In this document: positions 1 through 64,000 of the stretch, in pieces | How positions within the stretch are numbered: the first letter of the stretch is position 1 | Layout: each line of letters begins with the position of its first letter | DNA from: a virus | Virus record (IMG/VR): IMGVR_UViG_3300022930_000001 | Coordinates: 32,001-96,000 of that record | Reading direction: 5' to 3' (one strand) | Length of the DNA stretch: 64,000 nucleotides | Notes under the pieces: generated by a model | Told to the model about the DNA's origin: nothing | The model's database searches: none | The model's input: only the letters and a program-made list of their open reading frames with translations | Position numbers and translations under genes: made by a program

Positions 1-1
1 T

Positions 2-262
2 AAAAATGATTTTTTATTATGGCAACCTTTTTTAGTTTATCTCTTAGATCGACTTGATTTTTGGAAAGAAGGTTTAAATATTATAGCTATTGGTGAAAAA
101 TCAAAAGAATATTTAGGAATGTTTGGAAATCCTTCACATAATTTATTAAGTTGTGAAAGTCCTAAATTAGCTAAAGCTGAGAAAAGATCTTGGGATCATA
201 ATAATATTTTTAAGGATTTAAATATATCTTTAGAAAAACAGAATATTAAAATGAAATGGTAA
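2..262 (+). CDS. C-terminal part of a uracil-DNA glycosylase (UNG)-like protein, 5'-truncated by the window edge, probably degenerate
   Basis: Not in the ORF track. Frame 2 translates to KNDFLLWQPFLVYLLDRL...IIAIGEKSK...HNLLSCESPKLAKAEKRSWDHNNIFKDLNISLEKQNIKMKW*, which matches the family-1 UNG C-terminal pattern (W.PF; G..A/S; HP motif; F...N..L; terminal W). The HP motif reads SP here. Confidence 0.55.
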   Translation, partial: KNDFLLWQPFLVYLLDRLDFWKEGLNIIAIGEKSKEYLGMFGNPSHNLLSCESPKLAKAEKRSWDHNNIFKDLNISLEKQNIKMKW

Positions 263-528
263 AAATGCTTAAAAGACTAGTATTACTTTTACAATTAAAA
301 GGTAAAAGAGAGATATGTCAAAACCTACTTCAATTTAAAGGTACTCCATGTAAAATTACAATCTATTATCAATTAACAACTGATCTTGAACCGAGAATTT
401 GTGATTGTTGGATGGCACCTAATTGGGGATGGCCTGAACTATTTGAACAAACTGATACTATAATGACCCCTTGGAAAGGTTATATTAATAGTGCAGGAAT
501 TATCGAAATTAATGATTTAACAGAATAA
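256..528 (+). CDS. hypothetical protein
   Basis: 90-aa ORF overlapping the upstream stop, in the co-oriented run. Start uncertain. Confidence 0.5.
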   Translation: MVKMLKRLVLLLQLKGKREICQNLLQFKGTPCKITIYYQLTTDLEPRICDCWMAPNWGWPELFEQTDTIMTPWKGYINSAGIIEINDLTE

Positions 529-536
529 AACAAATT

Positions 537-842
537 ATGAAAAATATTTGGAAAGAAGAAGATATTAAAGTTGGCATGTTTATAATAAGAGAAAGTTCTA
601 AAAAACCTTCAAAAGACATTACATTTACAAGAACTGTTACAAGTCAAATCACATGGTCGCATGGTAGAACAAATACTAATTATGGATTAACTTCTGTAAT
701 GACCGATGGTTGGTTTTGTCCAATTGGAAAAAATAAACAATCATTAGCAGATCATTTAAATAATGATGAATTTGGTTATCGTCCTGCAACTAAAGAAGAA
801 ATATTAGATATGCTTATTGATAATAAACAAGGATTTTATTGA
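537..842 (+). CDS. hypothetical phage protein
   Basis: 101-aa ORF, ATG preceded by an A-rich leader (aaacaaattATG). Confidence 0.7.
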   Translation: MKNIWKEEDIKVGMFIIRESSKKPSKDITFTRTVTSQITWSHGRTNTNYGLTSVMTDGWFCPIGKNKQSLADHLNNDEFGYRPATKEEILDMLIDNKQGFY

Positions 843-864
843 TTAATTATTTAAAACAAAACAA

Positions 865-1299
865 ATGGAACAACTATTAGAGCCACAAGTTGCTCAAAAA
901 CTTGAAATAACAGAAGAAAATAAAGTAGTTTTACTTTGTGTATACGGTACATTACTCAAAGATTATGGCAACTGGGCATATTTTCTTAAAAATAAAAGTA
1001 AATTTTTAGGTACATTCCAAACTAAACCTGAATTTACAATGTATAATACTGGTGGATTTCCAATAGTATCCCCTTCTGGAAATACATCTATTGAATGTGA
1101 TGTTTTTGAAATAAAACAAAATAGTGTTTTGCAGCGCATTCATCAATTAGAAGGCTTCAGAGGTATTATTGGTAGTCCAGATAATTGGTATGATGTAATG
1201 CCTATAGAAACACCTTATGGACAAGCTTATATGTATATACAAGAAGGAGAACATCAACTTCCTATTGTAAAATCAGGTAAATGGCGTTCTAAAAATTAA
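865..1299 (+). CDS. gamma-glutamylcyclotransferase (GGACT/AIG2-like)
   Basis: VYGTL motif, GGFP, HQLEG with the catalytic Glu, terminal SGKW. Typical GGACT signature. Confidence 0.88.
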   Translation: MEQLLEPQVAQKLEITEENKVVLLCVYGTLLKDYGNWAYFLKNKSKFLGTFQTKPEFTMYNTGGFPIVSPSGNTSIECDVFEIKQNSVLQRIHQLEGFRGIIGSPDNWYDVMPIETPYGQAYMYIQEGEHQLPIVKSGKWRSKN

Positions 1300-1343
1300 T
1301 CTTTTATTCTTAATTAAACTTTAACTTAAAAAAAATATTTAAA

Positions 1344-2159
1344 ATGAGTATACAATCATTATTGATGGCAGAAGTAACTTTAGGATCAGATGTTGAATTT
1401 TTTCTAAGGCATAAACATAGTGGAGAAATTGTATCTGCTGAAGGACTTATTCCGGGTACAAAACACGAACCTGCACATTTTGATCCAAATAATAAGTATT
1501 ATGCAACTTCTTTGGATAATGTTATGGCTGAAGGTAATATCCCACCTACGGCTAATGCTTTAGATTTTTATAAATCTATTGAAAAGCTTCGTAAACATAT
1601 TGATTCTTTAGTAATTAATCAAAATCTTGAAACAATAGCTATTCCAAGTGCAAGACTTGATTTCAAATGGCTTCAAACAGAAAACGCAAAGCTTTTTGGA
1701 TGTGAACCATCGTTTAATGCATGGTCAGGAGAATGGCAACATCCTCAGGCCAAAGATGATAATGCTCGTTCTGCAGGTTTTCATATTCATTGTGGATATG
1801 ATTCCCCTTCAGAAGAAACAAATAATTTATTTGGTCGTGCTTGTGATTTATTCCTAGGTATACCATCAATAATTATGGAACCTATGAATGAACGTAAACA
1901 TGTAGGATATGGTCTTGCAGGCAATATCCGTAATAAGCCTTATGGTGTAGAATATCGTACCTTATCATCTTATTTTGCATCTTCACAGCAACTTACAGAA
2001 TGGTCATTTAGAAATACTTTGCGTGCTGTAAATTTTATAAATAACGGACATTCATCACTTATTGAAAATATGGGTGATGAAATACAACGAATTATTAATC
2101 AGGAAGATCGTAAAGCTGCAAAAGCTATTGTTAAAGAATTTAATCTTGAATTAGTATAA
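1344..2159 (+). CDS. phiEco32-like COOH-NH2 ligase type 2 (glutamine-synthetase fold)
   Basis: TLGSDVEFF, GTKHEP, DNVMAE, FGCEPSFNAW, RSAGFHIHCG, YGLAGNIRNKPYGVEYRTLS are the hallmark motifs of this family. Confidence 0.9.
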   Translation: MSIQSLLMAEVTLGSDVEFFLRHKHSGEIVSAEGLIPGTKHEPAHFDPNNKYYATSLDNVMAEGNIPPTANALDFYKSIEKLRKHIDSLVINQNLETIAIPSARLDFKWLQTENAKLFGCEPSFNAWSGEWQHPQAKDDNARSAGFHIHCGYDSPSEETNNLFGRACDLFLGIPSIIMEPMNERKHVGYGLAGNIRNKPYGVEYRTLSSYFASSQQLTEWSFRNTLRAVNFINNGHSSLIENMGDEIQRIINQEDRKAAKAIVKEFNLELV

Positions 2160-2860
2160 TGAGGTACTTTTGTAATTTTAAAACTATTAAAGCAGATACT
2201 GAAAGTCAGGATCATTTTGGAGCAGCTTGTTTTGGAGATATTTATAGAAATGGAAAAAACTATAAAAAAGTAGTTTTTTATGTTTGTAAAGACTATAAAG
2301 ATTATTCTCACAATAAAATGAATTTTTCAGAAAAACAAGTTTTAGAATATGTAGAAGGATTGAAATCTCTAGGATTTACTTTAGATGTAAATACACAAGA
2401 TTCATTTACTTATATTAGTAAAAAATATGAAGCATATTCTTTTACAATTCCTTTGAAGGAAAATTATTTTCTAGGTGTTTTGTTTCTATTAAACTGTTTA
2501 CGTTATTTACATGAAGACAATTATCCTACTATTTTAGAAAAATTATTTAAATGGTGGAATGATGAAGATCGGTCAAATTTTTATAATAAACTAATTATTG
2601 CACATTATCAACAAGAATATTCTTGTGGACATTGTTTTAAACCAAGTTATTCTAAATTATTAGATTTGGTTGAAGATGCGCAAGTACTGCAAATGATTGA
2701 ACAAAATAAAGATTCTAATTCTGTTAGTGGTAGCTTACGTCAAATAAAAAAACTACCTTCCGGACTAGACCTTGGTGAACTTAAATCATTGATTAATCAA
2801 AATAATTCATTTAAAGAAATTTTAGAAAAATATACAAAATTATGCGAAAAATATTTGTAA
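2159..2860 (+). CDS. hypothetical protein in the ligase cluster
   Basis: 233 aa, TAATG coupling to the upstream ligase. AACFG, LRYLHE and CGHC motifs, no family recognised. Confidence 0.7.
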   Translation: MRYFCNFKTIKADTESQDHFGAACFGDIYRNGKNYKKVVFYVCKDYKDYSHNKMNFSEKQVLEYVEGLKSLGFTLDVNTQDSFTYISKKYEAYSFTIPLKENYFLGVLFLLNCLRYLHEDNYPTILEKLFKWWNDEDRSNFYNKLIIAHYQQEYSCGHCFKPSYSKLLDLVEDAQVLQMIEQNKDSNSVSGSLRQIKKLPSGLDLGELKSLINQNNSFKEILEKYTKLCEKYL

Positions 2861-3456
2861 TAGGTGGAAATACGGTTTATGCTAATTGGATGCAAGGTAC
2901 ACTTGTAGAAAAACTAGAAGAAGCTGATTTAGTAGTATTAACTGGTGGTGAAGATGTTTCACCTAAATATTATCAGCAACCTGCGCACAAAACAACTTAT
3001 AATAGTCCTGCACGAGATCTTTATGAAATAAAAGAAGCTCGTAAAGCTATTGAACTTGGAATTCCAATAATAGGAATTTGTCGAGGAAGTCAACTATCAT
3101 GTGTTCTTGCGGGTGGAGATTTGGTTCAAGATCAACCTAATCCTAGATACATTCATCCAATTAAAACTTATGATGATAAAGAATTTGAAATAACAAGTAC
3201 TCATCATCAGGCACAACTTCCATTTTGTCTACCAAAAGAAGAATACAAAATTCTTGCATGGACAGAAAAAATGTTAGGTTATCATAAAGATGGATGGGAT
3301 AACGAAATTAATCCTGAAGTAGAAGTAGAAATATGTTTTTATCCTAAGATAAAAGCCTTAGCTATTCAAGGACATCCTGAATCAATGATAGAAAACGAAC
3401 CTGTTATAAAATGGTTACAAACACTGTTAACAAAACATTTGAATAATGAACTCTAA
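2842..3456 (+). CDS. class I glutamine amidotransferase / gamma-glutamyl hydrolase (peptidase C26-like)
   Basis: LTGGEDVSP..Y, RD..E, GICRGSQ (nucleophile Cys), STHHQ, QGHPE (His-Glu). The triad is intact. Confidence 0.9.
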   Translation: MRKIFVIGGNTVYANWMQGTLVEKLEEADLVVLTGGEDVSPKYYQQPAHKTTYNSPARDLYEIKEARKAIELGIPIIGICRGSQLSCVLAGGDLVQDQPNPRYIHPIKTYDDKEFEITSTHHQAQLPFCLPKEEYKILAWTEKMLGYHKDGWDNEINPEVEVEICFYPKIKALAIQGHPESMIENEPVIKWLQTLLTKHLNNEL

Positions 3457-3943
3457 AAAAATAATAAGTCACTTAAAAGAAAAAGAAAAATTATTTGATC
3501 AGGAAGGTTTTCTACATTTTAAAGAAAAAATTAGATATCGTAAATTAAATGTAGTACAATTTATTAATAATTTAATTACTAAATGGTATCCAAAATATTG
3601 TACTTATACAGCAATTGATAACTTAGATACAGGATGTGCAAAACATCATTCTGTTGAAAGCATCTATAAAACTGTAAAATATTATTATCCAAATATTACT
3701 TTAATAGAAGTAATTGGAATATTATATTATTATGGATATCAGAAAGATTTTTATGCACTTCCTTGTAATACAATTAACAAGATTACTTTTTTTAAAGCAG
3801 GTTCTCGTGGATATGGTAATTCTTTTTTTTCAGATTGGACATTATCATCATGCAGAAAATTAGAAGTTAAACTTGAAGTATTACGTAAAAATCATTTTAC
3901 AAAAGAAAAATGTGAAGAATATTTTAATTTATTAAACAACTAA
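3446..3943 (+). CDS. hypothetical protein, paralogous to the N-terminal domain of the downstream ATP-grasp ORF
   Basis: Shares LHFKE, PKY.TY, LDT, KYYYP.I.L.E and C..I.KITFF with residues 1-170 of 3946..5367. Confidence 0.75.
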   Translation: MNSKKIISHLKEKEKLFDQEGFLHFKEKIRYRKLNVVQFINNLITKWYPKYCTYTAIDNLDTGCAKHHSVESIYKTVKYYYPNITLIEVIGILYYYGYQKDFYALPCNTINKITFFKAGSRGYGNSFFSDWTLSSCRKLEVKLEVLRKNHFTKEKCEEYFNLLNN

Positions 3944-3945
3944 AA

Positions 3946-5367
3946 ATGACAAAAGAAAAAGTTTTAAATATCCTAGTAGCAAAAGAGCAGACCTTTATTG
4001 AGAAAGGACTTTTGCACTTTAAAGAAGTATTAAAAGAAGAAATTAACATTAAAATTGAAGAATTTATTGTAAAACTTTTAAAAGAACATATTCCTAAGTA
4101 TTCAACATATTGTATTAATAATGGTGTGTTAGATACTGTTGCTAATAAAAATAGATCATTTGAAGATATTTTTAGAATAACAAAGTATTATTATCCTGAA
4201 ATAAAATTGAATGAACTATATGCAATTTTAATGCTGATGGTTCATAATACTGAAGAAACAGGAATTAGAACTCTTTGTTGTGGATCAATTCATAAAATAA
4301 CATTTTTTCATAAAACAATTAGAGATTATAGTAATTATCCTGATGATGGTTCTACTGATATCTCATTAGAAATAACCAATAAAAATTTAAATAATATATT
4401 TACTAAAAATTATTGTCAAGAATTAATTAATAATTTAAACAAACCAAAAGAAATAATTAAAAAGAAAGTTATGGAAAATAATATAATTCCTATTTTAGGT
4501 TTGGCTGTCAGGGGAGGTTTTCGTCCTCGTATTTGTTCTCGTCATCCTACACATAATATTCTTCGTACAGAACTTCCAAAAATGAAGTTTAGATCTGTAT
4601 TTCGTCTTGGTTCTACTACTGAAATTGAAGATGTTATAGATAATGGAGGTGTAAGAGTTGAAATTAATTCTATTGAATCTGTTAAAAATTCTGCATCTAA
4701 AAGGCTTATGAAAGAATGCTTTACTGATGCAGGTGTTAAAACTGCAGATTGGTTTATTGTAGACGCACAAGGAAATTTTATTCAAAAACTTGGTGAAAAT
4801 TCCAAAAAAATATCTAAAAAAGAATTACCTTTTCCACTTATTATTAAAAGCCTTCATGGTTCTCGTGGTCGTGGTAATACACTTGTAAAAGATCTTGCGG
4901 CTTTAGATATATTTTTACAGGGTAAGGATATGAAGAATTATATTATCGAAAAATTCTATTCTTATTCTCGTGAATATCGTATTCATGTTACAAGTGAAGG
5001 TTACTTTTATACTTGTCGTAAAATGCTTAAAAAAGATACTCCTGAAGATAAGCGTTTCCAAAGGCATGATGATAATTGTGTATGGATTGTTGAAGATAAT
5101 CCTTCTTTTGAAAAACCTGTAAATTGGGATGCATTAGTCGCAGATTGTATAAAAGCACTTGAAAGCCTTGGTGGAGATATAATGGCCTTTGATGTTAAAA
5201 TGCAATCTGTAAAAGATGCTAAAGGTAATCTTCGTAAAGATCCAAAATGGATCATACTTGAATCTTGTAGTGCTCCTAGTTTTGGAGAAATTACTGCAAA
5301 AAAGTATATTGAGCAAATACCTAAAGTTGCTACTCGTATTGCTTTAGAAGTAGGAATACTTAAATAA
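3946..5367 (+). CDS. ATP-grasp peptide ligase (RimK/YheCD-like) with an N-terminal duplicated domain
   Basis: C-terminal ~300 aa: VFRLGST, IN..ESVKNSASK, FPLIIKSLHGSRGRG, IEKF, EYRIHV, GGDIMAFDV, ILESCSAPS. Possible internal ATG at 4471. Confidence 0.85.
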   Translation: MTKEKVLNILVAKEQTFIEKGLLHFKEVLKEEINIKIEEFIVKLLKEHIPKYSTYCINNGVLDTVANKNRSFEDIFRITKYYYPEIKLNELYAILMLMVHNTEETGIRTLCCGSIHKITFFHKTIRDYSNYPDDGSTDISLEITNKNLNNIFTKNYCQELINNLNKPKEIIKKKVMENNIIPILGLAVRGGFRPRICSRHPTHNILRTELPKMKFRSVFRLGSTTEIEDVIDNGGVRVEINSIESVKNSASKRLMKECFTDAGVKTADWFIVDAQGNFIQKLGENSKKISKKELPFPLIIKSLHGSRGRGNTLVKDLAALDIFLQGKDMKNYIIEKFYSYSREYRIHVTSEGYFYTCRKMLKKDTPEDKRFQRHDDNCVWIVEDNPSFEKPVNWDALVADCIKALESLGGDIMAFDVKMQSVKDAKGNLRKDPKWIILESCSAPSFGEITAKKYIEQIPKVATRIALEVGILK

Positions 5368-5465
5368 AGATTTAAAGAGACTGTTTAATGTGCATAGAAG
5401 CTTTTGCGAAGCGTAGAACATTACTTTAACTATTTTAAAAACAAAACAAATAAAACTAATTTAAA

Positions 5466-7640
5466 ATGATAACATCAATAGCATATTATTTGCTCATACT
5501 AATTGCCTTAAGAGTATTTTTTAAGCCAGACAGCTCTATACTATGCTGTGGAATTGCAGGAGTTTCTGTTGTAAAAGGTTTAACTCCTGAACAAGAACAA
5601 AAAGTAACCATGAATATGAAATTGCTAGCACTAGCAAATCAAAGTCGTGGTGAAGATGGTTGCGGTGTATATATGAATGGTGAAATATTCAAAGGATATG
5701 AAGATAGTACTAATAAAATACATACTAAAAAAATGGTAGATTTTCTTGGTCAACCAGAATGGATATTACCCAAACTAGATTCTACGTTAGGTACTGCAAT
5801 GTTTATGCATGCACGTAAAACAACTTCTGGTGCATCTGTGCGGGCAAATACCCATCCATTTTATATAAAATCAGTACATAATGAAAAAGATGATATGATT
5901 CTTTGTCATAATGGTACTATTAAAAACATTTGGGATATGTGCCGTGAATATGAAATGAAGAATTCTGATTATAATGTAGATTCTTTTGCTCTTGGTGCAA
6001 TGATTGATAAAGTTGGAGCTAAAAAAGCTTTGACAAAATATGATGGCGCTGCAGCATTACTTTGGGTAAAACCTGCAGAACCTGATATACTGTATGTATT
6101 TCATGGTGCTTCTCGTACTGTAAAAGATGGTGTAATTTATTATGAACGTCCATTATGTTTCCTTAAAACAAAAGAAGGAATTTATTTTTCTTCAATGGAA
6201 GAATCATTGTATGCTATTCGTGATAGTGTTGATCAGCAAGTATTTGATGTTGATGCCAATGAAGTAATACGAGTTCGTAATGGTAAATTTGTACACCCAA
6301 GGATAGCCATTGATCGTGCAGATTCTTGTCTTTATAAAGCACCTGTAAGACCTGCATATAATTGGAATGAAAAACCTACAGAAATTGGATTTAAACCTAC
6401 AAATCAGACTGGTTCAAGTATTATTGCGACTGAGGTTCTAAGTGCTCCTAAAGTATCATTAGTATGGTCAGAAACAATGCCTGTTAAACCAACAGAAGGT
6501 ACTAGAATACTTTTTGCAAAAAATCGCTATTGGTTCAATGGATCATTACTTGTACATGGTGAACAATATTTAAACTGTAAAGGAATTGTAGATGATAAAA
6601 CACATCATGATACTAAAGCGTATTATTTTTGGGCAGGTATTTTATTGAAATCTGAAGCTGATTATAATATTCTATTAAATGTGAGTAAAGATGCTTCTTC
6701 ATGGATAAGAAGTCAATCAGTTAATTTTGCATATACAATCTCTAAATTTGCAGCACATCCAGTCACAAATAGTGAAACAGAATTTATTACAGTTAATAAT
6801 ATAGGTTCTGAACCTTACTGGAGATTTGCATTTTATGAAGATGGTCATCGTTGTAAAAAGAATTTTAGTGCTAAATTTAGCTCTAGAACATATGTGATAA
6901 ACAAACAAGCATTTCTTGAAAAAATAGTAAGTTCTGATAAATTAGATAAAGAATTCTTCATTGAAAATCTTAAAACAGATTCTACAAATAATGATGTATT
7001 ATCGGTGTTTGATTGTTCTTATAAAGAAATAAATGAACTTGTTAGAACAATAACAGTCGTTGAAAAATTAGTAGTAAAGGAATTTTTAGCAGAACAATTA
7101 AAAGCTGATTCTCCTGTAGATCCTGTACCTGCTGAAATAGAGGATGCTTACATGACACTTCTACGAAATGTAATTAAAAATGAAACTTGCATTCGAGTAG
7201 AATTAAATGATTTAACAACAACTTTGGAAACTTATGTAGAAATGATTGAACTTGAATATAAAAATCGAGGAAATTCATACAGTAAGGAAGAAGAAGAATT
7301 TGATAAATTCATTGATGGAAATTTTATCATTGATACTGTAGAGCCAACACTTCCGTCTACAAGTATCGAAGAAGAGGAAGCTTTTACAACTTATACTGAA
7401 GAACAAATAGAACTTGAAATGACAAAAGAAAAACTTGAAATGGTTATTGATCAACTAGCAATGCTAGATGAAACAGCTGAAGAACTAAAAACAATAAATA
7501 ATGATTTGGCTCAAGAATCGGCAAGTGTTTTATATAAATCTTTAGATTCTATAAAACATAATTTGTCAGAAATTCTTGTAAAAAATGATTGTACAAATTT
7601 ATCAAATGAATTAAACCGTAAAGTAAAAACAATTATATAA
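5466..7640 (+). CDS. class II (Ntn) glutamine amidotransferase domain protein with a long C-terminal extension
   Basis: CGIAG at residues 28-32, SRGEDGCG, HARKTT.G, NTHPF, HNGTI, VDS, GAAAL, ERPL, FSS. The C-terminus is acidic and helical. Confidence 0.88.
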   Translation: MITSIAYYLLILIALRVFFKPDSSILCCGIAGVSVVKGLTPEQEQKVTMNMKLLALANQSRGEDGCGVYMNGEIFKGYEDSTNKIHTKKMVDFLGQPEWILPKLDSTLGTAMFMHARKTTSGASVRANTHPFYIKSVHNEKDDMILCHNGTIKNIWDMCREYEMKNSDYNVDSFALGAMIDKVGAKKALTKYDGAAALLWVKPAEPDILYVFHGASRTVKDGVIYYERPLCFLKTKEGIYFSSMEESLYAIRDSVDQQVFDVDANEVIRVRNGKFVHPRIAIDRADSCLYKAPVRPAYNWNEKPTEIGFKPTNQTGSSIIATEVLSAPKVSLVWSETMPVKPTEGTRILFAKNRYWFNGSLLVHGEQYLNCKGIVDDKTHHDTKAYYFWAGILLKSEADYNILLNVSKDASSWIRSQSVNFAYTISKFAAHPVTNSETEFITVNNIGSEPYWRFAFYEDGHRCKKNFSAKFSSRTYVINKQAFLEKIVSSDKLDKEFFIENLKTDSTNNDVLSVFDCSYKEINELVRTITVVEKLVVKEFLAEQLKADSPVDPVPAEIEDAYMTLLRNVIKNETCIRVELNDLTTTLETYVEMIELEYKNRGNSYSKEEEEFDKFIDGNFIIDTVEPTLPSTSIEEEEAFTTYTEEQIELEMTKEKLEMVIDQLAMLDETAEELKTINNDLAQESASVLYKSLDSIKHNLSEILVKNDCTNLSNELNRKVKTII

Positions 7641-10069
7641 TGACACTTTATATAGATAATCCAAATTTAAATCTACCGATTAAAAAAACAGTAGACGGTA
7701 CAAAAGAATACAGAAACAATTGTAAATATATTGGTGAAAAGTATTATCGTATTAATGATCAAGTGTATGAAGTAGAAGGTACTTGGTATCGTAAAGAAAC
7801 AGGTAAAATTGAACTTGATCATGAATTACAAAAGTGGCAATTAAAAAATGGTAATCTTATAAAGGGTGCTGTCGGGATTAATCCCGACGGTACTCCTTTA
7901 ATAGGACATTTTTCAAGAAATCCTATTAAAAATGCAATTTGTCATTTTAGTAATTATGGAAGACTTTCTATCCTTAATGTGGATTTAATTCAAGATAATA
8001 GTTTTGTTGAAAATATGGGTAGTGGTGAGTTTGTGCAAACTATCGGTATGGGTGCAGGAAGTATTGCAAAATTGAATCGCATTCATAATGAAGTTGACCA
8101 TACTCGTAAAGGTTATAATATTGAAGATAACGCTGTAGAATTTGCAGAGAAAAAACAAGTTTATGCAGAATACAATACTAAAATTAGTAAAGATGCAAAG
8201 CTTTTTGGTAAACTATTAGGTGATACTACTTTTGGATGTGAATTAGAAACATCTGAAGGTATGCTTCCTGATTATCTTCAGTATCGTCATGGAACAATTA
8301 TATGTCGTGATGGATCAATACATGGTGGAGCAGAATATGTTACAATTCCTATGAGTGGCCCTAAAGGCATTCAAACATTACATAATTTATGTAATGATCT
8401 TAGTAAGCGTTGTAATATTGATGTTAATTGTGCATTGCATATTCATCTAGGTAATTTACCTCAAGATAGAGCATATTTAGTTTCATTGTATAATTTATTC
8501 TATAAAATACAGGATGAATTGTTTAAGATGTTTCCTTATTATAAAACAGATCCTAGAGGAGTAAAAAAGAAGAATTATTGCCAGAAATCAAAAACTATGG
8601 CGATGGCTCCTCTTAAAGATACTTCTAAAGCAGGATTTAAGGAATATGTTGATGATTACTATTATAAGCTTTTCATGTTTCTTTCTGATGGTATTCCTCC
8701 AGATGCTCATAATAATAGGAATAATAATCAACATCCTGTAAGGAACAAATGGGATCGAGTTAATCGCTTGACAAAATAGGCGCATAGTTTAGTAATAAAC
8801 TAATGAAAATTGGGTGAATTCAAAGGAAATCTTAAGTAAAATTTATTTGGTTATATGGGATTTATTATATATCTTTGCAAAAAGAATCCCACTTATGGCA
8901 ACATATGAATTACAAACAAAAGTTAGAAAAAGTGACAATAGAAAATCTTTTAAAATAGATGATCGAGTTAATGAATTTACAATTATTGATGATCAATTTT
9001 ATAAAACAAATGCTTCCAATCATTTACACTTAAAATGTAAATGTCAATGCGGAAATACTTGTTATGAAAGAGTTGATCATCTACGTGATGGTAAAAGAAA
9101 AAGTTGTCCTAAATGTACACAAGATGTTAATAATAAAAAAATTAGACCTTTTGGAGAAATGACTTCATACTCATTTATTACTTTAAAAAGTCGAGCAGTT
9201 GAACGAAATTTAGAATTTGATTTAGATATGGAATATCTTCATAATCTTTTTATTGAACAAAATCGTAAATGTGCTCTATCTAAAATGGATATAAGTATTA
9301 AAAAATTAGCATCAGGTCGTATTACTGCGTCATTAGATAGAATTGATTCCAAAAAAGGTTATATTAAAGGTAATGTACAATGGCTACATACAAGAGTTAA
9401 TATAATGAAGAGTAATATGGAAGAAATATTATTTATTAACATATGTAATTTAGTTTGTAAAAATAATCAAGAATTAATACAAGATAATTTTGATCCAAGT
9501 CTACTGAATGAATTCTCTTTTAACGAGAAAGTAAGTAGGAAGGAGCAACGACTAGAGATTGAGGATATTCAAACCAATAACATCTCCAAGAGCGCCCGAC
9601 ATCCAGAAATGGATGATGACATAGTCTGAGCTATATAGAAATATATAGAAATTAGGATAAAGAGCCTAATGATAACAAAACTGATTACGCACTTAACATG
9701 TTAAATATGCTATTTTCAGAGCGTAAAACTATAGAGCATCGTTTACATACTCCTACATTAAATTCAACTAAAGTAATAAATTGGTTGTTTATTGTAAATG
9801 CAATATGTAAATATGCTGAGAAAAATATGCAAAAAATACTAACAACTGAAGGAAATATTTCTCTTAAAGAAGTATTTAATTATTATCGTGAAGCAAATCC
9901 TGAAAATGATAGAGCGGGCTTTGTATCAGATTTTTTATGGGCTTATTATGAAAGTCGAGTTAAATCTTTTCAAAAGGATCTTAAAAATGATGATAAAATT
10001 AGTGAATGGGAGATGAAACAAGATAAAAAATACGTATTTATGTATCAAGGAATAAGTTCTTTGGTATAA
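7640..10069 (+). CDS. putative amidoligase (Amidoligase_2-like), split gene: exon 1 7640-8768, exon 2 9684-10069, 504 aa spliced
   Basis: Exon 1 has FGCELET, DGSI, EYVT, CALHIHLG and NYC. Joining 8768 to 9684 restores in-frame ...VNR-Y-YALNMLN...KTIEHRLHTPT, the conserved RY..LN...TIE.R motif. Confidence 0.87.
8846..8877 (+). promoter_or_regulatory. Bacteroidota housekeeping-sigma promoter inside the intron, upstream of the homing endonuclease
   Basis: TTTG (8846-49), 20 nt, TATCTTTG (8870-77), ending 17 nt before ATG 8895. Confidence 0.75.
8895..9629 (+). CDS. intron-encoded HNH (bba-Me) homing endonuclease
   Basis: CKCQCG..SCPKC zinc motifs, then CALS..ASLDRIDSKKGY.KGNVQW....N.MK. Likely start is ATG 8895 after the promoter (track start 8814 is GTG inside P3). 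The stop lies just after the 3' strand of P7. Confidence 0.85.
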   Translation: MATYELQTKVRKSDNRKSFKIDDRVNEFTIIDDQFYKTNASNHLHLKCKCQCGNTCYERVDHLRDGKRKSCPKCTQDVNNKKIRPFGEMTSYSFITLKSRAVERNLEFDLDMEYLHNLFIEQNRKCALSKMDISIKKLASGRITASLDRIDSKKGYIKGNVQWLHTRVNIMKSNMEEILFINICNLVCKNNQELIQDNFDPSLLNEFSFNEKVSRKEQRLEIEDIQTNNISKSARHPEMDDDIV

Positions 10070-10084
10070 AATTAAAATAAATAA

Positions 10085-10158
10085 GAACTGGTAACTTAGA
10101 TGCTTTAAAGAGATTGCCTACAAGCGATTTGACATAGGTTGGACTCCTATCCAGTTCT
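10085..10158 (+). pseudogene. degenerate tRNA-like cloverleaf (possibly derived from tRNA-Val UAC)
   Basis: gaactgg-ta-actt-agatgcttta-aaga-g-attgc-ctacaa-gcgat-ttgac-atagg-ttggact-cctat-ccagttc-t. Arm spacing is canonical, but the anticodon loop is 6 nt, the T-loop is TTGGACT, the D-loop lacks GG and no CCA is encoded. Confidence 0.55.
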
Positions 10159-10166
10159 TATTTATT

Positions 10167-10198
10167 TTTGTTATTATTAACTATTTAGAGTATCTTTG
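10167..10198 (+). promoter_or_regulatory. Bacteroidota-type promoter
   Basis: TTTG (10167-70), 20 nt, TATCTTTG (10191-98). ATG at 10203 implies a leaderless or near-leaderless transcript. Confidence 0.75.
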
Positions 10199-10202
10199 TG
10201 CC

Positions 10203-10640
10203 ATGAATACATGGACTTACAAAGGAGAAATAATAGATAATATAGATAAAGTGCCTGAAGGTGCTATTGGTTTTATATATTGCCTTACGAATATTAATAC
10301 CGGAAAGCAGTATATCGGTAAAAAATATCTTTATAGTGAACGAAAGAAAAATCTTACTAAAAAAGAAATTTCAGAACTTGCTAGTAAAAGATTAAAACAT
10401 TGGAAAACAGTTAAATCAGAAAGTGATTGGCTTACTTATAATTCTTCCTCTGAAGAAATCAAGAAAGAAATAAAAGAAGGTCAATTATTTCAGAAAGAAA
10501 TATTATATTGGACATTTAATAAAATAAGTACAACATATTTAGAAATACGTACCCAGATGGAATTACGAGTTTTAGAATCAAATATGTATTACAACAATAA
10601 TATAAATTCTAGCTGGTTTAGAGATAATATAGGAATATAA
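10203..10640 (+). CDS. free-standing GIY-YIG family endonuclease
   Basis: GFIYCLTN..TGKQYIGKK, W.TY.SS, catalytic-type E (YLE), YYN.NI. Confidence 0.8.
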   Translation: MNTWTYKGEIIDNIDKVPEGAIGFIYCLTNINTGKQYIGKKYLYSERKKNLTKKEISELASKRLKHWKTVKSESDWLTYNSSSEEIKKEIKEGQLFQKEILYWTFNKISTTYLEIRTQMELRVLESNMYYNNNINSSWFRDNIGI

Positions 10641-10649
10641 AATATATAA

Positions 10650-10907
10650 ATGAAAACAATAGCTGAAATAAGTGATAAATATGAAAATTCGGGATGTAAT
10701 GAAATAAGTTATGCTTATGAGTATGATCAGGTAGTAGATATTGCTAAAGATTATTCTTTTAAAATTTTAAAAGAACTATTAAAAGAATTATATAAGTTTA
10801 ATAGACACAGTGCAGGTGGACAAGATAGTTGTGTTGGAGTAAGAGAAGCCTACGGTAAAAATCTTATAGAAATTGTTGAAAAATATAAACATCAATTAGA
10901 AGAATAA
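10650..10907 (+). CDS. hypothetical protein
   Basis: 85-aa ORF, tightly packed in the operon. Confidence 0.65.
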   Translation: MKTIAEISDKYENSGCNEISYAYEYDQVVDIAKDYSFKILKELLKELYKFNRHSAGGQDSCVGVREAYGKNLIEIVEKYKHQLEE

Positions 10908-10910
10908 AAT

Positions 10911-12056
10911 ATGCAAAATAAAGAATACGCAGATAATTATGGTATTAGTCAAAGTCAAATCAAGAAATTCAAATTTGTTAGCCCTTTAGCGTGGAAACGT
11001 TTGTATTTAGACAAACAAACTGATGATGTAAAGGATAATCCAAGTTTTATTTTCGGTTCACTCGTCGATATACTTTGCTTTACACCAGATAGATTAGATG
11101 ATTTATTTTATGTAGGTGAAGCAGGTGAATTACCTTCAGAAGCAGTAACATGGATAATTAATGATTATTATCAAAAGATTGTTAGAAATAATCAATTTAT
11201 GATAGAACTTTCTGCAGAACTTCCTGAAGATGGTTTATTGCGAGAATTTAATTTAAATGATCGAGATCATCTTATTGATTCTGCAAATAATTATAAATTT
11301 AAAGATAAAGATGGTAATGAAAAGACTGGTTGGAATACTGGTTGGAAAGAACAAACTCGTATTGATTCTTTAATTAAAAATGGTACTAATTATTTTGAAG
11401 CTTTAAAAGCTGCAAATGGTAAAAAAGTAATATCCCAACGAATGAATATGGAAGCAATTGAATTGCGAGATATTCTTCAAAGGCATCCAAGAACAACAAA
11501 TTATTTTGTTCCTGATGAAAATAATACTCTTTTATTTCAGCTTGAAATATTTACCACTTATAAAGTAGATGATGTAGAAGTTCCAATTAAAGGTGCTTTA
11601 GATATAGTTAGGTTTAATCATAAGGATAAAACAGTGCAAATTATAGATTTTAAAACATCTTATTCTGCATTTGATTTTATTCAAAGTATTAAAAAATATG
11701 GATATGCAGAGCAGCTATCGTTCTATACTTTCCTATTAAAGCAGTGGCTAACTGAATATTGCAATGGAGAATATTGTACTTATACAATGCTTCCACCAAT
11801 TAATATTGTTATAGATAATCGTGATAAAATACCTTATAAATATTCTTATGATTGGCAAGATATTGAAATAGTTCGCTATGGTAATAAAGCCTATTTAAAG
11901 GATTTATATCAAACAGAAAATCACAATCAAAAGATTAAAACTGGTTGGGAAGAAATTCTTTGTGAAATAGCTTGGCATATGAAAACTGGAATGTGGAATG
12001 AACCTCGTGAGCTATATGAAAATGATACAATTCGTGTAAATTTAATAAATAGTTAA
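10911..12056 (+). CDS. PD-(D/E)xK nuclease (exonuclease VIII/Cas4-like superfamily)
   Basis: ISQSQIK, FGSLVD, KGALDIV...IIDFKT, Y..QLSFY. Confidence 0.82.
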   Translation: MQNKEYADNYGISQSQIKKFKFVSPLAWKRLYLDKQTDDVKDNPSFIFGSLVDILCFTPDRLDDLFYVGEAGELPSEAVTWIINDYYQKIVRNNQFMIELSAELPEDGLLREFNLNDRDHLIDSANNYKFKDKDGNEKTGWNTGWKEQTRIDSLIKNGTNYFEALKAANGKKVISQRMNMEAIELRDILQRHPRTTNYFVPDENNTLLFQLEIFTTYKVDDVEVPIKGALDIVRFNHKDKTVQIIDFKTSYSAFDFIQSIKKYGYAEQLSFYTFLLKQWLTEYCNGEYCTYTMLPPINIVIDNRDKIPYKYSYDWQDIEIVRYGNKAYLKDLYQTENHNQKIKTGWEEILCEIAWHMKTGMWNEPRELYENDTIRVNLINS

Positions 12057-12057
12057 T

Positions 12058-12291
12058 ATGGGAGCTAGAGGAGTAAAACCTAAAAAGTATAAAAATTGTT
12101 CTGAATCAGGACATAAAGGAATATTTAAAAATGCAAAAAGTAAAAAAAATCCTTATACTGCACAAATAAGTTTTTATACTAAAGGTGGTAAAAGAAATGG
12201 TGGATTATTAAAAAATATTCATCTTGGTAATTTTCCAACATTAGAAGAAGCTGTAAAAGTTAGAACAGAAACAATTGAAAATTTAATATGA
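12058..12291 (+). CDS. stand-alone AP2-like DNA-binding domain protein
   Basis: S.SGHKGI...YTAQI...IHLGNF.TLEEAVKVR, the AP2 domain pattern usually fused to phage HNH nucleases. Confidence 0.7.
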   Translation: MGARGVKPKKYKNCSESGHKGIFKNAKSKKNPYTAQISFYTKGGKRNGGLLKNIHLGNFPTLEEAVKVRTETIENLI

Positions 12292-12917
12292 CAAAGAATG
12301 ATATAGATTTAAAAATAATTATCAAGGAAGATTGCGAAATACCTACAAGTAAATATAATGGTAAATATAGTAAATCTACTTTATTTCTTTTACCGATGTT
12401 AGGTTTAAATATCCGAGATAAGTTAATAAATAAGTATTTAAAAAATACTTTTATAAATGATGAAGGAATTGAACACGTTTTTACTAACTGTTTATTCCTT
12501 CTTTTTAATGTAAAAAATCTTCGAGAAAAAGATTGGCAAGAATTATCATTAAATTTAAAACAAGATAAATATCATAGATTAGATTATTATGTAGGAATAA
12601 ATGAAAATGTTCATTTAGTAATGTTTGTAATGGAAATACCTGAACGATATATATCTGATTATAACTCGTTTTTAGAAGGTAATTATAGCAAATTTACAAT
12701 GGAATATAAGTCTAAATTTCCTGCAAGAATAAGTAATACTACCGGAGTATCTGTAGAATCTATTGTTTATGGAGCTATTTATAAAACAGATAATTTAAAA
12801 AATCTTATTTGCAAAGAATTTAATCTAGAAAGGTCGTTTGTAAATCAATTAGATGAAATTTGGGATAAATATAAAGAATCTGAAGAAATTTATCGTTTAA
12901 AACAGAATAATGAATAA
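12288..12917 (+). CDS. hypothetical protein (crAss-like conserved type)
   Basis: 209 aa, ATGA overlap, STLFLLPML...FLEGNYSKF...EIWD. Confidence 0.7.
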   Translation: MTKNDIDLKIIIKEDCEIPTSKYNGKYSKSTLFLLPMLGLNIRDKLINKYLKNTFINDEGIEHVFTNCLFLLFNVKNLREKDWQELSLNLKQDKYHRLDYYVGINENVHLVMFVMEIPERYISDYNSFLEGNYSKFTMEYKSKFPARISNTTGVSVESIVYGAIYKTDNLKNLICKEFNLERSFVNQLDEIWDKYKESEEIYRLKQNNE

Positions 12918-13272
12918 AATAACAAGAAAAGAAGTATTGACTAGTGATAGTTATCTAGATTTAATACAATATTGTGCTCAGGATAATAATCCATCATTTA
13001 ATTATAATAAGGCTTTAGAAGAATGTGGTGAATTTGCAGAAGTAATTTTAAAACTTCAAACAAAGAAAAAAGAAAGTCTTAAAGGTTTAACAAAAGAAGA
13101 TGCAATAGAAGAATATGCCCATATGGTATTACGTGGAAAAATAGCATTAATGACCTTATTTCCTGATCATACGGATTTAGAAATTACATTAAAAGTTCGT
13201 AATTACATTAATCAAAAGCTTTTTAAATTAAAAGGTTATTTAAAAGAAAATAAATATAAAAAAGGACTTTAA
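12910..13272 (+). CDS. MazG-like all-alpha NTP pyrophosphohydrolase
   Basis: KALEECGEF...AIEEYAH matches the EExxE...EExxD-type motif, with H in place of the last D. Confidence 0.55.
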   Translation: MNKITRKEVLTSDSYLDLIQYCAQDNNPSFNYNKALEECGEFAEVILKLQTKKKESLKGLTKEDAIEEYAHMVLRGKIALMTLFPDHTDLEITLKVRNYINQKLFKLKGYLKENKYKKGL

Positions 13273-13274
13273 TT

Positions 13275-14093
13275 ATGCCAGAAGAAATAAATTTAGAAAA
13301 TAATCAAAACGCAAATGCTTTTAATATACGAGAATGGTTAGTTGATCTTGATCCAATACAACACCATCTCGATGACGGTTTACATTTAGAAGATGTAAGG
13401 TTTATATCCCTGATTAAACAATATATTTTACTACATAATGATCGACCTATAAGGACTTGGAATTTAAATAGAATTCTTTTAAATACTGAAGTGGATAATT
13501 TCCAAAGAATAACGTTAATAGAAACAGAAGCTGCTGGTATTAATGGCTATCGAGGAGAATTAGAATATGGTATTAAAACCACAACTGGTGAATTATTTAT
13601 TATATGGTGGGGAGATACCCCAGCAAAACAAATAGCTCGTGAAAATAATGTGGCACCTGTTCCAGAACCTATTGGAGTAGCTGCTAGATGGGGTAATGTA
13701 CGGCAAGTTAATTTTGAAGGAGAACTTCCCGCAAATAAACCTCAAAGAAAAAAAGCAACAACAATTCCTCTTTCAAAAAAAGATTATTATATTTATCAAG
13801 GAAATAAATATGCAAAGGAATTAGATACGTATATGAAAGCACAAATTCGTGTAAATGGTCACGATCGATTTATTCTATTTAATCCTAGTTATGAATATAA
13901 AGAAAAAAAAGTCATTAATAAAAATGAAGAATGTGTTATAAATATTTATGAACTTGCAGATTTTTATACAAATAAAGAATTACGAGCAAAATATTCTGAC
14001 TTTGACATTGCAAAATACGAAACAGAATATACTGCGCTTGTTAAGATACACATTCAGAACATTAGAAAATTCAACTCAAATAATAATGGATAA
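13275..14093 (+). CDS. hypothetical protein
   Basis: 272-aa ORF in the operon. Confidence 0.7.
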   Translation: MPEEINLENNQNANAFNIREWLVDLDPIQHHLDDGLHLEDVRFISLIKQYILLHNDRPIRTWNLNRILLNTEVDNFQRITLIETEAAGINGYRGELEYGIKTTTGELFIIWWGDTPAKQIARENNVAPVPEPIGVAARWGNVRQVNFEGELPANKPQRKKATTIPLSKKDYYIYQGNKYAKELDTYMKAQIRVNGHDRFILFNPSYEYKEKKVINKNEECVINIYELADFYTNKELRAKYSDFDIAKYETEYTALVKIHIQNIRKFNSNNNG

Positions 14094-14544
14094 TAATAGA
14101 AAACAAATAATCGTTCATTTAGTAAAAACAATTACTTATCCTAAAGCTGCTTTAGATCGTAGTTATCCTTTTGATGATGCACGCCAACAAGCAATACATC
14201 ACTTATCTTCTGAAATCGGAGATATGTTTAAAAATGGACATGTTGAACATTTACCTGCAGATTTTTTTGATATTGAAATAAAAGAGGAAAGTCCTTTTGT
14301 ATTGCGAGAAACAATAAAAATGATGTATGAGGATAAACGTGGTAATTTTCGTAATAAAATAATTCTTGAAGATGCTGTTCGAGCAGTATCTGAATTATTT
14401 GTTATGAAAAAATTTAATAATGATATTTATATTACTGAAGGAAAAGAGAAAAAATTAAAACCTGAATGTGATGATACATTTAATGATATTTATTATGAAG
14501 TAATGAATATTCTTAAAACTCAAAGAAAACGAAATAATTTCTAA
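14086..14544 (+). CDS. hypothetical protein
   Basis: Track ORF 13948..14544. The in-frame ATG at 14086 (MDNNRK) overlapping the upstream stop is the more plausible start. Confidence 0.65.
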   Translation: MDNNRKQIIVHLVKTITYPKAALDRSYPFDDARQQAIHHLSSEIGDMFKNGHVEHLPADFFDIEIKEESPFVLRETIKMMYEDKRGNFRNKIILEDAVRAVSELFVMKKFNNDIYITEGKEKKLKPECDDTFNDIYYEVMNILKTQRKRNNF

Positions 14545-14735
14545 TGGAAGAAGATATTGAAAAAAATATTGAAAACTATTCTTTAGTTGAATTACAAGAA
14601 GCTATTGTAAATTTAGATGAAAAATATAAAAAATTTACAGATAAATTAGATAGAAAAAATGTAAGAAAGAATATGTTAGAATTGTATAAAATATACAATC
14701 ATAAGGTTGGATTTGATGCATTTAATATAAAATAA
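14544..14735 (+). CDS. hypothetical protein
   Basis: 63 aa, TAATG coupling, followed by a terminator. Confidence 0.65.
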   Translation: MEEDIEKNIENYSLVELQEAIVNLDEKYKKFTDKLDRKNVRKNMLELYKIYNHKVGFDAFNIK

Positions 14736-14737
14736 AA

Positions 14738-14770
14738 AAAGCCCTAGATTAATTTCTAGGGCTTTACTTT
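14738..14770. terminator. bidirectional intrinsic terminator
   Basis: aaagccctaga-ttaatt-tctagggcttt with A-run before and T-run after, between convergent genes. Confidence 0.85.
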
Positions 14771-15073
14771 TTAATAAATATTTGGCTCAGTATCTACTGA
14801 ATGAGGTTTATTATTAATAAACGTTTCATACATTTTTAAGATTTCTTCTTTAGATATTTCATTTCCGTCAATATCCTCATATTTTATAGTAATTTTACCA
14901 TTCATTAGATTTCGTATAAATACATTTTCTAAGACAGGTATAAATTTAGTAAAAGCTTCAGATACTGTTTCTATTGCTTTCAATTCTTCTCCGTTTATTT
15001 CAAATTTTTCCTCAAGATTCCAAATAGGTTTCTGACGAAATTGACGTAAATTATTATTATCGTTATTGTTCAT
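14771..15073 (-). CDS. hypothetical protein, paralog of 23310..23585
   Basis: Has its own promoter and terminator. W....F...G.EL.A and RN...GKI motifs are shared with the paralog. Confidence 0.75.
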   Translation of the reverse strand: MNNNDNNNLRQFRQKPIWNLEEKFEINGEELKAIETVSEAFTKFIPVLENVFIRNLMNGKITIKYEDIDGNEISKEEILKMYETFINNKPHSVDTEPNIY

Positions 15074-15094
15074 TTGATTAAATTATTTATACTG

Positions 15095-15126
15095 CAAAGA
15101 TAATCTAATTAAATTAATTAAACAAA
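15095..15126 (-). promoter_or_regulatory. Bacteroidota-type promoter for the isolated minus-strand gene
   Basis: On the reverse strand: TTTG (15126-23), 20 nt, TATCTTTG (15102-15095). Confidence 0.75.
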
Positions 15127-15154
15127 TAAATTTTTTAAATCAGTAAAAATAAAT

Positions 15155-15162
15155 TAAATTTG
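15155..15162 (+). promoter_or_regulatory. -7 element of a divergent promoter for nrdJ
   Basis: TAAATTTG ending 19 nt before ATG 15182. The -33 box is not consensus. Confidence 0.5.
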
Positions 15163-15181
15163 CAGAAACTAATAAAAATAT

Positions 15182-17833
15182 ATGAACGAACAAAAATTAA
15201 TAGAGTATTTCAATAATGATGATTTAGCGGTAAGTGTATGGAAAAGTAAATATCAATTAAAAAATAATGAAGGTATTCCTCAAGAAGAAACTCCTGATGA
15301 TATGCATCGAAGACTTGCAAAAGAATTTGCACGAGTAGAATTTGAAAATATTGCAAAAGATTCTGGTAGAACTAATGCATTATCAGAATTTGGTAAAAAT
15401 AAACAATGGCAATTGTCTCAATCTTCTTTAGCTCAAATTGAAGAAGAAGTTTTCAGTTATTTTAAGGATTTTAAATATATTATTCCTCAAGGAAGTATAA
15501 TGCAAATTCTTGGAAATACCTATAAAACAGGTTCACTTTCAAACTGTTTTGTTGTACCAAGTCCTTATGATTCATATGGTGGTATATGTAAGACAGATGA
15601 ACAAATGGCTCAATTAATGAAACGTAGAGGTGGTGTAGGCACTAATCTTAATACTTTGCGTCCTTCTAAAACTATAGTTAATAATGCTGCAGGAACTTCA
15701 ACTGGCGCTGCTTCGTTTATGGAACGATACAGTAATACTACTCGTGAAGTCGCACAGGATGGGCGTAGAGGTGCATTAATGCTACTTCTAGATGTAAGGC
15801 ATCCAGATATATTTAAATTTGTTACGGCTAAGAAAGACAGAACCAAAGTAACAGGCGCAAATATTAGTGTAATGCTTACAGATGCATTTATGAATGCTGC
15901 AAAAAATGATACCGATTTTTTATGTAAATTTCCAATAGATTTACAATTAAAAACTGAATGGATTCCTGAATCTATGTCCTATAATAAACTTATAGAAATC
16001 AATAATAATTCAGGAACTTGGATAATGAAGATTAAAGCTAAAGAGCTTTTTGATCTTATTATAGAAATGGCTTGGGAAAATGCAGAGCCTGGATTAGCAT
16101 TTATAGATCAAGTCAATAATTATTCTCCTGATGGAGTTTATCATATTATTAATAAATCAAATCCATGCGGTGAACAGTGGTTACCCGATTATGATAGTTG
16201 TAGACTTATTGCACTTAATTTATTTTCAGTAGTAGATAATCCGTTTACTAAGGAAGCTAAACTTAATTTAAATAAGCTTTATGAAATATCATATATGCAG
16301 CAACGTTTTGCAGATGATATAGTAGATCTTGAAATAGAATATGTCAAACGTATTATAGTAAAAATACAAAACGATCCAGAGCCTGAAGAAGTAAAGCGGA
16401 CTGAAATAGAATTATGGAATAATGTTTTGCATGTAGCTAAGACAGGACGTAGAACAGGATGTGGTATAACGGCCTTAGGAGACATGTTAGCGGCTTTAAA
16501 TCTTAAATATGATAGTGATGCTTCACTTGAAGTAATTGATACTGTATTTAAGACTAAAATACGTGCAGAATTAGATTGTACTATAGATCTTTCAATTTTA
16601 CGTGGATCATTTGAAGGATGGAATCCAGATAAAGAATTTGGAAGTAAAAGTAGTTATCAACATACTGGATGTTGGTATGCCCAAAATGATTTTTATCAAA
16701 ATCTTTTAGAGGAGTTTCCTGAACAAACTTATAAAATGATAGAATATGGTCGTAGAAATATATCATGGTCTACTGTAGCTCCTACAGGATCATTATCTAT
16801 TCTTGCTAAAGCTATCTCAAGCCCTAATCTAACATCTGGTATGGAACCAGTATTTGCTCCATATTATATGCGTAGGAAGAAAATTAATCCTAATGATAAT
16901 GATGTACGAGTAGATTTTACAGATCAGAATGGTGATAAATGGCAAGAATTTCCAGTATTAATGGGTGCGTTTAAAGATTGGCTTACAATTAGATATACTG
17001 AAGAATTTCCACCTTTTAATGGGCCATATCCAACTTTTGAAGAACATTTTACTAAAGAACGTGTAAAACATGAATTTGAAAATTCTCCTTGGTATGGTTC
17101 TACTGCTAATGATATAAATTGGGAAAAGCGTGTTCAAATACAAGCAATTATTCAAAAATATACAACAAACGCAATTAGTAGTACTATAAATCTTCCTAAA
17201 ACAGCTACTAAAGAAGAAGTAGCAACGATATATTGGAAAGCTTGGGAATTAGGGCTAAAAGGAATCACAATTTATGTCGATGAGTGTAGATCAGGTGTTC
17301 TTATTTCTAATGATGCAAAAAAAGAAGCAACATTTTCTCAGAAAGATGCTATTAAACGTCCTTTAGCTCTTGATTGTGATGTACATTCTGTAAAAGTTAA
17401 AGGAATAGAATATACTATTGCAGTATCTATTTTAGAAGAACATCCTTATGAAGTATTTGTAATGCCTAATATAACTACGACTTGTAAAAAAGGTTGTGTA
17501 GTACGTGTTAAGAAAGGTAATTATAATCTTGTAGATGAAGGTGGGCAACTTTGTATAGAAAATATAAGTGCAAGAGTTAACGAAGAAGAAGCTGCAATTG
17601 CAAGACTTATTTCAACATCGTTAAGACACGGCACAGCAGTAGAGCATCTTGTTAATCAACTTAACAAGACACATGGTTCACTTGTAAGCTATAGTAAAGC
17701 TATTTCAAGAGTTTTATCTAAATATGTAGAAGCTAAAGAAACAGGTGAAAAATGTCCTGATTGTGGTGGTAAACTACGTAAAGAAGAAGGATGTACTAAA
17801 TGTGCTGATAATTGCGGTTACAGCCGTTGCTAA
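15182..17833 (+). CDS. nrdJ: adenosylcobalamin-dependent (class II) ribonucleotide reductase
   Basis: SLSNCFV, RRGGVG, QDGRRGALM, TGANISV, SNPCGEQ (thiyl Cys), SCRL, TVAPTGS, AISSTINLP, KGITIY, C-terminal CPDC..EEGC..C...CGYSRC. No small-subunit gene nearby. Confidence 0.92.
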   Translation: MNEQKLIEYFNNDDLAVSVWKSKYQLKNNEGIPQEETPDDMHRRLAKEFARVEFENIAKDSGRTNALSEFGKNKQWQLSQSSLAQIEEEVFSYFKDFKYIIPQGSIMQILGNTYKTGSLSNCFVVPSPYDSYGGICKTDEQMAQLMKRRGGVGTNLNTLRPSKTIVNNAAGTSTGAASFMERYSNTTREVAQDGRRGALMLLLDVRHPDIFKFVTAKKDRTKVTGANISVMLTDAFMNAAKNDTDFLCKFPIDLQLKTEWIPESMSYNKLIEINNNSGTWIMKIKAKELFDLIIEMAWENAEPGLAFIDQVNNYSPDGVYHIINKSNPCGEQWLPDYDSCRLIALNLFSVVDNPFTKEAKLNLNKLYEISYMQQRFADDIVDLEIEYVKRIIVKIQNDPEPEEVKRTEIELWNNVLHVAKTGRRTGCGITALGDMLAALNLKYDSDASLEVIDTVFKTKIRAELDCTIDLSILRGSFEGWNPDKEFGSKSSYQHTGCWYAQNDFYQNLLEEFPEQTYKMIEYGRRNISWSTVAPTGSLSILAKAISSPNLTSGMEPVFAPYYMRRKKINPNDNDVRVDFTDQNGDKWQEFPVLMGAFKDWLTIRYTEEFPPFNGPYPTFEEHFTKERVKHEFENSPWYGSTANDINWEKRVQIQAIIQKYTTNAISSTINLPKTATKEEVATIYWKAWELGLKGITIYVDECRSGVLISNDAKKEATFSQKDAIKRPLALDCDVHSVKVKGIEYTIAVSILEEHPYEVFVMPNITTTCKKGCVVRVKKGNYNLVDEGGQLCIENISARVNEEEAAIARLISTSLRHGTAVEHLVNQLNKTHGSLVSYSKAISRVLSKYVEAKETGEKCPDCGGKLRKEEGCTKCADNCGYSRC

Positions 17834-17842
17834 ACAGTTAAT

Positions 17843-18064
17843 ATGAGTAAAGAAGAAAAAGAGCTGATAAAACAGGGTATTCAATGGCATGGATACCCTG
17901 TTAGACCAATTGGAGGACAACAAGCAGGAACACCAATAATGGGTGCTCATTTAACACATCCTGATTTTGATTTTGAAATAAAATGTCGAGAATTTAGATC
18001 TCAATTACAAAGTAAACAATTTTGTTTAGATGTTTTTGATCTATTTTTAGATGAAATAAGATAA
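17843..18064 (+). CDS. hypothetical protein
   Basis: 73-aa ORF (GGQQAG; RSQLQ). Confidence 0.6.
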   Translation: MSKEEKELIKQGIQWHGYPVRPIGGQQAGTPIMGAHLTHPDFDFEIKCREFRSQLQSKQFCLDVFDLFLDEIR

Positions 18065-18067
18065 AAT

Positions 18068-18499
18068 ATGAAATATAAAACCAAGCTTTACTTGGATGAC
18101 TACCGCTCACCGATAGACTGTGTAAAATACATGCATCAAAAAATTGGTAAATTAAATCCTATTTATCTTGAGCAAGATTGGGTTATTGTGAGAAATTATA
18201 TAGATTTTATTTGGTATATACAGAAAAATGGATTACCAGATTTAATATCTTTTGATCATGATTTAGCTGCAGGACATTATCATAGAAATATGCAAGAAGG
18301 GAATATTAATTATGATACTGATGATTTTCAAGATGATGATAATAAAACAGGTTATCATTGTGCTCAATGGTTAGTAGAATATTGTATGCAAAATAAATTA
18401 AAATTACCTGATTGGATCGTTCATTCGATGAACCCTTCTGGTACTAAAAATATAGAATCTTTACTAACTAGTTTTGATAAATTTCAAGAAAATGAATAA
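18068..18499 (+). CDS. cyclic-phosphate-processing receiver (REC-like) domain protein
   Basis: LYLDD.R.P, W..VRNY..F, ISFDHDL, KTGY.CA.WL, VHS.NP.G..NI. Confidence 0.8.
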   Translation: MKYKTKLYLDDYRSPIDCVKYMHQKIGKLNPIYLEQDWVIVRNYIDFIWYIQKNGLPDLISFDHDLAAGHYHRNMQEGNINYDTDDFQDDDNKTGYHCAQWLVEYCMQNKLKLPDWIVHSMNPSGTKNIESLLTSFDKFQENE

Positions 18500-18683
18500 G
18501 AATAATTTTTATAATTTGCGAGTTAATGATAAAGGAATAGTTGAAACTAGAGATCTAATAGACAATACTTGGAAAGAATGTTTAAATGAAGATCCAAATG
18601 ATAATCTTGAAGATACTAGGCAATTAAATAGTATATTACCAAATTTTAAACATCCATATTTAAAAGAAAATTATAGTTTATGA
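18492..18683 (+). CDS. hypothetical protein
   Basis: Track ORF 18474..18683. ATG 18492 (MNKNN) overlapping the upstream stop is the likelier start. Confidence 0.5.
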   Translation: MNKNNFYNLRVNDKGIVETRDLIDNTWKECLNEDPNDNLEDTRQLNSILPNFKHPYLKENYSL

Positions 18684-18871
18684 AAAATAATAAATATCAA
18701 AATGCATATTTTGAAGATGAAAATGATATTGAGCTAGTAATAGATTATGTTGGTGTTGAAAATGAAAACTTAGAACTTATAATAGATGAAGATATAGATC
18801 TTGATGAAGATGATAGTTTTCATTATTCAGTAGAACAATGTTTACATAATGAAATAATTCCTAATAATTAA
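18680..18871 (+). CDS. small, highly acidic protein
   Basis: 63 aa with about 19 D/E and only 2 K. ATGA overlap with the upstream gene. Confidence 0.6.
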   Translation: MKNNKYQNAYFEDENDIELVIDYVGVENENLELIIDEDIDLDEDDSFHYSVEQCLHNEIIPNN

Positions 18872-18880
18872 AATATATAT

Positions 18881-19378
18881 ATGGAAGTTAAAATAAAGAA
18901 ATTAGTACCTGAAGCCATTTTACCTTCATATAGTAAAGTAGGTGATGCGGGAATGGATCTAACAGCTATTAGCCGTTCATTAGTTGTAAAAGAAGGTGAG
19001 GCAGATTATATAGAATATAAAACAGGTCTTGCAGTTAAAATACCTGATGGTTATTTTGGACTTCTTGTTCCTCGCAGTAGTAATTCTAAAGTAGATATGA
19101 CGCTCTGTAATCATGCAGGAATAATTGATTCTGGATATATAGGTGAAATTTCTTTTCGTTATAAAATAGATGCAGTATACGATGAAATAAAATTAGTAAA
19201 TAATGCTGCACATATTTATAATGAAGACACAAATCCCTTTAAAGTATTTATTCATAATGTAGGTGATCGAATAGGCCAACTTATCATAATGCCTTATCCA
19301 CAAATAGAATTTAAAGAAGTAGAAGAATTAGAATCTACAGAACGTGGAGCTAATGGTTATGGATCTACAGGTAAATAA
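18881..19378 (+). CDS. dut: trimeric dUTPase
   Basis: AGMDL, PRSS, GIIDSGY.GEI, GDRIGQL, RGANGYGSTG (motifs I-V). Confidence 0.95.
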   Translation: MEVKIKKLVPEAILPSYSKVGDAGMDLTAISRSLVVKEGEADYIEYKTGLAVKIPDGYFGLLVPRSSNSKVDMTLCNHAGIIDSGYIGEISFRYKIDAVYDEIKLVNNAAHIYNEDTNPFKVFIHNVGDRIGQLIIMPYPQIEFKEVEELESTERGANGYGSTGK

Positions 19379-19388
19379 TATTAAATAG

Positions 19389-19577
19389 ATGGAAGATAAT
19401 AAAGACAGAATAGAAAGATTACAAAGATTAGTCTTTCATTATAAAAATTTATATTATAATGATCCTGAATCAGATGAAATGATTCCTGATGGAATGTTTG
19501 ATTCATTATATAATGATTTAAAAGAATTAGATCCTAATAATCCTGCTATTTTACAAGTTGGTGCTAAAATACAATAA
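19389..19577 (+). CDS. stand-alone NAD-dependent DNA ligase subdomain Ia-like protein
   Basis: RIE.L......LYYND.....IPD..FD.L..DLKELDP..P...VG, the LigA Ia pattern (YY...P.ISD.EYD.L). The ORF stops after 62 aa. Confidence 0.7.
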   Translation: MEDNKDRIERLQRLVFHYKNLYYNDPESDEMIPDGMFDSLYNDLKELDPNNPAILQVGAKIQ

Positions 19578-19609
19578 AAATGTTTTGTTTTGTTTGAGTA
19601 GTTGAATAT

Positions 19610-19645
19610 ATGAGTCTAACATTAATTTGTTAGACTCATTTTATT
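19610..19645 (+). terminator. intrinsic terminator hairpin
   Basis: atgagtctaac-attaattt-gttagactcat followed by tttatt. Confidence 0.75.
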
Positions 19646-19657
19646 AACTTATTTTTG
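19626..19657 (+). promoter_or_regulatory. Bacteroidota-type promoter for recA
   Basis: TTTG (19626-29), 20 nt, TATTTTTG (19650-57). Confidence 0.7.
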
Positions 19658-19681
19658 CAATAGAATAATTAAATAAATAGA

Positions 19682-20686
19682 ATGGATATAAACGAAAAGA
19701 AGAAAATAGCTTTAGAGACAAGGAATAAAATTAATAAAGATTTTGGTAAAGGAACGGTAATGAATATGTCTGATAGACCGGATAATGAAATAGAAGTTAT
19801 TTCTACAGGTTCAATTGGGCTTGATTTAGCTCTTGGTGTAGGTGGATTACCTAAAGGTAGAATTATTGAAATTTATGGCCCAGAAAGCTCAGGAAAGACT
19901 ACTTTAGCTATACACGCTATTGCTAAAGCACAAAAAGCAGGAGGTCTTGCCGCTATAATAGATGCTGAACATGCATTTGATGCTAATTATGCACAAGAAT
20001 TAGGAGTAAATCTTGAAGATTTAACAATAAATCAACCTAGTTGTGGTGATGAAGGACTAGAAATAGCTGATAGATTAATCTCTTCTGGAGCTTATGATAT
20101 AATTGTAATAGATTCTGTAGCAGCACTTGTTCCTAAGGCAGAATTGGATGGTGAAATGGGTGAAAGCAAGATGGGTTTACATGCGCGTTTAATGTCACAG
20201 GCATTACGTAAAATGACAGGTATGATTAATAAAACAAATACACTTGTTATATTTATTAATCAGTTACGTGAAAAAATTGGAGTAATGTATGGCTCACCAG
20301 AAGTAACTACAGGTGGAAATAGTCTTAAGTTTTATGCTTCAGTAAGATTAGATGTGCGTAGAAGTACTACAGTTGCAAATAGTGTTGTTCAAGATGATGT
20401 TATAATGGGTAATCTTACCAAAGTAAAAGTTATAAAAAATAAAGTTGCACCACCGTTTAAGACTTGTGAATTTGATATACTTTATGGTACAGGAATAGAT
20501 AATCTTGGAGAAATAATTACGTTTGCTTTAGAATTAGAAATAATTAAAAAAGCAGGTGGTTGGTTTAGCTATCAAAGCAACAATATTGCACATGGTAAAG
20601 ATACACTTCGTACTACATTACAAGATAATCCCGAACTTAAGAATGAAATAGAACAATTGATAAAAGATAAACTTAATTTGAAATGA
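19682..20686 (+). CDS. recA: recombinase RecA (bacterial type)
   Basis: GPESSGKTT (Walker A), [56 protein letters not shown]. Confidence 0.97.
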
Positions 20687-20949
20687 TAACTTTAAAAGAT
20701 TTAATTAAAGATAATAAAGTGTATTTTGATAGTTATCGTGCAGGATTTTTTTACTATAATTTAGATTTTGGATTTATACATATACAAGATACTGATGAAG
20801 TTAATGATAAAAAAATAACTTATCAATTTACAGTTCCTGCAGACGATATTGGAAACGCAACTCTTTTAGCTTCAGATAAAGCAATAACCTTTATGCGTTG
20901 GATAAAGAAAGCTGTTGATAATAACGAACTTATTAAAATAAATAAATGA
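20683..20949 (+). CDS. hypothetical phage protein
   Basis: 88 aa, YR.G..YY...F.VP..DIG.AT....DKA..FMRWI.K. Confidence 0.7.
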
Positions 20950-21242
20950 TAGAAACTAAAAAATTAGTAGAATTATATCCTAATGCGGTAGAAGAATTTC
21001 GACAAATTACTGGATTTCCTATAGAAGCAATTGCATATTTAGGATTTGAAGTATATACAGATTATTTTGATAATAAAGGCTTATTTATAGGTATTACTTG
21101 TGATGCGGATGGTATTTTTTGGATACCTGAAGTATGTTCAATACCTCTACATGTTAGTCAATCACGAATAGAAGCTCAGGATATCGCAATAGAAGAATGC
21201 TTTAAAATGGTTGAAAATATGACAGATTTTGCTGTAAAATAA
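20946..21242 (+). CDS. hypothetical protein
   Basis: 98 aa, ATGA overlap. Confidence 0.65.
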   Translation: MIETKKLVELYPNAVEEFRQITGFPIEAIAYLGFEVYTDYFDNKGLFIGITCDADGIFWIPEVCSIPLHVSQSRIEAQDIAIEECFKMVENMTDFAVK

Positions 21243-21247
21243 TAAAT

Positions 21248-21613
21248 ATGAAAAAATTAAAAGTTTACTACGCTCATCCAATGGTGTTTTATGGATCTCA
21301 AATAGAATATGACGATATTAAAACATTAGAAATGATGGGTTTTGAAGTATTAAATCCTAATCATCCTAATAATGAAGAAGCATATCATAAGAGGAATAAA
21401 GATTTTAATCTATTTTTAGAACTTGTTAATTCTTGTGATATATTAGCTTTTAGAAGTATTATTAATAAAATTACTATCGGTGTAGCTAAAGAAATAAGAT
21501 TTGCAGAAACTCTTGGAATGCCTGTTATAGAACTTCCTACAATAACTGAAGATAGAATATTATCTAAAGAAGAAACAATTAAATATTTTAGACCATTAAA
21601 CATTGTAGATTAA
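21248..21613 (+). CDS. nucleoside 2-deoxyribosyltransferase-like protein
   Basis: KVYYAHPM, VLNP, V..CDILAF, GV..EI..A...G.PV. Confidence 0.7.
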   Translation: MKKLKVYYAHPMVFYGSQIEYDDIKTLEMMGFEVLNPNHPNNEEAYHKRNKDFNLFLELVNSCDILAFRSIINKITIGVAKEIRFAETLGMPVIELPTITEDRILSKEETIKYFRPLNIVD

Positions 21614-21967
21614 ATGATTGATGATAATAATGTTGAAAAACCTCAAAAGGCTTTAAGATATAATGAGAATAAATTAGATTATTCTTTACTTGAACCTTAT
21701 GCAATACAAGAATTAGTAAGAGTTTTTGATAAAGGTTCAAAGAAATATGCTCCTTATAACTGGTTAAATGGTGGAATGGAATATTCTAAAATGTTAGCTT
21801 CTCTTAAACGACATATTGCTGCCTTTGAACTTGGAGAAGATATTGATCAAGAAACAGGTTGTCATCATATGGCTCATGCAGCATGGAATGCCTTAGGGAT
21901 AGTAAGTTATTCTAAATATTTTCCAGAGAATGATGATCGAATAATACATAAATTAATAAAAAAATGA
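21614..21967 (+). CDS. dATP/dGTP diphosphohydrolase domain protein (DUF5664-like)
   Basis: RYN..KL.YSLL, G..KY...NW..G, SL.RH, GED.D.ETG..H.AHAAWN. Confidence 0.85.
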   Translation: MIDDNNVEKPQKALRYNENKLDYSLLEPYAIQELVRVFDKGSKKYAPYNWLNGGMEYSKMLASLKRHIAAFELGEDIDQETGCHHMAHAAWNALGIVSYSKYFPENDDRIIHKLIKK

Positions 21968-22125
21968 TAATGGCAATATTTCCTTGGATATTATTAGTAG
22001 CATTTTTATTTACATGTTTACTAATTCATATCTATACTAAAGGAGGACGAGAAGATCATCAACCTAAAACTGCTTCGGGTTGTTGTTTACATACAAAAAA
22101 AAGAAGCAGTATTAACAATTCATAA
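21964..22125 (+). CDS. small membrane protein (not in the ORF track)
   Basis: ATGA overlap, MIMAIFPWILLVAFLFTCLLIHIYTKGG...NNS* (53 aa), one hydrophobic helix. Confidence 0.5.
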   Translation: MIMAIFPWILLVAFLFTCLLIHIYTKGGREDHQPKTASGCCLHTKKRSSINNS

Positions 22126-22151
22126 TACAAAAATAGAAGAGGAAAACACAA

Positions 22152-22502
22152 ATGCGTAATCAATTTTGGTACACAGTAAGCGAAGAAGAAGGTAAGAAAA
22201 AGATGGGTTCATTTAATTTGGACTATGTAATTCGTTCCGTAGAATATGCTGAAAATAAGTCCGTAGTATTGCTTGATGATTTTCATGAAATGCGAAGGGA
22301 TATTACAATTCCTGCAGGTAAGAATGGTAAAATTCTAACAAAGACTATTGAAGAAGTAGTTTGTTCTGAAGTATGGCTTAATGAAGAAGATTCTGCACGT
22401 TTTAAACAGATAACAGCTATACCAGATGTATATGTAACTAGTGGATATATGCAAACGGTATCTCCTACAGAAACAGCAAAAGCAGTAACTACATTAGCAT
22501 AA
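22152..22502 (+). CDS. hypothetical protein
   Basis: 116 aa, SFNLDYVIRS...VLLDDFHE, followed by a terminator. Confidence 0.7.
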   Translation: MRNQFWYTVSEEEGKKKMGSFNLDYVIRSVEYAENKSVVLLDDFHEMRRDITIPAGKNGKILTKTIEEVVCSEVWLNEEDSARFKQITAIPDVYVTSGYMQTVSPTETAKAVTTLA

Positions 22503-22518
22503 TTTAAATTTTAAAATT

Positions 22519-22551
22519 AAATAGAGCAGACTATTAAATCTGCTCTATTTT
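22519..22551 (+). terminator. intrinsic terminator
   Basis: aaatagagcaga-ctattaaa-tctgctctattt-t. Confidence 0.75.
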
Positions 22552-22561
22552 CATATATAAT

Positions 22562-23230
22562 ATGAACGTAGAATTTATATCAAAAACACAAAGTTTAGTT
22601 CCAGATGTTACAACTGCTGATTTTACAGCATATGTAGCTCGTATAGGTAAAGTAAAAGATAATCCTGACAAACTAATCAAATATCTTATTAAACATCAAC
22701 ATTGGAGTCCTTTTCAACATACTTATTTTGGTTTTAAAATTAGAACAAGTCGTGCAATAGGAAGAGAAATTCTAAGGCACTGGAGTATGGATCATCAAGA
22801 GCTTTCTCAACGTTATGAAGAAATACTTGAATTTGAACCAATTGAATTGCGTAAACAAGCTGAAAATAATAGACAATCTTCTGAAGAAGAAATTGATCCA
22901 GATCTAATCTGGACACAGTTAGAACCATATCAAGATGGATACACTTCTATAGAAGTGGATAGGAAGAAGTCTAGTGAACATATAAAGGATATATTGCTTC
23001 TTATTAAAGAAGCCTATCAAATGCTCTTAGAAGTAGGAGTAGCTAGAGAATGCGCGAGATTTATACTTCCTGAGTGTACTTCAACAACAATGATATTAAC
23101 AGGTAATATTCGTTCTTGGATTAATTTCTTGAATTTGCGTACAGATGCAACTTCTCAAAAAGAAATACAAATAATCGCAAATGAAATTAAAAAAATACTT
23201 GCTCAAGAAGTTCCATTAATATTTGCATAA
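22562..23230 (+). CDS. thyX: FAD-dependent thymidylate synthase
   Basis: HWSPFQH, SRAI.REILRH.......SQRY (ThyX motif), GVARECARFILP, GNIRSW..F..LR, Q.EI. Confidence 0.93.
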   Translation: MNVEFISKTQSLVPDVTTADFTAYVARIGKVKDNPDKLIKYLIKHQHWSPFQHTYFGFKIRTSRAIGREILRHWSMDHQELSQRYEEILEFEPIELRKQAENNRQSSEEEIDPDLIWTQLEPYQDGYTSIEVDRKKSSEHIKDILLLIKEAYQMLLEVGVARECARFILPECTSTTMILTGNIRSWINFLNLRTDATSQKEIQIIANEIKKILAQEVPLIFA

Positions 23231-23257
23231 ATTAGTTTTGTTTTGTTTTAAATAAGA

Positions 23258-23290
23258 AAAGCCCAAGAGTTAATTCTCTTGGGCTTTATT
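23258..23290. terminator. bidirectional terminator where the replication and virion arms converge
   Basis: aaagcccaagag-ttaatt-ctcttgggcttt. Confidence 0.85.
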
Positions 23291-23309
23291 AATTATAATA
23301 AACTTTAAA

Positions 23310-23585
23310 TTATATTTGTGGTTGTGGTATATTTTCAGGATCTGCTTCTACTATTTTACCTGTTTCAACATTACGAGCTATAATATCCTGTACTATTCGT
23401 TTTGCTGCAGCTACCTTAAGTATTGAAGGTACATCTAAATTTGATGTTACAAAGTTAGTAAGATAATCATTAAGTGCCTGAAGCTCTATACCTGTAAACT
23501 GAAATTCATCAGAAACTTTCCACTGGTATACCGCAGAGGGATTATAAATTAGTTTCTTTATTTCTTGTTCTTGCTGTTCTGTCAT
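23310..23585 (-). CDS. hypothetical protein, paralog of 14771..15073
   Basis: YQW...DEFQFTGIELQAL...IIARNVETGKI. Confidence 0.7.
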   Translation of the reverse strand: MTEQQEQEIKKLIYNPSAVYQWKVSDEFQFTGIELQALNDYLTNFVTSNLDVPSILKVAAAKRIVQDIIARNVETGKIVEADPENIPQPQI

Positions 23586-23599
23586 ATTAATTTGTGGTT

Positions 23600-23890
23600 T
23601 TAATTTAATGGTTTATCAAATTCTCCTAATAATATATTTTTATTATTATTAATTAATCTTTCTTTTTGTTCAGTACTTGTTAAATGATCAATATCTTCTT
23701 TAATCATATCTAAAGAAAATTCTTTATTTAATGTATGTTGTATTCCAGAGCCTAATTTTATATCAGGAAAACGATATTCATACCACATAATATGGGGTAA
23801 TTTATCTTTACCCTGTATAAAACCAAAAGAAAATCCTTCATTATTTGATTTTGTTTCTTCTAAAAATTTTAGAATTTCTGTACTTATCAT
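23600..23890 (-). CDS. hypothetical protein
   Basis: 96-aa ORF in the minus-strand run. Confidence 0.6.
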   Translation of the reverse strand: MISTEILKFLEETKSNNEGFSFGFIQGKDKLPHIMWYEYRFPDIKLGSGIQHTLNKEFSLDMIKEDIDHLTSTEQKERLINNNKNILLGEFDKPLN

Positions 23891-24057
23891 TAATTTATAA
23901 TTGAACTATCGATATTATAATATATTTTTCCTTCAAATTTATCTAAAATATCATAATAAACTTTTCCTATTGTAAATCTTATTGCAATTATTTCTGCATC
24001 AACGTATTCTTCATTAGATATTGTATCTCCAATTTGATATTTACTTGGTAATTTCAT
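23890..24057 (-). CDS. small hypothetical protein (not in the ORF track)
   Basis: MKLPSKYQIGDTISNEEYVDAEIIAIRFTIGKVYYDILDKFEGKIYYNIDSSIIN* (55 aa). TAATG coupling to the next gene, promoter upstream. Confidence 0.65.
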   Translation of the reverse strand: MKLPSKYQIGDTISNEEYVDAEIIAIRFTIGKVYYDILDKFEGKIYYNIDSSIIN

Positions 24058-24073
24058 TAGTTATTATTTTCAA

Positions 24074-24105
24074 CAAAACTACAACTAATTTTTTAATTAA
24101 ACGAA
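24074..24105 (-). promoter_or_regulatory. Bacteroidota-type promoter
   Basis: On the reverse strand: TTCG (24105-02), 20 nt, TAGTTTTG (24081-74). Confidence 0.55.
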
Positions 24106-24111
24106 TTTATT

Positions 24112-24393
24112 TTATAACGATATATTGAAGAATAGATTCTTTTGTATTTTTGTAGATTTTGCAAATTCAGGTTTAATATGAAATATTTTATGCATTGCTA
24201 ATACGTTTTCAAGAATATCTTCTCTGAAAGAGGCTTCAGATGGATTTATAACTATGCGAAGCTTGTCAACTTCTTTACTTATTTTAAGTATTGCTTCAGG
24301 ATCTGCATGTGCAATAACGGCATTTAAAAACATTAAATAAAGTGCGGAATTATCAGAAATAATACCCTGTGTACCTGATAAATATACAATCAT
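24112..24393 (-). CDS. hypothetical protein
   Basis: 93 aa, coupled to the upstream stop. Confidence 0.6.
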   Translation of the reverse strand: MIVYLSGTQGIISDNSALYLMFLNAVIAHADPEAILKISKEVDKLRIVINPSEASFREDILENVLAMHKIFHIKPEFAKSTKIQKNLFFNISL

Positions 24394-24779
24394 TATTTTA
24401 CAAATTTAAGTTTATATAATGCTGTCGCTAAAGTATCTGAAATCTGGTCTATTATATTTTGAAGCCAAGATTCTTGAAATATAGTTCTATATTCTTGAAT
24501 CCATTTATATTTTTCTTCAATCATTATTAGAGGATCAATGGCGGCTTTAGATTCAGGTATTGTTATTTGTACTATTCCATAAATACCTTGATATTTTTCA
24601 ATAACAGAATCTATAGGCTCTAGAATACCTTTATATAGATCATCTAAAGCTTCATGTACAGCTAATGTTTTTGTTGGTTGTGCAAGATGTGTTAAATGAA
24701 CGGTATCTCTTATAAAAAATAAATACCCGAAGAAATCTCCGGGTGTAGTTTTCCTTTTGAAAGGTGACATATCTGCCAT
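24393..24779 (-). CDS. ferritin/Dps-like four-helix protein (DUF5856-like)
   Basis: HLTHL.....A.HEALDDLY......D..IE.YQG.YG ... LQNIID.I......YKL.F. Confidence 0.7.
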   Translation of the reverse strand: MADMSPFKRKTTPGDFFGYLFFIRDTVHLTHLAQPTKTLAVHEALDDLYKGILEPIDSVIEKYQGIYGIVQITIPESKAAIDPLIMIEEKYKWIQEYRTIFQESWLQNIIDQISDTLATALYKLKFVK

Positions 24780-25447
24780 TATTTTCTGGTTTTTATTGAA
24801 AAAATAGGTACTGCAACACCAATACCATAAACAATTTGTTTTGTAAAAGGATTATATCCTGCAATCAATGCAAAATCTAAAATAGTTCTTTGTTCTTTTA
24901 ATGTAATAGAAGATCCTTCTTTTATACTATTATAAGGCGATTTATTCTTAATATCAATTTTAAGTTCATTTTTTCTAAAAAAATGTTTCTCTACTTCAAC
25001 TACATATGTTAAAGTATCAATAGTTTTAATAGATATATCTCCTAAGTGAGTTAATTTATTATAACTAGCCTCGGCTTTAATATAATTATCTTCTTTTTTA
25101 AAAGTAATAACGGTATTTGTACTATCTACTTTTAGATTTTTAAATGATGTATCAATACTTTCTGTAAATGTTGTTACAGATTGTATTGCATTATTACCTT
25201 TTATTTGTTTTTTTAAGCCTTTTGTAGCCTCTTTAAATTCTTTATTAGATGTAACTATCTGTACAGGAATTTGTGCATGAGAATCACCCTTAGAATCGAT
25301 ATAATGAAAAACTGGTTTAAGAGTATCATTTATCTTTTTAGATTCTAGTGCATATTTATTATGAGTATTATTGAATACTATATAAATAATCAATGCACAA
25401 ATTATACCTAAAGATATTAGATTTGACTTAAACCAGTTTATAAACAT
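24779..25447 (-). CDS. N-terminally membrane-anchored protein, possibly spanin-like lysis accessory
   Basis: N-terminal TM (LISLGIICALIIYIVF) and C-terminal beta motif GYNPF...YGIGVAVPIF. Confidence 0.5.
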   Translation of the reverse strand: MFINWFKSNLISLGIICALIIYIVFNNTHNKYALESKKINDTLKPVFHYIDSKGDSHAQIPVQIVTSNKEFKEATKGLKKQIKGNNAIQSVTTFTESIDTSFKNLKVDSTNTVITFKKEDNYIKAEASYNKLTHLGDISIKTIDTLTYVVEVEKHFFRKNELKIDIKNKSPYNSIKEGSSITLKEQRTILDFALIAGYNPFTKQIVYGIGVAVPIFSIKTRK

Positions 25448-25448
25448 T

Positions 25449-25709
25449 TTATTGATTTTTATATTCTACCCTAAAGAGTCTTTCTTCATGATTATTCATT
25501 CTAATAGTCATATCAGAAACACTGTCGTTAAGGTGTTTAATTCTTTCTTCTTGCGAAGTAAGATTTCGACCTATAGTTTTTAATTCATCAACCATTACAT
25601 CTAATTTCTTTAAAACTTCAGAAGTAATGGTTTTAATAATATATGCAAGAATACCCGCCATAATAATAACTACACATGTCAAAATCCAGTTTTGTAGTGT
25701 ATAGTCCAT
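25449..25709 (-). CDS. membrane protein with coiled coil (holin-like candidate)
   Basis: One TM (WILTCVVIIMAGILAYII) followed by heptads ending HEERL.RVE. Confidence 0.5.
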   Translation of the reverse strand: MDYTLQNWILTCVVIIMAGILAYIIKTITSEVLKKLDVMVDELKTIGRNLTSQEERIKHLNDSVSDMTIRMNNHEERLFRVEYKNQ

Positions 25710-25710
25710 A

Positions 25711-26175
25711 TTATGAAAGAATTATTAAATATTGTGATGCAGGAGTACTATCAATATCTGCCGTATTAGTTGCTAATGTTATAGCACCTATAGAACTTAT
25801 TGTACCATCTCCCTGAATAACTGAAGTTGTCAATGTTCTACCTGTTGGAGTATTTACTGTAATAGAAACTTCTTCAGAAGTTTGATAAGGCAATGGAACA
25901 ACAAGATATTGACCATTAGTTAATGATCCTGTCCATGTAAATCCAGGAAAAGATATTTCAGTAATATTAGCTGAAGCTGTAGTATTTCTAAATACTATAA
26001 AGGAGCCATTTGGTTCTGTAGAACAACAATTTGTTACACACTGTGTAATATCTACCCAACGACCTATTTCACTAGGCTTTTTACGCCTCCATAGGGCACT
26101 CTGACTAATTGCAATCCCATTCGCATCTTTGCGAATGAACAACCTATCTCTGTAATTTAGGCGACTATTGCTCAT
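25711..26175 (-). CDS. putative structural protein
   Basis: Short basic N-terminal module (F.R.D.NG...RRKKP..GRW.DIT..C) plus a T/S-rich beta domain. Confidence 0.55.
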   Translation of the reverse strand: MSNSRLNYRDRLFIRKDANGIAISQSALWRRKKPSEIGRWVDITQCVTNCCSTEPNGSFIVFRNTTASANITEISFPGFTWTGSLTNGQYLVVPLPYQTSEEVSITVNTPTGRTLTTSVIQGDGTISSIGAITLATNTADIDSTPASQYLIILS

Positions 26176-26248
26176 AATTTATAAATTTATTAAGTTAAAA
26201 AAAGAATATTTATTTAGAGTTAAATATTCAAACTTCTCCTTAAAATAA

Positions 26249-26725
26249 TTATGCTGCTACTGCGGCAATTACTGCAAAATTTATAGCTACTGCTTCACCT
26301 GCAGTAGAACCTATATTTGTTACTGTAATCTGACATGAACCTGCTGCTGTAGCAGTTATAGCTGCAGTATAAAGACCTGTTGTAGCACCAGATTTAACTG
26401 CAAGAGCTACAACATCTGTAGCTGCAATTGTAGAGTTAGTTAATGTAAACGATACTGAAGCTGCACCTGCAAGAGATGCATTATTCATTGTTATAGTACC
26501 ACTATTAGTATTAAGTGTTACACCTGTTGATTTACTGGTAAGCTGAGTTACTGCACCACCTGCTCCTGTAGCAAAACCAAAATTTGCTGTCGGAGAACTT
26601 GTTGTCATTGTACCTGTTGCTACTACTGATGCAGGAGTTAGTGCAAGTGTTGCTCCACCTGTCATTTCTGTCCTCTTTATATATTCATCTATAAGAGGAA
26701 AATTTACGTTTGCTGCTGTCGCCAT
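26249..26725 (-). CDS. putative structural/decoration protein
   Basis: A/T/G-rich beta sequence GAGGAVTQLTSKSTGVTLN...GTITMNNASLA. Confidence 0.6.
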   Translation of the reverse strand: MATAANVNFPLIDEYIKRTEMTGGATLALTPASVVATGTMTTSSPTANFGFATGAGGAVTQLTSKSTGVTLNTNSGTITMNNASLAGAASVSFTLTNSTIAATDVVALAVKSGATTGLYTAAITATAAGSCQITVTNIGSTAGEAVAINFAVIAAVAA

Positions 26726-26726
26726 T

Positions 26727-27143
26727 TTAATTTATTTTTAATTTTTGTTTAAATTTATATATATTTTTAATTATCCAACCTAATACAAAGACACATACAG
26801 TAACTGAACCAATATGCCAACCATTAGGATGTATAAATTCATCAATAAGTTTACCACATGCAAGAGCAAGTATTGTTTTACTTGTAATATGTAGTATGAA
26901 TATTGGACTACTATTTTTGTGTGTTTCTATTAAATATATAGATATATACGTAAGACCTAATCCAATACATATCCAGGATAAATCCCAAGCTAAAAAATAT
27001 ATTAAATCGTTAATATTCATTGTTGGACTCCAAGGCCAATTTCTAGCTACTGTCCACCATTCTGATTCTCCCCTTATATTTGTACAAAAATCAATAGGTA
27101 AAGCCAAAAGAATAAAAACTAATGCAATATATATTTTTTTCAT
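26727..27143 (-). CDS. multi-pass membrane protein
   Basis: Three to four hydrophobic segments. Confidence 0.6.
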   Translation of the reverse strand: MKKIYIALVFILLALPIDFCTNIRGESEWWTVARNWPWSPTMNINDLIYFLAWDLSWICIGLGLTYISIYLIETHKNSSPIFILHITSKTILALACGKLIDEFIHPNGWHIGSVTVCVFVLGWIIKNIYKFKQKLKIN

Positions 27144-27147
27144 TTAC

Positions 27148-27450
27148 TTAACTTTTTGGACGATGGATTCGATGACCTCCAAACAAATGATATGTTTCAA
27201 AATCATTTATTTTAGGGCGATATATTCCTGTACCAGAATTATTTGCAGATATAATACATTGTTCTCCATTAATTCGTATCATACAGAATTTTTCAACACC
27301 AAAAGTATCTTTTTCTATAAAACATATTGAAGGAAACATTAGACAAAGATCTGTTGCTTTAACTCCATTTGTTGAAAGTCCTAAAAAAACATCAATAAGA
27401 TCATTATCAAAATCTATAAGTTCAATAGAACTCATTATTATATTTTTCAT
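27148..27450 (-). CDS. hypothetical protein
   Basis: 100-aa ORF in the minus-strand run. Confidence 0.55.
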   Translation of the reverse strand: MKNIIMSSIELIDFDNDLIDVFLGLSTNGVKATDLCLMFPSICFIEKDTFGVEKFCMIRINGEQCIISANNSGTGIYRPKINDFETYHLFGGHRIHRPKS

Positions 27451-27456
27451 TATTTA

Positions 27457-27642
27457 TTATTTAATAACTATTATTTGTGATTTCCATAAATAATTATATA
27501 AACTATCTTTTTGTAAACTATCAATGTTGTTTACTTTATAAGATAATATATTAATTGAATGGGATTTTGCTTTAGACGAAGTGATTATGTAAGTAAATAT
27601 TAAACATAATATAACACATACATTAAAAATAGTAACCTTCAT
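27457..27642 (-). CDS. small secreted or membrane-anchored protein
   Basis: 61 aa with a signal-like hydrophobic N-terminus. Confidence 0.5.
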   Translation of the reverse strand: MKVTIFNVCVILCLIFTYIITSSKAKSHSINILSYKVNNIDSLQKDSLYNYLWKSQIIVIK

Positions 27643-27653
27643 AATTTATTTTA

Positions 27654-28037
27654 TTATGCAGATATAGATTGTATAATAACTCTATTTAACCCATCGCTTA
27701 TAGTGCCGGGAACAGTAAATACAAAATCCATATCTAAAGTATCTGAAGCATTCATATTTATATTAGATCCTAAAGGATAATTAATACTCGTATCTCCGCC
27801 ATCCATTGATACATCTACAGATCCTTTAATTACAGAAAAACTAATACTTTTATAGGTATTAGCATTTAATGTTAAAGTTTCAGTAGAAACAAGATCATGT
27901 TGTTCTGGAGTATTTGCTACAGTTCCACCTCCACCACTATTTGTATCTACAGCATTGATAAGCATACGTTGAAAACGTAATTGTTTAGCAAGCCATTGGG
28001 ATTCAGGAGTAAGTATATTTGGAGTAGAATATGACAT
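27654..28037 (-). CDS. putative structural protein
   Basis: Track start 28055 lies inside the promoter -7 box, so ATG 28037 (MSYSTPN) is preferred. SGGGG linker plus a beta domain. Confidence 0.6.
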   Translation of the reverse strand: MSYSTPNILTPESQWLAKQLRFQRMLINAVDTNSGGGGTVANTPEQHDLVSTETLTLNANTYKSISFSVIKGSVDVSMDGGDTSINYPLGSNINMNASDTLDMDFVFTVPGTISDGLNRVIIQSISA

Positions 28038-28052
28038 ATTAAAATATTTGCA

Positions 28053-28084
28053 CAAATATAAATAAAAAACAGCAAATTACCAAC
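28053..28084 (-). promoter_or_regulatory. Bacteroidota-type promoter
   Basis: On the reverse strand: GTTG (28084-81), 20 nt, TATATTTG (28060-53). Confidence 0.55.
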
Positions 28085-28137
28085 AAATAAAGAAATATTT
28101 ATTAATGTATCTAATTATATTTGTTTATAATAGAGCA

Positions 28138-28365
28138 TTAGTTAAAAACTTCATCTGTCAATTCAATTATTTCTATTGATGGAAAATCAACATCGAATTC
28201 GTCTTTAAAATAATCGTAAAGCCATGCTACAGAAACTCTAATTCTAATATTATTTTCATTATAATATGCTCCTGATGTAAATACAACAAAATCATTTATC
28301 GATGATGTTTTATTTGCCATTTTTAAAGCGAAATCTCGATTTATTATTATATATTGTCTTTTCAT
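28138..28365 (-). CDS. hypothetical protein (possible fibre chaperone)
   Basis: 75 aa, directly after the tail-fibre genes. Confidence 0.55.
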   Translation of the reverse strand: MKRQYIIINRDFALKMANKTSSINDFVVFTSGAYYNENNIRIRVSVAWLYDYFKDEFDVDFPSIEIIELTDEVFN

Positions 28366-28368
28366 AAA

Positions 28369-29097
28369 TTACATAAATAAGAAAAAATTACTATTATTAG
28401 TATTTGCAGTTGCTGCGGCCTTAATACTCATTATTACAGTAGTTGCTTTAGTATTACCTCCAAACGTCCATAAAGGATTTGTTGCAGTAGCTGTAGTTTG
28501 AATAATGTATCCTACACCACCACCTAATCGAACATTCGCAACAGCATTTGTAGTAGTACTCGGACTTGTTGTATTATAACCACCAGATATAGTAGGAGCA
28601 ACTGCAGTAGTTTGATAATTTTGACATACCATTGCAATTACAATTTGATTGTTTGTTGTAGGAGTAATACTTCCTGCGGCTAAAGAACCAACAGTAGTTG
28701 CTCCAGTGGTAGTAGCAACAGATAATTGATCTACAAATCCAACCGTATCTACTCCTGAAAGTGCAATTACCACTTGTGTCATTACATCACTTGTCTTAAG
28801 CATTGTAAATGTGTGTGTAGCACTAGTAGTAGGATTTAAACAATAATAAATACCTACTCGTGTTACTGTGCCGTCGTTATCGGCAGGTCTTACTAAAGTC
28901 CATATATTCAAAGAACTATCATAAGGAGGAGAAGAGGTGCTAGGGCCACCTGTAGGAGGTAATACACCAGATGCCTGATTATCACAAATAATACGTATAA
29001 TGCAATTAGCCCCTATTGTACTCATTGCTGTAGTTGTTGTTGATAATCCGGGGCCGGTAGTAGCAGAAAGAACTTTATTTATAACTGTAATTGCCAT
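28369..29097 (-). CDS. tail fibre/adhesin-like beta protein
   Basis: T/A/G-rich beta sequence with a C-terminal NFFLFM docking-like motif. Confidence 0.6.
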   Translation of the reverse strand: MAITVINKVLSATTGPGLSTTTTAMSTIGANCIIRIICDNQASGVLPPTGGPSTSSPPYDSSLNIWTLVRPADNDGTVTRVGIYYCLNPTTSATHTFTMLKTSDVMTQVVIALSGVDTVGFVDQLSVATTTGATTVGSLAAGSITPTTNNQIVIAMVCQNYQTTAVAPTISGGYNTTSPSTTTNAVANVRLGGGVGYIIQTTATATNPLWTFGGNTKATTVIMSIKAAATANTNNSNFFLFM

Positions 29098-29099
29098 AA

Positions 29100-29852
29100 T
29101 TAAAAATTATTTAAAAATGCGAGTAAATACCAATTTGTACCACTATATCTAAGACCTAACCACATTGTCTTGTTTGCAATAGTACTTGTAGGTAATGCTA
29201 AATTAGATGAAACACTAATTCCAGAAAAAGATAGTGCATGTGATCCTGAATCACTTGTAATTTTTATTACTAAATCTTGTCCGTCAGTAGGTGTACCTGT
29301 TATTGAAATTGAATCATTAGTTGCAAGTGCAGTAATATTCCATTGATCAAATAAATTACTATTTATACTTGTAGAAGTATTTGTAGTTTCAGTTCCAATT
29401 CTTTTTGTAATTCTTTTATTTGTTAAAGTATTGGTAGAAGTTGTAGTAATATAACCTGAAAGATCTGGTTTATTTAATATTTGAGATAATCCAGATATAG
29501 AATTCCAGTCAGCATTTACTTGTGTAGGTACTGTTGAACCTGACATTTGATATGTCGTTCCATCATAAATCACAAGATTACCTGCAGAATAATTAACATT
29601 ACCTGCACCTAAATTTTGTATACCTCCTGTAGATACAATATACATATCTCCATTAGTACCAGTACCATTTTGAAGATGTGGAGAACCTCCTGCAGCAACA
29701 GACGCATCCCAAGTACCTTTATATGTTAATACTGATATAGGTATTTGTGCAATAGGTACTTTTGTATTGTTATCTAATGTTGCAACACCATTTGCAACTC
29801 CTTTTTGTGCTAAAGATATACTTGGCACAATATAGATTGATTCTGAACTCAT
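29100..29852 (-). CDS. tail fibre protein
   Basis: KGVANGVATLD...KVP..Q.P, YKGTWDAS, QVNADWN..SG..QILNKP are common fibre motifs. The C-terminal domain is paralogous to that of 29863..31173. Confidence 0.75.
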   Translation of the reverse strand: MSSESIYIVPSISLAQKGVANGVATLDNNTKVPIAQIPISVLTYKGTWDASVAAGGSPHLQNGTGTNGDMYIVSTGGIQNLGAGNVNYSAGNLVIYDGTTYQMSGSTVPTQVNADWNSISGLSQILNKPDLSGYITTTSTNTLTNKRITKRIGTETTNTSTSINSNLFDQWNITALATNDSISITGTPTDGQDLVIKITSDSGSHALSFSGISVSSNLALPTSTIANKTMWLGLRYSGTNWYLLAFLNNF

Positions 29853-29862
29853 TTATTTTAGT

Positions 29863-31173
29863 TTAAATATTGTTTAATAATGCTAATAAATCCCATTTAG
29901 TATCTGTTAAATTATATATAAATCCCAGATATAAAGTTTTACTTAAAATAGTAGTAGTAGGTAACGCTAAATCAGTAGAAGCTCGAAATATAGAATTCCA
30001 CGTTAAAGCTCTTGCTGTACCATTATCTTTTATTCTAATAATTAATTTTTGTCCTTGATATAGTGTACCTGTAGGTGCTGCAATTGTTAAACCTGCAGCC
30101 TGTGCTGTTAAAATATAAATATCTGTTATATCTGCATTTATTGTTAAAGTAGCTGTAGAAGTAGTACTAACAACTAATGGTTGATGCCTATCTACATAAT
30201 TTGTAGATGCTATTTTAGAACTATTATCTCCCTGTGAAGGAGGTGATGCTAAAGTAGGACTACCCGTTAAACTTACAGATGCTTTTATAGTAGGATTTGG
30301 ATATGTTCCTGTTAAATCTCCACCTGCAGTTCCTGAAGGTGGTAATGATGTAGGCCCACCTGTAACTAAACTGTAGGGTACTGATCCTGCAATTAATGTT
30401 CCAATAGTAGTTAATGAGGATGTAATTATAGAACTATTTAACGTAGTTCCAGTTAATGTATTTGCAGCAGCGGTAATGGTAATATTATTTGTACCATCAA
30501 AACTAGTACCATTTATTGTTCTTGCTGTTTGTAATTTTGGAGCAGATACAATAGTTATTATAGGTGTTGTAGTACTTGTCGCAATAGTAGCCGTTGTTAC
30601 ATCTGCAGATGTAACAGAAGTTACAGTACCTGTATTAGAAGTATAACCATTTGGGTTACTTGCTAAATAATAAGTACTATTATCGTAACTTATTGTACTA
30701 CCTGTAATTTTTACAAAGCCTGTGCCTGATAATGCATTTTGTTTAGTATTAAATGTATTCCAATCTGTCGAAGTTAAATAACCATTTTGAACAGCATTTG
30801 CAGCTTGAGAACTTATTATTCCTGAACCACTATTAAAAAATATTGGAGATACTGCACTAATTGAAGCCAATGTTGGCCCTGTGTTTGTTATTGTAAAATT
30901 AGGATAAGTTCCTGTTACAGATATTCCTGTTCCATTAGTTATAGATACTATTTGATCAGGTGCGGTATTTATAATTGTACCTACACCAGTAATAGGATTA
31001 GGAGTAGCAGAAAGACCTGTTCCTGCGGTTATCGACAGTACAGTACCCGTACCTACAGGCAGATCTGCAAGTACGAGTTTACGTGCTTCTAATGGCCCAG
31101 AATAACCATCTGGTGTGGCAAAAACTAAATTAGGTTTTGGAGTTGGTGTAAATAAACTAGGATATGTTGTCAT
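29863..31173 (-). CDS. tail fibre protein
   Basis: GTGTVLSITAGTGLS, GYLTSTDWNTFN.KQ, KLQTARTING.SFDGT.NI, AGGDLTGTYPNPT, IAST.YV repeats. Confidence 0.8.
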   Translation of the reverse strand: MTTYPSLFTPTPKPNLVFATPDGYSGPLEARKLVLADLPVGTGTVLSITAGTGLSATPNPITGVGTIINTAPDQIVSITNGTGISVTGTYPNFTITNTGPTLASISAVSPIFFNSGSGIISSQAANAVQNGYLTSTDWNTFNTKQNALSGTGFVKITGSTISYDNSTYYLASNPNGYTSNTGTVTSVTSADVTTATIATSTTTPIITIVSAPKLQTARTINGTSFDGTNNITITAAANTLTGTTLNSSIITSSLTTIGTLIAGSVPYSLVTGGPTSLPPSGTAGGDLTGTYPNPTIKASVSLTGSPTLASPPSQGDNSSKIASTNYVDRHQPLVVSTTSTATLTINADITDIYILTAQAAGLTIAAPTGTLYQGQKLIIRIKDNGTARALTWNSIFRASTDLALPTTTILSKTLYLGFIYNLTDTKWDLLALLNNI

Positions 31174-34100
31174 TATCTACCTGCTTTTGAATTAATAACT
31201 ATTCCCATTTCTTGTGCTGCTTCAGGTTCAAATATTGCAATATAATTAAGCATTTCTTTAGTTACAGGAAAAGTTTTCATTATATATTTTACTGGATGTG
31301 TAGAGTCAACTAAATCCTGATCACCAATAGTATATCCAAATATTTCTGTTGCTAAATTTGTAAATATTTTAGTTATATCTGAAAGTACTCCCAGACCCGG
31401 AAATATTCCTCCAGATAATATATGCTGAAGAGACATCGGATTATAATAAAATGACATTTCCTGAGTTATATTATCCATTGTACGTAAATAATAACCATAT
31501 GCTGCCTTAGTTGTTTTATCTTCATCATCTTCTGGTGCAAAATATTTCGCAGCTAAAAACATCGAAATAAGACCTAGAACAAGTAATGTATCCTTTACTT
31601 GTGATCTAAGATTTTGACGAACTAAATCATAAAATTCAGCTTCAGTCATTTCTAACTGTTTATTATTTTTTTCAAAATAATCTTTTTTCTTTTGTTCATA
31701 TAGTTTTTGCAATCCATTAATACCATCTTTAGTAGCATAAACAGTATCATATATTTTCTTTATATTGGGTAATAAATTCCAAGAAAAATATCGAATTGCC
31801 ATACGCATTTTACCCCATTCATAAGAATCAGTTCCTGCTATATAACTTAATGGTTGTGCTCTTTGATAAATAAGATTAGGAACCCAGTTTTTAAACATCA
31901 TAAAAGATCTACCTAGAATAGTAAAACGTATTTGACTTTCATCGTTAGGTGATATATTGCCCGCTGCACGTTTACCTATTTGTTGAACTAATGAACGATA
32001 TTTATGAATTGATTCTTCTGTTGCGTCACCTATTTTAAATTTACCATCTACTACATTCGCTTTTTTAGCTACTCCAAATTGTTCTTTAAGTTCTTTTACT
32101 TTATTATCAAAATCTTTTTCTAATTTTCTGCTATCTGCTTCAGATAGATTATATCTATTTTGATATTCTTTAGTAGAAGCATAGTACGCTCTTGCATTTA
32201 CTAGTTTTTTATCTATAACTATTGCATTATCCATCATAGCTAAGAAGTTAGCATATTGAACAACACTATCTGCATTACGCATTATAGACATTATCAGATC
32301 TGAAGCCGAATGTTTAGTAAGATTAGAAAGTGACATATTATTCATCATCCTTTGTAATGATTCATCTCCAAGAGGTAAAAATGTTTTCATCATTGCAAGA
32401 TGTACATTTTCCTTATCTCCTATAAATTTATGAGTTGCAAATTTCCATTCTGCAGCAAAAAACTCTGATTTATTATAATATTTACCTTCTGTGACAAATG
32501 CTTGAAAATTACCACCCATAAACTGTGCAATAGAAGAAGCTACATTTAAACCAAGTGTTTTCATAGTAAACATTCTATTACCTGCATCGATTACTTTTAC
32601 TAAAGATAAATTTCGAGTTTTAATTTCATCTGATACTTTGGGTAAAGTTGTACCAAATCTATTATTCATAGTTTCAGCAATACTATTCCATTTATTGGCA
32701 ATACCCTCTCCAACTTTTCCTAATAATACATCTGATGATTCTGAAGTAATATATTTTTGACCATAAAGATTATTTTTTATATAATTCTTTAAGAATTTAG
32801 AATTTACTTCATTAGATTCATTTGGAAATTGCAAAGCATCTTTAATAAGATTACCATATTGATTTATTTGTAAAGATTGTTTATTTTTTTCTACAAAATA
32901 AAGTGCATTTGCAAGTCCTTCTACATTTTTCTTATTTTCATATTCTACTACTTGTTTAGTATAAATTGCAAGATTTTTAAATATATCGTCTGATACATTA
33001 GAATAATCTTGATAAGAATTACCATCTTTATCTATTTTTGCTTGAGATATATCTGAAGTAAAATATTTAGGAATAGTATCTTCTATTTCACCTGTTAATG
33101 GATTAAAATTACCATATCCAACAGATTCATCATCTATTGATAAACTCGAAATTAAACTTTCTATAGGATTAAAACTTCCACCAAACACAAATTTTTCAGC
33201 AATAATTTTTCTAATAAAAGGTAAAAAGTTTTTATACTTTTGTGCTGTTAAATATTCTGATTCTTTTGCTTTAGTATTTATTTCTAATGCATAATTATAT
33301 AAAGCAAGAACTGATTCATTTTTTTGAAGTTCTTGATATTCTTTACTTAACCATTTATCCGTAGGAAATTGACGAAGACCTATTAAGTTAGTATAAGGAA
33401 CATTTGAATTAAGATTTGTGATATATTCTAAATCAAGTTTCGCTTTTGTTTTAGCGTTAGCTTGTTCTTCCTTATCTCCTAAATATGTAGATTCATCAAT
33501 TTGTTTAATTTTATTTGCTTTATAATCGTTAATCCATTTTTCAAATTTTACAACATCAATATTTGCCTTAATCCACTTATAATCTTTAGCTTCAATTTTA
33601 TTTTTTAATTCTTTATAAAATTCAGAACTATATTTATCTATAAGTTGATTGACACCTTTACCACTTACTTGTTTTTCAATAAGTTTTTTATAATCAGAAA
33701 TTTTTAATCTTTTAGATTTATAAGATTCTTTTAAATCTTTTTCTATTTGAATTAAACGTTCAACATAATCTTGTGTTTGTAATTCTGTTTTATTTCGGAA
33801 TTCTTCTGCGATTAACCAATATGTTTGTACTGCTTTAGTAGGTGCTGAAGATAATGTTCTAAAATTTCTATCTACAGTATTTACAGATTTTTCTGCTTCT
33901 AATAAATCTCTAATATTTCTTTTTTCAGATATATATTTAGAAGTAAATTTATTAAATATTAATTTAACATTTTTACTGGCACTTCTTGCTTCGGCAGCCA
34001 ATTGTTTGATATCTTTAAGATCATCTTTATGTTTGTCTAAATTTTCTTTAAAAAAATCTTCAAAATAAAGATCAATATCTTTGTATATTTCTAAAGCTTC

Positions 34101-37100
34101 TGCTAAATTATTTAATTTTATAGCTTCTTCATTTAATTCTAAATTAGTAAAATCTTCAAAAGATTTACCTTCAAAATCTAATTTATGCTTTTGCAATAAC
34201 TCATTTGTATTTTCTATTTGATTCTCAACCTGAGTAAAAAGAGGTCTAAAATTATTTGTCAATTGTAAATGACGAATTGTAGTAAATATTGCATTTAATT
34301 CTGAATACTTAATATCTCTACGACCTTCTATTACTGGAGCTTCATTAATAGTTTTATATAATGAATTAAGCTTTTGAATATATTTATCTATTTGTTCATT
34401 ACCTGTTTTTTCATCTCTAACAGGAATAGGTTGTAGATATTCTAATTCATCATCTGTTACAGTAGCATTTCCTATTTTAAGTTTATTAAGTATTTTCTTA
34501 TTACTGATTTTCTTAAAGTTTAATACAATAGGTATTGCTCTAGTATCTCCAAATTCTTTAACTCCATAAGCCTCACGTAAAATATTTTTAGTTTGACCTA
34601 TGTATTTTTGCATAGATTCACGCTGAGTTTTAGATATGTCTTTTTTAGGCTCATTTATGAATTCCCAAGTAAATATATCTACTTCTCCTGAAGGTTTAAC
34701 AGCTAAGAAATCTGCAGTAGTTACTCTTGATTTAGCTTCATTATAAAGAATAGTATTATAAAGGAATTTAGTTCCTTTAGGATAAGTTAAAAGCCTTTCC
34801 TTAATATTTTTATCTAAAGTATCATAAAACTTTTGAGAAGCTGCTAATTGAGAATCATTAGTTTTTTCTAAAAATTGATCTCGCAAAGAACCATCCTTAT
34901 CTATATAAAGATTTAGTATATTATTAATATCGTTTTTACCTTTTTCTGAATATTCAGATATAAATTCATCCTTATTATTTTCAGAAGCAAAAGAATATTT
35001 AATTACATTATCATTAATTTTATAAATATTATTTTCTTTAATTACTTTAGAATTAATATCTTGAATCGAATTAATTATTTTAGATTGTTCTTGTAAATTA
35101 TCTTCAGGATTTACTAAACGATAATAAATTTCACCAAGATCTCGCTTTTGATCTATATTTACTTGATTCCATTCATTACCGTATTCATCCTTTATACGAA
35201 CTATATTATCCTTACCGTATATCTTATTAAGAGTATTCTTTACTCTATTCTCGTAGAAGTCATATATGGGTTTGAGTGCTGCAAAACCCTCAGATTCAAC
35301 TCTTTTAAGTTCTTCTTTAAGTTGGCTAATTTCATTACTATTATCCTTTTTACCAACTATAATTTGGATGCTTGCATCTGCTGCATTTTTTGCAGATTCT
35401 GCTTGTTCCTTTGTGCTATACGTTTCTGTCCAAGCTTCTTCAGATTCAATATCTTTAAAATAAACTTCCCATTTATCTCTTTCAAGTTCTTTTATCCTAT
35501 CCTCTTTCTGTTTCTTAAAGTCCTCTATAGTCTCGTGACCCTCTACCTTACTAGCTGTATCTCCAGTAGGGAATAATACTTTCTCATATCCTTTCTTAGC
35601 ACTATCCTGTACTATTGTCTTGATGAAGAAGTTGATCCAGTTACCTTCTTTATTAAGAAGTTGCAGAAAGTTATTTTTATTCTCATTTCTTTGGATAGTA
35701 CCTAGGTAATCATCATACTCATTCTGAGTAATTTTGTTTCTTGCCAGCATATCGTCTATAGTAGATTTCTGCATATTCATTGCAATTAAATCACCCTTAT
35801 CTCTACCCTTCTGAAAGAGATCTGATTGTAGTTCAAGTATTCTACGTGTTTTAGTATTACCAAATGAATTAACCTTATTTATTTGTGTATTCTGAAATTC
35901 TTCCCAAGAATTATATATACCCAAACTTATTGCTTTACCAAAGTTTGAACCTATAGCTTCTTTGAATACTTCAATCTTGTTATCACTTAATTCTTCGTAA
36001 GAAAGATTATCTTCATCTTTTGTTACATAATTACTACCATCTGTATTCAACTTATCATCACTTCTAAACCAACCTATACCATTATCAGTAGCAAATTGAG
36101 CGTGGCCTTTGATTGAAGGAGTAATGCCCGGAGTGGATATTTCATTTTCAGTATAGTTAGTACCTCCGGGAACTGCGAGATTGGAATAATAATCAGTATT
36201 ATTTCCTTTATTAAGAGATTCTATTTTATTAATTTCCTCTTTTGTTGCAGGAATTTCATTTTCATAACCCTGTGAAGAATTCATCCATTGCCCCCTTACA
36301 TTTCTAAACCATTTTCCATCTATTTGGACTTCTTCACCTGTTATTTTATCAGATATTCCCGCACTTCTAGCAGTATTTACCTCTACAGTATAAGACATTT
36401 CTGCCATTATACCTAATTCAGCTTCTTCAAGAGTATTTACTTTATTAGTTTGTAGCCATTGTTTTAAAATATCTACTTGTTGTTTAGGTACGCCTAAATC
36501 TTGTGATAATTTGTTAAAGAATACCTCTTCATTACCTTTTTTATAGATATTATTGAAGAATGTATTTGCTTTAGATTCTCTAAGAGCTTTTACTAATTTT
36601 AAAGTTGCATTTACTGCATTTTGATTTTGGTTATTAAAATATGAACCATTTGCAAATTGAACATCTGCAATTGTACCTGTAAATAGCTTATTACCTAATA
36701 AATAATCCGTTGTTTCTTCAAATGGATTAAATCCTGGTTTTTTAAATATATTTTTAAGCCAATCCAATAATTTAGATAACCATTGTTGGGCAATATTCAT
36801 TTTTTCAATATCCTCTGAAGGATATGTGAATGAATCTACTTCATTAGTATTACCTTCTTTTTTAGCAAGCATTTCTGCAATGAGTTTACCCATTGCTTCT
36901 TTCTTGAGCTTTTTAATATCTTTTTTACCATCTGTTTGATAAGAAGGATTATTAACATATAGTGGATCTTGCATAACTAGATCAAATATCTTATATTGAC
37001 CTATTTTATTAAACATCTCATTATAAAGCTTAGGATTAGTCTGCTCTATAATTTCAACAATCATGTGTGCTGCTTCTTCACCTATAGTAAAGCGTTCATC

Positions 37101-37394
37101 TCCATCAATCATTGCAATAATACCTTTTAAAGTATCTGCAAATCCTACAGATTTATCATTATTAGTATAATATTTCCATTCATCTTTAGAGAATTTATGA
37201 ACATCAATACCTGCTTTTTCAAGAAAAGTATTTACTTTTTTTATTGTTTTATCACTAAGTTGTGTATCTGTAGCGGTTTTACCAATAATTTTATTAAATA
37301 CTCCTTCTGAAGAACTTTGTTCAGTAGCAAGTACCTTAGAAAGTTCTTCACGAGTATAAATTTCACCTTTGTATTTTAAAGAATTACATTTCAT
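31173..37394 (-). CDS. large virion cargo/ejection protein (crAss vRNAP-associated) with zincin-like and polyvalent-protein-like domains
   Basis: 2073 aa, follows the vRNAP gene. EEAAH zincin-like motif, ELQSDLFQKGR module, C-terminal hydrophobic helices (LLVLGLISMFLAA). Confidence 0.7.
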   Translation of the reverse strand: MKCNSLKYKGEIYTREELSKVLATEQSSSEGVFNKIIGKTATDTQLSDKTIKKVNTFLEKAGIDVHKFSKDEWKYYTNNDKSVGFADTLKGIIAMIDGDERFTIGEEAAHMIVEIIEQTNPKLYNEMFNKIGQYKIFDLVMQDPLYVNNPSYQTDGKKDIKKLKKEAMGKLIAEMLAKKEGNTNEVDSFTYPSEDIEKMNIAQQWLSKLLDWLKNIFKKPGFNPFEETTDYLLGNKLFTGTIADVQFANGSYFNNQNQNAVNATLKLVKALRESKANTFFNNIYKKGNEEVFFNKLSQDLGVPKQQVDILKQWLQTNKVNTLEEAELGIMAEMSYTVEVNTARSAGISDKITGEEVQIDGKWFRNVRGQWMNSSQGYENEIPATKEEINKIESLNKGNNTDYYSNLAVPGGTNYTENEISTPGITPSIKGHAQFATDNGIGWFRSDDKLNTDGSNYVTKDEDNLSYEELSDNKIEVFKEAIGSNFGKAISLGIYNSWEEFQNTQINKVNSFGNTKTRRILELQSDLFQKGRDKGDLIAMNMQKSTIDDMLARNKITQNEYDDYLGTIQRNENKNNFLQLLNKEGNWINFFIKTIVQDSAKKGYEKVLFPTGDTASKVEGHETIEDFKKQKEDRIKELERDKWEVYFKDIESEEAWTETYSTKEQAESAKNAADASIQIIVGKKDNSNEISQLKEELKRVESEGFAALKPIYDFYENRVKNTLNKIYGKDNIVRIKDEYGNEWNQVNIDQKRDLGEIYYRLVNPEDNLQEQSKIINSIQDINSKVIKENNIYKINDNVIKYSFASENNKDEFISEYSEKGKNDINNILNLYIDKDGSLRDQFLEKTNDSQLAASQKFYDTLDKNIKERLLTYPKGTKFLYNTILYNEAKSRVTTADFLAVKPSGEVDIFTWEFINEPKKDISKTQRESMQKYIGQTKNILREAYGVKEFGDTRAIPIVLNFKKISNKKILNKLKIGNATVTDDELEYLQPIPVRDEKTGNEQIDKYIQKLNSLYKTINEAPVIEGRRDIKYSELNAIFTTIRHLQLTNNFRPLFTQVENQIENTNELLQKHKLDFEGKSFEDFTNLELNEEAIKLNNLAEALEIYKDIDLYFEDFFKENLDKHKDDLKDIKQLAAEARSASKNVKLIFNKFTSKYISEKRNIRDLLEAEKSVNTVDRNFRTLSSAPTKAVQTYWLIAEEFRNKTELQTQDYVERLIQIEKDLKESYKSKRLKISDYKKLIEKQVSGKGVNQLIDKYSSEFYKELKNKIEAKDYKWIKANIDVVKFEKWINDYKANKIKQIDESTYLGDKEEQANAKTKAKLDLEYITNLNSNVPYTNLIGLRQFPTDKWLSKEYQELQKNESVLALYNYALEINTKAKESEYLTAQKYKNFLPFIRKIIAEKFVFGGSFNPIESLISSLSIDDESVGYGNFNPLTGEIEDTIPKYFTSDISQAKIDKDGNSYQDYSNVSDDIFKNLAIYTKQVVEYENKKNVEGLANALYFVEKNKQSLQINQYGNLIKDALQFPNESNEVNSKFLKNYIKNNLYGQKYITSESSDVLLGKVGEGIANKWNSIAETMNNRFGTTLPKVSDEIKTRNLSLVKVIDAGNRMFTMKTLGLNVASSIAQFMGGNFQAFVTEGKYYNKSEFFAAEWKFATHKFIGDKENVHLAMMKTFLPLGDESLQRMMNNMSLSNLTKHSASDLIMSIMRNADSVVQYANFLAMMDNAIVIDKKLVNARAYYASTKEYQNRYNLSEADSRKLEKDFDNKVKELKEQFGVAKKANVVDGKFKIGDATEESIHKYRSLVQQIGKRAAGNISPNDESQIRFTILGRSFMMFKNWVPNLIYQRAQPLSYIAGTDSYEWGKMRMAIRYFSWNLLPNIKKIYDTVYATKDGINGLQKLYEQKKKDYFEKNNKQLEMTEAEFYDLVRQNLRSQVKDTLLVLGLISMFLAAKYFAPEDDEDKTTKAAYGYYLRTMDNITQEMSFYYNPMSLQHILSGGIFPGLGVLSDITKIFTNLATEIFGYTIGDQDLVDSTHPVKYIMKTFPVTKEMLNYIAIFEPEAAQEMGIVINSKAGR

Positions 37395-37397
37395 AAA

Positions 37398-40300
37398 TTA
37401 GCATTGTGGCTCAATTTCGCCATCATTAATCATATTATCAATTTGTTGATCAATAGAATTCTTCTCTTCAGAAGAAGATATTTCAGGATTTACAATATTA
37501 GGTAAATTTTCTGATATATCCAAATTTTCTTGTATATTCTGGGCTTTATTTGTATTTAATCTATTTGCATAAGCTCTTACTATTTCTTGCATAGATAATT
37601 CATTTTCAATTTTATATCCCGCATTATTAGTAACTGAAGGTCTGATATCAGTATAATACTCTTGAAGTTTCATACCATCACCTAATGGATTAATAGGTAC
37701 ATAAAGATAAAATCCGTTATCAGAAACAAATCCACTTGAATAGGTATTGAGTATTTCTATAGGTGTACCTGTTTCATCTTCCACTCTTTGCAACAATATA
37801 GTTCTTTTATTAGTTTCATTTTCTGCATCTATCGGTGTTGGATAAGTATTCATAGTTATAAAACTATTATTTGCAACACCTTTTTTAGAAAATATTTTAT
37901 AAAGAGTATATTTATTATCTGTTATTCCTTTAGATTCTTTTAGGGCACTAAACCATTGTGGAGTACGTGGAAATTTATATTTACTTAATAAAGTATCATC
38001 AAAATCTTCATTAATATTTGGAACTAAATCAGTATTTTTCCAATTATTTCTAAAGAACTGTCCTGTTTGAACAAATTCCTGAAGATTTGGTGCTCCAGTA
38101 ATATTTTTTAACACATCTGCTATTTTAGTAGAATAATCTTCATAAGGAATAAATTTACTAAAAGCAATTGGTGATTGTCCTAAGCCTGATTGAAGAATAG
38201 AAAGATCTATTATGTTAGAGTATAATTCTTGTGTAATAGGGTTATCTCTTAATTCTCTAAAAGCATTAGTATAAACATCTGCTGTAAATACATCTTGAGG
38301 CTTCTGAGCAATAGTTATGTTTTTAACTTCACTGCGTTTGTTACCTACTAAAGATATTAGTTCTTGTAATATTTTATTATTAGCAAGATCTGAATTTTTA
38401 TGATTTTTAGTAAGATCTTTCTTTAATTCCCAAACTTGTTTTGCAAGATTCTTTTCAGTATCAAGCATAAGTTCTTGAATCCTAGTATTTGTTCCTAAGT
38501 TAGTTTGCACTATATAAGAAAGATAAGATTCTTCTACTTGCCTTGCTGCTTTTTCAAAATTTATACCTGAAGAAGGTAATTGAGATAAAACTTTTTCTAT
38601 ATTACCACGTATAATATCATTATAAATACTATAAGACTGGCTAATTGCTTTAGAAGATTTTTGAACCTTATCTACAACAGCTCCCAAGCTTGTATTATCT
38701 AATAAACTATTTATTGATGTCCAAATATTATTAGTTTGCACAGCAACTAATAAATTAGTTTTTCTAAACTGCTGATTAGGCTCAGACTGAGGGTTTGTAT
38801 CATAAGAAGTTGCTCTTTGAAAGTTAAAAAGATGTGTTGCAAGAACACTATATTTTAAATATTCATAAAGAATAGTTTTTTGCTGTTCATTCTCTTCTTG
38901 TGTAAATTTCTTACCTGAATAGAATTTTTCTATATTTCCTTTAAGAGATTTAGTATCTATACTATTTATAGTAATTGGATTAAGTAAGATACCATTTTTA
39001 AAGAACTGTGGTAATAGACCAAATTTAGATAAAATATCTTTTATATTTTTATCATTATAAAGCCAAGCTGTTTTTCTATCATTAAGAAGTTTATTATACT
39101 CACGTATAATAGGTTGATTTAAAAAGAATATTACATCTCTATCTGGTACACCAAGTTTTTCAAGGAATAATCCTGTACTAAATGAAGCTGTATTCTGAAA
39201 TAATTGTGTTACCCAAGGATCTTTTGCAATATCCACTGGTCCATCTATATAACGAGATATTTTATCAGATATAAATTCACCTGCTTTATCTTTTGCTTTA
39301 GATAGTGTGGGAAGTGTTTTTCCTTCAAATACAGTTGTATTATGAGGTAACATTATATTTGCGTTACCTATCCATTTTCTTTCATTATCATCAAGTTTAT
39401 CTAACTGTTCAGGATTTAATACAATCTGTGTAGATTGATTTAAAGCATTATTAGTTTGAGAAGATGCTGATATACCAACCCATGCCTTACCTATTAGGAA
39501 TAGATGCCTCATATTGGACATATACTGCCTATTAAGGATTGATTTATCCTTAGCACTACTAAACTCATTAGGAGCTATAGTTTCAAGCTCTACACGTAAA
39601 GCTTTACCTATATCTGCAGAGTTAGGACGTATAAGTCGTTCATAGTTTTCAGGAAGAAGTATTAAATCAGAAAGAGAATCAAAATATTCATTCTGCAATG
39701 ATTCACCATACATTCTATCTGCTATTTTATTAACAGAATAAATATCAAAATCATCTCCTAGTATTTGAGCGATATATTCTTCATCTGTACCATTAAATTC
39801 AATATCTATTTCATCAAATTTAGCTCTAGCTTCTTTACCAAAACCAAAATAAGGAATAGGCTTTATATTACCTGATTCATCAAGATATATATTCTTAAGA
39901 TAAGTATTTAGTTTATCCACATCAAAGTCACCACCAGATTTAGTAGTAATTGCTTCAGGAAGAACTATTGTATCTCCCATCCATTTAGGTATAAAACCTT
40001 TAATGATGAAAGCTTCTACAGAGTTTAATTCCTGTGTAGGAATACGATAGCCAATACCTTTTAATACTTCTCTACCTTCTTTAGTATTATTTAAATGTTC
40101 AAGAATATCTGCTTCAGAGGCGTTTTTCCACCTTTTACTTGTTTTAATTTTATCCCAAAAGAACATTGGTAATAATACTTCCATTCTACCTACAGAAGTT
40201 CTTATTCCTTGCTCATTATAAGTAGCAGAATAGAATTTTAATCCATTAGATACAAGTACATCTTTACCATCCTTTTTAGCTTTCTTTACTGTTCGTCCAC

Positions 40301-43300
40301 CTATCTCAAAGCCTGTACCTGCTAATTGTATTTTAGGGCCACCATGCATTTTTGGTTTTGCAATAAGCTTGTCAACAAAACTGTAAAGAATATCTTTTAT
40401 TTGTTGATAATTAGACATTGCTTCAAAAGGTATTATAAAATTACCATCTTTACCTACTTGTATTGCATCCTTAAGATTTTGAGGAGATTCTCTTCTAAAG
40501 AGTTCATTTTTAAGAAGTTTTGCAACTTTATTTTTATCTGGAGCTGTAAAATAACCACTTTTATCTTTTATTCCAAGCTTCTTTAGAAGTTCTTCATAGC
40601 CATAATTAGTTATATTACGTAATGCTTCATTGTGGCGTTCTATTTTTTTCTGAATAGCTTCTGTTTGTGCTTGACCATTATCCCTAAGATTAACTATTCC
40701 AAGTTTAGATAACTGACTACCAAGCGGACCTTCGTAATGACCACCTGCAGTTTCAACTTGAACTCCATAATATCTATGTGGTACATTAACAATTGTATTA
40801 TATTTGTCTTTATTTACAGAACCATCTTCGTTATAAAGACTATCTGCATTTTGACCACCAAGTTTACGACCTGATTCCATTATTGCATATCCAATACCTT
40901 GCTTCCACATTTTTAAATAATGCGGTTCAAGTGCAGTACCTCTTACAAAAGTATAAGATAATGGAGCAAGAGATGTTTTATCAAGAAATATCTTTCCATC
41001 TAAAGTAATACCTGAGCCAATTGGTTTAATAACATGGAATTGTGCTTCACCTTTATAGCCTTCAGCTACTTTTTTAGTATCTTGAACTTTAAGACTTGGT
41101 TTATAGTAATTTGCACTATCTTTATCATCATTAAGATGACCATCTTCATACATTGCTTGCCTATCTAGAGCAGTTACATACTGAAATAAGGCTTCATGAT
41201 CCTTACTGAATCTTCCACCATTCTTATAAAGAATTTCTCTATATGCAGGTAAAAATGCCCATGACTGTCCATCTGAAGGATTAGTTATTTCATAATCATC
41301 AGCATATTGTGCAACACCTTCAGATTTATCATTAACAATACTTACAGCATCACCTAAATCGGTTCTTGCATCACTAGTTCTTAAATCTTTAATAGTTACT
41401 GTAGGAATAAATTCTTTATGCTTCCAATAACCATAATCATTAGGAGTAAGTTCAATATTTTCAGCTTTATTTAGTTCTTCATTTAAAGATCTGTTCAAGG
41501 CTTCGGAAGCGTACATAGCACTTTCTCTTGGAGAAAAGAATGATTTGTAACGTTTAAGAGGATCTTTAATTACAGAAGGATCACCAAAATACATCTTATG
41601 CATTTCGATATGATTAATCATATAATTAGTTTCAGTAAACTTAAATAACTGAGTTAATTCAGCTTCTGTAAAAGATTTACCCAAATGATTTGTAGCTAAA
41701 AATTCATCATCAAGTCCTTTTAATATAAACTTATCAGGAGTATTTTTATTAGAAGTAATTACATTGTTATCTTTCAAATATTTAATTATTGAAGTAACAT
41801 TAGTGTCTATATAATTAATAAATTTATCTTTATTTAAATCTACAGTACTATAATTACTATTAAAATCTTTATGATACATAGTAGACTTATAAATAGACTG
41901 TTCATTCTTATCTAGTTTGATCTGTCCTTGTGTATCTGTAGCAATTCTTTTTTCAGTTTTATAGTAATTATTAAAAGTTCTATATATTACATCATTAACA
42001 TCATTGTTTGCAAATCTATCAAAAGGTACTATGTGTTCCATTTTAAGCATCCACTCTGTCTGAGCATCTGCGGGAACAAGCATATAATAATTCTTTTTAA
42101 GATTCATGTTTATTTGTTCTAGTAAACGAACAGGCGCGATCATTTTACTAATAGGTGTTTCTTCATCAGCTTCAGAATTAACTAAACCTTGATTATAACC
42201 TATTTCAATAGATTTACCTGTTTTCTCACCTTCTTCTGTAAATAAGAATTTATTTAAATAAACTGAATCAGAACGATAATCTTCTGTTATAAATGGTAAA
42301 CGCTGAATAAGATCATCTTTATCCTTACTACCATTTATATCATTAGTTAAATTAGATATAAAATTATTACCTACAAACTGCTGTTGTTTTTCACCATCAA
42401 TATTAGAAAAAGTAGATGTAGAATCTTCATTACCCCTAAGATATAAAGCAGCAATCTTATTGAAATTACCTGCACTATTCAAAGTACTTGGTGTTATATC
42501 AATAACTTTATTTTTATTCTTTAAACTATTATTCAAATTAAGAACGGCTTTACTAAATTCTGTTTTATCAGATTCAGAAAGTTTATTATAAATTTGGTTA
42601 GTAAAAGGAATATTAAGATCGTTAAGATACTGTAGCTTATCAATAGCTGTTTTAAGAGGATTTGAGGCTATTTTAGAGCCATTAAATTCATATTGGTTGT
42701 CTTTGTCTATCTGTACAATATTATTAGGACTAGATACTGCTAATTTAAGTGTATCTAACCATTCTTGAGCTTTAGATTTAACAAGTGCATTTGTATTAAT
42801 AGCACGTACTCTTGAACCAGATTTACCTTCTTCATCCTTTCCTATAAAATGTATGTAAGCGTCAGGACGTTGTTTAGACATTACATTAAAGAATTTAGTA
42901 CGTAAATTCCATGTATCTAAATCAACATTTGCCTGACCTATTTTTAATCTTTTATTTAAAGAAACATAGTTAGGATAATCTTTAGCAAGATCCATTAATC
43001 TTTGTTCTTTTTCATCCCAAGTATTCACATCCCATAACTGATTAAGTAAGAAATTAAAAGTCTTACTATAGTTAGCCATCTTAGGCATTAAAGTAGCAGT
43101 ATCTAATACTGGTTTAGTTCCTTTAGTTTTATCTATAGGATCAATATAAGTTGTTTCAGGTAATGTTGCCATCAAAAGCTTTACTGAATTAGAAGCATTC
43201 TTTTTAGCATCAACCTTAAATGAATTTACTAAATATCCTTCAGGATTATTAGCAGCATATTCGGTATTCTCAGCTTCTTTATTTGGATCTTTTTCAATAT

Positions 43301-46300
43301 CTAAATCAAGAATAGATTCACCAGACAAATCTGCAACAATACTAAATGTTTTTAAATATTCTTCAACTAATGCGTTAACATTTTTATTATCTGCTTTAAT
43401 AGAATCCCAAATCTTAGTAAAATTAGCAAATTGAACCTCGTTAATTCTACCTGCTTTTAATAATTGTGGTACTTTAACTGTAAATAAGTTTTCTACATTT
43501 TTAAGAACTTTATTATAAAGATCTTTTACAGCATGTTCAGAACCTATTTCATCAAACTCGATAAGATTTCTATTATTTGCAAATAGTTCTCCCATTATAT
43601 TATAAGTTAAACCTCTTACAATATTATAAGAATCAGATTCTGTTAAATTAAGAATACTGTATTCTGCTCCATTATTATTTGCTTCAGATATATAAGCAGA
43701 AGTTTTATAATAACCTGTATTGATTTTATCAAACATTTGTTTGATCTTACTTTGATCAATACCTAGCATTGATTTAATAAAATCTACAAATTTCTTAAAA
43801 AATCTATAAATTGCATTTTGACCTTGTTTAGGTTCAGAATATAATTCATTATTTAATACATAATTACCAAGTTCCTCAGCAAGCTGTTCTTTGGCTTCAT
43901 GTTCTGTTGCTTTAGAATAAGTGATCGCTTTACCTGTTTCAGAACTAATAAAAGAACCTGTACGAGCGTTAAATTCCTTAAGAACCTCTTTACGTTCTTT
44001 TAGAGTAGCAAAATCTCCCCATATAGCTTCAAAGCCTTCATGTTCAATTGTACCTAGTTTAGCATTTTTATACCAAGACGCAACTTTATTGAAATAACTT
44101 CCCCAAGCATAACCACCACCTGTAACTTTTATTAAATGGTTGAGTCTACGGCTATCTACAGGAATATTCTCCTTAAACCATGCCTCTGATTTAGCTAAAT
44201 TATGTTCAGTATAATTCATAGAATTAAGTACTGTTCTAAAAGCTTCTTCATTCCAATCACCTAGATCTAAACTATTTATATCACCCGGTGCAATATTAGT
44301 TTTATCTGAAGGTTTAGTAACTTCTTCTTTACTTATTTCTTTAACTTGCTCTTGTATTTTTTCTTCATTAGCAACAGTGGTAACAGGATTTTCTTCTTGT
44401 ATATTACTATTTGTAATGTAGTTATCTACTTGTTCTAATAAATAGTCTTCAGCTAAAGCCTTAGTAGGAGTTTCTTCATTAAAATATTCTAAATAACTAA
44501 TAAAGTCTTCTGTAGGATTAGTTAATAATGAAGTAATATATTTTTTATAATTACCATCACTAACTATTGCAATTGCATTATTTCCAGCTTTATTTTTAGT
44601 AACTGAAAAACGTAAATCTCCAATAGAAGTTTTATAAGTATTAACTGTTTTTCCATTAAACTGAATTCCAGTAGATTTAGTTTCAACAGGAGTATTTACT
44701 GTTATAGGTGTTTCTTCAGTTTTTGTTTTTGATGCTGATTTAACTTCCTGCTTTATAATTGTATTAAATAATGGAGCATTTTCAGATACACTATTACCTA
44801 TTACAGCATACTTGCCTATATAGTTACTATCATTAGGTACTGTGCCATTAATTGGCCTTACAGGAGTCTTAAATGGTATTTCTAAATCACTTCTAGTTTT
44901 ACCTGAGAGTTCGTTTTCTGTTTCTTCAATATCATACTTATTAGAAAGCAAATAATGCTGATAACTATTCCAAGTTATTGCATTAATATCACCATTATCA
45001 TTTATAGATAATTCTCTAAAAGGAGTATTATTTTGTACATATTTATTATTAGCATTTACAAAAATATTAGAAAATGCTTCTTTAATAGCTTCTTGATTAT
45101 CAAGAATTGCTTTAGATGTAAAAGGTGTACTATATTTACCAATATTCAGTATTCCTTTATTAAGATATACTTGACTATTACCAATAGTAGAACCTTCTTT
45201 AACTTCTCTCCAGTACATAATACCTCGAAAATATGTTAATATTTCTTTGTTAAAATGACCAGTTGCTTTAGCTTCAGTTACAAACTTTTTGAGTAAATTA
45301 TAAACATTATTTACTTCATTTTCTGTAAACTTGCGATTATTAAGTTTTTCTACAGTATTACCATTTATAAGTACTAATTTACCTGAAGGAATATTTAATG
45401 TTTCATTATTAGGTGTTACAAATTTTCCATTAGAAACTTGCAATAAATTTCCTTTAGATAAATCACTATGTTTTATTAATGTACCTACAGCAGAATTATA
45501 TTTAATATTATTTTCCGCATCTAATTCTACTTCTGGAAAACCTCTAGAAATATTGAAATTATACATTTCAGGATTAGCTGAATTATTAGCTAATATTATT
45601 TCTCTTTGTTTTTGCCAAGCTTCATTATCTGCTTTAATATATTCTTTAGAAGTATCATTTCTCCAAGGAGATTCTTCACCTGATAGATATTGTTCTTTAG
45701 CTATAGGCATTGTACCTATAATTAAATTATTAATATCTATTTGTGATATTCTTAATTTTTCTATAGCTTTTTTATCCGCTTCAGGAAATTCATTCCAAGC
45801 CAGATTTTTAGCATCATTAACAGATGCACCTTTGTTTATAAAATCATTAATTCTATCTTGTAAATTTTCTTCTAATTGATTTAATGCAAATTGATTATCA
45901 TTAGACAAAATATTTCCTTCAGAATCTAGATATTCAAATTTATCTTTATTCTGTTTAACAAATATTGCTAATACTGGTGTAAGTTTTGGATCATTTATAT
46001 CATAAACTGCTCCATAACCACCTTCTAACATTTTTTCAACTAAACCATTAAGACCTAATGCTTCTTGATTATTTTTATGTACAAAAATAACTCGTGCATT
46101 GTCCTTTACATCTTTCTTGAAAGTATCAAATTTAGAAAAAAATCTTTTCTGAAGTTTATAATATTCTTTAGTAGAATTACTATTACTTGTTGTAGAACGA
46201 TTTACTATTTCTTTAGCTTTCTTAGCTGCTTCTCTACTTTTAATTTCTGCTTCAGTATTTTCGTTAGTATCTTCACCTGAAGATAAATCGGGAGCAGTAT

Positions 46301-49286
46301 TAGTTTCTTTAGCTAAAGTATTATCTAAATCTTCATAAAAGTTAGCATTTTCAGCTACAATTTCTTCTTCAGATTTTAGTTTTGTAAACTTATCTAAAAG
46401 TGTAGGATCTAAATACTGGATATCTCCTTTAGAATCACGTACTAATACACGACCTTTTTCATAACTTAAAAAGGTTATTTCATCTAGTTTAGTTTCAATA
46501 TTTATATTTTCGGTATCTCTAGCTAATTCTGCTTCTTCTTTACTTTTAAAAGTATCTACAACAACTCCTTGTGGATTCTTAAGATCTGTTGTACCAACAG
46601 GTACAGTATAGCGACCTTCAATATTAGTTTTATACTGACGATCTACTTCATATGGTACTCCATTAATTTCTATTTCCTTTGCTTTAGACTCTTGTTTAGG
46701 GTTAGTATTATCAAAAGCAAGACCATTGAGCCATTCTTCATGATTTTTTATAAAATCTTCATAACCTTCTTGTGTAAAAAGATAATCATAAGTAGAACTT
46801 GCTAAATCTCTTCCTTTTTGTATTTGATTTATATCATGACCATAATTAATAAGATCTGTATTATTAACAGGATCTATTGTTGAAGCAATTGTTGGATCTT
46901 GACCATTTACTTCAAAATTAGAAAGCTTGTTAAATAATTTAGGCAATTCATTCTCATCTCTTTTATTCAAAAAATTAGATATCGCTTCAGCATTAGTTTC
47001 ATAAGCTTTTATCTGTTCTTTTGTTTTATTATATAATGTTGGATTTTCAGAACGTTTAATTGTTGTATTTAATTGTTCTGATAATTCATTTGCTTTAGAT
47101 TTGTAATCTACTTTAAGCTCATTTAATTGTGAAGGATCAGTAAGTTTTGATATTAAGTCATTTGTTAATGCAAAATTAATCTGAGAAATATTACTTTGTA
47201 TTGATCCTAAACGTTGATTAAAATCAGTCATATTATAACTCATTTTAACTAATGCACTTTTATAATCTTCAAAGGCAAACCATGCTTTATTTTCATTAGT
47301 ATGTGCCTCAGATTGAGGATTGCCTCTATATTGGTAAGGATTTTCAAATACATTAGCTACTGCATCATGTGACTTTTTAATTACTTGTGCTTTACCAATT
47401 AATTCGTCTATATAAGCGTGATTAGATTCTCTTGTACCATCAGGTATTTGAAATAACTTATTAAGTTCTTCATTAGGAAGTTCTTTAAGCATTTCTAATT
47501 GAAGAGTTCGTACATCATAACGATTATTCTGTAATCCTGATTTAATAAAATTAAAAAATTCATCTGCTTTAAGATTCTTGAAAGCAAATATATTTTTATC
47601 TTGTACTGCTTGTGATATATCTTCTTTATGTTTTAAAGATTGTGCTGCACTATCATAATTATTTGCAAACAATCCAGTAACACCCTGTGCATTAAGATTA
47701 TTTAATGCTACTTGTGAAGCTTCTTCAGGAGATAATACACCTGCTTTATTTCTTTGATATGTTTCATATTTAGAAGACAACGGATGAAACAACGCACCAG
47801 TGATACTACCTAAAAGTATATTCTCAATACCTTCGGTAGTACCAAATTCTTGAGCTAAACCGTAGCCAACATTTGCAATTATATCTTTTAAATCACCATT
47901 TATTTTACCATTATATTTATCTTCAAAATATTTTTTAACTCCTTTTTCAGTAGCAAACTGACCACCTTCTTCAAATATACCTTCAGAAAATATAGTTGGA
48001 ACAACAGGTTTAATTGCATTCCATATTCTACCTACTTTTCCTATATTTTCTGTAGATAATGCAAGTCGATCAATATCCGAAACTACTTCTGGATTAATGT
48101 TTTCTAAACCAATTCTTCCTGCTTGTTCTTCTACAGTTGCTTCAATACCTTTTTTTACACCTTGTTTATAAGAATTCCAAGGCTTTAATATAGATTCAAA
48201 CTGAATTGCATTAGACACGGATAGAAGAGCCATATTAATACCGTAACGAGTATTACCTGCGGCAGTAGCAAATCCTTCTATTTTAGCAATATCATCTGAA
48301 GTTGGATTATATCCATTTTCTTTATAAAAAGAATCTATTAAATCTTTTTTTACTTCTTCATAACCTTGACGTGCCTCCATACCTGCTTCAGTATTAGCTG
48401 AAGAGGCTAAAGTAGTCATATAACGCACACCTTTACCTATTCTAGCTCCTTCAGCAGCAGCCGCCATGTTTGCTATACTAAGAAGTGTTTCATCACTTTT
48501 ATTAAGTGTTCTTGCTGTATTGAGTACTTCTTCAAGACGATTTGTTCCTGTAAATAATTTATTAAGATATAGTGATGCTTTACCAACTTGATTTGCAAGT
48601 AGAGGTAATTCGCCAATACCTTCTGTAACAGCTCCAATAGCAATATCTTGTAATGCTGCTGAACCAATTGCACCTATCGTATAACCAAGATTTTTAACAA
48701 CCTTATCTGACCAAAAATTAGCAGCACCTCCTGAAAAAGGTATTGCTGAAAGTAATGGATGTTCTTGTTCCCATTTAGTATAGTAATTTGGAAATTGATC
48801 TTCAAGATTTTTAGTAAATGTATCTATAGTATTATACCAATCTCCTTTCCATATATTACCATCTTTAGTACCTGCAATAAGATCAGGTACTTGAAGTAAA
48901 CCTTCAGCAAATGAACCTGCAGCAAGTCCGCCCATCTTAGCTAAACCATTACCCCATTTACTATACCAAGACTGATTCTTTGCATAATTTTCTTCATTAT
49001 CTTCAAAAGCATTATATACTGGATATTTTCTAGTAATAGGCTCTGGAGTAGATATTATTTTATCATAATTAGTAGTACGTTCTGGTTGAGCAAAACGTGA
49101 CATAACTTCAGACAAATCCATATCCATAAAACTCTTAGGTGTTTCACTTGTCACACCATTTGCTAATTGTTGAGGTTGATATGTAACAGGAGAAGCTTGA
49201 GGAATACTAATAGAAGATACATCCTGAATTTCAGGGTTTGGGCCTGTACTTAAATCTAAAGGAACTATTGGTGTTAAATCAGCCAT
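37398..49286 (-). CDS. virion-packaged DNA-dependent RNA polymerase (crAss-like, phi14:2 gp66-type) polyprotein
   Basis: 3962 aa. GYRIPTQ..NS and SGGDFDVDKL (DxDxD metal motif at about 39915-39929), plus SDGQSW and KLxG motifs. Hydrophobic Gly/Ala-rich N-terminal region. Confidence 0.88.
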   Translation of the reverse strand: MADLTPIVPLDLSTGPNPEIQDVSSISIPQASPVTYQPQQLANGVTSETPKSFMDMDLSEVMSRFAQPERTTNYDKIISTPEPITRKYPVYNAFEDNEENYAKNQSWYSKWGNGLAKMGGLAAGSFAEGLLQVPDLIAGTKDGNIWKGDWYNTIDTFTKNLEDQFPNYYTKWEQEHPLLSAIPFSGGAANFWSDKVVKNLGYTIGAIGSAALQDIAIGAVTEGIGELPLLANQVGKASLYLNKLFTGTNRLEEVLNTARTLNKSDETLLSIANMAAAAEGARIGKGVRYMTTLASSANTEAGMEARQGYEEVKKDLIDSFYKENGYNPTSDDIAKIEGFATAAGNTRYGINMALLSVSNAIQFESILKPWNSYKQGVKKGIEATVEEQAGRIGLENINPEVVSDIDRLALSTENIGKVGRIWNAIKPVVPTIFSEGIFEEGGQFATEKGVKKYFEDKYNGKINGDLKDIIANVGYGLAQEFGTTEGIENILLGSITGALFHPLSSKYETYQRNKAGVLSPEEASQVALNNLNAQGVTGLFANNYDSAAQSLKHKEDISQAVQDKNIFAFKNLKADEFFNFIKSGLQNNRYDVRTLQLEMLKELPNEELNKLFQIPDGTRESNHAYIDELIGKAQVIKKSHDAVANVFENPYQYRGNPQSEAHTNENKAWFAFEDYKSALVKMSYNMTDFNQRLGSIQSNISQINFALTNDLISKLTDPSQLNELKVDYKSKANELSEQLNTTIKRSENPTLYNKTKEQIKAYETNAEAISNFLNKRDENELPKLFNKLSNFEVNGQDPTIASTIDPVNNTDLINYGHDINQIQKGRDLASSTYDYLFTQEGYEDFIKNHEEWLNGLAFDNTNPKQESKAKEIEINGVPYEVDRQYKTNIEGRYTVPVGTTDLKNPQGVVVDTFKSKEEAELARDTENINIETKLDEITFLSYEKGRVLVRDSKGDIQYLDPTLLDKFTKLKSEEEIVAENANFYEDLDNTLAKETNTAPDLSSGEDTNENTEAEIKSREAAKKAKEIVNRSTTSNSNSTKEYYKLQKRFFSKFDTFKKDVKDNARVIFVHKNNQEALGLNGLVEKMLEGGYGAVYDINDPKLTPVLAIFVKQNKDKFEYLDSEGNILSNDNQFALNQLEENLQDRINDFINKGASVNDAKNLAWNEFPEADKKAIEKLRISQIDINNLIIGTMPIAKEQYLSGEESPWRNDTSKEYIKADNEAWQKQREIILANNSANPEMYNFNISRGFPEVELDAENNIKYNSAVGTLIKHSDLSKGNLLQVSNGKFVTPNNETLNIPSGKLVLINGNTVEKLNNRKFTENEVNNVYNLLKKFVTEAKATGHFNKEILTYFRGIMYWREVKEGSTIGNSQVYLNKGILNIGKYSTPFTSKAILDNQEAIKEAFSNIFVNANNKYVQNNTPFRELSINDNGDINAITWNSYQHYLLSNKYDIEETENELSGKTRSDLEIPFKTPVRPINGTVPNDSNYIGKYAVIGNSVSENAPLFNTIIKQEVKSASKTKTEETPITVNTPVETKSTGIQFNGKTVNTYKTSIGDLRFSVTKNKAGNNAIAIVSDGNYKKYITSLLTNPTEDFISYLEYFNEETPTKALAEDYLLEQVDNYITNSNIQEENPVTTVANEEKIQEQVKEISKEEVTKPSDKTNIAPGDINSLDLGDWNEEAFRTVLNSMNYTEHNLAKSEAWFKENIPVDSRRLNHLIKVTGGGYAWGSYFNKVASWYKNAKLGTIEHEGFEAIWGDFATLKERKEVLKEFNARTGSFISSETGKAITYSKATEHEAKEQLAEELGNYVLNNELYSEPKQGQNAIYRFFKKFVDFIKSMLGIDQSKIKQMFDKINTGYYKTSAYISEANNNGAEYSILNLTESDSYNIVRGLTYNIMGELFANNRNLIEFDEIGSEHAVKDLYNKVLKNVENLFTVKVPQLLKAGRINEVQFANFTKIWDSIKADNKNVNALVEEYLKTFSIVADLSGESILDLDIEKDPNKEAENTEYAANNPEGYLVNSFKVDAKKNASNSVKLLMATLPETTYIDPIDKTKGTKPVLDTATLMPKMANYSKTFNFLLNQLWDVNTWDEKEQRLMDLAKDYPNYVSLNKRLKIGQANVDLDTWNLRTKFFNVMSKQRPDAYIHFIGKDEEGKSGSRVRAINTNALVKSKAQEWLDTLKLAVSSPNNIVQIDKDNQYEFNGSKIASNPLKTAIDKLQYLNDLNIPFTNQIYNKLSESDKTEFSKAVLNLNNSLKNKNKVIDITPSTLNSAGNFNKIAALYLRGNEDSTSTFSNIDGEKQQQFVGNNFISNLTNDINGSKDKDDLIQRLPFITEDYRSDSVYLNKFLFTEEGEKTGKSIEIGYNQGLVNSEADEETPISKMIAPVRLLEQINMNLKKNYYMLVPADAQTEWMLKMEHIVPFDRFANNDVNDVIYRTFNNYYKTEKRIATDTQGQIKLDKNEQSIYKSTMYHKDFNSNYSTVDLNKDKFINYIDTNVTSIIKYLKDNNVITSNKNTPDKFILKGLDDEFLATNHLGKSFTEAELTQLFKFTETNYMINHIEMHKMYFGDPSVIKDPLKRYKSFFSPRESAMYASEALNRSLNEELNKAENIELTPNDYGYWKHKEFIPTVTIKDLRTSDARTDLGDAVSIVNDKSEGVAQYADDYEITNPSDGQSWAFLPAYREILYKNGGRFSKDHEALFQYVTALDRQAMYEDGHLNDDKDSANYYKPSLKVQDTKKVAEGYKGEAQFHVIKPIGSGITLDGKIFLDKTSLAPLSYTFVRGTALEPHYLKMWKQGIGYAIMESGRKLGGQNADSLYNEDGSVNKDKYNTIVNVPHRYYGVQVETAGGHYEGPLGSQLSKLGIVNLRDNGQAQTEAIQKKIERHNEALRNITNYGYEELLKKLGIKDKSGYFTAPDKNKVAKLLKNELFRRESPQNLKDAIQVGKDGNFIIPFEAMSNYQQIKDILYSFVDKLIAKPKMHGGPKIQLAGTGFEIGGRTVKKAKKDGKDVLVSNGLKFYSATYNEQGIRTSVGRMEVLLPMFFWDKIKTSKRWKNASEADILEHLNNTKEGREVLKGIGYRIPTQELNSVEAFIIKGFIPKWMGDTIVLPEAITTKSGGDFDVDKLNTYLKNIYLDESGNIKPIPYFGFGKEARAKFDEIDIEFNGTDEEYIAQILGDDFDIYSVNKIADRMYGESLQNEYFDSLSDLILLPENYERLIRPNSADIGKALRVELETIAPNEFSSAKDKSILNRQYMSNMRHLFLIGKAWVGISASSQTNNALNQSTQIVLNPEQLDKLDDNERKWIGNANIMLPHNTTVFEGKTLPTLSKAKDKAGEFISDKISRYIDGPVDIAKDPWVTQLFQNTASFSTGLFLEKLGVPDRDVIFFLNQPIIREYNKLLNDRKTAWLYNDKNIKDILSKFGLLPQFFKNGILLNPITINSIDTKSLKGNIEKFYSGKKFTQEENEQQKTILYEYLKYSVLATHLFNFQRATSYDTNPQSEPNQQFRKTNLLVAVQTNNIWTSINSLLDNTSLGAVVDKVQKSSKAISQSYSIYNDIIRGNIEKVLSQLPSSGINFEKAARQVEESYLSYIVQTNLGTNTRIQELMLDTEKNLAKQVWELKKDLTKNHKNSDLANNKILQELISLVGNKRSEVKNITIAQKPQDVFTADVYTNAFRELRDNPITQELYSNIIDLSILQSGLGQSPIAFSKFIPYEDYSTKIADVLKNITGAPNLQEFVQTGQFFRNNWKNTDLVPNINEDFDDTLLSKYKFPRTPQWFSALKESKGITDNKYTLYKIFSKKGVANNSFITMNTYPTPIDAENETNKRTILLQRVEDETGTPIEILNTYSSGFVSDNGFYLYVPINPLGDGMKLQEYYTDIRPSVTNNAGYKIENELSMQEIVRAYANRLNTNKAQNIQENLDISENLPNIVNPEISSSEEKNSIDQQIDNMINDGEIEPQC

Positions 49287-49289
49287 TTA

Positions 49290-51917
49290 TTAATATTTTT
49301 TGTAGTTTTTTCTAGCCCATTCAATAATATCTGCAGGACTTAATTTATTTTTTGTAGCAGGATCAACCATAATACTTAAATCTTCTAATGCTTTATTTGC
49401 TGAAGAAAGATTTGGATATTCTTGTCTTGCTCTTCCATTTTGATCTATACCCGGATCTATAGGTATTTTATTTCCACTATCATCTAATACATAAACACTA
49501 TATCCTGCATTTGGGCCATACCCTTTAGCAATAACATGTCTTATTTTACCATTGGTAGTTACTCTTACACCAACTCCTTTATCAGGAGTCATGTTATTAG
49601 GACTTTTATCAATAGCTTGTTCTAATCTATAAAAAGGATCAGGTCGTCCAAAGGTGTTTGCTTGTGATGGTATTTTAATAGTTTGAATATCATCTTTTTT
49701 ATTAGAACTTAAATCATTATAACGTAGGTATTGATTTCCATTTTCATCTTGATATGTATCTATTGGTTTAATTTTATCAACATCAATTTCTATCTTTTTA
49801 CCCGGAGTTGCTTCTTTAATTGCAGATGCTGCTAATTTTTGATATTGTTTTTCAACTTCAGCTTTTCCTGAAATTATTGTAGAAGGATATGTTAATGTTT
49901 GTCCTTTTACTTCATATAAAGAATCTATTGTTTTTTGACGCTTTGAAAGCAAATTATCTAAAGGTTGTACAATTTTTTTAGAAGCTTCTGCAAATTTATT
50001 AATTCCACCATCTGCAATTGCTCTTAATATTGGATAGTCAGGATCGTTTTTGTAATGATCTGCAATATCTTGAATAATTTTTTTAGTTTCATTACCACCA
50101 GTAGTTGCATCTAAATATTGATCTCCTAATGATTCTTTTAATTTATTTTCTACTTCTGTTTTAAATATTTTATATTTAGTTACAAATTCTTGATTTTGTG
50201 CAGGTGTAAATTCTAATTTACGTTTTATAGAACCATCTGGATATTTAATATTTAGTCCATCTACACTAATTTTTTCATTTAATCCTGCAAATGGATGTTC
50301 TTTTATTGCTTGATTGACAATTGATTTATCTAAATTTTCCAAAGATGATTTATAAATTAAATCGTCTTGAACACGATTTTTATAACGTAAATAAGTAGAA
50401 TTTACTTGTCCATCTCCATTTGCAATATGTTTTTCTTGTTCTTTTACAAATCCTACAAAAGCATCATTAAAGTATTTAGAACCTAATTCTAAATCAGGAT
50501 TTAATTGTGCATAATTTTTCTTTAAATCTTCACTAGCATTATAAAGATTATCATCTGCTTGTTTTATACGAGACTGATTTTGTACCTGATCATATTTATC
50601 TGGTGTAATACCTCCAACAGAACTATATAAACCTAAACTTTGCATTGCCTTATTACCTGATCCTGTTGAAAAACTACCATCAGGATTAAAAGATTTAATA
50701 TTTGCATTAACAAATGATTGATAATATGGATCATCAATAGTTATAGCCGCACCTGTTACTGGGTTTTGTCCTGCAGCAATCATTTTCATTTCAAGTTCTT
50801 TACCTGCAATACCTAAATGCGCCTGAGCAATACCAATATTTGCTGCCTTAAAAGCATCATCTTGACTTTGAATAGCTGATTGATTTGCTTTTATTTCTAG
50901 TTCATGATCATCCTGCTGATAATTAGTCACATAACTTTTACGTAACTCATCATTAAAAAATGTTTGTTTAATTTTATTAAAATCTTGTCCTGAAGTAAAA
51001 TAATTTATATATTTAGATTTATCTGCTTGTAGTTTAGTTATATTATGTTCAGTATCTGATAAAAAAGCATCTACTTGTTTTTGAACAATTGGATTAGTAG
51101 GATCTTCAGCTTTTTTTGCAATATAAAAAGCTTTTAAAGCATTATTTTGTTGCAATTGTGTATCATAAAAATTATTTATATGCCTATAGAAACTTATAGG
51201 ATTTTCATTACGATACGTATAAGCTCCTGATATATCTAATTGTTTTTGTATCCTAGGATCTCTAGCAATAATACCATTAACTAAATTTTCAATTTCGGCA
51301 GGTCTTACTTTACTTTCTTTATCGATAAAGTATTGAAATTTACCATCAGAATTGATTTTATAACTTACAGTAGGGCCGAGTTCGTCTAAAGCTTCTTTAA
51401 TAGGTGTATTAGCATCAAAATAACGTGTTGCTGCTTTTGGGCCTTTATAGGAATCACTTAAATCTTGACTATTTAAATATCTATTTACTTCCTGAGTATC
51501 ATACCACTCATTTTCAGGAGAATATAATTCAGGATGTTTTTCTTTTAATGTCTTTTGATCGCTCATTAAAGTTTTTATGCCCTGAGTAGACATAATTGCA
51601 CTTTGAATATTAGGATCTTTATATATTTTAGAAGATAACCCCATTGCTTGATTTACAATAGAATTATTTGAAAAATCTGTACCTGCTAAAGAATTTAATT
51701 CACTAGTAACATCTTTCACTTTATTTTGAAGATATTCTTTATCAATAGGACGATAAACATCTAATCCTGATGCATTATCAAGTGTTGATTGAATTCGAGA
51801 TACATTTGAATCGTATTGACCTTGTTTTGTACGTAAAGTTCTATCCAATAGATTAAGATCTACTGATGGAGTATAAGGTGCAAGAGGTACGTTTGAAGAT
51901 TCTAAATAGTTTGCCAT
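49290..51917 (-). CDS. virion cargo/ejection protein
   Basis: 875 aa, first gene of the vRNAP operon. N-terminal PY.P..D..LL...L..KQGQYD. Confidence 0.65.
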   Translation of the reverse strand: MANYLESSNVPLAPYTPSVDLNLLDRTLRTKQGQYDSNVSRIQSTLDNASGLDVYRPIDKEYLQNKVKDVTSELNSLAGTDFSNNSIVNQAMGLSSKIYKDPNIQSAIMSTQGIKTLMSDQKTLKEKHPELYSPENEWYDTQEVNRYLNSQDLSDSYKGPKAATRYFDANTPIKEALDELGPTVSYKINSDGKFQYFIDKESKVRPAEIENLVNGIIARDPRIQKQLDISGAYTYRNENPISFYRHINNFYDTQLQQNNALKAFYIAKKAEDPTNPIVQKQVDAFLSDTEHNITKLQADKSKYINYFTSGQDFNKIKQTFFNDELRKSYVTNYQQDDHELEIKANQSAIQSQDDAFKAANIGIAQAHLGIAGKELEMKMIAAGQNPVTGAAITIDDPYYQSFVNANIKSFNPDGSFSTGSGNKAMQSLGLYSSVGGITPDKYDQVQNQSRIKQADDNLYNASEDLKKNYAQLNPDLELGSKYFNDAFVGFVKEQEKHIANGDGQVNSTYLRYKNRVQDDLIYKSSLENLDKSIVNQAIKEHPFAGLNEKISVDGLNIKYPDGSIKRKLEFTPAQNQEFVTKYKIFKTEVENKLKESLGDQYLDATTGGNETKKIIQDIADHYKNDPDYPILRAIADGGINKFAEASKKIVQPLDNLLSKRQKTIDSLYEVKGQTLTYPSTIISGKAEVEKQYQKLAASAIKEATPGKKIEIDVDKIKPIDTYQDENGNQYLRYNDLSSNKKDDIQTIKIPSQANTFGRPDPFYRLEQAIDKSPNNMTPDKGVGVRVTTNGKIRHVIAKGYGPNAGYSVYVLDDSGNKIPIDPGIDQNGRARQEYPNLSSANKALEDLSIMVDPATKNKLSPADIIEWARKNYKKY

Positions 51918-51932
51918 GTATTATATAATTTA

Positions 51933-51964
51933 CAAATTTAAATTAAAAAACTGATATAAACAAA
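51933..51964 (-). promoter_or_regulatory. Bacteroidota-type promoter for the vRNAP operon
   Basis: On the reverse strand: TTTG (51964-61), 20 nt, TAAATTTG (51940-33), ending 15 nt before ATG 51917. Confidence 0.75.
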
Positions 51965-51984
51965 TATTTCATGTTATATCAGTT
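51945..51984 (-). terminator. intrinsic terminator after the 1369-aa gene
   Basis: aactgatataa (51949-59) / ttatatcagtt (51974-84) inverted repeat, with a U-run on the minus strand. Confidence 0.6.
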
Positions 51985-52015
51985 AATTATGATTGTTATT
52001 TTCTAATGAATAACA

Positions 52016-55000
52016 TTAAAATATTCCACCCCAACGTTTCATTGAAGTTTTACGAGCTTTTGCTTTTGTTGTTTCATCAACAGCATCAGGATAATCTGTT
52101 TCTATCTGTTTTATGATGTTACCATCTTTATCTCGTATATATACTTCTTTATTATTCGTATTATGTCCTCCTAAACCAGAGTTAGGAACAAACTGATAAG
52201 GATCTCCAATATATTCTACTTTACCACTTGCAGGATTAAAACGATAATTAGACATTGATTCTATCAAATGTATATTATTATTTTCTGCCCGCTTTTGATC
52301 ATATTTATTGGATATTGAAGCCAAAGCTTGATATTTTTGACCTTTTGTTGCTGCAATAGCCCTTGCTTGTTTATCTAGTTGGTCTGCAGTGAATTGTAAA
52401 TTTATTTTAGATGCATCATTCATAATTGAATAATTCTTATTTAACACATCATTTTGAATACTTTGATTAGTTCTAAATTCTTCGGCATTAATAGAATTTT
52501 CTTGATTATACTTTTGAGCAGCTAAAGAACTAGTTGCTGCGGCATTACCTACAAGATTTTTATTTAAAGCATTAAAAGTAGACTGCGCATCATTCTTTCT
52601 ATCTTGAAAAGATACTTGATAAGGAGTTAATAATTGTGGATTATATTGCTGTCCAACTACTTGATCAGGATATTGACCCAATAAACTTATTTCAGGTAAA
52701 ATATTAGAAAGACGTAATCTATTTTTATCAGCTAATGAATAAGGCTTATTATGATTAATAGGATTAATAGAACTTGTCATATCTCCTTTATAAGGAGGCA
52801 ACTCAGGTATCGCTACAGATGAAATATTCGTTTGTTGTGGTTGAGCATTTAATAATTGTAATGGAGCATTATTAAGATATGAATTATCTCCTGCAAAAGG
52901 CTTTAGATCTAAATATGGATTTGACGTATTATTATTATTTATTCTGGAAGCTGTAACATTATAGTTTTCTGGAGCATAATCAATACTTGTATAAGGAATA
53001 TTAGATAAAGGTTCTGCTGTTTGCATAGCATCTTGATCAAATCGATATCCAGACGCAGCCTTAACCATATTTCTAATATTGTCTGAAGTACTTCGTACTG
53101 CTTCTATAGAACCTCCATTAAAACAATTCTTACCTTTTTTCATTGTCATTCCCATTTTAGCTTCAAATTCTTTAGATATATTTTTAGGATTTATTCCCAT
53201 TTTATCCGCAGCTTCAAGCATTGTATTTTGTAATTGAATCAATGCATCTTTTTGAGCAAATACTGATTTATTTTTCTGAGCTACAGCATCATTCATGACA
53301 GACGCAGAATTAAAAGAAAGAATATCATTTAACTTAGAAGGATCTTTTATTGAAAGTAATGTTGTTGCCTTATTTTGCAATTTAGAGATTTTATTTTCTT
53401 GTTCTGCAATATCTTTTCCTGCAGATTTAAATTTTGTATTCGTAGTTGGTATGTACATATTTCCTAATACTACTGCGTTACCGTATTTATCTAAAGTTAT
53501 TGGTTCACCTTTTTCAGCTTCTACTTGTGTACTACCAAATGCAATATTAGTTCCGCCATTTTCATGAGTATCTCCTAGTATTTCAGCCGTATGTGGAGAG
53601 AGCATTTTATATTTATCTCCTTCAACTTGTAATCCATTTTCAGCTAACATGTTTGTTCCATATTCTGCTTTATGATTCCAGTGCTTAGCATTCTTAGCAA
53701 AGTTTGCCATTTGACGTACATGAGGATCTTTACTATGAAGCGCTTCTTCAGTAGTTTTACCTGTACGCTTTTTATATGCTGTAAATTTACCTTTATTTTC
53801 TGGTTTAATATGAATACCTGATTTAGCTTCTCTAATACTATCTAGAGAATAATCTGTATTTTCATCTGTATGCCAATTAGCTTGTTGATTTCTTTGTATT
53901 GATTGTGGACTATTTATAGGAATTATTTCTTGAATACTATTAGAAGCCATAGGAATACCTTGAGCATTTGATTGCCATTCAGGAGTATCGAACCATTGCC
54001 CATTACCAGGATTTTCTTTTATAGCCCGTTCATAATCAGTACCATAATTTTTAGTATTTGTATTACCGAATCGATCTGTATGCTGATATTCATATTGTTT
54101 ATACCTCTGTTGAGCTGTTTTATGACCATAATAATTATCAACAGGAGAAAGACCTTCTACAGAACTGTTAATTCTAGAAGGATCCTGTTGTTGAAAATCT
54201 TGCTGAATCATCGCAAGCCTATCAGGATTAAATCCTTGAGATTGTAAATAAGAATTTCCTTCGGATTGATTATGATCATTTCCTAAATAACCATTTCTAT
54301 AAGAATTAGATTGAATTTTTTCCCACTGATTACGTTCTTCAGGTGTTACTGGAGTTTGAGAATTTAAACCTAAATAAGGTATGTGTCCACCATTAACATA
54401 TTTTCTAGAACCATCATCATTATACAAACTATCTATCTGGTCATCTGTTCCATCAATAGGAATGTTCTGATTATTGCTGTACCAATCATCAGGAGCTTTA
54501 AAAGCTGGTAGATTAGGTACTTGTGTATACTGAGGTTGATAGTTGTTCTGACTATTCTGCCCCAGTTGTATAGGGTCTATATGCTGCCCTACTTTAACTG
54601 GTTGTTTTGGATAAGATGGTTCAATATAATATTCATTATTTGTATCAGGATTAAAAGAGGAATGTAACCAACTTGCTTTTGGTGTAGGTATTGAATGTTT
54701 TCGATAAAAGTTACTTAATGCAAGATGATTGTCTTGCATTTTTTGAACTAATGGAGCAGTTATATCATTATAATGTTCTTGAGTCAAGGAATTATTTTTA
54801 GATCTATCATCAAAGGCATTTATAACCTTTGTAGCAGCTTCTTTTGAAGCTATCTGTAAAGGATATACAAGTAAACTATCCTGATAAGCTTTATATCTTG
54901 GGTCATTAGGAGAGTCTACATAGATAGGATCATTTTTTTTAATATTACCACCTTCTTTAAATATTGCTTGAGAATTATCTCCATTAGGATATGGATTATA

Positions 55001-56125
55001 ACCTTCTTGTAAACGATTAATATTATCTTTTTTACGTTGATCTGGTAAAAGAGAATTTACTCCCGCAATAATTCCCGCTGTCATATCCGCTGTATTAAAA
55101 TTACCTTTAATTCCAAAGCTTGTAGATCTATTTTGTCGAGGCGTAGTAGTTACAATTGGTTGGGTAGAAGGTGTTGCAACATTGTTATCTATTGGTCTAT
55201 CAGCAGGAGTAGAATAATTATTTGTAGTAGGTGCTTGAAATACAGGTTGCTGAGGTGCAGTTGGTACTGCCTGTGGTATTGGTTTATATGCATTTTGATA
55301 TGGATTTTCAGCATTGTCAAAATTAATATTCTGACCCATTTCAGCTTTCTTATTTTTTCTATTCTTTATCATACCACCATTTTCTTTAATTTCTTTGTAA
55401 CCTCTTAACCAATCTTTTTTAAGAATTTTTCCTTTTTCAATAGGTATTTCGATATCTGCTATCTGACTCCAATCTTTATTTGGGTATCTGTTTCTGAAAT
55501 TAGCCACATCTCTAGGTACTTCTGCAATAAAATCAGGACTGTAATCTTTAGCTAAATTAAATTCAGGTGTCCAATATGTTTTATCAAAAGATTTTTTAAG
55601 ATTTATCCCAGATGTGGGAATTTCGGTATTAGAAGGTTTTGCTCGAAATACTTTAGATTTTAATGCATCTTTCATTCCTTCTTCTCCAATACCTCGATAC
55701 ATACTTCCTTCTGTAGGTTTAAAAGCTATTGAATTTTTAATTCCTTTACCTAATCCTACAATAGCAGAAATATCCATTAACATATCTGCTGCGGCTTCTG
55801 CTTTATTAGCTTTTTTAAAGTACTCCTGAGGTTCTGTAAGATTTATTGCCGCAGTAGCCGGATATGTTGCAAAATTTACAGCAGAACCAACTTCTTGTAA
55901 TACACCAGAAGGAAGATAATGTGTAAAATCTAACTTGTTTCTTAATTTATTTTGTAAAGAAATATCTTGGCCTATTGCAGGTGTATTTTCTTGTTGTGCT
56001 CTAAGTTGGTTTATTTGAATCTGCTCTGGAGTAAAACTATTTAAGTATGCAATATTATCTTGGAGTTTTTGCTCTTGAGATTTTAATTCTTTACCATCTT
56101 TGGCTTTTTTTATTAATTTTTTCAT
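52016..56125 (-). CDS. modular, largely low-complexity virion cargo protein (crAss-like) containing an ART-like cassette
   Basis: 1369 aa. IHIKPENKGKFT...A..S.....R.MANFAKNA..W.H and G.THENGG...EAE.GE motifs typical of crAss-like cargo proteins. Repeated xxGGxI / AxxG linkers. Confidence 0.7.
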   Translation of the reverse strand: MKKLIKKAKDGKELKSQEQKLQDNIAYLNSFTPEQIQINQLRAQQENTPAIGQDISLQNKLRNKLDFTHYLPSGVLQEVGSAVNFATYPATAAINLTEPQEYFKKANKAEAAADMLMDISAIVGLGKGIKNSIAFKPTEGSMYRGIGEEGMKDALKSKVFRAKPSNTEIPTSGINLKKSFDKTYWTPEFNLAKDYSPDFIAEVPRDVANFRNRYPNKDWSQIADIEIPIEKGKILKKDWLRGYKEIKENGGMIKNRKNKKAEMGQNINFDNAENPYQNAYKPIPQAVPTAPQQPVFQAPTTNNYSTPADRPIDNNVATPSTQPIVTTTPRQNRSTSFGIKGNFNTADMTAGIIAGVNSLLPDQRKKDNINRLQEGYNPYPNGDNSQAIFKEGGNIKKNDPIYVDSPNDPRYKAYQDSLLVYPLQIASKEAATKVINAFDDRSKNNSLTQEHYNDITAPLVQKMQDNHLALSNFYRKHSIPTPKASWLHSSFNPDTNNEYYIEPSYPKQPVKVGQHIDPIQLGQNSQNNYQPQYTQVPNLPAFKAPDDWYSNNQNIPIDGTDDQIDSLYNDDGSRKYVNGGHIPYLGLNSQTPVTPEERNQWEKIQSNSYRNGYLGNDHNQSEGNSYLQSQGFNPDRLAMIQQDFQQQDPSRINSSVEGLSPVDNYYGHKTAQQRYKQYEYQHTDRFGNTNTKNYGTDYERAIKENPGNGQWFDTPEWQSNAQGIPMASNSIQEIIPINSPQSIQRNQQANWHTDENTDYSLDSIREAKSGIHIKPENKGKFTAYKKRTGKTTEEALHSKDPHVRQMANFAKNAKHWNHKAEYGTNMLAENGLQVEGDKYKMLSPHTAEILGDTHENGGTNIAFGSTQVEAEKGEPITLDKYGNAVVLGNMYIPTTNTKFKSAGKDIAEQENKISKLQNKATTLLSIKDPSKLNDILSFNSASVMNDAVAQKNKSVFAQKDALIQLQNTMLEAADKMGINPKNISKEFEAKMGMTMKKGKNCFNGGSIEAVRSTSDNIRNMVKAASGYRFDQDAMQTAEPLSNIPYTSIDYAPENYNVTASRINNNNTSNPYLDLKPFAGDNSYLNNAPLQLLNAQPQQTNISSVAIPELPPYKGDMTSSINPINHNKPYSLADKNRLRLSNILPEISLLGQYPDQVVGQQYNPQLLTPYQVSFQDRKNDAQSTFNALNKNLVGNAAATSSLAAQKYNQENSINAEEFRTNQSIQNDVLNKNYSIMNDASKINLQFTADQLDKQARAIAATKGQKYQALASISNKYDQKRAENNNIHLIESMSNYRFNPASGKVEYIGDPYQFVPNSGLGGHNTNNKEVYIRDKDGNIIKQIETDYPDAVDETTKAKARKTSMKRWGGIF

Positions 56126-56128
56126 AAC

Positions 56129-59100
56129 TTATTTGTATGAAGGTATTGTCGGTGATAAAATAAATTTAGATATTAATTTAAAAGTATTATCATCATCTTT
56201 TATATGACGAATTATACAATACTTACCTCGTATCTGATCCTTTTTAAAAGATCGTAAACCATAATCTAAATTATCTATATTTAATTCTTTATTTGTTTCT
56301 GTAAATTCACAAGTATTTAACCAAATATTATTTACAGGATTTTTTAATATATTGTAAAATTGATTATATTGATAAAAAGAATCTGATTTAGTTACAAGTA
56401 TATCTTTAGAATCAAGATTATTGATGGGATATCTATTATAATCACGAAGAGATATATTAGATTTAGGTATTAGATTCAATAAACCTGTACACTGTTGACC
56501 ATTATAAATAATTGCTTTATTAAAATAAATTGTTTCATCTAATTCTGTCCAATTATCTTGATCTTGATATTTAATAACTGTAGTATAATCTTTTATATTT
56601 TGAAGTATTTCATCATTAATTTTATAATGAAAAGGGTATTCAAGAATATATGGATATATTGTTCCATAATAACTACTAAAATTAGTATAATCAATATTAT
56701 GATCCCATAAAGATTCTAAAGTATTTACACCTGATTGAAAATAATTTTCATGAGCAATATAGTAATTAGGTGTAAAAGAATGAAAACTAATCCAACTATT
56801 TGTTTTAAATGAAAAACTAATAGACCATGATTTATTACAAAAATAATTAGGATCATTCACACTTATAATTGTTTTACCTCTATATCCGGGTTTTGCATTA
56901 ATTACTTCTGGAGAAATACATGTTCCTATAGGTAGTTTTTCTTCATTTTGTGGGTTAAAACATACAACATAAGGTGGTGCATCACTAGGTCTTATTTCAT
57001 AACTATCAGGACAACATTGATATGTTGATGAAGGTATAGTAGTTTGTGATTCTGGAATTTCTATAGAATCTATATAAAAATTAGTACCATCATATTTTAT
57101 TGCTTCAGATAATGGTTCATAATCTAATTTTGTTAATATAAGCCTTTTATAAAAATTATCATATACGCCATTTAATCCTATTTGATTAAATGAGTTATCA
57201 ATATTTATATTTGGAAAATAGTTAAGTATTTTAAATGGTAAATTTTCACTAAACCATTTATCCATACCCTTATCAGCAATATCTACAATAGATGTATTTT
57301 GGAGTAAATATACTTGCCCTCTTTTAGCATCTACTGAAATAGTTCCATTTTCAGTTCTTAAAATGAATTTATGCTGTGATCCATAAGAGCCTGTATCTGT
57401 ATTTGATAAATCTAAAGGTATATTTGAAAACATCTTAGTATTACTGAGATATGCGTCCGGGCCTTGAGAAACCTGTACAGTAGTAAATGCATTATATATT
57501 TGAGATTTATTTTCAAAGCGTGCTAAAACTTGATTATTATCTAAAGTATCTAAAGCAGTAAGTTTACCATATGCTTTAGGAAAACTATATTCATTTGCAG
57601 GTCGATAAACTAACCAATTATTTTTAGTTTCTTCTAGTGAAGATTTATCTGACCATATTGCAGAATTTGGAAAATATGTAAAACAAGGTTCATCGGGATT
57701 CCAATCAGGTCTTAATGTACCATATATGTTTTCTTTATTTTGCTTTGAATAGGTTTTATTATAGACATAACTATTATCATAAATGATAGGTACATTAGTT
57801 TCTTGTAACCAATCATCAGGTATATCCGTACTTACTTGTGGATAAAAATCTCCTTCCTTAATGTTAATTGCTTGACGCATATTGACATTAACTTCGGATT
57901 CTACATAAAAATAAGGTATGCCATATGCATATAAATATGCCTGACCTGTTTCATATAAACCATCTCCATTATAACACTCTAAATTAGTTATTTTTATACC
58001 TAAAGATGTTAATAATCCATTTCTTAGTAATGCAACTAAAAGTACTACACCTGTTACAAGAATAGGTATACCACCAAGTAATATATTCAACAACCAATTA
58101 TCTAAGGTATTAATAAAATTAGTTGTTGCGTTATTTATTGCAGTATTGTTAATATTTAATACATTATTAGATGTAGAATAATACCAAATAGGATAACCTA
58201 CATTTCCCTGCTGATCATAATCAATATCATATCCATCAGGTTTATTAACTGTGGATTTTAGAAAAAATGAATGTTTTCTTTTTAGTGCAAAACGATTAAT
58301 AAAAATATCTCCACCAAAAATAGTATCTATTTTAGTAATAGGAAATCCTTTATTATCATTAAATGTATAGTATTTACCAGTATCAATTGGCTCATATGAA
58401 AATATTTGACCCCATTGTGCAGGTAAATATCTTTTTATAGATGCATAGTAGGAAGAAATATCTCTATAAAAATTATTACTAGAATTACAAAATCCTAATT
58501 CACCTGCAGTAACTCTAGAGTTATCATCGGGGGTACTGCCATTTTCAAAAGCATATAATAAGTTCTTATCCCCAGTATTCAAATAAACAGAAGATTCCCT
58601 ATAAGAATTATTTATAGCATGATCATCCCCAAATGTTCCTTGTAAACCTGTTGTTATATAACCACCATTTTCAATAGAACGTATTTTAGAGCCATTGTTG
58701 GCAATAGGATTATAATTACCATAAAAGCCTACACCATTGTATTGCCATCCATAATTAGTATAAGGAATGAGTTTATCTATTATTTCTAATACATTATTAA
58801 ATGTAGGAAAGAAATTTTCAGAATGAAATGAAGGAGCAATACCTACAGTAGAGGTAGCTAAACTACCTGTAGTAAAACTATAACTTCCTTCTAATCCAAC
58901 AATAGATGCAACACCACCGGCTAATGCAATTTCAAGATCTTTTATTGTTCTAAGTTTTTCTCTAGCATTATCTTTAACAGGTACAAAATGTGATTTACAC
59001 TGACCATATTGTGCTGTTTCAAGTTTAAGAAAAGAGCCGTCTATTCCTGATGGATGATAAAAAGAAGTATCTGGTGAATGAAAAGTAAATCGACCTCTTT

Positions 59101-61006
59101 GAAAATCATTTAATCGAGTATTTGTATTTGATCCAGATTTATCATTGACTATTGCAGAACTTATAAATGAATCAGGATTAACATCATTAAAAGGATAATT
59201 AGGATAATAGTATGTACTTGTTTCTTTAGTATATTTACCGCAATTATATAAATATCCTTTTGCAATAACCGCTTTATTATTTACACGATCTCCCCGCATA
59301 ATTCTAAAGCCTACAATATCATCTTTTTGCTGTTGTGTTAAATCTGTAGAAGACTGTATAAGTTGTTTAATTTGTTCAATATCAATTTTAATACCTATCG
59401 GATATATATTATGTTGATAATTATTGTATTGATCAGATCCTACAGGATATGGATTTTCATCATGAATATGGGTAATAAGTGAATCTGGAAATCTATGATG
59501 CCTTATGGGTGTATTTGCTAAAGTACCCCAAATTAAAGAATTATTAGGATATAATTCTGTAGATTCATGATAACCCATCAACCCATACTGATATGGCTGA
59601 GGATTACAGTTATCCAAAGGATTATATGTAGATTCCGTGCCTAATATTGAACCAGTATTATATACTTGCCATCTATAAGGACTTACTGTTGGGCCAGAAC
59701 ATAAACTAGAACTAGTACTAGAAACATCTGGATTTGAATTTGGAATTATTTGAAGATCAAAAGAATTTGCTACTCTACCCGGAATATGAAATCGCTTACT
59801 TGCTTTACCATTTCTATGAAAGAAATCTATTTCAAAAGGATAGACTTCATCACGCATAAATCCTTGTAAATTAGCACAAGTTACTCCATTACTATAATTA
59901 ACAGATGTATTATCGGGAATTTGATAAGTACCCCATAAAAGATTTATTTGATTGGCAATTTTTTGATATGAAATATCATCTTCTTTAATAAGATCTCCCC
60001 ATACAAGTACATTATCTGTTTGAGTTAATGTTCCTGCGAGATCATAATAATTTACTTTTTCAAATATATCTTCTATTGTAAGATTATTATTTGCTTTAGA
60101 AGCTTCAGATCCAGTATAGGTATACTCAAATTGCGGACGTTGTATATAAAATGTTCCTACAAGTTCTACATTAGTAATTGCATTTATTGTTTTTACGACT
60201 GCAAGATTAAAATAATCATATAAACCTGTTGTATCTAAATTATCAATAAGTAAAGAAATCGCCTGATTAGTTACTTCATTAAAATTACTAGAAATTTTAC
60301 CTTCTAAAAATATTCTTACAGGATTAGATACAGAATAAAAAGATGTATAACCATTTCCTAAAACATCAGAATACTGAATTGCAAATTGATAAGTACCTTC
60401 AACGAGATTACCTCCAATATTTTCTTTTAGAGCCTCAATTTTAGGCACAGAAAAGTTTGGCTGTACAAGCATCCTATTTGTATTTATATTGCCTACAATA
60501 GGCGTAAAAACACCTGCAATTAATACTTCTTTCCAAGGAAGATTATTTAGATCTATAAATCGTCTAGGATTAAGTTTATCAGTCCAATATAGTTGTGTAG
60601 AACAGTTTGTTGTTTTAACTTCTATCTTGTGTATTGGATTAGAAATATTAAAATTTAATAAATCACTTCCTGCAAATGTATCATCCAATAAAATATTGTA
60701 TATACATGAATCATTATCCGTATACCCAATTTGCGAAAATGCTGTTATTGGATTAGTTAAAAAATAAACAACTTTATTTAGTTGAGTTATATTTTTAACA
60801 CCTATAACTTTATAATTTTCAGGAAATTGAATACATTCTATATTTGCCTGATCATTACCAATAGTAATTTCATTTCCATCAAAATTGGAAATATTACCGT
60901 TTAATACATAGGTCATTGTTCCTACTGGAAGTTGACCAATAGTTAAATCAGTATTCATACCTGTAACGGCCTGATTTGCATTAAGACTTATTGAGGATTC
61001 TGCCAT
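56129..61006 (-). CDS. tail stabilization / muzzle protein
   Basis: 1625 aa. GMNTD, LYWTD..NP.R..DL, GFMRDEVY.F.I, PIRHHRFP, TFHSPD, FGGD.FINRF, W.SFHSF.P. Located between the ring and cargo genes, as in crAss-like phages. Confidence 0.8.
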   Translation of the reverse strand: MAESSISLNANQAVTGMNTDLTIGQLPVGTMTYVLNGNISNFDGNEITIGNDQANIECIQFPENYKVIGVKNITQLNKVVYFLTNPITAFSQIGYTDNDSCIYNILLDDTFAGSDLLNFNISNPIHKIEVKTTNCSTQLYWTDKLNPRRFIDLNNLPWKEVLIAGVFTPIVGNINTNRMLVQPNFSVPKIEALKENIGGNLVEGTYQFAIQYSDVLGNGYTSFYSVSNPVRIFLEGKISSNFNEVTNQAISLLIDNLDTTGLYDYFNLAVVKTINAITNVELVGTFYIQRPQFEYTYTGSEASKANNNLTIEDIFEKVNYYDLAGTLTQTDNVLVWGDLIKEDDISYQKIANQINLLWGTYQIPDNTSVNYSNGVTCANLQGFMRDEVYPFEIDFFHRNGKASKRFHIPGRVANSFDLQIIPNSNPDVSSTSSSLCSGPTVSPYRWQVYNTGSILGTESTYNPLDNCNPQPYQYGLMGYHESTELYPNNSLIWGTLANTPIRHHRFPDSLITHIHDENPYPVGSDQYNNYQHNIYPIGIKIDIEQIKQLIQSSTDLTQQQKDDIVGFRIMRGDRVNNKAVIAKGYLYNCGKYTKETSTYYYPNYPFNDVNPDSFISSAIVNDKSGSNTNTRLNDFQRGRFTFHSPDTSFYHPSGIDGSFLKLETAQYGQCKSHFVPVKDNAREKLRTIKDLEIALAGGVASIVGLEGSYSFTTGSLATSTVGIAPSFHSENFFPTFNNVLEIIDKLIPYTNYGWQYNGVGFYGNYNPIANNGSKIRSIENGGYITTGLQGTFGDDHAINNSYRESSVYLNTGDKNLLYAFENGSTPDDNSRVTAGELGFCNSSNNFYRDISSYYASIKRYLPAQWGQIFSYEPIDTGKYYTFNDNKGFPITKIDTIFGGDIFINRFALKRKHSFFLKSTVNKPDGYDIDYDQQGNVGYPIWYYSTSNNVLNINNTAINNATTNFINTLDNWLLNILLGGIPILVTGVVLLVALLRNGLLTSLGIKITNLECYNGDGLYETGQAYLYAYGIPYFYVESEVNVNMRQAINIKEGDFYPQVSTDIPDDWLQETNVPIIYDNSYVYNKTYSKQNKENIYGTLRPDWNPDEPCFTYFPNSAIWSDKSSLEETKNNWLVYRPANEYSFPKAYGKLTALDTLDNNQVLARFENKSQIYNAFTTVQVSQGPDAYLSNTKMFSNIPLDLSNTDTGSYGSQHKFILRTENGTISVDAKRGQVYLLQNTSIVDIADKGMDKWFSENLPFKILNYFPNINIDNSFNQIGLNGVYDNFYKRLILTKLDYEPLSEAIKYDGTNFYIDSIEIPESQTTIPSSTYQCCPDSYEIRPSDAPPYVVCFNPQNEEKLPIGTCISPEVINAKPGYRGKTIISVNDPNYFCNKSWSISFSFKTNSWISFHSFTPNYYIAHENYFQSGVNTLESLWDHNIDYTNFSSYYGTIYPYILEYPFHYKINDEILQNIKDYTTVIKYQDQDNWTELDETIYFNKAIIYNGQQCTGLLNLIPKSNISLRDYNRYPINNLDSKDILVTKSDSFYQYNQFYNILKNPVNNIWLNTCEFTETNKELNIDNLDYGLRSFKKDQIRGKYCIIRHIKDDDNTFKLISKFILSPTIPSYK

Positions 61007-61890
61007 TAGTAGTGGTTATAACTTCTATCACCGGGTAAACGATACATATTATTTCTTCTATTTAATACACCAATTTGACGTATTTTTTCTGAGGATGTTT
61101 GTTTCTTTAATTCTGTTTCTGCTATTATTAAAGCTTCTGCTTGTTCCTGTTCTGCTTTTAGCTTTTTACGTTCTACTTGATTATAAGTTTCATCTGTTAT
61201 ACTGTTACATAATTGTCTAAAACAATTATAAATAATATATTTACGAATATAATCCTGAACCCAAAAATTATCAGGAACCATTTGTACTAAACTATCTATT
61301 GTAGAGTCAGCGTAATAAATCAAATGTATTTTTCCCTCAGGATAACTCACAATCATATGTCCATCTTCGACACTAAAAGTATTTGCTGCTTCAGAGTGCA
61401 TATTGGGACATCCATCTCCACAAAATTGTTTAGAGCTATTATTTGCAGGACGTAACAAAAATGTATGCTGAAAACGATACATAATAGTATTTGTTGTTTT
61501 CATTGTTACTAAGAAATCTGTAGTACAAGTTTCAGTATCGAAACATTCATTGCATCTATCAAAGTTTGCTGGAGTTCCTACTCTACAATCTTTTTGCCAA
61601 TAAAGCGAAGTTGGATCTTGATATATTACAGATGGTGTGAAAGTACAAGCCCAAGCTTCTCTTACAGCATTAAAATCACAAGGTAATTCTACCTTATGAT
61701 CTTTTATATCTAAAACAATTTCTTCTATTTTAAATGCAGACTTTCTAAATCTTTTTAAACAATGCTCTGTCCATTTAGGAAACATTACATCATCAATAAT
61801 ACCTGATGAAAAATAAGAACGTAATTCTTCTTTAACTTCAGCATACAATGATTCAGGAGAGACAAATGTTTGTTTATAATATATTGACAT
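61006..61890 (-). CDS. tail ring / tubular-type protein
   Basis: I.DHKVELPCDF..V, G.IHL.Y, PDN....YI..YI. Syntenic with crAss-like ring proteins. Confidence 0.65.
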   Translation of the reverse strand: MSIYYKQTFVSPESLYAEVKEELRSYFSSGIIDDVMFPKWTEHCLKRFRKSAFKIEEIVLDIKDHKVELPCDFNAVREAWACTFTPSVIYQDPTSLYWQKDCRVGTPANFDRCNECFDTETCTTDFLVTMKTTNTIMYRFQHTFLLRPANNSSKQFCGDGCPNMHSEAANTFSVEDGHMIVSYPEGKIHLIYYADSTIDSLVQMVPDNFWVQDYIRKYIIYNCFRQLCNSITDETYNQVERKKLKAEQEQAEALIIAETELKKQTSSEKIRQIGVLNRRNNMYRLPGDRSYNHY

Positions 61891-62381
61891 TATCTTACTT
61901 TAAGTAATTCTTTATAAATATTTTTATATTCACCTTTAGGAAGCTTTAAATTATCTTTAAGTTTACGACTATGTATTCTACACATTTCAAATTTCCAAAT
62001 ATAAGGATATTTAATACGTGCTTTGTGGTAATCCCACATAAAATAATATTTATATCCTTCAGTATGTGCATTTAGATAATAAACATATTTACCTAATTTT
62101 TTAGTCTCTTGCCAATTAATAGATAAATTAGGCATTTCATTTCCTGCAGCAGTTATTTTTGTAGATTTAGGTTTATATTTGTTTATAACTAATGAACCTA
62201 AACCGAATGGTAGTTTAATTATTTCACCTGTTTCAAGTAAATAGTCTCCTATTTTTTTATTATATGTATATATAATTAACTTATAATTATCAAAAGATAA
62301 TTCTATTTTAGGATTCTTTTTACAGAATGCATCATAAGCCTCTTTAGAGGCTGTTCTATAACCCATTTGAGGTCTACTCAT
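61890..62381 (-). CDS. IHF/HU-like basic protein (crAss-like conserved)
   Basis: GE.IKLPFGLGSL.I.K, INWQET, Y.N.HT.GY.Y...W. Confidence 0.7.
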   Translation of the reverse strand: MSRPQMGYRTASKEAYDAFCKKNPKIELSFDNYKLIIYTYNKKIGDYLLETGEIIKLPFGLGSLVINKYKPKSTKITAAGNEMPNLSINWQETKKLGKYVYYLNAHTEGYKYYFMWDYHKARIKYPYIWKFEMCRIHSRKLKDNLKLPKGEYKNIYKELLKVR

Positions 62382-62386
62382 AGTTT

Positions 62387-63067
62387 CTATTTGCTTTCAT
62401 CCATATCGTTATCAGTACGATCAGGAATACTTTGTTTATACGTTTTAAGCATTGTTTCTCTTACAAGAGATAATACATTTGCTTCAAGATAAGAAGGACA
62501 TTTAAATTCCATATCCATTGGATTTGGTTGGCAATCATAATCTACTCCTTGACAAGAAAATAATTCTTTATCTGGTTCTGTTTCAAAAAATGCACTTATT
62601 TTAACAAGCTCTACATTTTCATCTGTAAGATATAAATATCCATTTTGTAACCAGTAAAATTTTAATAAACCTTTTTGCTTTGGATAAAGCTTAAGCATAT
62701 CAGTATATCGTGTAGGATCTGCATAATCAAATTTTGTACTATTTTCTACAGAAAATACACCTTGTATTAAATAACCAAATATATTTTCAGCAATTCTTGG
62801 TAATTTTAATTTAGATTTTGCAATCATACAAGTTGAATTATAAGTACAACAAGTAGATAATGGAACTTGTTCCATTTCTAAGCAATTAATCCAAGTAAAT
62901 ATATTATCAGAAGAAAATAATTTACGTTTATCAGTTTCACGTTTGATAAGCATTAAAGCCGAACTTTTCAGTTCGGCTGCTATTGCTCTATTGCTTATCG
63001 TATCATCAGAGCTTACAAGTTTAAACTGACTTCTAATCTGACTAACTAATTCTCCTAGTAATGCCAT
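62387..63067 (-). CDS. tail ring/neck protein
   Basis: D..IS.R.I, CLEMEQV...CC, KS..KLP, YW..NGYLY, FE.. and a C-terminal D..N. Confidence 0.6.
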   Translation of the reverse strand: MALLGELVSQIRSQFKLVSSDDTISNRAIAAELKSSALMLIKRETDKRKLFSSDNIFTWINCLEMEQVPLSTCCTYNSTCMIAKSKLKLPRIAENIFGYLIQGVFSVENSTKFDYADPTRYTDMLKLYPKQKGLLKFYWLQNGYLYLTDENVELVKISAFFETEPDKELFSCQGVDYDCQPNPMDMEFKCPSYLEANVLSLVRETMLKTYKQSIPDRTDNDMDESK

Positions 63068-63999
63068 TATTTATACATTATATCTGTTAATCCTTCATTT
63101 TCAGTAATAAGGAATGCTGTCATTTTACCTTTACTAAGTGTATATCCATTTTCATCATCCCAATTAGATATTGCTTTAGACGTTTGTGCGAGACGATAAT
63201 AGGTTATTCCACCAATAGTTTTAGAAAGTTCTGTATGTAAATCACCTGCAAATATATAATGATTATCACAAAGAGAAAATTCTTTAAATTCCATAGGAAA
63301 ATTTGTAGCTAATACTTCTGGTTTTTGTTTATACCCATGACTAAAAGCTAATGCCGTATTAGAATATTTAATATACTTTGTAAATTTAGGATCAGTAGTT
63401 ATTGAAATATTTGGTTGATTTCTGTAATAAGCTTGAAGCCATTTTACCAAATTCCATCCTACATATTGATCGTGATTGCCCGGAACATAAAGAATATCTA
63501 CATTAGAAGCTGTAGAAGCTAAAAAGTCAATTATAGTTAATTCATGATTACATATTGCTTCAAAACTTTTATGATAATCTGTAGTATTAGTTTGTGGTGT
63601 GCCATGAGTAGTGAAACCTGTATGTTCACTATTAAAAGCATCACTACCAATTATATAAACAATACGTTCAAGATTAATTGTGCCTATTGTTTTTCTTACA
63701 AAATATTCAATTTTATTCTGAGCATCTTTAAAACGATCTTCTATATTATTATTACCGCGTACATCATATTTATTCCAATGAGCATCTTGGGCGTTAATAA
63801 TAAGACAGGCATTAAGATTTTCTCTACTATAAGATTTCCTCAAATAAGTGTTATCCTTAATTGTGGGTTTGTAAGTTCTAAGAAATTCAGTAAAAGATTC
63901 TTGTATATACTCTGCAGTATCTTTTTTTATTGCTTTAAAACAAGCAGATACTTGAAAACCTTTTGACTTTTGCTTACTCCAATATTGACTTAAAGTATA
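63067..63999 (-). CDS. calcineurin-like metallophosphoesterase, 5'-truncated by the window edge
   Basis: QDAHW, GSDAFN, VPGNHD, SHG, GDLH. The frame stays open upstream of the track start (63843, TTG) to the window end (YTLSQYWSKQKSKGFQVSACF...). Confidence 0.85.
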   Translation of the reverse strand, partial: YTLSQYWSKQKSKGFQVSACFKAIKKDTAEYIQESFTEFLRTYKPTIKDNTYLRKSYSRENLNACLIINAQDAHWNKYDVRGNNNIEDRFKDAQNKIEYFVRKTIGTINLERIVYIIGSDAFNSEHTGFTTHGTPQTNTTDYHKSFEAICNHELTIIDFLASTASNVDILYVPGNHDQYVGWNLVKWLQAYYRNQPNISITTDPKFTKYIKYSNTALAFSHGYKQKPEVLATNFPMEFKEFSLCDNHYIFAGDLHTELSKTIGGITYYRLAQTSKAISNWDDENGYTLSKGKMTAFLITENEGLTDIMYK

Positions 64000-64000
64000 T

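Follow-up and report, generated by a model that had tools for sequence, protein, structure and literature searches.

A predicted phiEco32-type set of amide-ligase, amidotransferase and gamma-glutamyl-processing genes in the replication module of an environmental phage

Gene organization of the cluster

The 64,000-nt stretch analysed here (the window; positions 32,001 to 96,000 of IMG/VR record IMGVR_UViG_3300022930_000001) carries what its predicted products identify as a complete phiEco32-type set of six enzyme families: GGCT, COOH-NH2 ligase, class I amidotransferase/Peptidase C26-type hydrolase, ATP-grasp ligase, Ntn amidotransferase and amidoligase. We propose, with a probability of about 0.5, that this operon specifies a multistep cytoplasmic amide/gamma-glutamyl biosynthetic pathway of the phiEco32 type. 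Ten ORFs, all on the plus strand and at the expected coordinates, form a compact co-directional run (window positions 865-10069), in which neighbouring genes either overlap or are separated by 2-98 nt. ORF coordinates and Pfam/PHROG matches agreed on the families encoded, in line with the packed run described in the first-pass annotation. The features are as follows, with the evidence for each in parentheses.

865..1299, plus strand: GGCT/GGACT-like gamma-glutamyl cyclotransferase, 144 aa (Pfam, PHROG, alignment to YtfP)
1344..2159, plus strand: phiEco32-type COOH-NH2 ligase type 2, 271 aa (PF14395, phrog_3815)
2159..2860, plus strand: 233-aa protein of a predicted cluster-linked family (homologues at the same position, hhalign)
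2842..3456, plus strand: class I amidotransferase/Peptidase C26-type putative gamma-glutamyl hydrolase, 204 aa (PF07722)
3446..3943, plus strand: free-standing predicted winged-helix domain protein, 165 aa (AF2 model, structure matches)
3946..5367, plus strand: predicted winged-helix plus ATP-grasp ligase fusion, 473 aa (phrog_2599, PF02222)
5466..7640, plus strand: Ntn (class II) glutamine amidotransferase, 724 aa (PF13522, structure superposition)
7640..8768 (ORF 7640-8779), plus strand: Amidoligase_2 exon 1 (PF12224, phrog_2443, alignment)
8769..9683, plus strand: predicted group I intron, 915 nt (RF00028, exon joining)
8814..9629, plus strand: intronic HNH homing-endonuclease ORF (phrog_3322, phrog_1035)
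9684..10069 (ORF 9698-10069), plus strand: Amidoligase_2 exon 2 with a T-I-E-H-R motif (phrog_2443, tblastn, alignment)
10074..10168, plus strand: long hairpin whose interior resembles a tRNA, with a T-rich tail (Rfam tRNA model)

The phage is 118.7 kb long, and the cluster lies in its replication module, near the primase, helicase, exonuclease and RNR genes. The description of this phage as crAss-like finds support in a broad sense only, and the Bacteroidota host given in the first-pass annotation is putative. The replication module is syntenic with that of cr108_1; the best terminase match was to Leptolyngbya phage Lbo-JY46 (37.9% identity), with Cellulophaga phages at about 30% and Crassvirales at 25-28%.

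Conservation of the cluster and comparison with other phages

In a sample of 23 IMG/VR loci retrieved with the Ntn alignment, which includes near-duplicates (L016 with L019-L023, L009/L010 and L017/L018), the COOH-NH2 ligase and the amidoligase were each present in 21, the ATP-grasp ligase and GGCT each in 20, and C26 in 8. Gene order was kept between the primase and PD-(D/E)XK exonuclease genes across the loci, and a primase/helicase adjoins the cluster in phiEco32, PaP3 and CVT22 as well. The genes are co-linear and strongly co-conserved, with partners in 20-21 of the 23 loci and further examples in phiEco32, PaP3, CVT22, cr108_1 and Lbo-JY46. At the level of phage records, COOH-NH2 ligase matches were found in 316 of 50,697 and C26 homologues in 67.

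Two claims of novelty did not survive this comparison. The union of ligases with gamma-glutamyl-removing enzymes is not unique to the window, since phiEco32 and PaP3 already pair GGCT with three ligases plus Ntn and Lbo-JY46 has all six families; nor is the system of an undescribed kind, the cluster being known from many other phages. The statement that the product of the phiEco32-type cluster had not been determined agrees with the literature searched, in which no determined product was found. The cluster is widespread, and what it does has long been a blank in phage biology; the present locus adds the constraint that the whole six-enzyme set is kept in an environmental crAss-like lineage with large genomes.

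The phiEco32 cluster (gp77-gp88, the PF14395 archetype) resembles that of the window in having GGCT (phrog_2520), ATP-grasp (phrog_2599), COOH-NH2 ligase (phrog_3815) and amidoligase genes in one co-directional block beside the primase/helicase, together with an Ntn protein (phrog_4736) of 676 aa versus 724 aa in the window. It differs in gene order and is without the winged-helix fusion, the 233-aa family and the intron; no C26 was detected, gp85 being assigned to phrog_4877 and giving a probability of 0.07% in hhalign to the C26 profile, and BLAST matched phiEco32 to only 2 of the window proteins. Leptolyngbya phage Lbo-JY46 (PP438436.1), the nearest cultured relative, has the six families (tblastn 31-47%) in nearly the order of the window, namely C26, GGCT, COOH-NH2 ligase, a second C26-like protein, ATP-grasp, Ntn (729 aa) and amidoligase (495 aa). 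Its amidoligase is uninterrupted, whereas that of the window contains an intron; its ATP-grasp extension is C-terminal, whereas that of the window is N-terminal; and it yielded no homologue of either the 233-aa or the 165-aa protein. Lbo-JY46 also has additional C26 copies, PncB and PrsA genes just upstream, and a cyanobacterial host.

In cr108_1 (Crassvirales, Steigviridae), gp028-gp034 include ATP-grasp, C26, COOH-NH2 ligase, Ntn and amidoligase, located between the primase and UDG/PD-(D/E)XK exonuclease/RNR genes; the window cluster has the same position relative to primase, exonuclease and RNR. Unlike the window, cr108_1 has no GGCT detectable by tblastn, a shorter Ntn (492 aa), and two other proteins (335 and 300 aa) in place of the window accessories; hhalign showed no link between the 335-aa protein and profile A5, which represents the family akin to the 233-aa protein. 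PaP3 (orf42-orf50, Bruynoghevirus) and CVT22 (gp50-gp65, Zobellviridae), both podophages of 45-48 kb, share the COOH-NH2 ligase, amidoligase, Ntn and ATP-grasp; PaP3 additionally has GGCT, and CVT22 has C26 without an annotated GGCT. Neither is annotated with GGCT and C26 together, and PaP3 orf47 showed no hhalign link to the C26 profile.

Ligases and the interrupted amidoligase gene

The COOH-NH2 ligase was identified by PF14395 (6.2e-12, 45.7 bits; cut-off 25) and phrog_3815 (9e-57), and retained 27 of 28 columns with a conservation of 90% or more among 17 homologues. For the ATP-grasp protein, the PF02222 match (4.3e-5, 23.7 bits) was under the cut-off of 27, but phrog_2599, the family of phiEco32 gp80, matched residues 222-462 at 2.3e-19, and 17 of 18 conserved columns were retained. 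Exon 1 of the amidoligase gene, which shares the single nucleotide 7640 with the end of the Ntn gene, matched PF12224 (3.1e-5, 24.4 bits, above the cut-off of 22) and phrog_2443 (4.5e-20). Profile searches of the COOH-NH2 ligase and Amidoligase_2 against solved structures gave no matches. As we take both COOH-NH2_lig and Amidoligase_2 to be glutamine-synthetase-like, the three ligase families here probably represent two folds and not three.

The conserved R-Y-Y/F-x-x-N motif of the amidoligase is interrupted by the element at 8769..9683, which has the features expected of a group I intron with a homing endonuclease. The group I model RF00028 gave 43.2 bits (E 2.5e-9), the gathering score of 50 not being reached, and the HNH ORF matched phrog_3322 (2.1e-24) and phrog_1035 (5e-16). 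As read from the sequence, U8768 closes the 5' exon and G9683 closes the intron; the predicted joining of U8768 to A9684 restores the frame and the motif and gives a 504-aa product that aligns without gaps to 12 homologues. Exon 2 covers phrog_2443 positions 328-365 and matched L001 by tblastn (37.7%, 1.5e-21), a locus in which the amidoligase homologue is uninterrupted and exactly 5 codons separate the regions matching the two ORF pieces. These results suggest that the amidoligase is present and, after the predicted splicing, potentially functional.

Amidotransferase and gamma-glutamyl-processing enzymes

The Ntn protein (GATase_6 PF13522, 1e-9, 38.9 bits in Pfam) begins with a helical leader of 27 aa, followed by a glutaminase domain (residues 28-290), a small beta-rich domain (about residues 347-490) and a helical acidic C-terminus. 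Cys28 superposes on residue 1/2 of PurF (Z 23.4) and of GlmS (Z 22.7), with a Foldseek E of 2e-10, and the invariant residues C28, R61, N149-G150 and D172 are present; for Cys28 to serve as the nucleophile, removal of the leader is predicted to be needed. Sequence and structure searches, in which the middle domain was covered as part of longer queries, matched no synthase domain beyond residue 290. Lacking a recognisable synthase domain, the enzyme would therefore act with a separate partner, unless the middle region proves to be a hidden acceptor domain. The amidoligase gene lies directly 3' of the Ntn gene in the window and in most of the 23 loci.

The C26 protein (Peptidase_C26 PF07722, 2.2e-20 in Pfam) has Cys80, His178 and Glu180 all in place and retains 18 of 18 conserved columns. 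Its best solved relatives were 3fij, 7d4r and PuuD 6vtv (E 8.9e-4), with which the GICRG and HPE motifs align. Since these are C26/PuuD-type hydrolases rather than synthase-coupled subunits, it looks like a gamma-glutamyl hydrolase. The GGCT (GGACT PF06094, 2.4e-13 in Pfam; phrog_2520, 4.7e-19) contains the YGTL motif. YtfP (1xhs) has Glu in its GEV motif, and the residue aligned to it here is Asp (CDVF). The Glu at this position is the predicted catalytic residue of GGCT; 12 of 16 aligned sequences have it, and Asp occurs in the window, L006 and L008. Given Asp for the predicted catalytic Glu, activity at the GGCT step may be reduced or changed. The catalytic motifs, described earlier as apparently intact, are mostly so, with nearly all family-conserved residues retained and the Asp of GGCT as a deviation.

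Accessory proteins

A duplicated domain had been noted, and the alignment confirms it: the 165-aa ORF is 36% identical (E 3e-25) to the first approximately 165 aa of the 473-aa ORF (3946-4470), so that, as judged from this alignment, the small protein and the N-terminal part of the large one are divergent paralogues. The 473-aa protein has the winged-helix domain at residues 1-175 and ATP-grasp at residues 195-465, both approximate. The same fusion, of 474 aa, occurs in L009/L010, and tblastn detected it in 3 of the 23 loci. The 165-aa protein had no match in Pfam, PHROG or NCBIfam and has 477 relatives at E<=1e-3; it deviates from the family consensus at two near-invariant positions, having His at one (Arg in 59 of 60) and Ser at the other (Asp in 57 of 60). 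The AF2 model (pLDDT 90) has the element order alpha1-beta1-alpha2-alpha3-beta2-beta3, and its matches reached Z 5.5-7.5 over residues 32-120 in the VIA list, with a best Foldseek E of 0.025. Of the top rows of that list that could be assigned, nearly all are winged-helix domains. With a moderate match, the domain is modelled as a winged-helix fold of a large unnamed family, one member of which has a SWIB domain. RiPP recognition elements (PqqD-like), which bind leader peptides, have a three-stranded sheet followed by three helices; the modelled order is unlike this, and no such entry was among the matches listed.

The 233-aa protein had no match in Pfam, PHROG, NCBIfam or Atlas. L007 and, with two copies, L006 have homologues at the corresponding position, and hhalign linked it to the family located between GGCT and ligase in L007, L008, L011 and L013-L015 (probability 82.8%, E 9.3e-6), by which it is assigned to a recurrent cluster-linked family. 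The extra uncharacterised subunits proposed earlier thus exist, but only as lineage-specific accessories, i.e. the winged-helix domain and the 233-aa family. The winged-helix identity of the duplicated domain, the linkage of the 233-aa family, the Asp of GGCT and the synthase-less Ntn are new here.

Proposed pathway and alternatives

In the pathway that we propose, COOH-NH2 ligase, Amidoligase_2 and ATP-grasp, as ATP-dependent carboxylate-amine ligases, would form one amide bond each. Ntn, after removal of its leader, would hand ammonia, or an amine on a gamma-glutamyl carrier, to a separate ligase, most likely the amidoligase, whose gene directly follows that of Ntn. C26 and GGCT would then remove or recycle gamma-glutamyl groups as deprotection or salvage and not as erasure of a signal, and the pathway would end in an amide-linked product derived from glutamate/glutamine. 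As acceptor, a cell-wall precursor or some small amine or peptide would be somewhat likelier than protein or nucleic acid, and the fused winged-helix domain may target or regulate the ATP-grasp step in the lineage of the window. The locus constrains such a scheme in that C26 appears more hydrolase-like than synthase-coupled and that one lineage fused the winged-helix domain to ATP-grasp.

In the PuuA/PuuD putrescine route and in butirosin biosynthesis (BtrJ/BtrG), glutamate is joined to an amine by an ATP-dependent ligase and the gamma-glutamyl group is later removed by a C26-type hydrolase or GGCT-type cyclotransferase. By analogy, these and the glutamyl-hydrazine routes could serve as the model for gamma-glutamyl as a carrier. 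The likeness to the window is weak and limited to individual enzymes; to our knowledge, the PuuA/PuuD and BtrJ/BtrG routes contain neither a phage-type COOH-NH2 ligase nor Amidoligase_2.

An unlikely alternative, yet the one that fares best, is that the enzymes modify the cell envelope, by amidation or aminoacylation of peptidoglycan or other precursors, and thereby block superinfection or tune lysis. The amidotransferase-ligase pair MurT-GatD, which reportedly amidates bacterial peptidoglycan, provides a bacterial precedent. The named carriers are mostly phages of Gram-negative hosts, which would suit a target found in all of these, such as precursors of peptidoglycan, and the OM43 phage paper (PMC10580990) credits Iyer et al. 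2009 with suggesting envelope modification for phiEco32. However, all the enzymes appear cytoplasmic, and the cluster contains no Mur-ligase, transpeptidase or membrane protein by Pfam and PHROG.

The first-pass annotation suggested reversible gamma-glutamyl/amide tagging, or else a small-peptide metabolite, for example for superinfection exclusion or anti-defence. On the tagging view the ligases would write Glu or amide marks on host or phage proteins and GGCT and C26 would erase them, with host takeover as a further purpose. We found no specific support for reversibility, and consider the idea rather improbable; the same enzyme pairings are typical of gamma-glutamyl-carrier biosynthesis, and writers and erasers encoded in the same operon are unlike what a switch needs. 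The ATP-grasp ligase does fall in a PHROG named for ribosomal protein S6 modification, but this RimK assignment is a family label only, and the NCBIfam RimK match was weak (1.3e-5, far under its cut-off). The ligase is fused to a winged helix, and winged helices often bind proteins; host-protein modification is proposed for other phage ATP-grasp ligases by Burroughs et al. (PMC4431377). Against this, no candidate target, conserved small ORF or substrate protein adjoins the cluster, the free winged-helix proteins are without a conserved acidic C-terminus, and GGCT has Asp at its predicted catalytic position.

Placement in the replication module and fusion to a winged helix are compatible with a target among nucleic acids or proteins no less than with the pathway proposed above. 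It is very unlikely that an amino-acid-derived group is placed on nucleotides or phage DNA with the winged helix guiding the ligase: the replication/nucleotide-metabolism location recurs in the window, the crAss-like loci, phiEco32, PaP3 and CVT22, the modelled topology of the fused domain is that of canonical DNA-binding winged helices and a family member carries SWIB, but the location may merely reflect early/middle expression, the Z scores are middling (at most 7.5), the fusion is missing from most relatives, and the neighbours scanned included no hydroxymethylase, kinase or glycosylase of the sort that marks known hypermodification routes. Just as doubtful is a broader version, in which, in the lineage of the window, the winged helix would recruit ATP-grasp to nucleic acid or a partner protein, so that DNA, RNA or a DNA-bound protein would receive an amino-acid-derived modification and the divergent free paralogue would act as competitor or regulator; if true, the phiEco32-type cluster would be a nucleic-acid- or chromatin-directed modification system and not a metabolite pathway. 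For the cluster as a whole, phiEco32 and PaP3/LUZ24, which have tractable hosts, offer an easier setting than the uncultured phage of the window.

Hairpin downstream of the amidoligase gene

Within the hairpin at 10074..10168, the Rfam tRNA model matched 10085-10158 with 34.2 bits, and ARAGORN called no tRNA there. A long perfect or near-perfect hairpin was found 3' of the amidoligase gene in 7 of 10 relatives examined, followed in 6 by a T run. It was also observed that the relatives have a plain terminator-like hairpin where the window has the one with the tRNA-like interior.

Layout and catalytic residues of the cluster

The region 865-10069 of the window carried ten ORFs on the + strand, with overlaps or gaps of 2-98 nt between them. 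Family searches returned the same enzymes as the first-pass annotation, namely a GGACT/GGCT, a phiEco32-type COOH-NH2 ligase, a Peptidase_C26/class I amidotransferase, an ATP-grasp protein (Pfam score under the cut-off; phrog_2599, 2.3e-19), an Ntn amidotransferase and an Amidoligase_2. The 233-aa and 165-aa proteins had no match in Pfam, PHROGs or NCBIfam; the latter, paralogous to the N terminus of the ATP-grasp protein, accounts for the duplicated unknown domain noted before. The features discussed here are as follows.

Features in the window
865-1299, +, GGCT
1344-2159, +, COOH-NH2 ligase
2159-2860, +, 233-aa protein
2842-3456, +, C26
3446-3943, +, 165-aa protein
3946-5367, +, ATP-grasp protein (473 aa)
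5466-7640, +, Ntn amidotransferase (724 aa)
5466-5546, hydrophobic leader of the Ntn protein, 27 aa, modelled as a helix and preceding the nucleophile Cys
7640-8768 and 9684-10069, +, amidoligase exons
9415-9648, +, group I intron core (Rfam 43.2 bits, E 2.5e-9, under the gathering score of 50)
10074-10168, hairpin with tRNA-like interior and T-rich tail (34.2 bits to the Rfam tRNA model, whose gathering score is 29)
10203-10640, SegE-like GIY-YIG endonuclease directly past the cluster (PF19835, 6.2e-26)
31173-61006, - strand, run of giant ORFs (2073, 3962, 875, 1369 and 1625 aa)

The catalytic motifs had been described as apparently intact, which held for the most part, one position of the GGCT being an exception. 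Among columns conserved in at least 90% of the homologues from the fetched loci, the ligase kept 27 of 28, the ATP-grasp protein 17 of 18 and C26 all 18. Compared with solved C26 proteins, the window's C26 had both the nucleophile elbow (GICRG) and an HPE motif; its nearest solved relatives (Lin1909, an unnamed Pseudomonas-type amidotransferase and PuuD) are hydrolase-type rather than synthase-coupled subunits. The GGCT retained the YGTL motif, and the residue aligned to the GEV-motif Glu was Asp in the window and in two relatives' loci (L006 and L008), His in a third (L017) and Glu in the remaining 12 of the 16 sequences. Searches of solved structures by phmmer or profile gave nothing for the Ntn and ATP-grasp proteins, the amidoligase profile or the COOH-NH2 ligase, and no conserved precursor peptide was seen upstream of the cluster.

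In the Ntn protein, Cys28, Arg61, Asn149-Gly150 and Asp172 were invariant. Residues 28-289 of its AlphaFold model (mean pLDDT 71) superposed on PurF, GlmS and AsnB from the first residue of each (Z 23.4, 22.7 and 19.4, respectively); since the superposition starts at Cys28, this residue is the predicted nucleophile and, on the model, the 27-aa helical leader must come off. A hydrophobic leader was shared by five of the nine metagenomic Ntn homologues aligned with the window, and three of the nine started with Met-Cys. Past residue 290 the model consisted of a disordered linker, a small beta-rich domain (about 347-490) and long helices, and no synthase-type domain was matched there when this region was searched as part of the whole protein. 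When the Ntn glutaminase domain and the amidoligase of locus L007 were modelled as a complex, the score was 0.08 against a mark of 0.32, which speaks neither for nor against binding.

Intron in the amidoligase gene and neighbouring mobile elements

The ORFs 7640-8779 and 9698-10069 matched consecutive stretches of one PHROG, and an HNH endonuclease ORF sat between them; read from these matches, the amidoligase is a single gene in two exons. In the cultured relative Leptolyngbya phage Lbo-JY46 the amidoligase was uninterrupted, and five codons separated the regions matching the two pieces. The amidoligase of L007 is also uninterrupted. The splice junction proposed earlier, U8768/G9683, fitted: with U8768 joined to A9684 the sequence reads R-Y-Y-A-L-N, and the predicted 504-aa product aligned without gaps to 12 homologues. 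The junction U8777/G9656 was rejected because it would insert 17 residues, compared with 5 in the homologues. The amidoligase ORF of L006 (12142-13889) broke at the identical residue with no endonuclease ORF between the pieces, and in L008 (12361-14562) and L018 (9620-11500) an HNH ORF came after the first amidoligase piece; therefore, the intron recurs in relatives.

At L008:4784-6412, the COOH-NH2 ligase ORF was short (211 aa) and was followed by a LAGLIDADG endonuclease ORF (PF14528, 1.6e-11); this may be a second cluster gene of that phage to contain an intron or an intein. The SegE-like GIY-YIG ORF is a second mobile endonuclease, alongside the intron HNH, with homologues at the equivalent site in L006, L007 and L009.

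The hairpin at 10074-10168, at which ARAGORN reported nothing, occupied the same site as the plain long hairpins of the relatives, a long perfect or near-perfect hairpin being found past the amidoligase in seven of the ten relatives examined and followed by a T run in six of those. It may serve as an operon terminator or processing site.

Relatives and co-conservation

The 9.2-kb run had no megablast match among phages, and scanning IMG/VR with the COOH-NH2 ligase as the single query did not find relatives. The ligase was matched in 316 of 50,697 phage records, among them 121 of Pseudomonas and 94 of Escherichia, with Vibrio, Aeromonas, Proteus and others following; the best match was in Lbo-JY46 (47%), followed by crAss phage cr108_1 (38%). 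C26 homologues were present in 67 phage records, and several of these have the gene within 2-3 kb of the ligase gene.

A further 23 IMG/VR loci, several of them mutually near-duplicate, were fetched with the Ntn homologue alignment. The ligase was present in 21 of these, the amidoligase in 21 (one miss at a locus end), ATP-grasp in 20, GGCT in 20 (one 10 kb off) and C26 in 8, and the accessories were rarer, with the 233-aa family in two and the winged-helix domain in three. The order was primase, GGCT, (accessory), ligase, (233-aa family), (C26), ATP-grasp, Ntn, amidoligase, (endonuclease) and PD-(D/E)XK exonuclease. With partners in 20-21 of 23 loci and a conserved order, the cluster genes are co-conserved. 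The closest metagenomic homologues, P0003 and P0005, were on contigs of 117,922 bp and 101,304 bp, respectively.

The combination of enzymes put forward as particular to this version is not unique, because Lbo-JY46 has all six families and the sets of phiEco32, PaP3, CVT22 and cr108_1 overlap with it. The Lbo-JY46 order is C26, GGCT, ligase, a second C26-like gene, ATP-grasp, a 729-aa Ntn and the amidoligase; directly upstream (L001:4736-8945) are genes annotated as PncB (nicotinate phosphoribosyltransferase) and PrsA (PRPP synthetase), whereas Pfam found no genes of these types among the ten upstream ORFs scanned in the window's genome. phiEco32 carries GGCT, ATP-grasp, a 676-aa Ntn, amidoligase and ligase, four of which share PHROGs with the window's proteins, and PaP3 has the same set; Citrobacter phage CVT22 has the four-family core plus C26, and cr108_1 the core plus C26. 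Using hhalign, the C26 profile showed no link to PaP3 orf47 or phiEco32 gp85. The cluster type is already known and computationally described, and the window's copy adds lineage-specific accessories.

Accessory proteins

Homologues of the 233-aa protein were found at the equivalent position in L006 (two copies) and L007, and hhalign tied this family (probability 82.8%, E 9.3e-6) to a second one located between GGCT and ligase in L007, L008, L011 and L013-L015. Because of these positions and this link, the 233-aa protein is, by sequence comparison, a recurrent cluster accessory in the window's lineage. No link was detected by hhalign between the 233-aa family and phiEco32 gp85, or between A5, the profile of a related family, and the accessory proteins of L016, cr108_1 and phiEco32 gp87; for the 233-aa protein, searches against solved structures gave chance-level matches only.

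The 165-aa protein was 36% identical (E 3e-25) to the ATP-grasp protein over the latter's first ~165 residues. A word-based homologue search found only itself and tblastn against phages found nothing, and a profile of both window copies retrieved, from 1.84 billion representatives, 477 proteins at E<=1e-3, 32 of them at or under 1e-10, the top two being the window's own copies. Most members were 130-190 aa, and others had the domain C-terminal in proteins of ~260-350 aa. None of ten members scanned had a Pfam family covering the domain; one of them, of 467 aa, repeated the ATP-grasp fusion, and one, the metagenomic P0069 (376 aa), had an N-terminal SWIB/MDM2 domain (1.2e-24). The AlphaFold model (60-row alignment) reached pLDDT 90; its top Foldseek matches were weak (E 0.025 at best) and were winged-helix domains of Fur/PerR-type regulators, and the VIA-align list was mostly winged-helix domains (Z 5.5-7.5, residues 32-120). 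We read the modelled protein as belonging to an unnamed family of winged-helix modules. The family's Arg-Ser-x-x-Asp signature was kept in the fused copy, whereas the free copy had His and Ser at two positions. A LysW-like carrier role for the free protein was rejected, the conserved acidic C-terminus being absent. Nothing usable on the 165-aa and 233-aa proteins came from the ESM Atlas (model pLDDT 0.44 and 0.43, feature scores <=0.84).

Possible function

Family matches and gene neighbourhoods establish an intact-looking, co-conserved set of predicted enzymes: three ATP-dependent carboxylate-amine ligases, two glutamine/gamma-glutamyl amidohydrolases and one GGCT. Each ligase would add one amide bond; the Ntn glutaminase, with no acceptor domain of its own, would act for a distinct ligase, most probably the amidoligase encoded directly after it; and C26 and GGCT would remove or recycle gamma-glutamyl groups. 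Bacterial gamma-glutamyl-amine routes remove and recycle such groups in a comparable way. Given these putative roles, a biosynthetic pathway is our preferred reading rather than a writer/eraser switch, at a probability of roughly 0.5. Envelope precursors are an unlikely acceptor, proteins are somewhat less probable still, and nucleic acid is the least probable of the three.

Genome papers that list the cluster genes refer to Iyer et al. 2009 for a proposal involving the cell wall or a metabolite (e.g. PMC10580990), and a directed-evolution study reported missense mutations in two neighbouring phage genes, an amidoligase and an amidotransferase, with no function assigned in its excerpted text (PMC11450229). 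This agrees with the earlier statement that related clusters are known computationally, no determined product having been found in the literature searched (subscription journals were outside its coverage). The cluster may already be listed in supplementary gene tables of crAss-like genome papers. The question of the product is real, but the window's locus offers no better access to it than phiEco32 or PaP3 does.

Genome and phage type

The window belongs to a single contig of 118,695 bp (28.8% G+C, no N). By gene content it is clearly a phage genome, because it encodes a ribonucleotide reductase, a UvsX/RecA-like recombinase, a PD-(D/E)XK exonuclease, an upstream family A DNA polymerase and giant ORFs. 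Three of the latter (2073, 875 and 1369 aa) were scanned, and no PHROG match was present at E<=1e-5. A scan for sigma-70 promoters and terminators gave 72 sites versus 69 expected and was uninformative. The terminase matched best that of Lbo-JY46 (37.9%), next those of Cellulophaga phages phi17:2 and phi4:1 (~30%) and then Crassvirales (25-28%); from these matches and the synteny with cr108_1, the designation crAss-like is therefore supported, only in the broad sense. Bacteroidota as host is a guess, and the host of the nearest cultured relative, Lbo-JY46, is a cyanobacterium.

Follow-up and report, generated by a model that had tools for sequence, protein, structure and literature searches.

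Positions 8769-9683 of the window (the whole stretch of viral DNA that was analysed, 64,000 nucleotides) are very probably a mobile, IA2-like phage group I intron, which interrupts the codon for Tyr377 in a phage gene of the Amidoligase_2 family, whose predicted splicing results in a 504-aa ligase, and which carries the gene of an HNH-like endonuclease in its loop L5. The original prediction had placed the intron at 8769-9683, with an exact in-frame joint at U8768/G9683, and the RF00028 match (E 2e-9), the in-frame join, the related introns and the covariation all agree with these sites. As a selfish element of a known type, the intron is sound but fairly ordinary, and it is the host gene that is unusual. 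The annotation is thereby corrected: two "fragments" and a "hypothetical protein" become one 504-aa ligase and a mobile intron. The features are collected in Table 1.

Table 1. Features of the intron-containing amidoligase gene (window coordinates)
Feature	Position	Strand	Basis or remark
Exon 1 of the amidoligase gene	7640..8768	+	376 codons and first base of the Tyr377 codon; ORF list, PF12224, PHROG 2443
Group I intron, IA2-like, 915 nt, ending in G9683	8769..9683	+	RF00028; ORF-less relatives
P1	8765-8770/8777-8782	+	all six pairs formed with the guide; 5' splice site at the U8768.G8779 wobble
P2	8785-8791/8796-8802	+	7-bp hairpin, GUAA loop
P3	8810-8815/9594-9599	+	compensatory changes in relatives
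P4	8820-8825/9488-9493	+	compensatory changes in relatives
P5	8830-8833/9482-9485	+	paired strands in helix table
TAnnTTTG motif	8870..8877	+	17 nt ahead of the endonuclease start codon
Homing endonuclease gene (putative), 244 aa, in loop L5	8895..9629	+	PHROG profiles, 228 homologues, predicted fold
3' half of core (P5', P4', P6/P6a/P6b, P7, P7.1, P3', P8, P7')	9481..9629	+	RF00028 alignment, helix table
P6/P6a	9494-9544	+	located in window
P7	9550-9554/9622-9626	+	located in window
P8	9600-9615	+	located in window
P9	9631-9648	+	P7'-P9 string identical in 85 IMG/VR stretches
P9.1	9652-9669	+	covaries
P9, P9.1 and 3' tail ending in omega-G 9683	9631..9683	+	conserved string, covariation
Exon 2 of the amidoligase gene	9684..10069	+	remaining two bases of codon Tyr377, 127 codons and stop; PHROG 2443, homologue alignment

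The host gene and the exon joint

When U8768 is joined to A9684 by script, a 504-aa Amidoligase_2 protein is obtained that reads R-Y-Y-A-L-N across the joint. The codon phase at U8768 is 1 (exon-1 ORF 7640..8779), the frame of exon 2 is open from 9671, and A9684 is at codon position 2. Exon 1 matches the Pfam family PF12224 (Amidoligase_2) with 24.4 bits at a cut-off of 22, as well as PHROG 2443 ("amidoligase enzyme") with an E-value of 4.5e-20 over profile positions 188-297, and positions 327-365 of the latter are matched by exon 2, colinear with exon 1 on this one profile. Homologues of exon 1 number 136 at E <= 0.001, and PF12224 is found in most of the full-length ones, while a PDB search with the ligase profile returned no useful solved relative, only BcsQ at an E-value of 0.04. 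In the stretch 9900-10400, which includes the end of exon 2, ARAGORN detects no tRNA.

The joint was evaluated in an alignment of all 100 full-length sequences (490-530 aa) among the 120 homologues listed. The spliced 504-aa product is colinear with all 100 of these uninterrupted proteins across R376-Y377, and residues 375 to 387 are free of indels in every one of them; where indels occur, in 15 of the 100, they lie 3-9 residues upstream. Also in a first, smaller alignment, all 16 uninterrupted homologues are contiguous at the joint. R376, Y377, N381, T392, E394 and R396 are each present in 100 of 100 sequences, and the intron, inserted inside the Tyr377 codon between the first two of these residues, thus indeed interrupts a highly conserved motif, as had been predicted; the original prediction had called it an active-site motif, and what the alignment shows is its conservation. 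Both exons are intact, and the window copy has retained every invariant residue that was checked.

The open reading frames alone would also permit a protein in two pieces. The frame of exon 1 runs into a stop codon of its own (8777-8779), an ATG in frame with exon 2 is present at 9698, and the amidoligase might therefore have been split by a free-standing homing endonuclease gene and consist of two associating polypeptides (379 aa, and 123 aa from the ATG at 9698) without any RNA splicing. The splitting of phage genes by endonuclease genes has precedents, for example nrdA/mobE of Aeromonas phage Aeh1, and a free-standing gene of this kind, a SegE-like GIY-YIG gene, follows directly downstream (10203-10640). 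A start at position 9698, however, would drop the invariant Y377 and N381 from the enzyme, and further evidence from the relatives and the ribozyme, given below, makes such a split gene extremely unlikely.

Related introns and intron-less alleles

Intron-less alleles, which had been suggested as something to look for, are the majority: of 27 amidoligase loci in IMG/VR, 23 are contiguous, three are interrupted, and one is cut by a contig end. An intron of only 239 nt without any ORF is present in locus L003 at the same site and in the same codon (site 1), and it scores 79.4 bits with RF00028. The second intron of locus L120, also ORF-less, is 292 nt long, scores 98.7 bits, and is found at site 2, which lies 61 nt downstream of site 1, directly after the invariant R of an E-F-R motif. 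The core of the window intron (5' 70 nt and 3' 208 nt) is 77% identical (211/275) to L120 intron 2 and 70% identical (164/234) to the L003 intron. These introns thus belong to the same ribozyme lineage in the same host gene, but lack the endonuclease gene, and L5 of L120 intron 2 is a short hairpin. Among the 120 homologues listed, 12 end at site 1 and three directly after E-F-R, i.e. at site 2. This natural set of alleles, with and without intron, with and without ORF, and at two sites, suits homing studies.

The relatives bear on both the splitting and the exact 3' end. The 239- and 292-nt interruptions of the same gene contain no ORF, and the insertion of an endonuclease gene cannot explain these splits. 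As to the 3' end, the only other in-frame G is G9671, which is in frame with U8768 and would result in a protein of 508 aa. In the relatives, a common 3' tail is followed by an intron end that corresponds to G9683, and the four additional residues are an insertion that occurs in none of the 16 and none of the 100 aligned homologues; G9671 was therefore rejected, and splicing at this position can be regarded as almost certainly wrong.

The ribozyme core

Besides the helices that had been read from the sequence beforehand (P1 with the U.G pair, P2, P3, P7, P8 and P9), which could all be located, P4-P6 are present, and the conserved core is complete, with the P3-P7 pseudoknot, the P4-P6 domain, P8 and P9 all located and paired. 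The 5' strands of P3, P4 and P5 (8810..8833) run colinear to L003 and L120 intron 2 as aligned to RF00028. When six related introns are compared in a helix table, pairing is seen in 344 of 349 cells and at least one double change at 37 of 53 helix positions, whereby the table was built by hand with helices picked by eye, the percentage of paired cells is not an unbiased statistic, and positions within the variable hairpins P2, P6a, P7.1 and P9.1 are approximately homologous. Pairing is kept by compensatory changes in P1, P2, P3, P4, P7.1, P8 and P9.1. P2 is fully compensated in L083, L024 and L120 intron 2, with the same GUAA loop in each, and the guide strand of P1 covaries with the exon sequence in five site-1 introns, where it tracks the codons of each host. 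Such a covarying guide that pairs with the exon end, and a complete ribozyme core on both sides of the endonuclease gene, are at odds with a gene that was split by a free-standing endonuclease. P10 is weak, with at best 3 bp at an offset of one base as read by eye.

At the 3' side, the last base of the group I intron is a G (omega-G, 9683), and exon ligation restores the reading frame of the host gene. A 28-nt string that covers P7' to P9 occurs once in the window and not at all in 100 shuffles, and it is found letter by letter in 85 IMG/VR stretches. At the nucleotide level, 9614-9689 are about 81% similar to introns of Staphylococcus phages, one of which is annotated as Intron_gpI, and 9528-9689 are similar to introns in tape-measure genes of Clostridium phages. 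Introns of subgroup IA2 have one or more extra elements, P7.1/P7.2, between P7 and P3'. The window intron has a 39-nt insertion relative to RF00028 in this place, in which only one stem is resolved, a covarying one of 5 bp (9555-9559/9582-9586).

The covariance-model check that had been proposed gave a divided result. At the gathering score of RF00028 (50 bits) there is no match in the whole window or the whole genome, which formally is the outcome that had been named as refuting the intron, but in permissive mode the model matches 9415-9648 of the intron with 43.2 bits and an E-value of 2e-9. Also L003, L006 and L024 gave nothing with Rfam at gathering thresholds, and as this mode misses even the ORF-less L003 intron, with its high score in permissive mode, the negative result is uninformative. 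The window intron stays below 50 bits because its two halves, P1-P5 and P5'-P9, are held apart by the endonuclease gene, and since the endonuclease-bearing site-1 intron of L120 reaches only 38.9 bits, a sub-threshold score is a property of ORF-split introns. The intron thus shows why searches with model thresholds overlook ORF-bearing phage introns.

The intron-encoded endonuclease

The product of the intron gene had been called an HNH homing endonuclease. It is intron-encoded, and PHROG profiles and the predicted fold are HNH-like, but none of the HNH models of Pfam is hit at E <= 0.1, and the family has D-R in place of D-H. The best profiles are PHROG 3322 (endonuclease, 2.1e-24), 1035 (endonuclease VII, 5.3e-16) and 3118 (HNH endonuclease, 1.9e-13), whereas Pfam as a whole, NCBIfam, and sequence searches in the PDB gave no match. 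With 228 homologues, this is a large family without a Pfam model, to which the intron draws attention. In canonical HNH enzymes, the catalytic histidine is at the end of the first strand, in a "D-H" dyad. This histidine is absent from the family alignment, in which all 46 members have D148-R149; N160 and N169 do not vary either, and at least 90% of the members have H165.

The structure prediction (pLDDT 85.6) has an N-terminal beta-barrel, a Cys-rich finger, and an HNH-like domain in beta-beta-alpha order (strands 145-149 and 161-165, then helix 166-170). VIA-align gave middling Z values, with 7.0 for PacI (rmsd 7.1, 110 aligned), 6.0 for a Gme HNH protein (rmsd 4.0, 79 aligned), and 3.9-4.9 for the HNH domains of Cas9, McrA, Cap5 and GVE2, and also the best Foldseek matches are HNH proteins, but with E-values of 0.055 or above. 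Both the profile matches and the modelled fold suggest a member of the HNH/beta-beta-alpha-metal superfamily, with an endonuclease activity that is assumed.

The endonuclease is probably expressed from a putative promoter-like element of its own. The motif TAnnTTTG, which we take to be a possible -7 promoter element of the Bacteroidota type, lies with its end 0-50 nt ahead of 7 of 46 ORF starts, as compared to about 4% expected from the motif density, and by eye it is seen ahead of the endonuclease start also in L083 and L024. Scans of 8700-10250 gave fewer sigma-70 promoter-like sites than in shuffles, and no terminator.

The final ~55 codons of the endonuclease (~150 nt) read through the ribozyme core, from P5' to P7'. 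Together with the weak P10, the low RF00028 score and the D-R pair, this overlap could be taken as a sign of decay, with a dead ribozyme or a dead endonuclease and an amidoligase that is a pseudogene in the window phage. It is very unlikely that this is the case: every core helix pairs, the P7'-P9 string is identical to that of the 85 other copies, the exons are intact with all checked invariant residues, the low score is seen again in the ORF-bearing intron of L120, and the D-R pair is no lesion of the window copy, as it is invariant throughout the family.

Splicing and homing

Splicing, homing, the endonuclease target and the promoter are what we infer from the sequence, and a functional intron would work as follows. 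In the unspliced transcript, exon 1 would pair at its end with the internal guide and form P1 with its U8768.G8779 wobble, and P3-P9 would fold into the catalytic core, uniting strands about 650 nt apart that flank the endonuclease gene. An external guanosine would attack after U8768, and the freed end of exon 1 would then attack after G9683 to give the mRNA of the 504-aa ligase. By analogy with other intron-encoded endonucleases, the endonuclease may cut or nick, close to the R-Y-Y site, those alleles of co-infecting relatives that have no intron, and repair of the cut allele would copy the intron in.

A more far-reaching reading is possible, if rather doubtful. The endonuclease may be the founding example of an uncurated family with an HNH-like fold, an SH3/Tudor-like barrel, a Cys finger, and an arginine in place of the general-base histidine that would imply a variant mechanism; its frame may overlap P5'-P7' deliberately, as a switch between homing and host-gene expression; and one ribozyme lineage may have been repeatedly retargeted to two invariant motifs 61 nt apart in one accessory gene. 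If so, any given transcript could either be translated into the endonuclease or fold its core, but not both, and the retargeting would have occurred in a phage population with a common ligase cluster.

Comparison with known introns and host genes

Phage IA2 introns with HNH-type endonucleases are known from SPO1 (I-HmuI), Bastille (I-BasI), Twort/K-like Staphylococcus phages, and the DNA-polymerase genes of the T7-like phages PhiI and W31. Such introns are reportedly covered by Goodrich-Blair and Shub in 1994 and by Landthaler and Shub in 2003. The window intron is of the same ribozyme class, has a looped-out endonuclease gene, and is likewise inserted at an invariant motif, but its endonuclease belongs to a family with D-R for D-H that has no Pfam model, the ORF begins in L5 and continues through P5'-P7', and the host is an amidoligase and not a gene of DNA metabolism, packaging, lysis or structure.

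Another mobile phage group I intron is the T4 td intron with I-TevI, where the endonuclease gene is located in a peripheral loop with its own expression signals, and where translation and ribozyme folding can interfere. It differs from the window intron in the GIY-YIG type of the endonuclease, in the loop (P6), and in the host gene, which serves DNA-precursor synthesis.

That an amidoligase is an unusual host, as originally predicted, agrees with the other hosts of this intron family: of 20 other 3' exons tested, eight have Pfam names above cut-offs, and since all of these are of the classical kinds, the amidoligase stands out. Terminase, tape measure, polymerases and RNR are the other host genes of the family. 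The list of intron-hosting phage genes, with its DNA-metabolism, packaging and structural genes, is thereby extended to an accessory amide-ligase cluster. The presence of the intron argues for a conserved ligase that co-infecting relatives have in common, and it suggests that the enzyme is important, which the sequence conservation of more than 100 homologues independently supports. A literature search for group I introns linked to amidoligase genes found none, and the word "amidoligase" is absent from the main text of a study on group I introns of crAss-like phages, the supplements of which could list such introns (Yutin et al. 2021, PMC7886860).

The window phage is probably of the same kind as the crAss-like phages. 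All 20 phage records that match a giant ORF of the window are crAss-like phages or IAS virus, and homologues of the endonuclease are encoded by cr1_1, cr50_1, cr56_1 and Bacteroides PhiCrAssBcn phages. Unlike the crAss-like phages of the gut, the window genome comes from a leaf-litter sample.

The intron and its joint in the amidoligase gene

The element at the amidoligase gene is a real and well-delimited group I intron with the gene of an HNH-like homing endonuclease, in an unusual host gene, and we infer its splicing and homing. Modest interest attaches to a second insertion site in the same gene, to an uncurated family of endonucleases that has D-R instead of D-H, and to the read-through of the endonuclease ORF into the ribozyme core. 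In the following, L numbers denote IMG/VR or metagenome loci with related genes or introns, and four-digit P numbers are database protein homologues.

The amidoligase gene appears as two ORFs in different frames, 915 nt apart. Exon 1 scores 24.4 bits with Pfam Amidoligase_2 (cut-off 22) and matches positions 188-297 of the profile PHROG 2443 'amidoligase enzyme', and the exon-2 frame matches positions 327-365 of the same profile. Joining U8768 to A9684 by script gives a protein of 504 aa, and in a first check the joint was uninterrupted in 16/16 intact homologues; the exons do rejoin in frame at the junction of the original prediction. An alternative in-frame G as 3' end adds four residues that are present in none of these 16. 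In the alignment of all 100 full-length homologues (490-530 aa) among the 120 listed, R376, Y377 and N381 are each found in 100/100, and no homologue has an indel in residues 375-387, with 15 having indels 3-9 residues upstream. The intron thus lies within an invariant Tyr codon, directly after an invariant Arg, and the proposed insertion in a conserved motif is borne out. Among the non-overlapping blocks of the amidoligase ranked by conservation, the 11 residues from 376 come eighth and residues 387-397 seventh.

Coordinates of the features in the window and in related loci
Feature	Locus	Position	Remark
GATase gene	window	5466-7640	Ntn-type
Overlap of GATase and amidoligase genes	window	7637-7640	ATGA
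First amidoligase ORF	window	7640-8779	379 aa
Exon 1	window	7640-8768	
Intron	window	8769-9683	915 nt; last base G9683
Core used for comparison	window	8769-8838 + 9476-9683	joined by script
Promoter-like motif	window	8870-8877	TATCTTTG
Endonuclease start	window	8895	ATG; 244 aa
RF00028 match	window	9415-9648	
Core part read by endonuclease ORF	window	9476-9629	
P7.1-type stem	window	9555-9559/9582-9586	
Rejected 3' end	window	9671	
Exon 2	window	9684-10069	
Second amidoligase ORF	window	from 9698	123 aa
SegE-type gene	window	10203-10640	free-standing
Site-2 intron	L120	3964-4255	292 nt, ORF-less
Site-2 intron	L006	from about 6135	
Site-2 intron	L057	1-187	
Endonuclease-bearing intron	L083	12853-13759	
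Intron	L024	4176-5063	
Repeated 3'-tail string	L083	near 9373-9385	13 letters

Ribozyme core and relatives

At gathering thresholds, Rfam had no match in the window or in the whole genome, but with permissive filters the group I intron model RF00028 (gathering score 50 bits) was matched with 43.2 bits (E 2e-9), so that the covariance-model support holds below the threshold, together with homologous introns of 79.4 and 98.7 bits. The alignment is good over P6, P7, the insertion between P7 and P3', P8, P7' and P9, with P1-P5 forced onto coding sequence. The low score is explained by the relatives, in which ORF-less introns score high and an endonuclease-bearing one does not. In the IMG/VR phage contig L003, the amidoligase of which is 48% identical to that of the window, this same codon is interrupted by an ORF-less insertion of 239 nt. 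The insertion reaches 79.4 bits and likewise was not reported in a gathering-mode search of L003. The metagenome contig L120, identical to L006 over their overlap, has two introns in its amidoligase gene, an endonuclease-bearing one at the site of the window intron (site 1) with only 38.9 bits, and an ORF-less one 61 nt downstream (site 2) with 98.7 bits. The latter follows the invariant R of T-x-E-F-R, is of the same lineage as the window intron, and is also found in L006 and L057. The window core is identical to L120 intron 2 in 211/275 positions and to the L003 intron in 164/234.

The helices were placed in the window by following how the ORF-less relatives align to RF00028, and beyond the standard helices there are P6a, P6b, a P7.1-type stem and P9.1. 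In a table of six introns (window, L083, L024, both of L120, L003), 344/349 cells pair and at least one double change is found at 37/53 helix positions, but because the strands were picked by eye, the table serves as an illustration, not as an unbiased statistic. Those helices that have conserved flanks as anchors are convincing. P3 varies from UUGGGU/GCCCGA to AGGGGU/GCCCCU and UUGCGU/GCGCAA, P4 from UCAAAG/UUUUGA to UGCUGG/UCAGCA and UCAGAG/UUCUGA, and the P1 guide tracks the codons of each host. Minimum free energy folds of the ORF-deleted cores recovered most of these helices (P1-P6, P8, P9 and P9.1 in L083; P2, P4, P5, P8, P9 and P9.1 in the window); P7 cannot show in such folds, as it forms a pseudoknot with P3.

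Alleles and splice-site phase

The intron-less alleles that had been suggested as a check are present: 23 of the 27 IMG/VR loci are contiguous, three are interrupted (L003, L006, L024), and one is truncated at a contig edge. Apart from the complete two-intron allele L120, scanning the metagenomes only recovered these contigs again. Of the 120 amidoligase homologues listed, 12 terminate at site 1 (ten exactly at the invariant Arg) and three (P0022, P0037, P0047) directly after E-F-R, at site 2. A related endonuclease-bearing intron is also found in the 32%-identical amidoligase of L083. In L083 and L024, splicing is after CGU in phase 0. In the window (8768/9684), L003 and L006/L120, the Arg codons of which end in C or G, the exon runs one base further, to the U of the Tyr codon (phase 1); the required U at -1 comes from whichever codon has it. 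In L083 and L024, the insertion is ambiguous by one base at the DNA level, because a T occurs at each border. In L083, a further copy of the family's 3'-tail string lies some 3.5 kb upstream from the amidoligase gene and may indicate another intron in that phage.

The endonuclease and its reading frame

The best start of the endonuclease ORF is backed by a database gene call and by the N-terminus of P0123 (53% identical). The ORF lies between both P5 strands, and thus in L5, which is a short hairpin in the ORF-less L120 intron 2. The original prediction of an HNH endonuclease stands in part. The protein had no match in Pfam, NCBIfam or PDB sequences, and none of its 228 homologues has a Pfam domain on the matching part, but PHROG profiles named endonuclease, endonuclease VII and HNH endonuclease were matched with 2e-24 to 2e-13. 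The AlphaFold model (pLDDT 85.6) shows a beta-barrel at the N-terminus as well as a Cys finger and a beta-beta-alpha unit, and in fold searches HNH nucleases were best (PacI Z 7.0, Gme HNH Z 6.0), followed by HNH domains of several Cas9, McrA and Cap5. As these scores are middling and Foldseek E-values were 0.055 or worse, the enzyme is termed HNH-like. The D-H dyad, one of the features that define HNH enzymes, was tested for and is absent, with D148-R149 in its place, which is invariant in 46 aligned members together with C52, C71, Q122, C126, L147, I150, G155, Y156, N160, W163, N169 and K172. Relatives occur in 97 phage records, including Chryseobacterium and Bacteroides crAss phages, and in coliphages and Salmonella phage Vi06 some adjoin or sit within DNA-polymerase genes.

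Most family members stop near residue 190 (window numbering). The last ~55 residues of the window protein are translated P5', P4', P6, P7, P7.1, P3', P8 and P7', and over this part the model has poor confidence (pLDDT about 52). The ORFs of relatives also enter the core, stopping earlier. Ribosomes translating this part would block folding of the core.

With TAnnTTTG taken as the Bacteroidota-type consensus, the promoter-like motif 17 nt upstream of the endonuclease ATG may be a promoter element of this type. Among the long window ORFs, 7/46 have TAnnTTTG ending 0-50 nt before their start, in fact 4-24 nt away, where ~4% would be expected.

Host genes of the intron family

In 85 IMG/VR stretches, the window's 28-nt string from P7' to P9 recurs without a mismatch, and amidoligase exons adjoin three of them (L107, which is the contig of L003, L083 and L057). 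A survey of 20 other 3' exons among 58 distinct ones gave eight with a named Pfam family over its cut-off: tape measure (PhageMin_Tail), terminase large subunit (two), NrdD, DNA polymerase III alpha, family A DNA polymerase, tail tube protein and RNR small subunit. A ninth reached 28.4 bits with AI-2E_transport, under its cut-off of 34.3, and 11/20 had no Pfam match. The view that amidoligase is an unusual host gene therefore holds within the family. A full-text literature search found no paper connecting 'group I intron' with 'amidoligase', and according to a 2025 NAR paper (PMC12350094), phage group I introns favour nucleotide-synthesis and DNA-metabolism genes.

In seven loci (L030, L040, L047, L049, L066, L072, L093), two identical copies of the 28-nt string are 376-950 nt apart, which suggests several introns of the same family in one gene; in L037, a relative that was tested, the gene is a tape-measure gene.

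Genomic surroundings

The virus record has 118,695 bp with terminal repeats, and the window contains giant ORFs of 1369-3962 aa. The phage records matching one of these were 20/20 crAss-like or IAS virus, over about 50 residues only, which fits loosely with the earlier label of a crAss-like genome. The GATase gene precedes and overlaps the amidoligase gene, and the two are probably translationally coupled. Between 9900 and 10400, ARAGORN detected neither tRNA nor tmRNA. The locus has a second mobile nuclease, encoded by a SegE-type gene of the GIY-YIG class (Pfam PF19835, E 6.2e-26) that begins 134 nt past the amidoligase stop.
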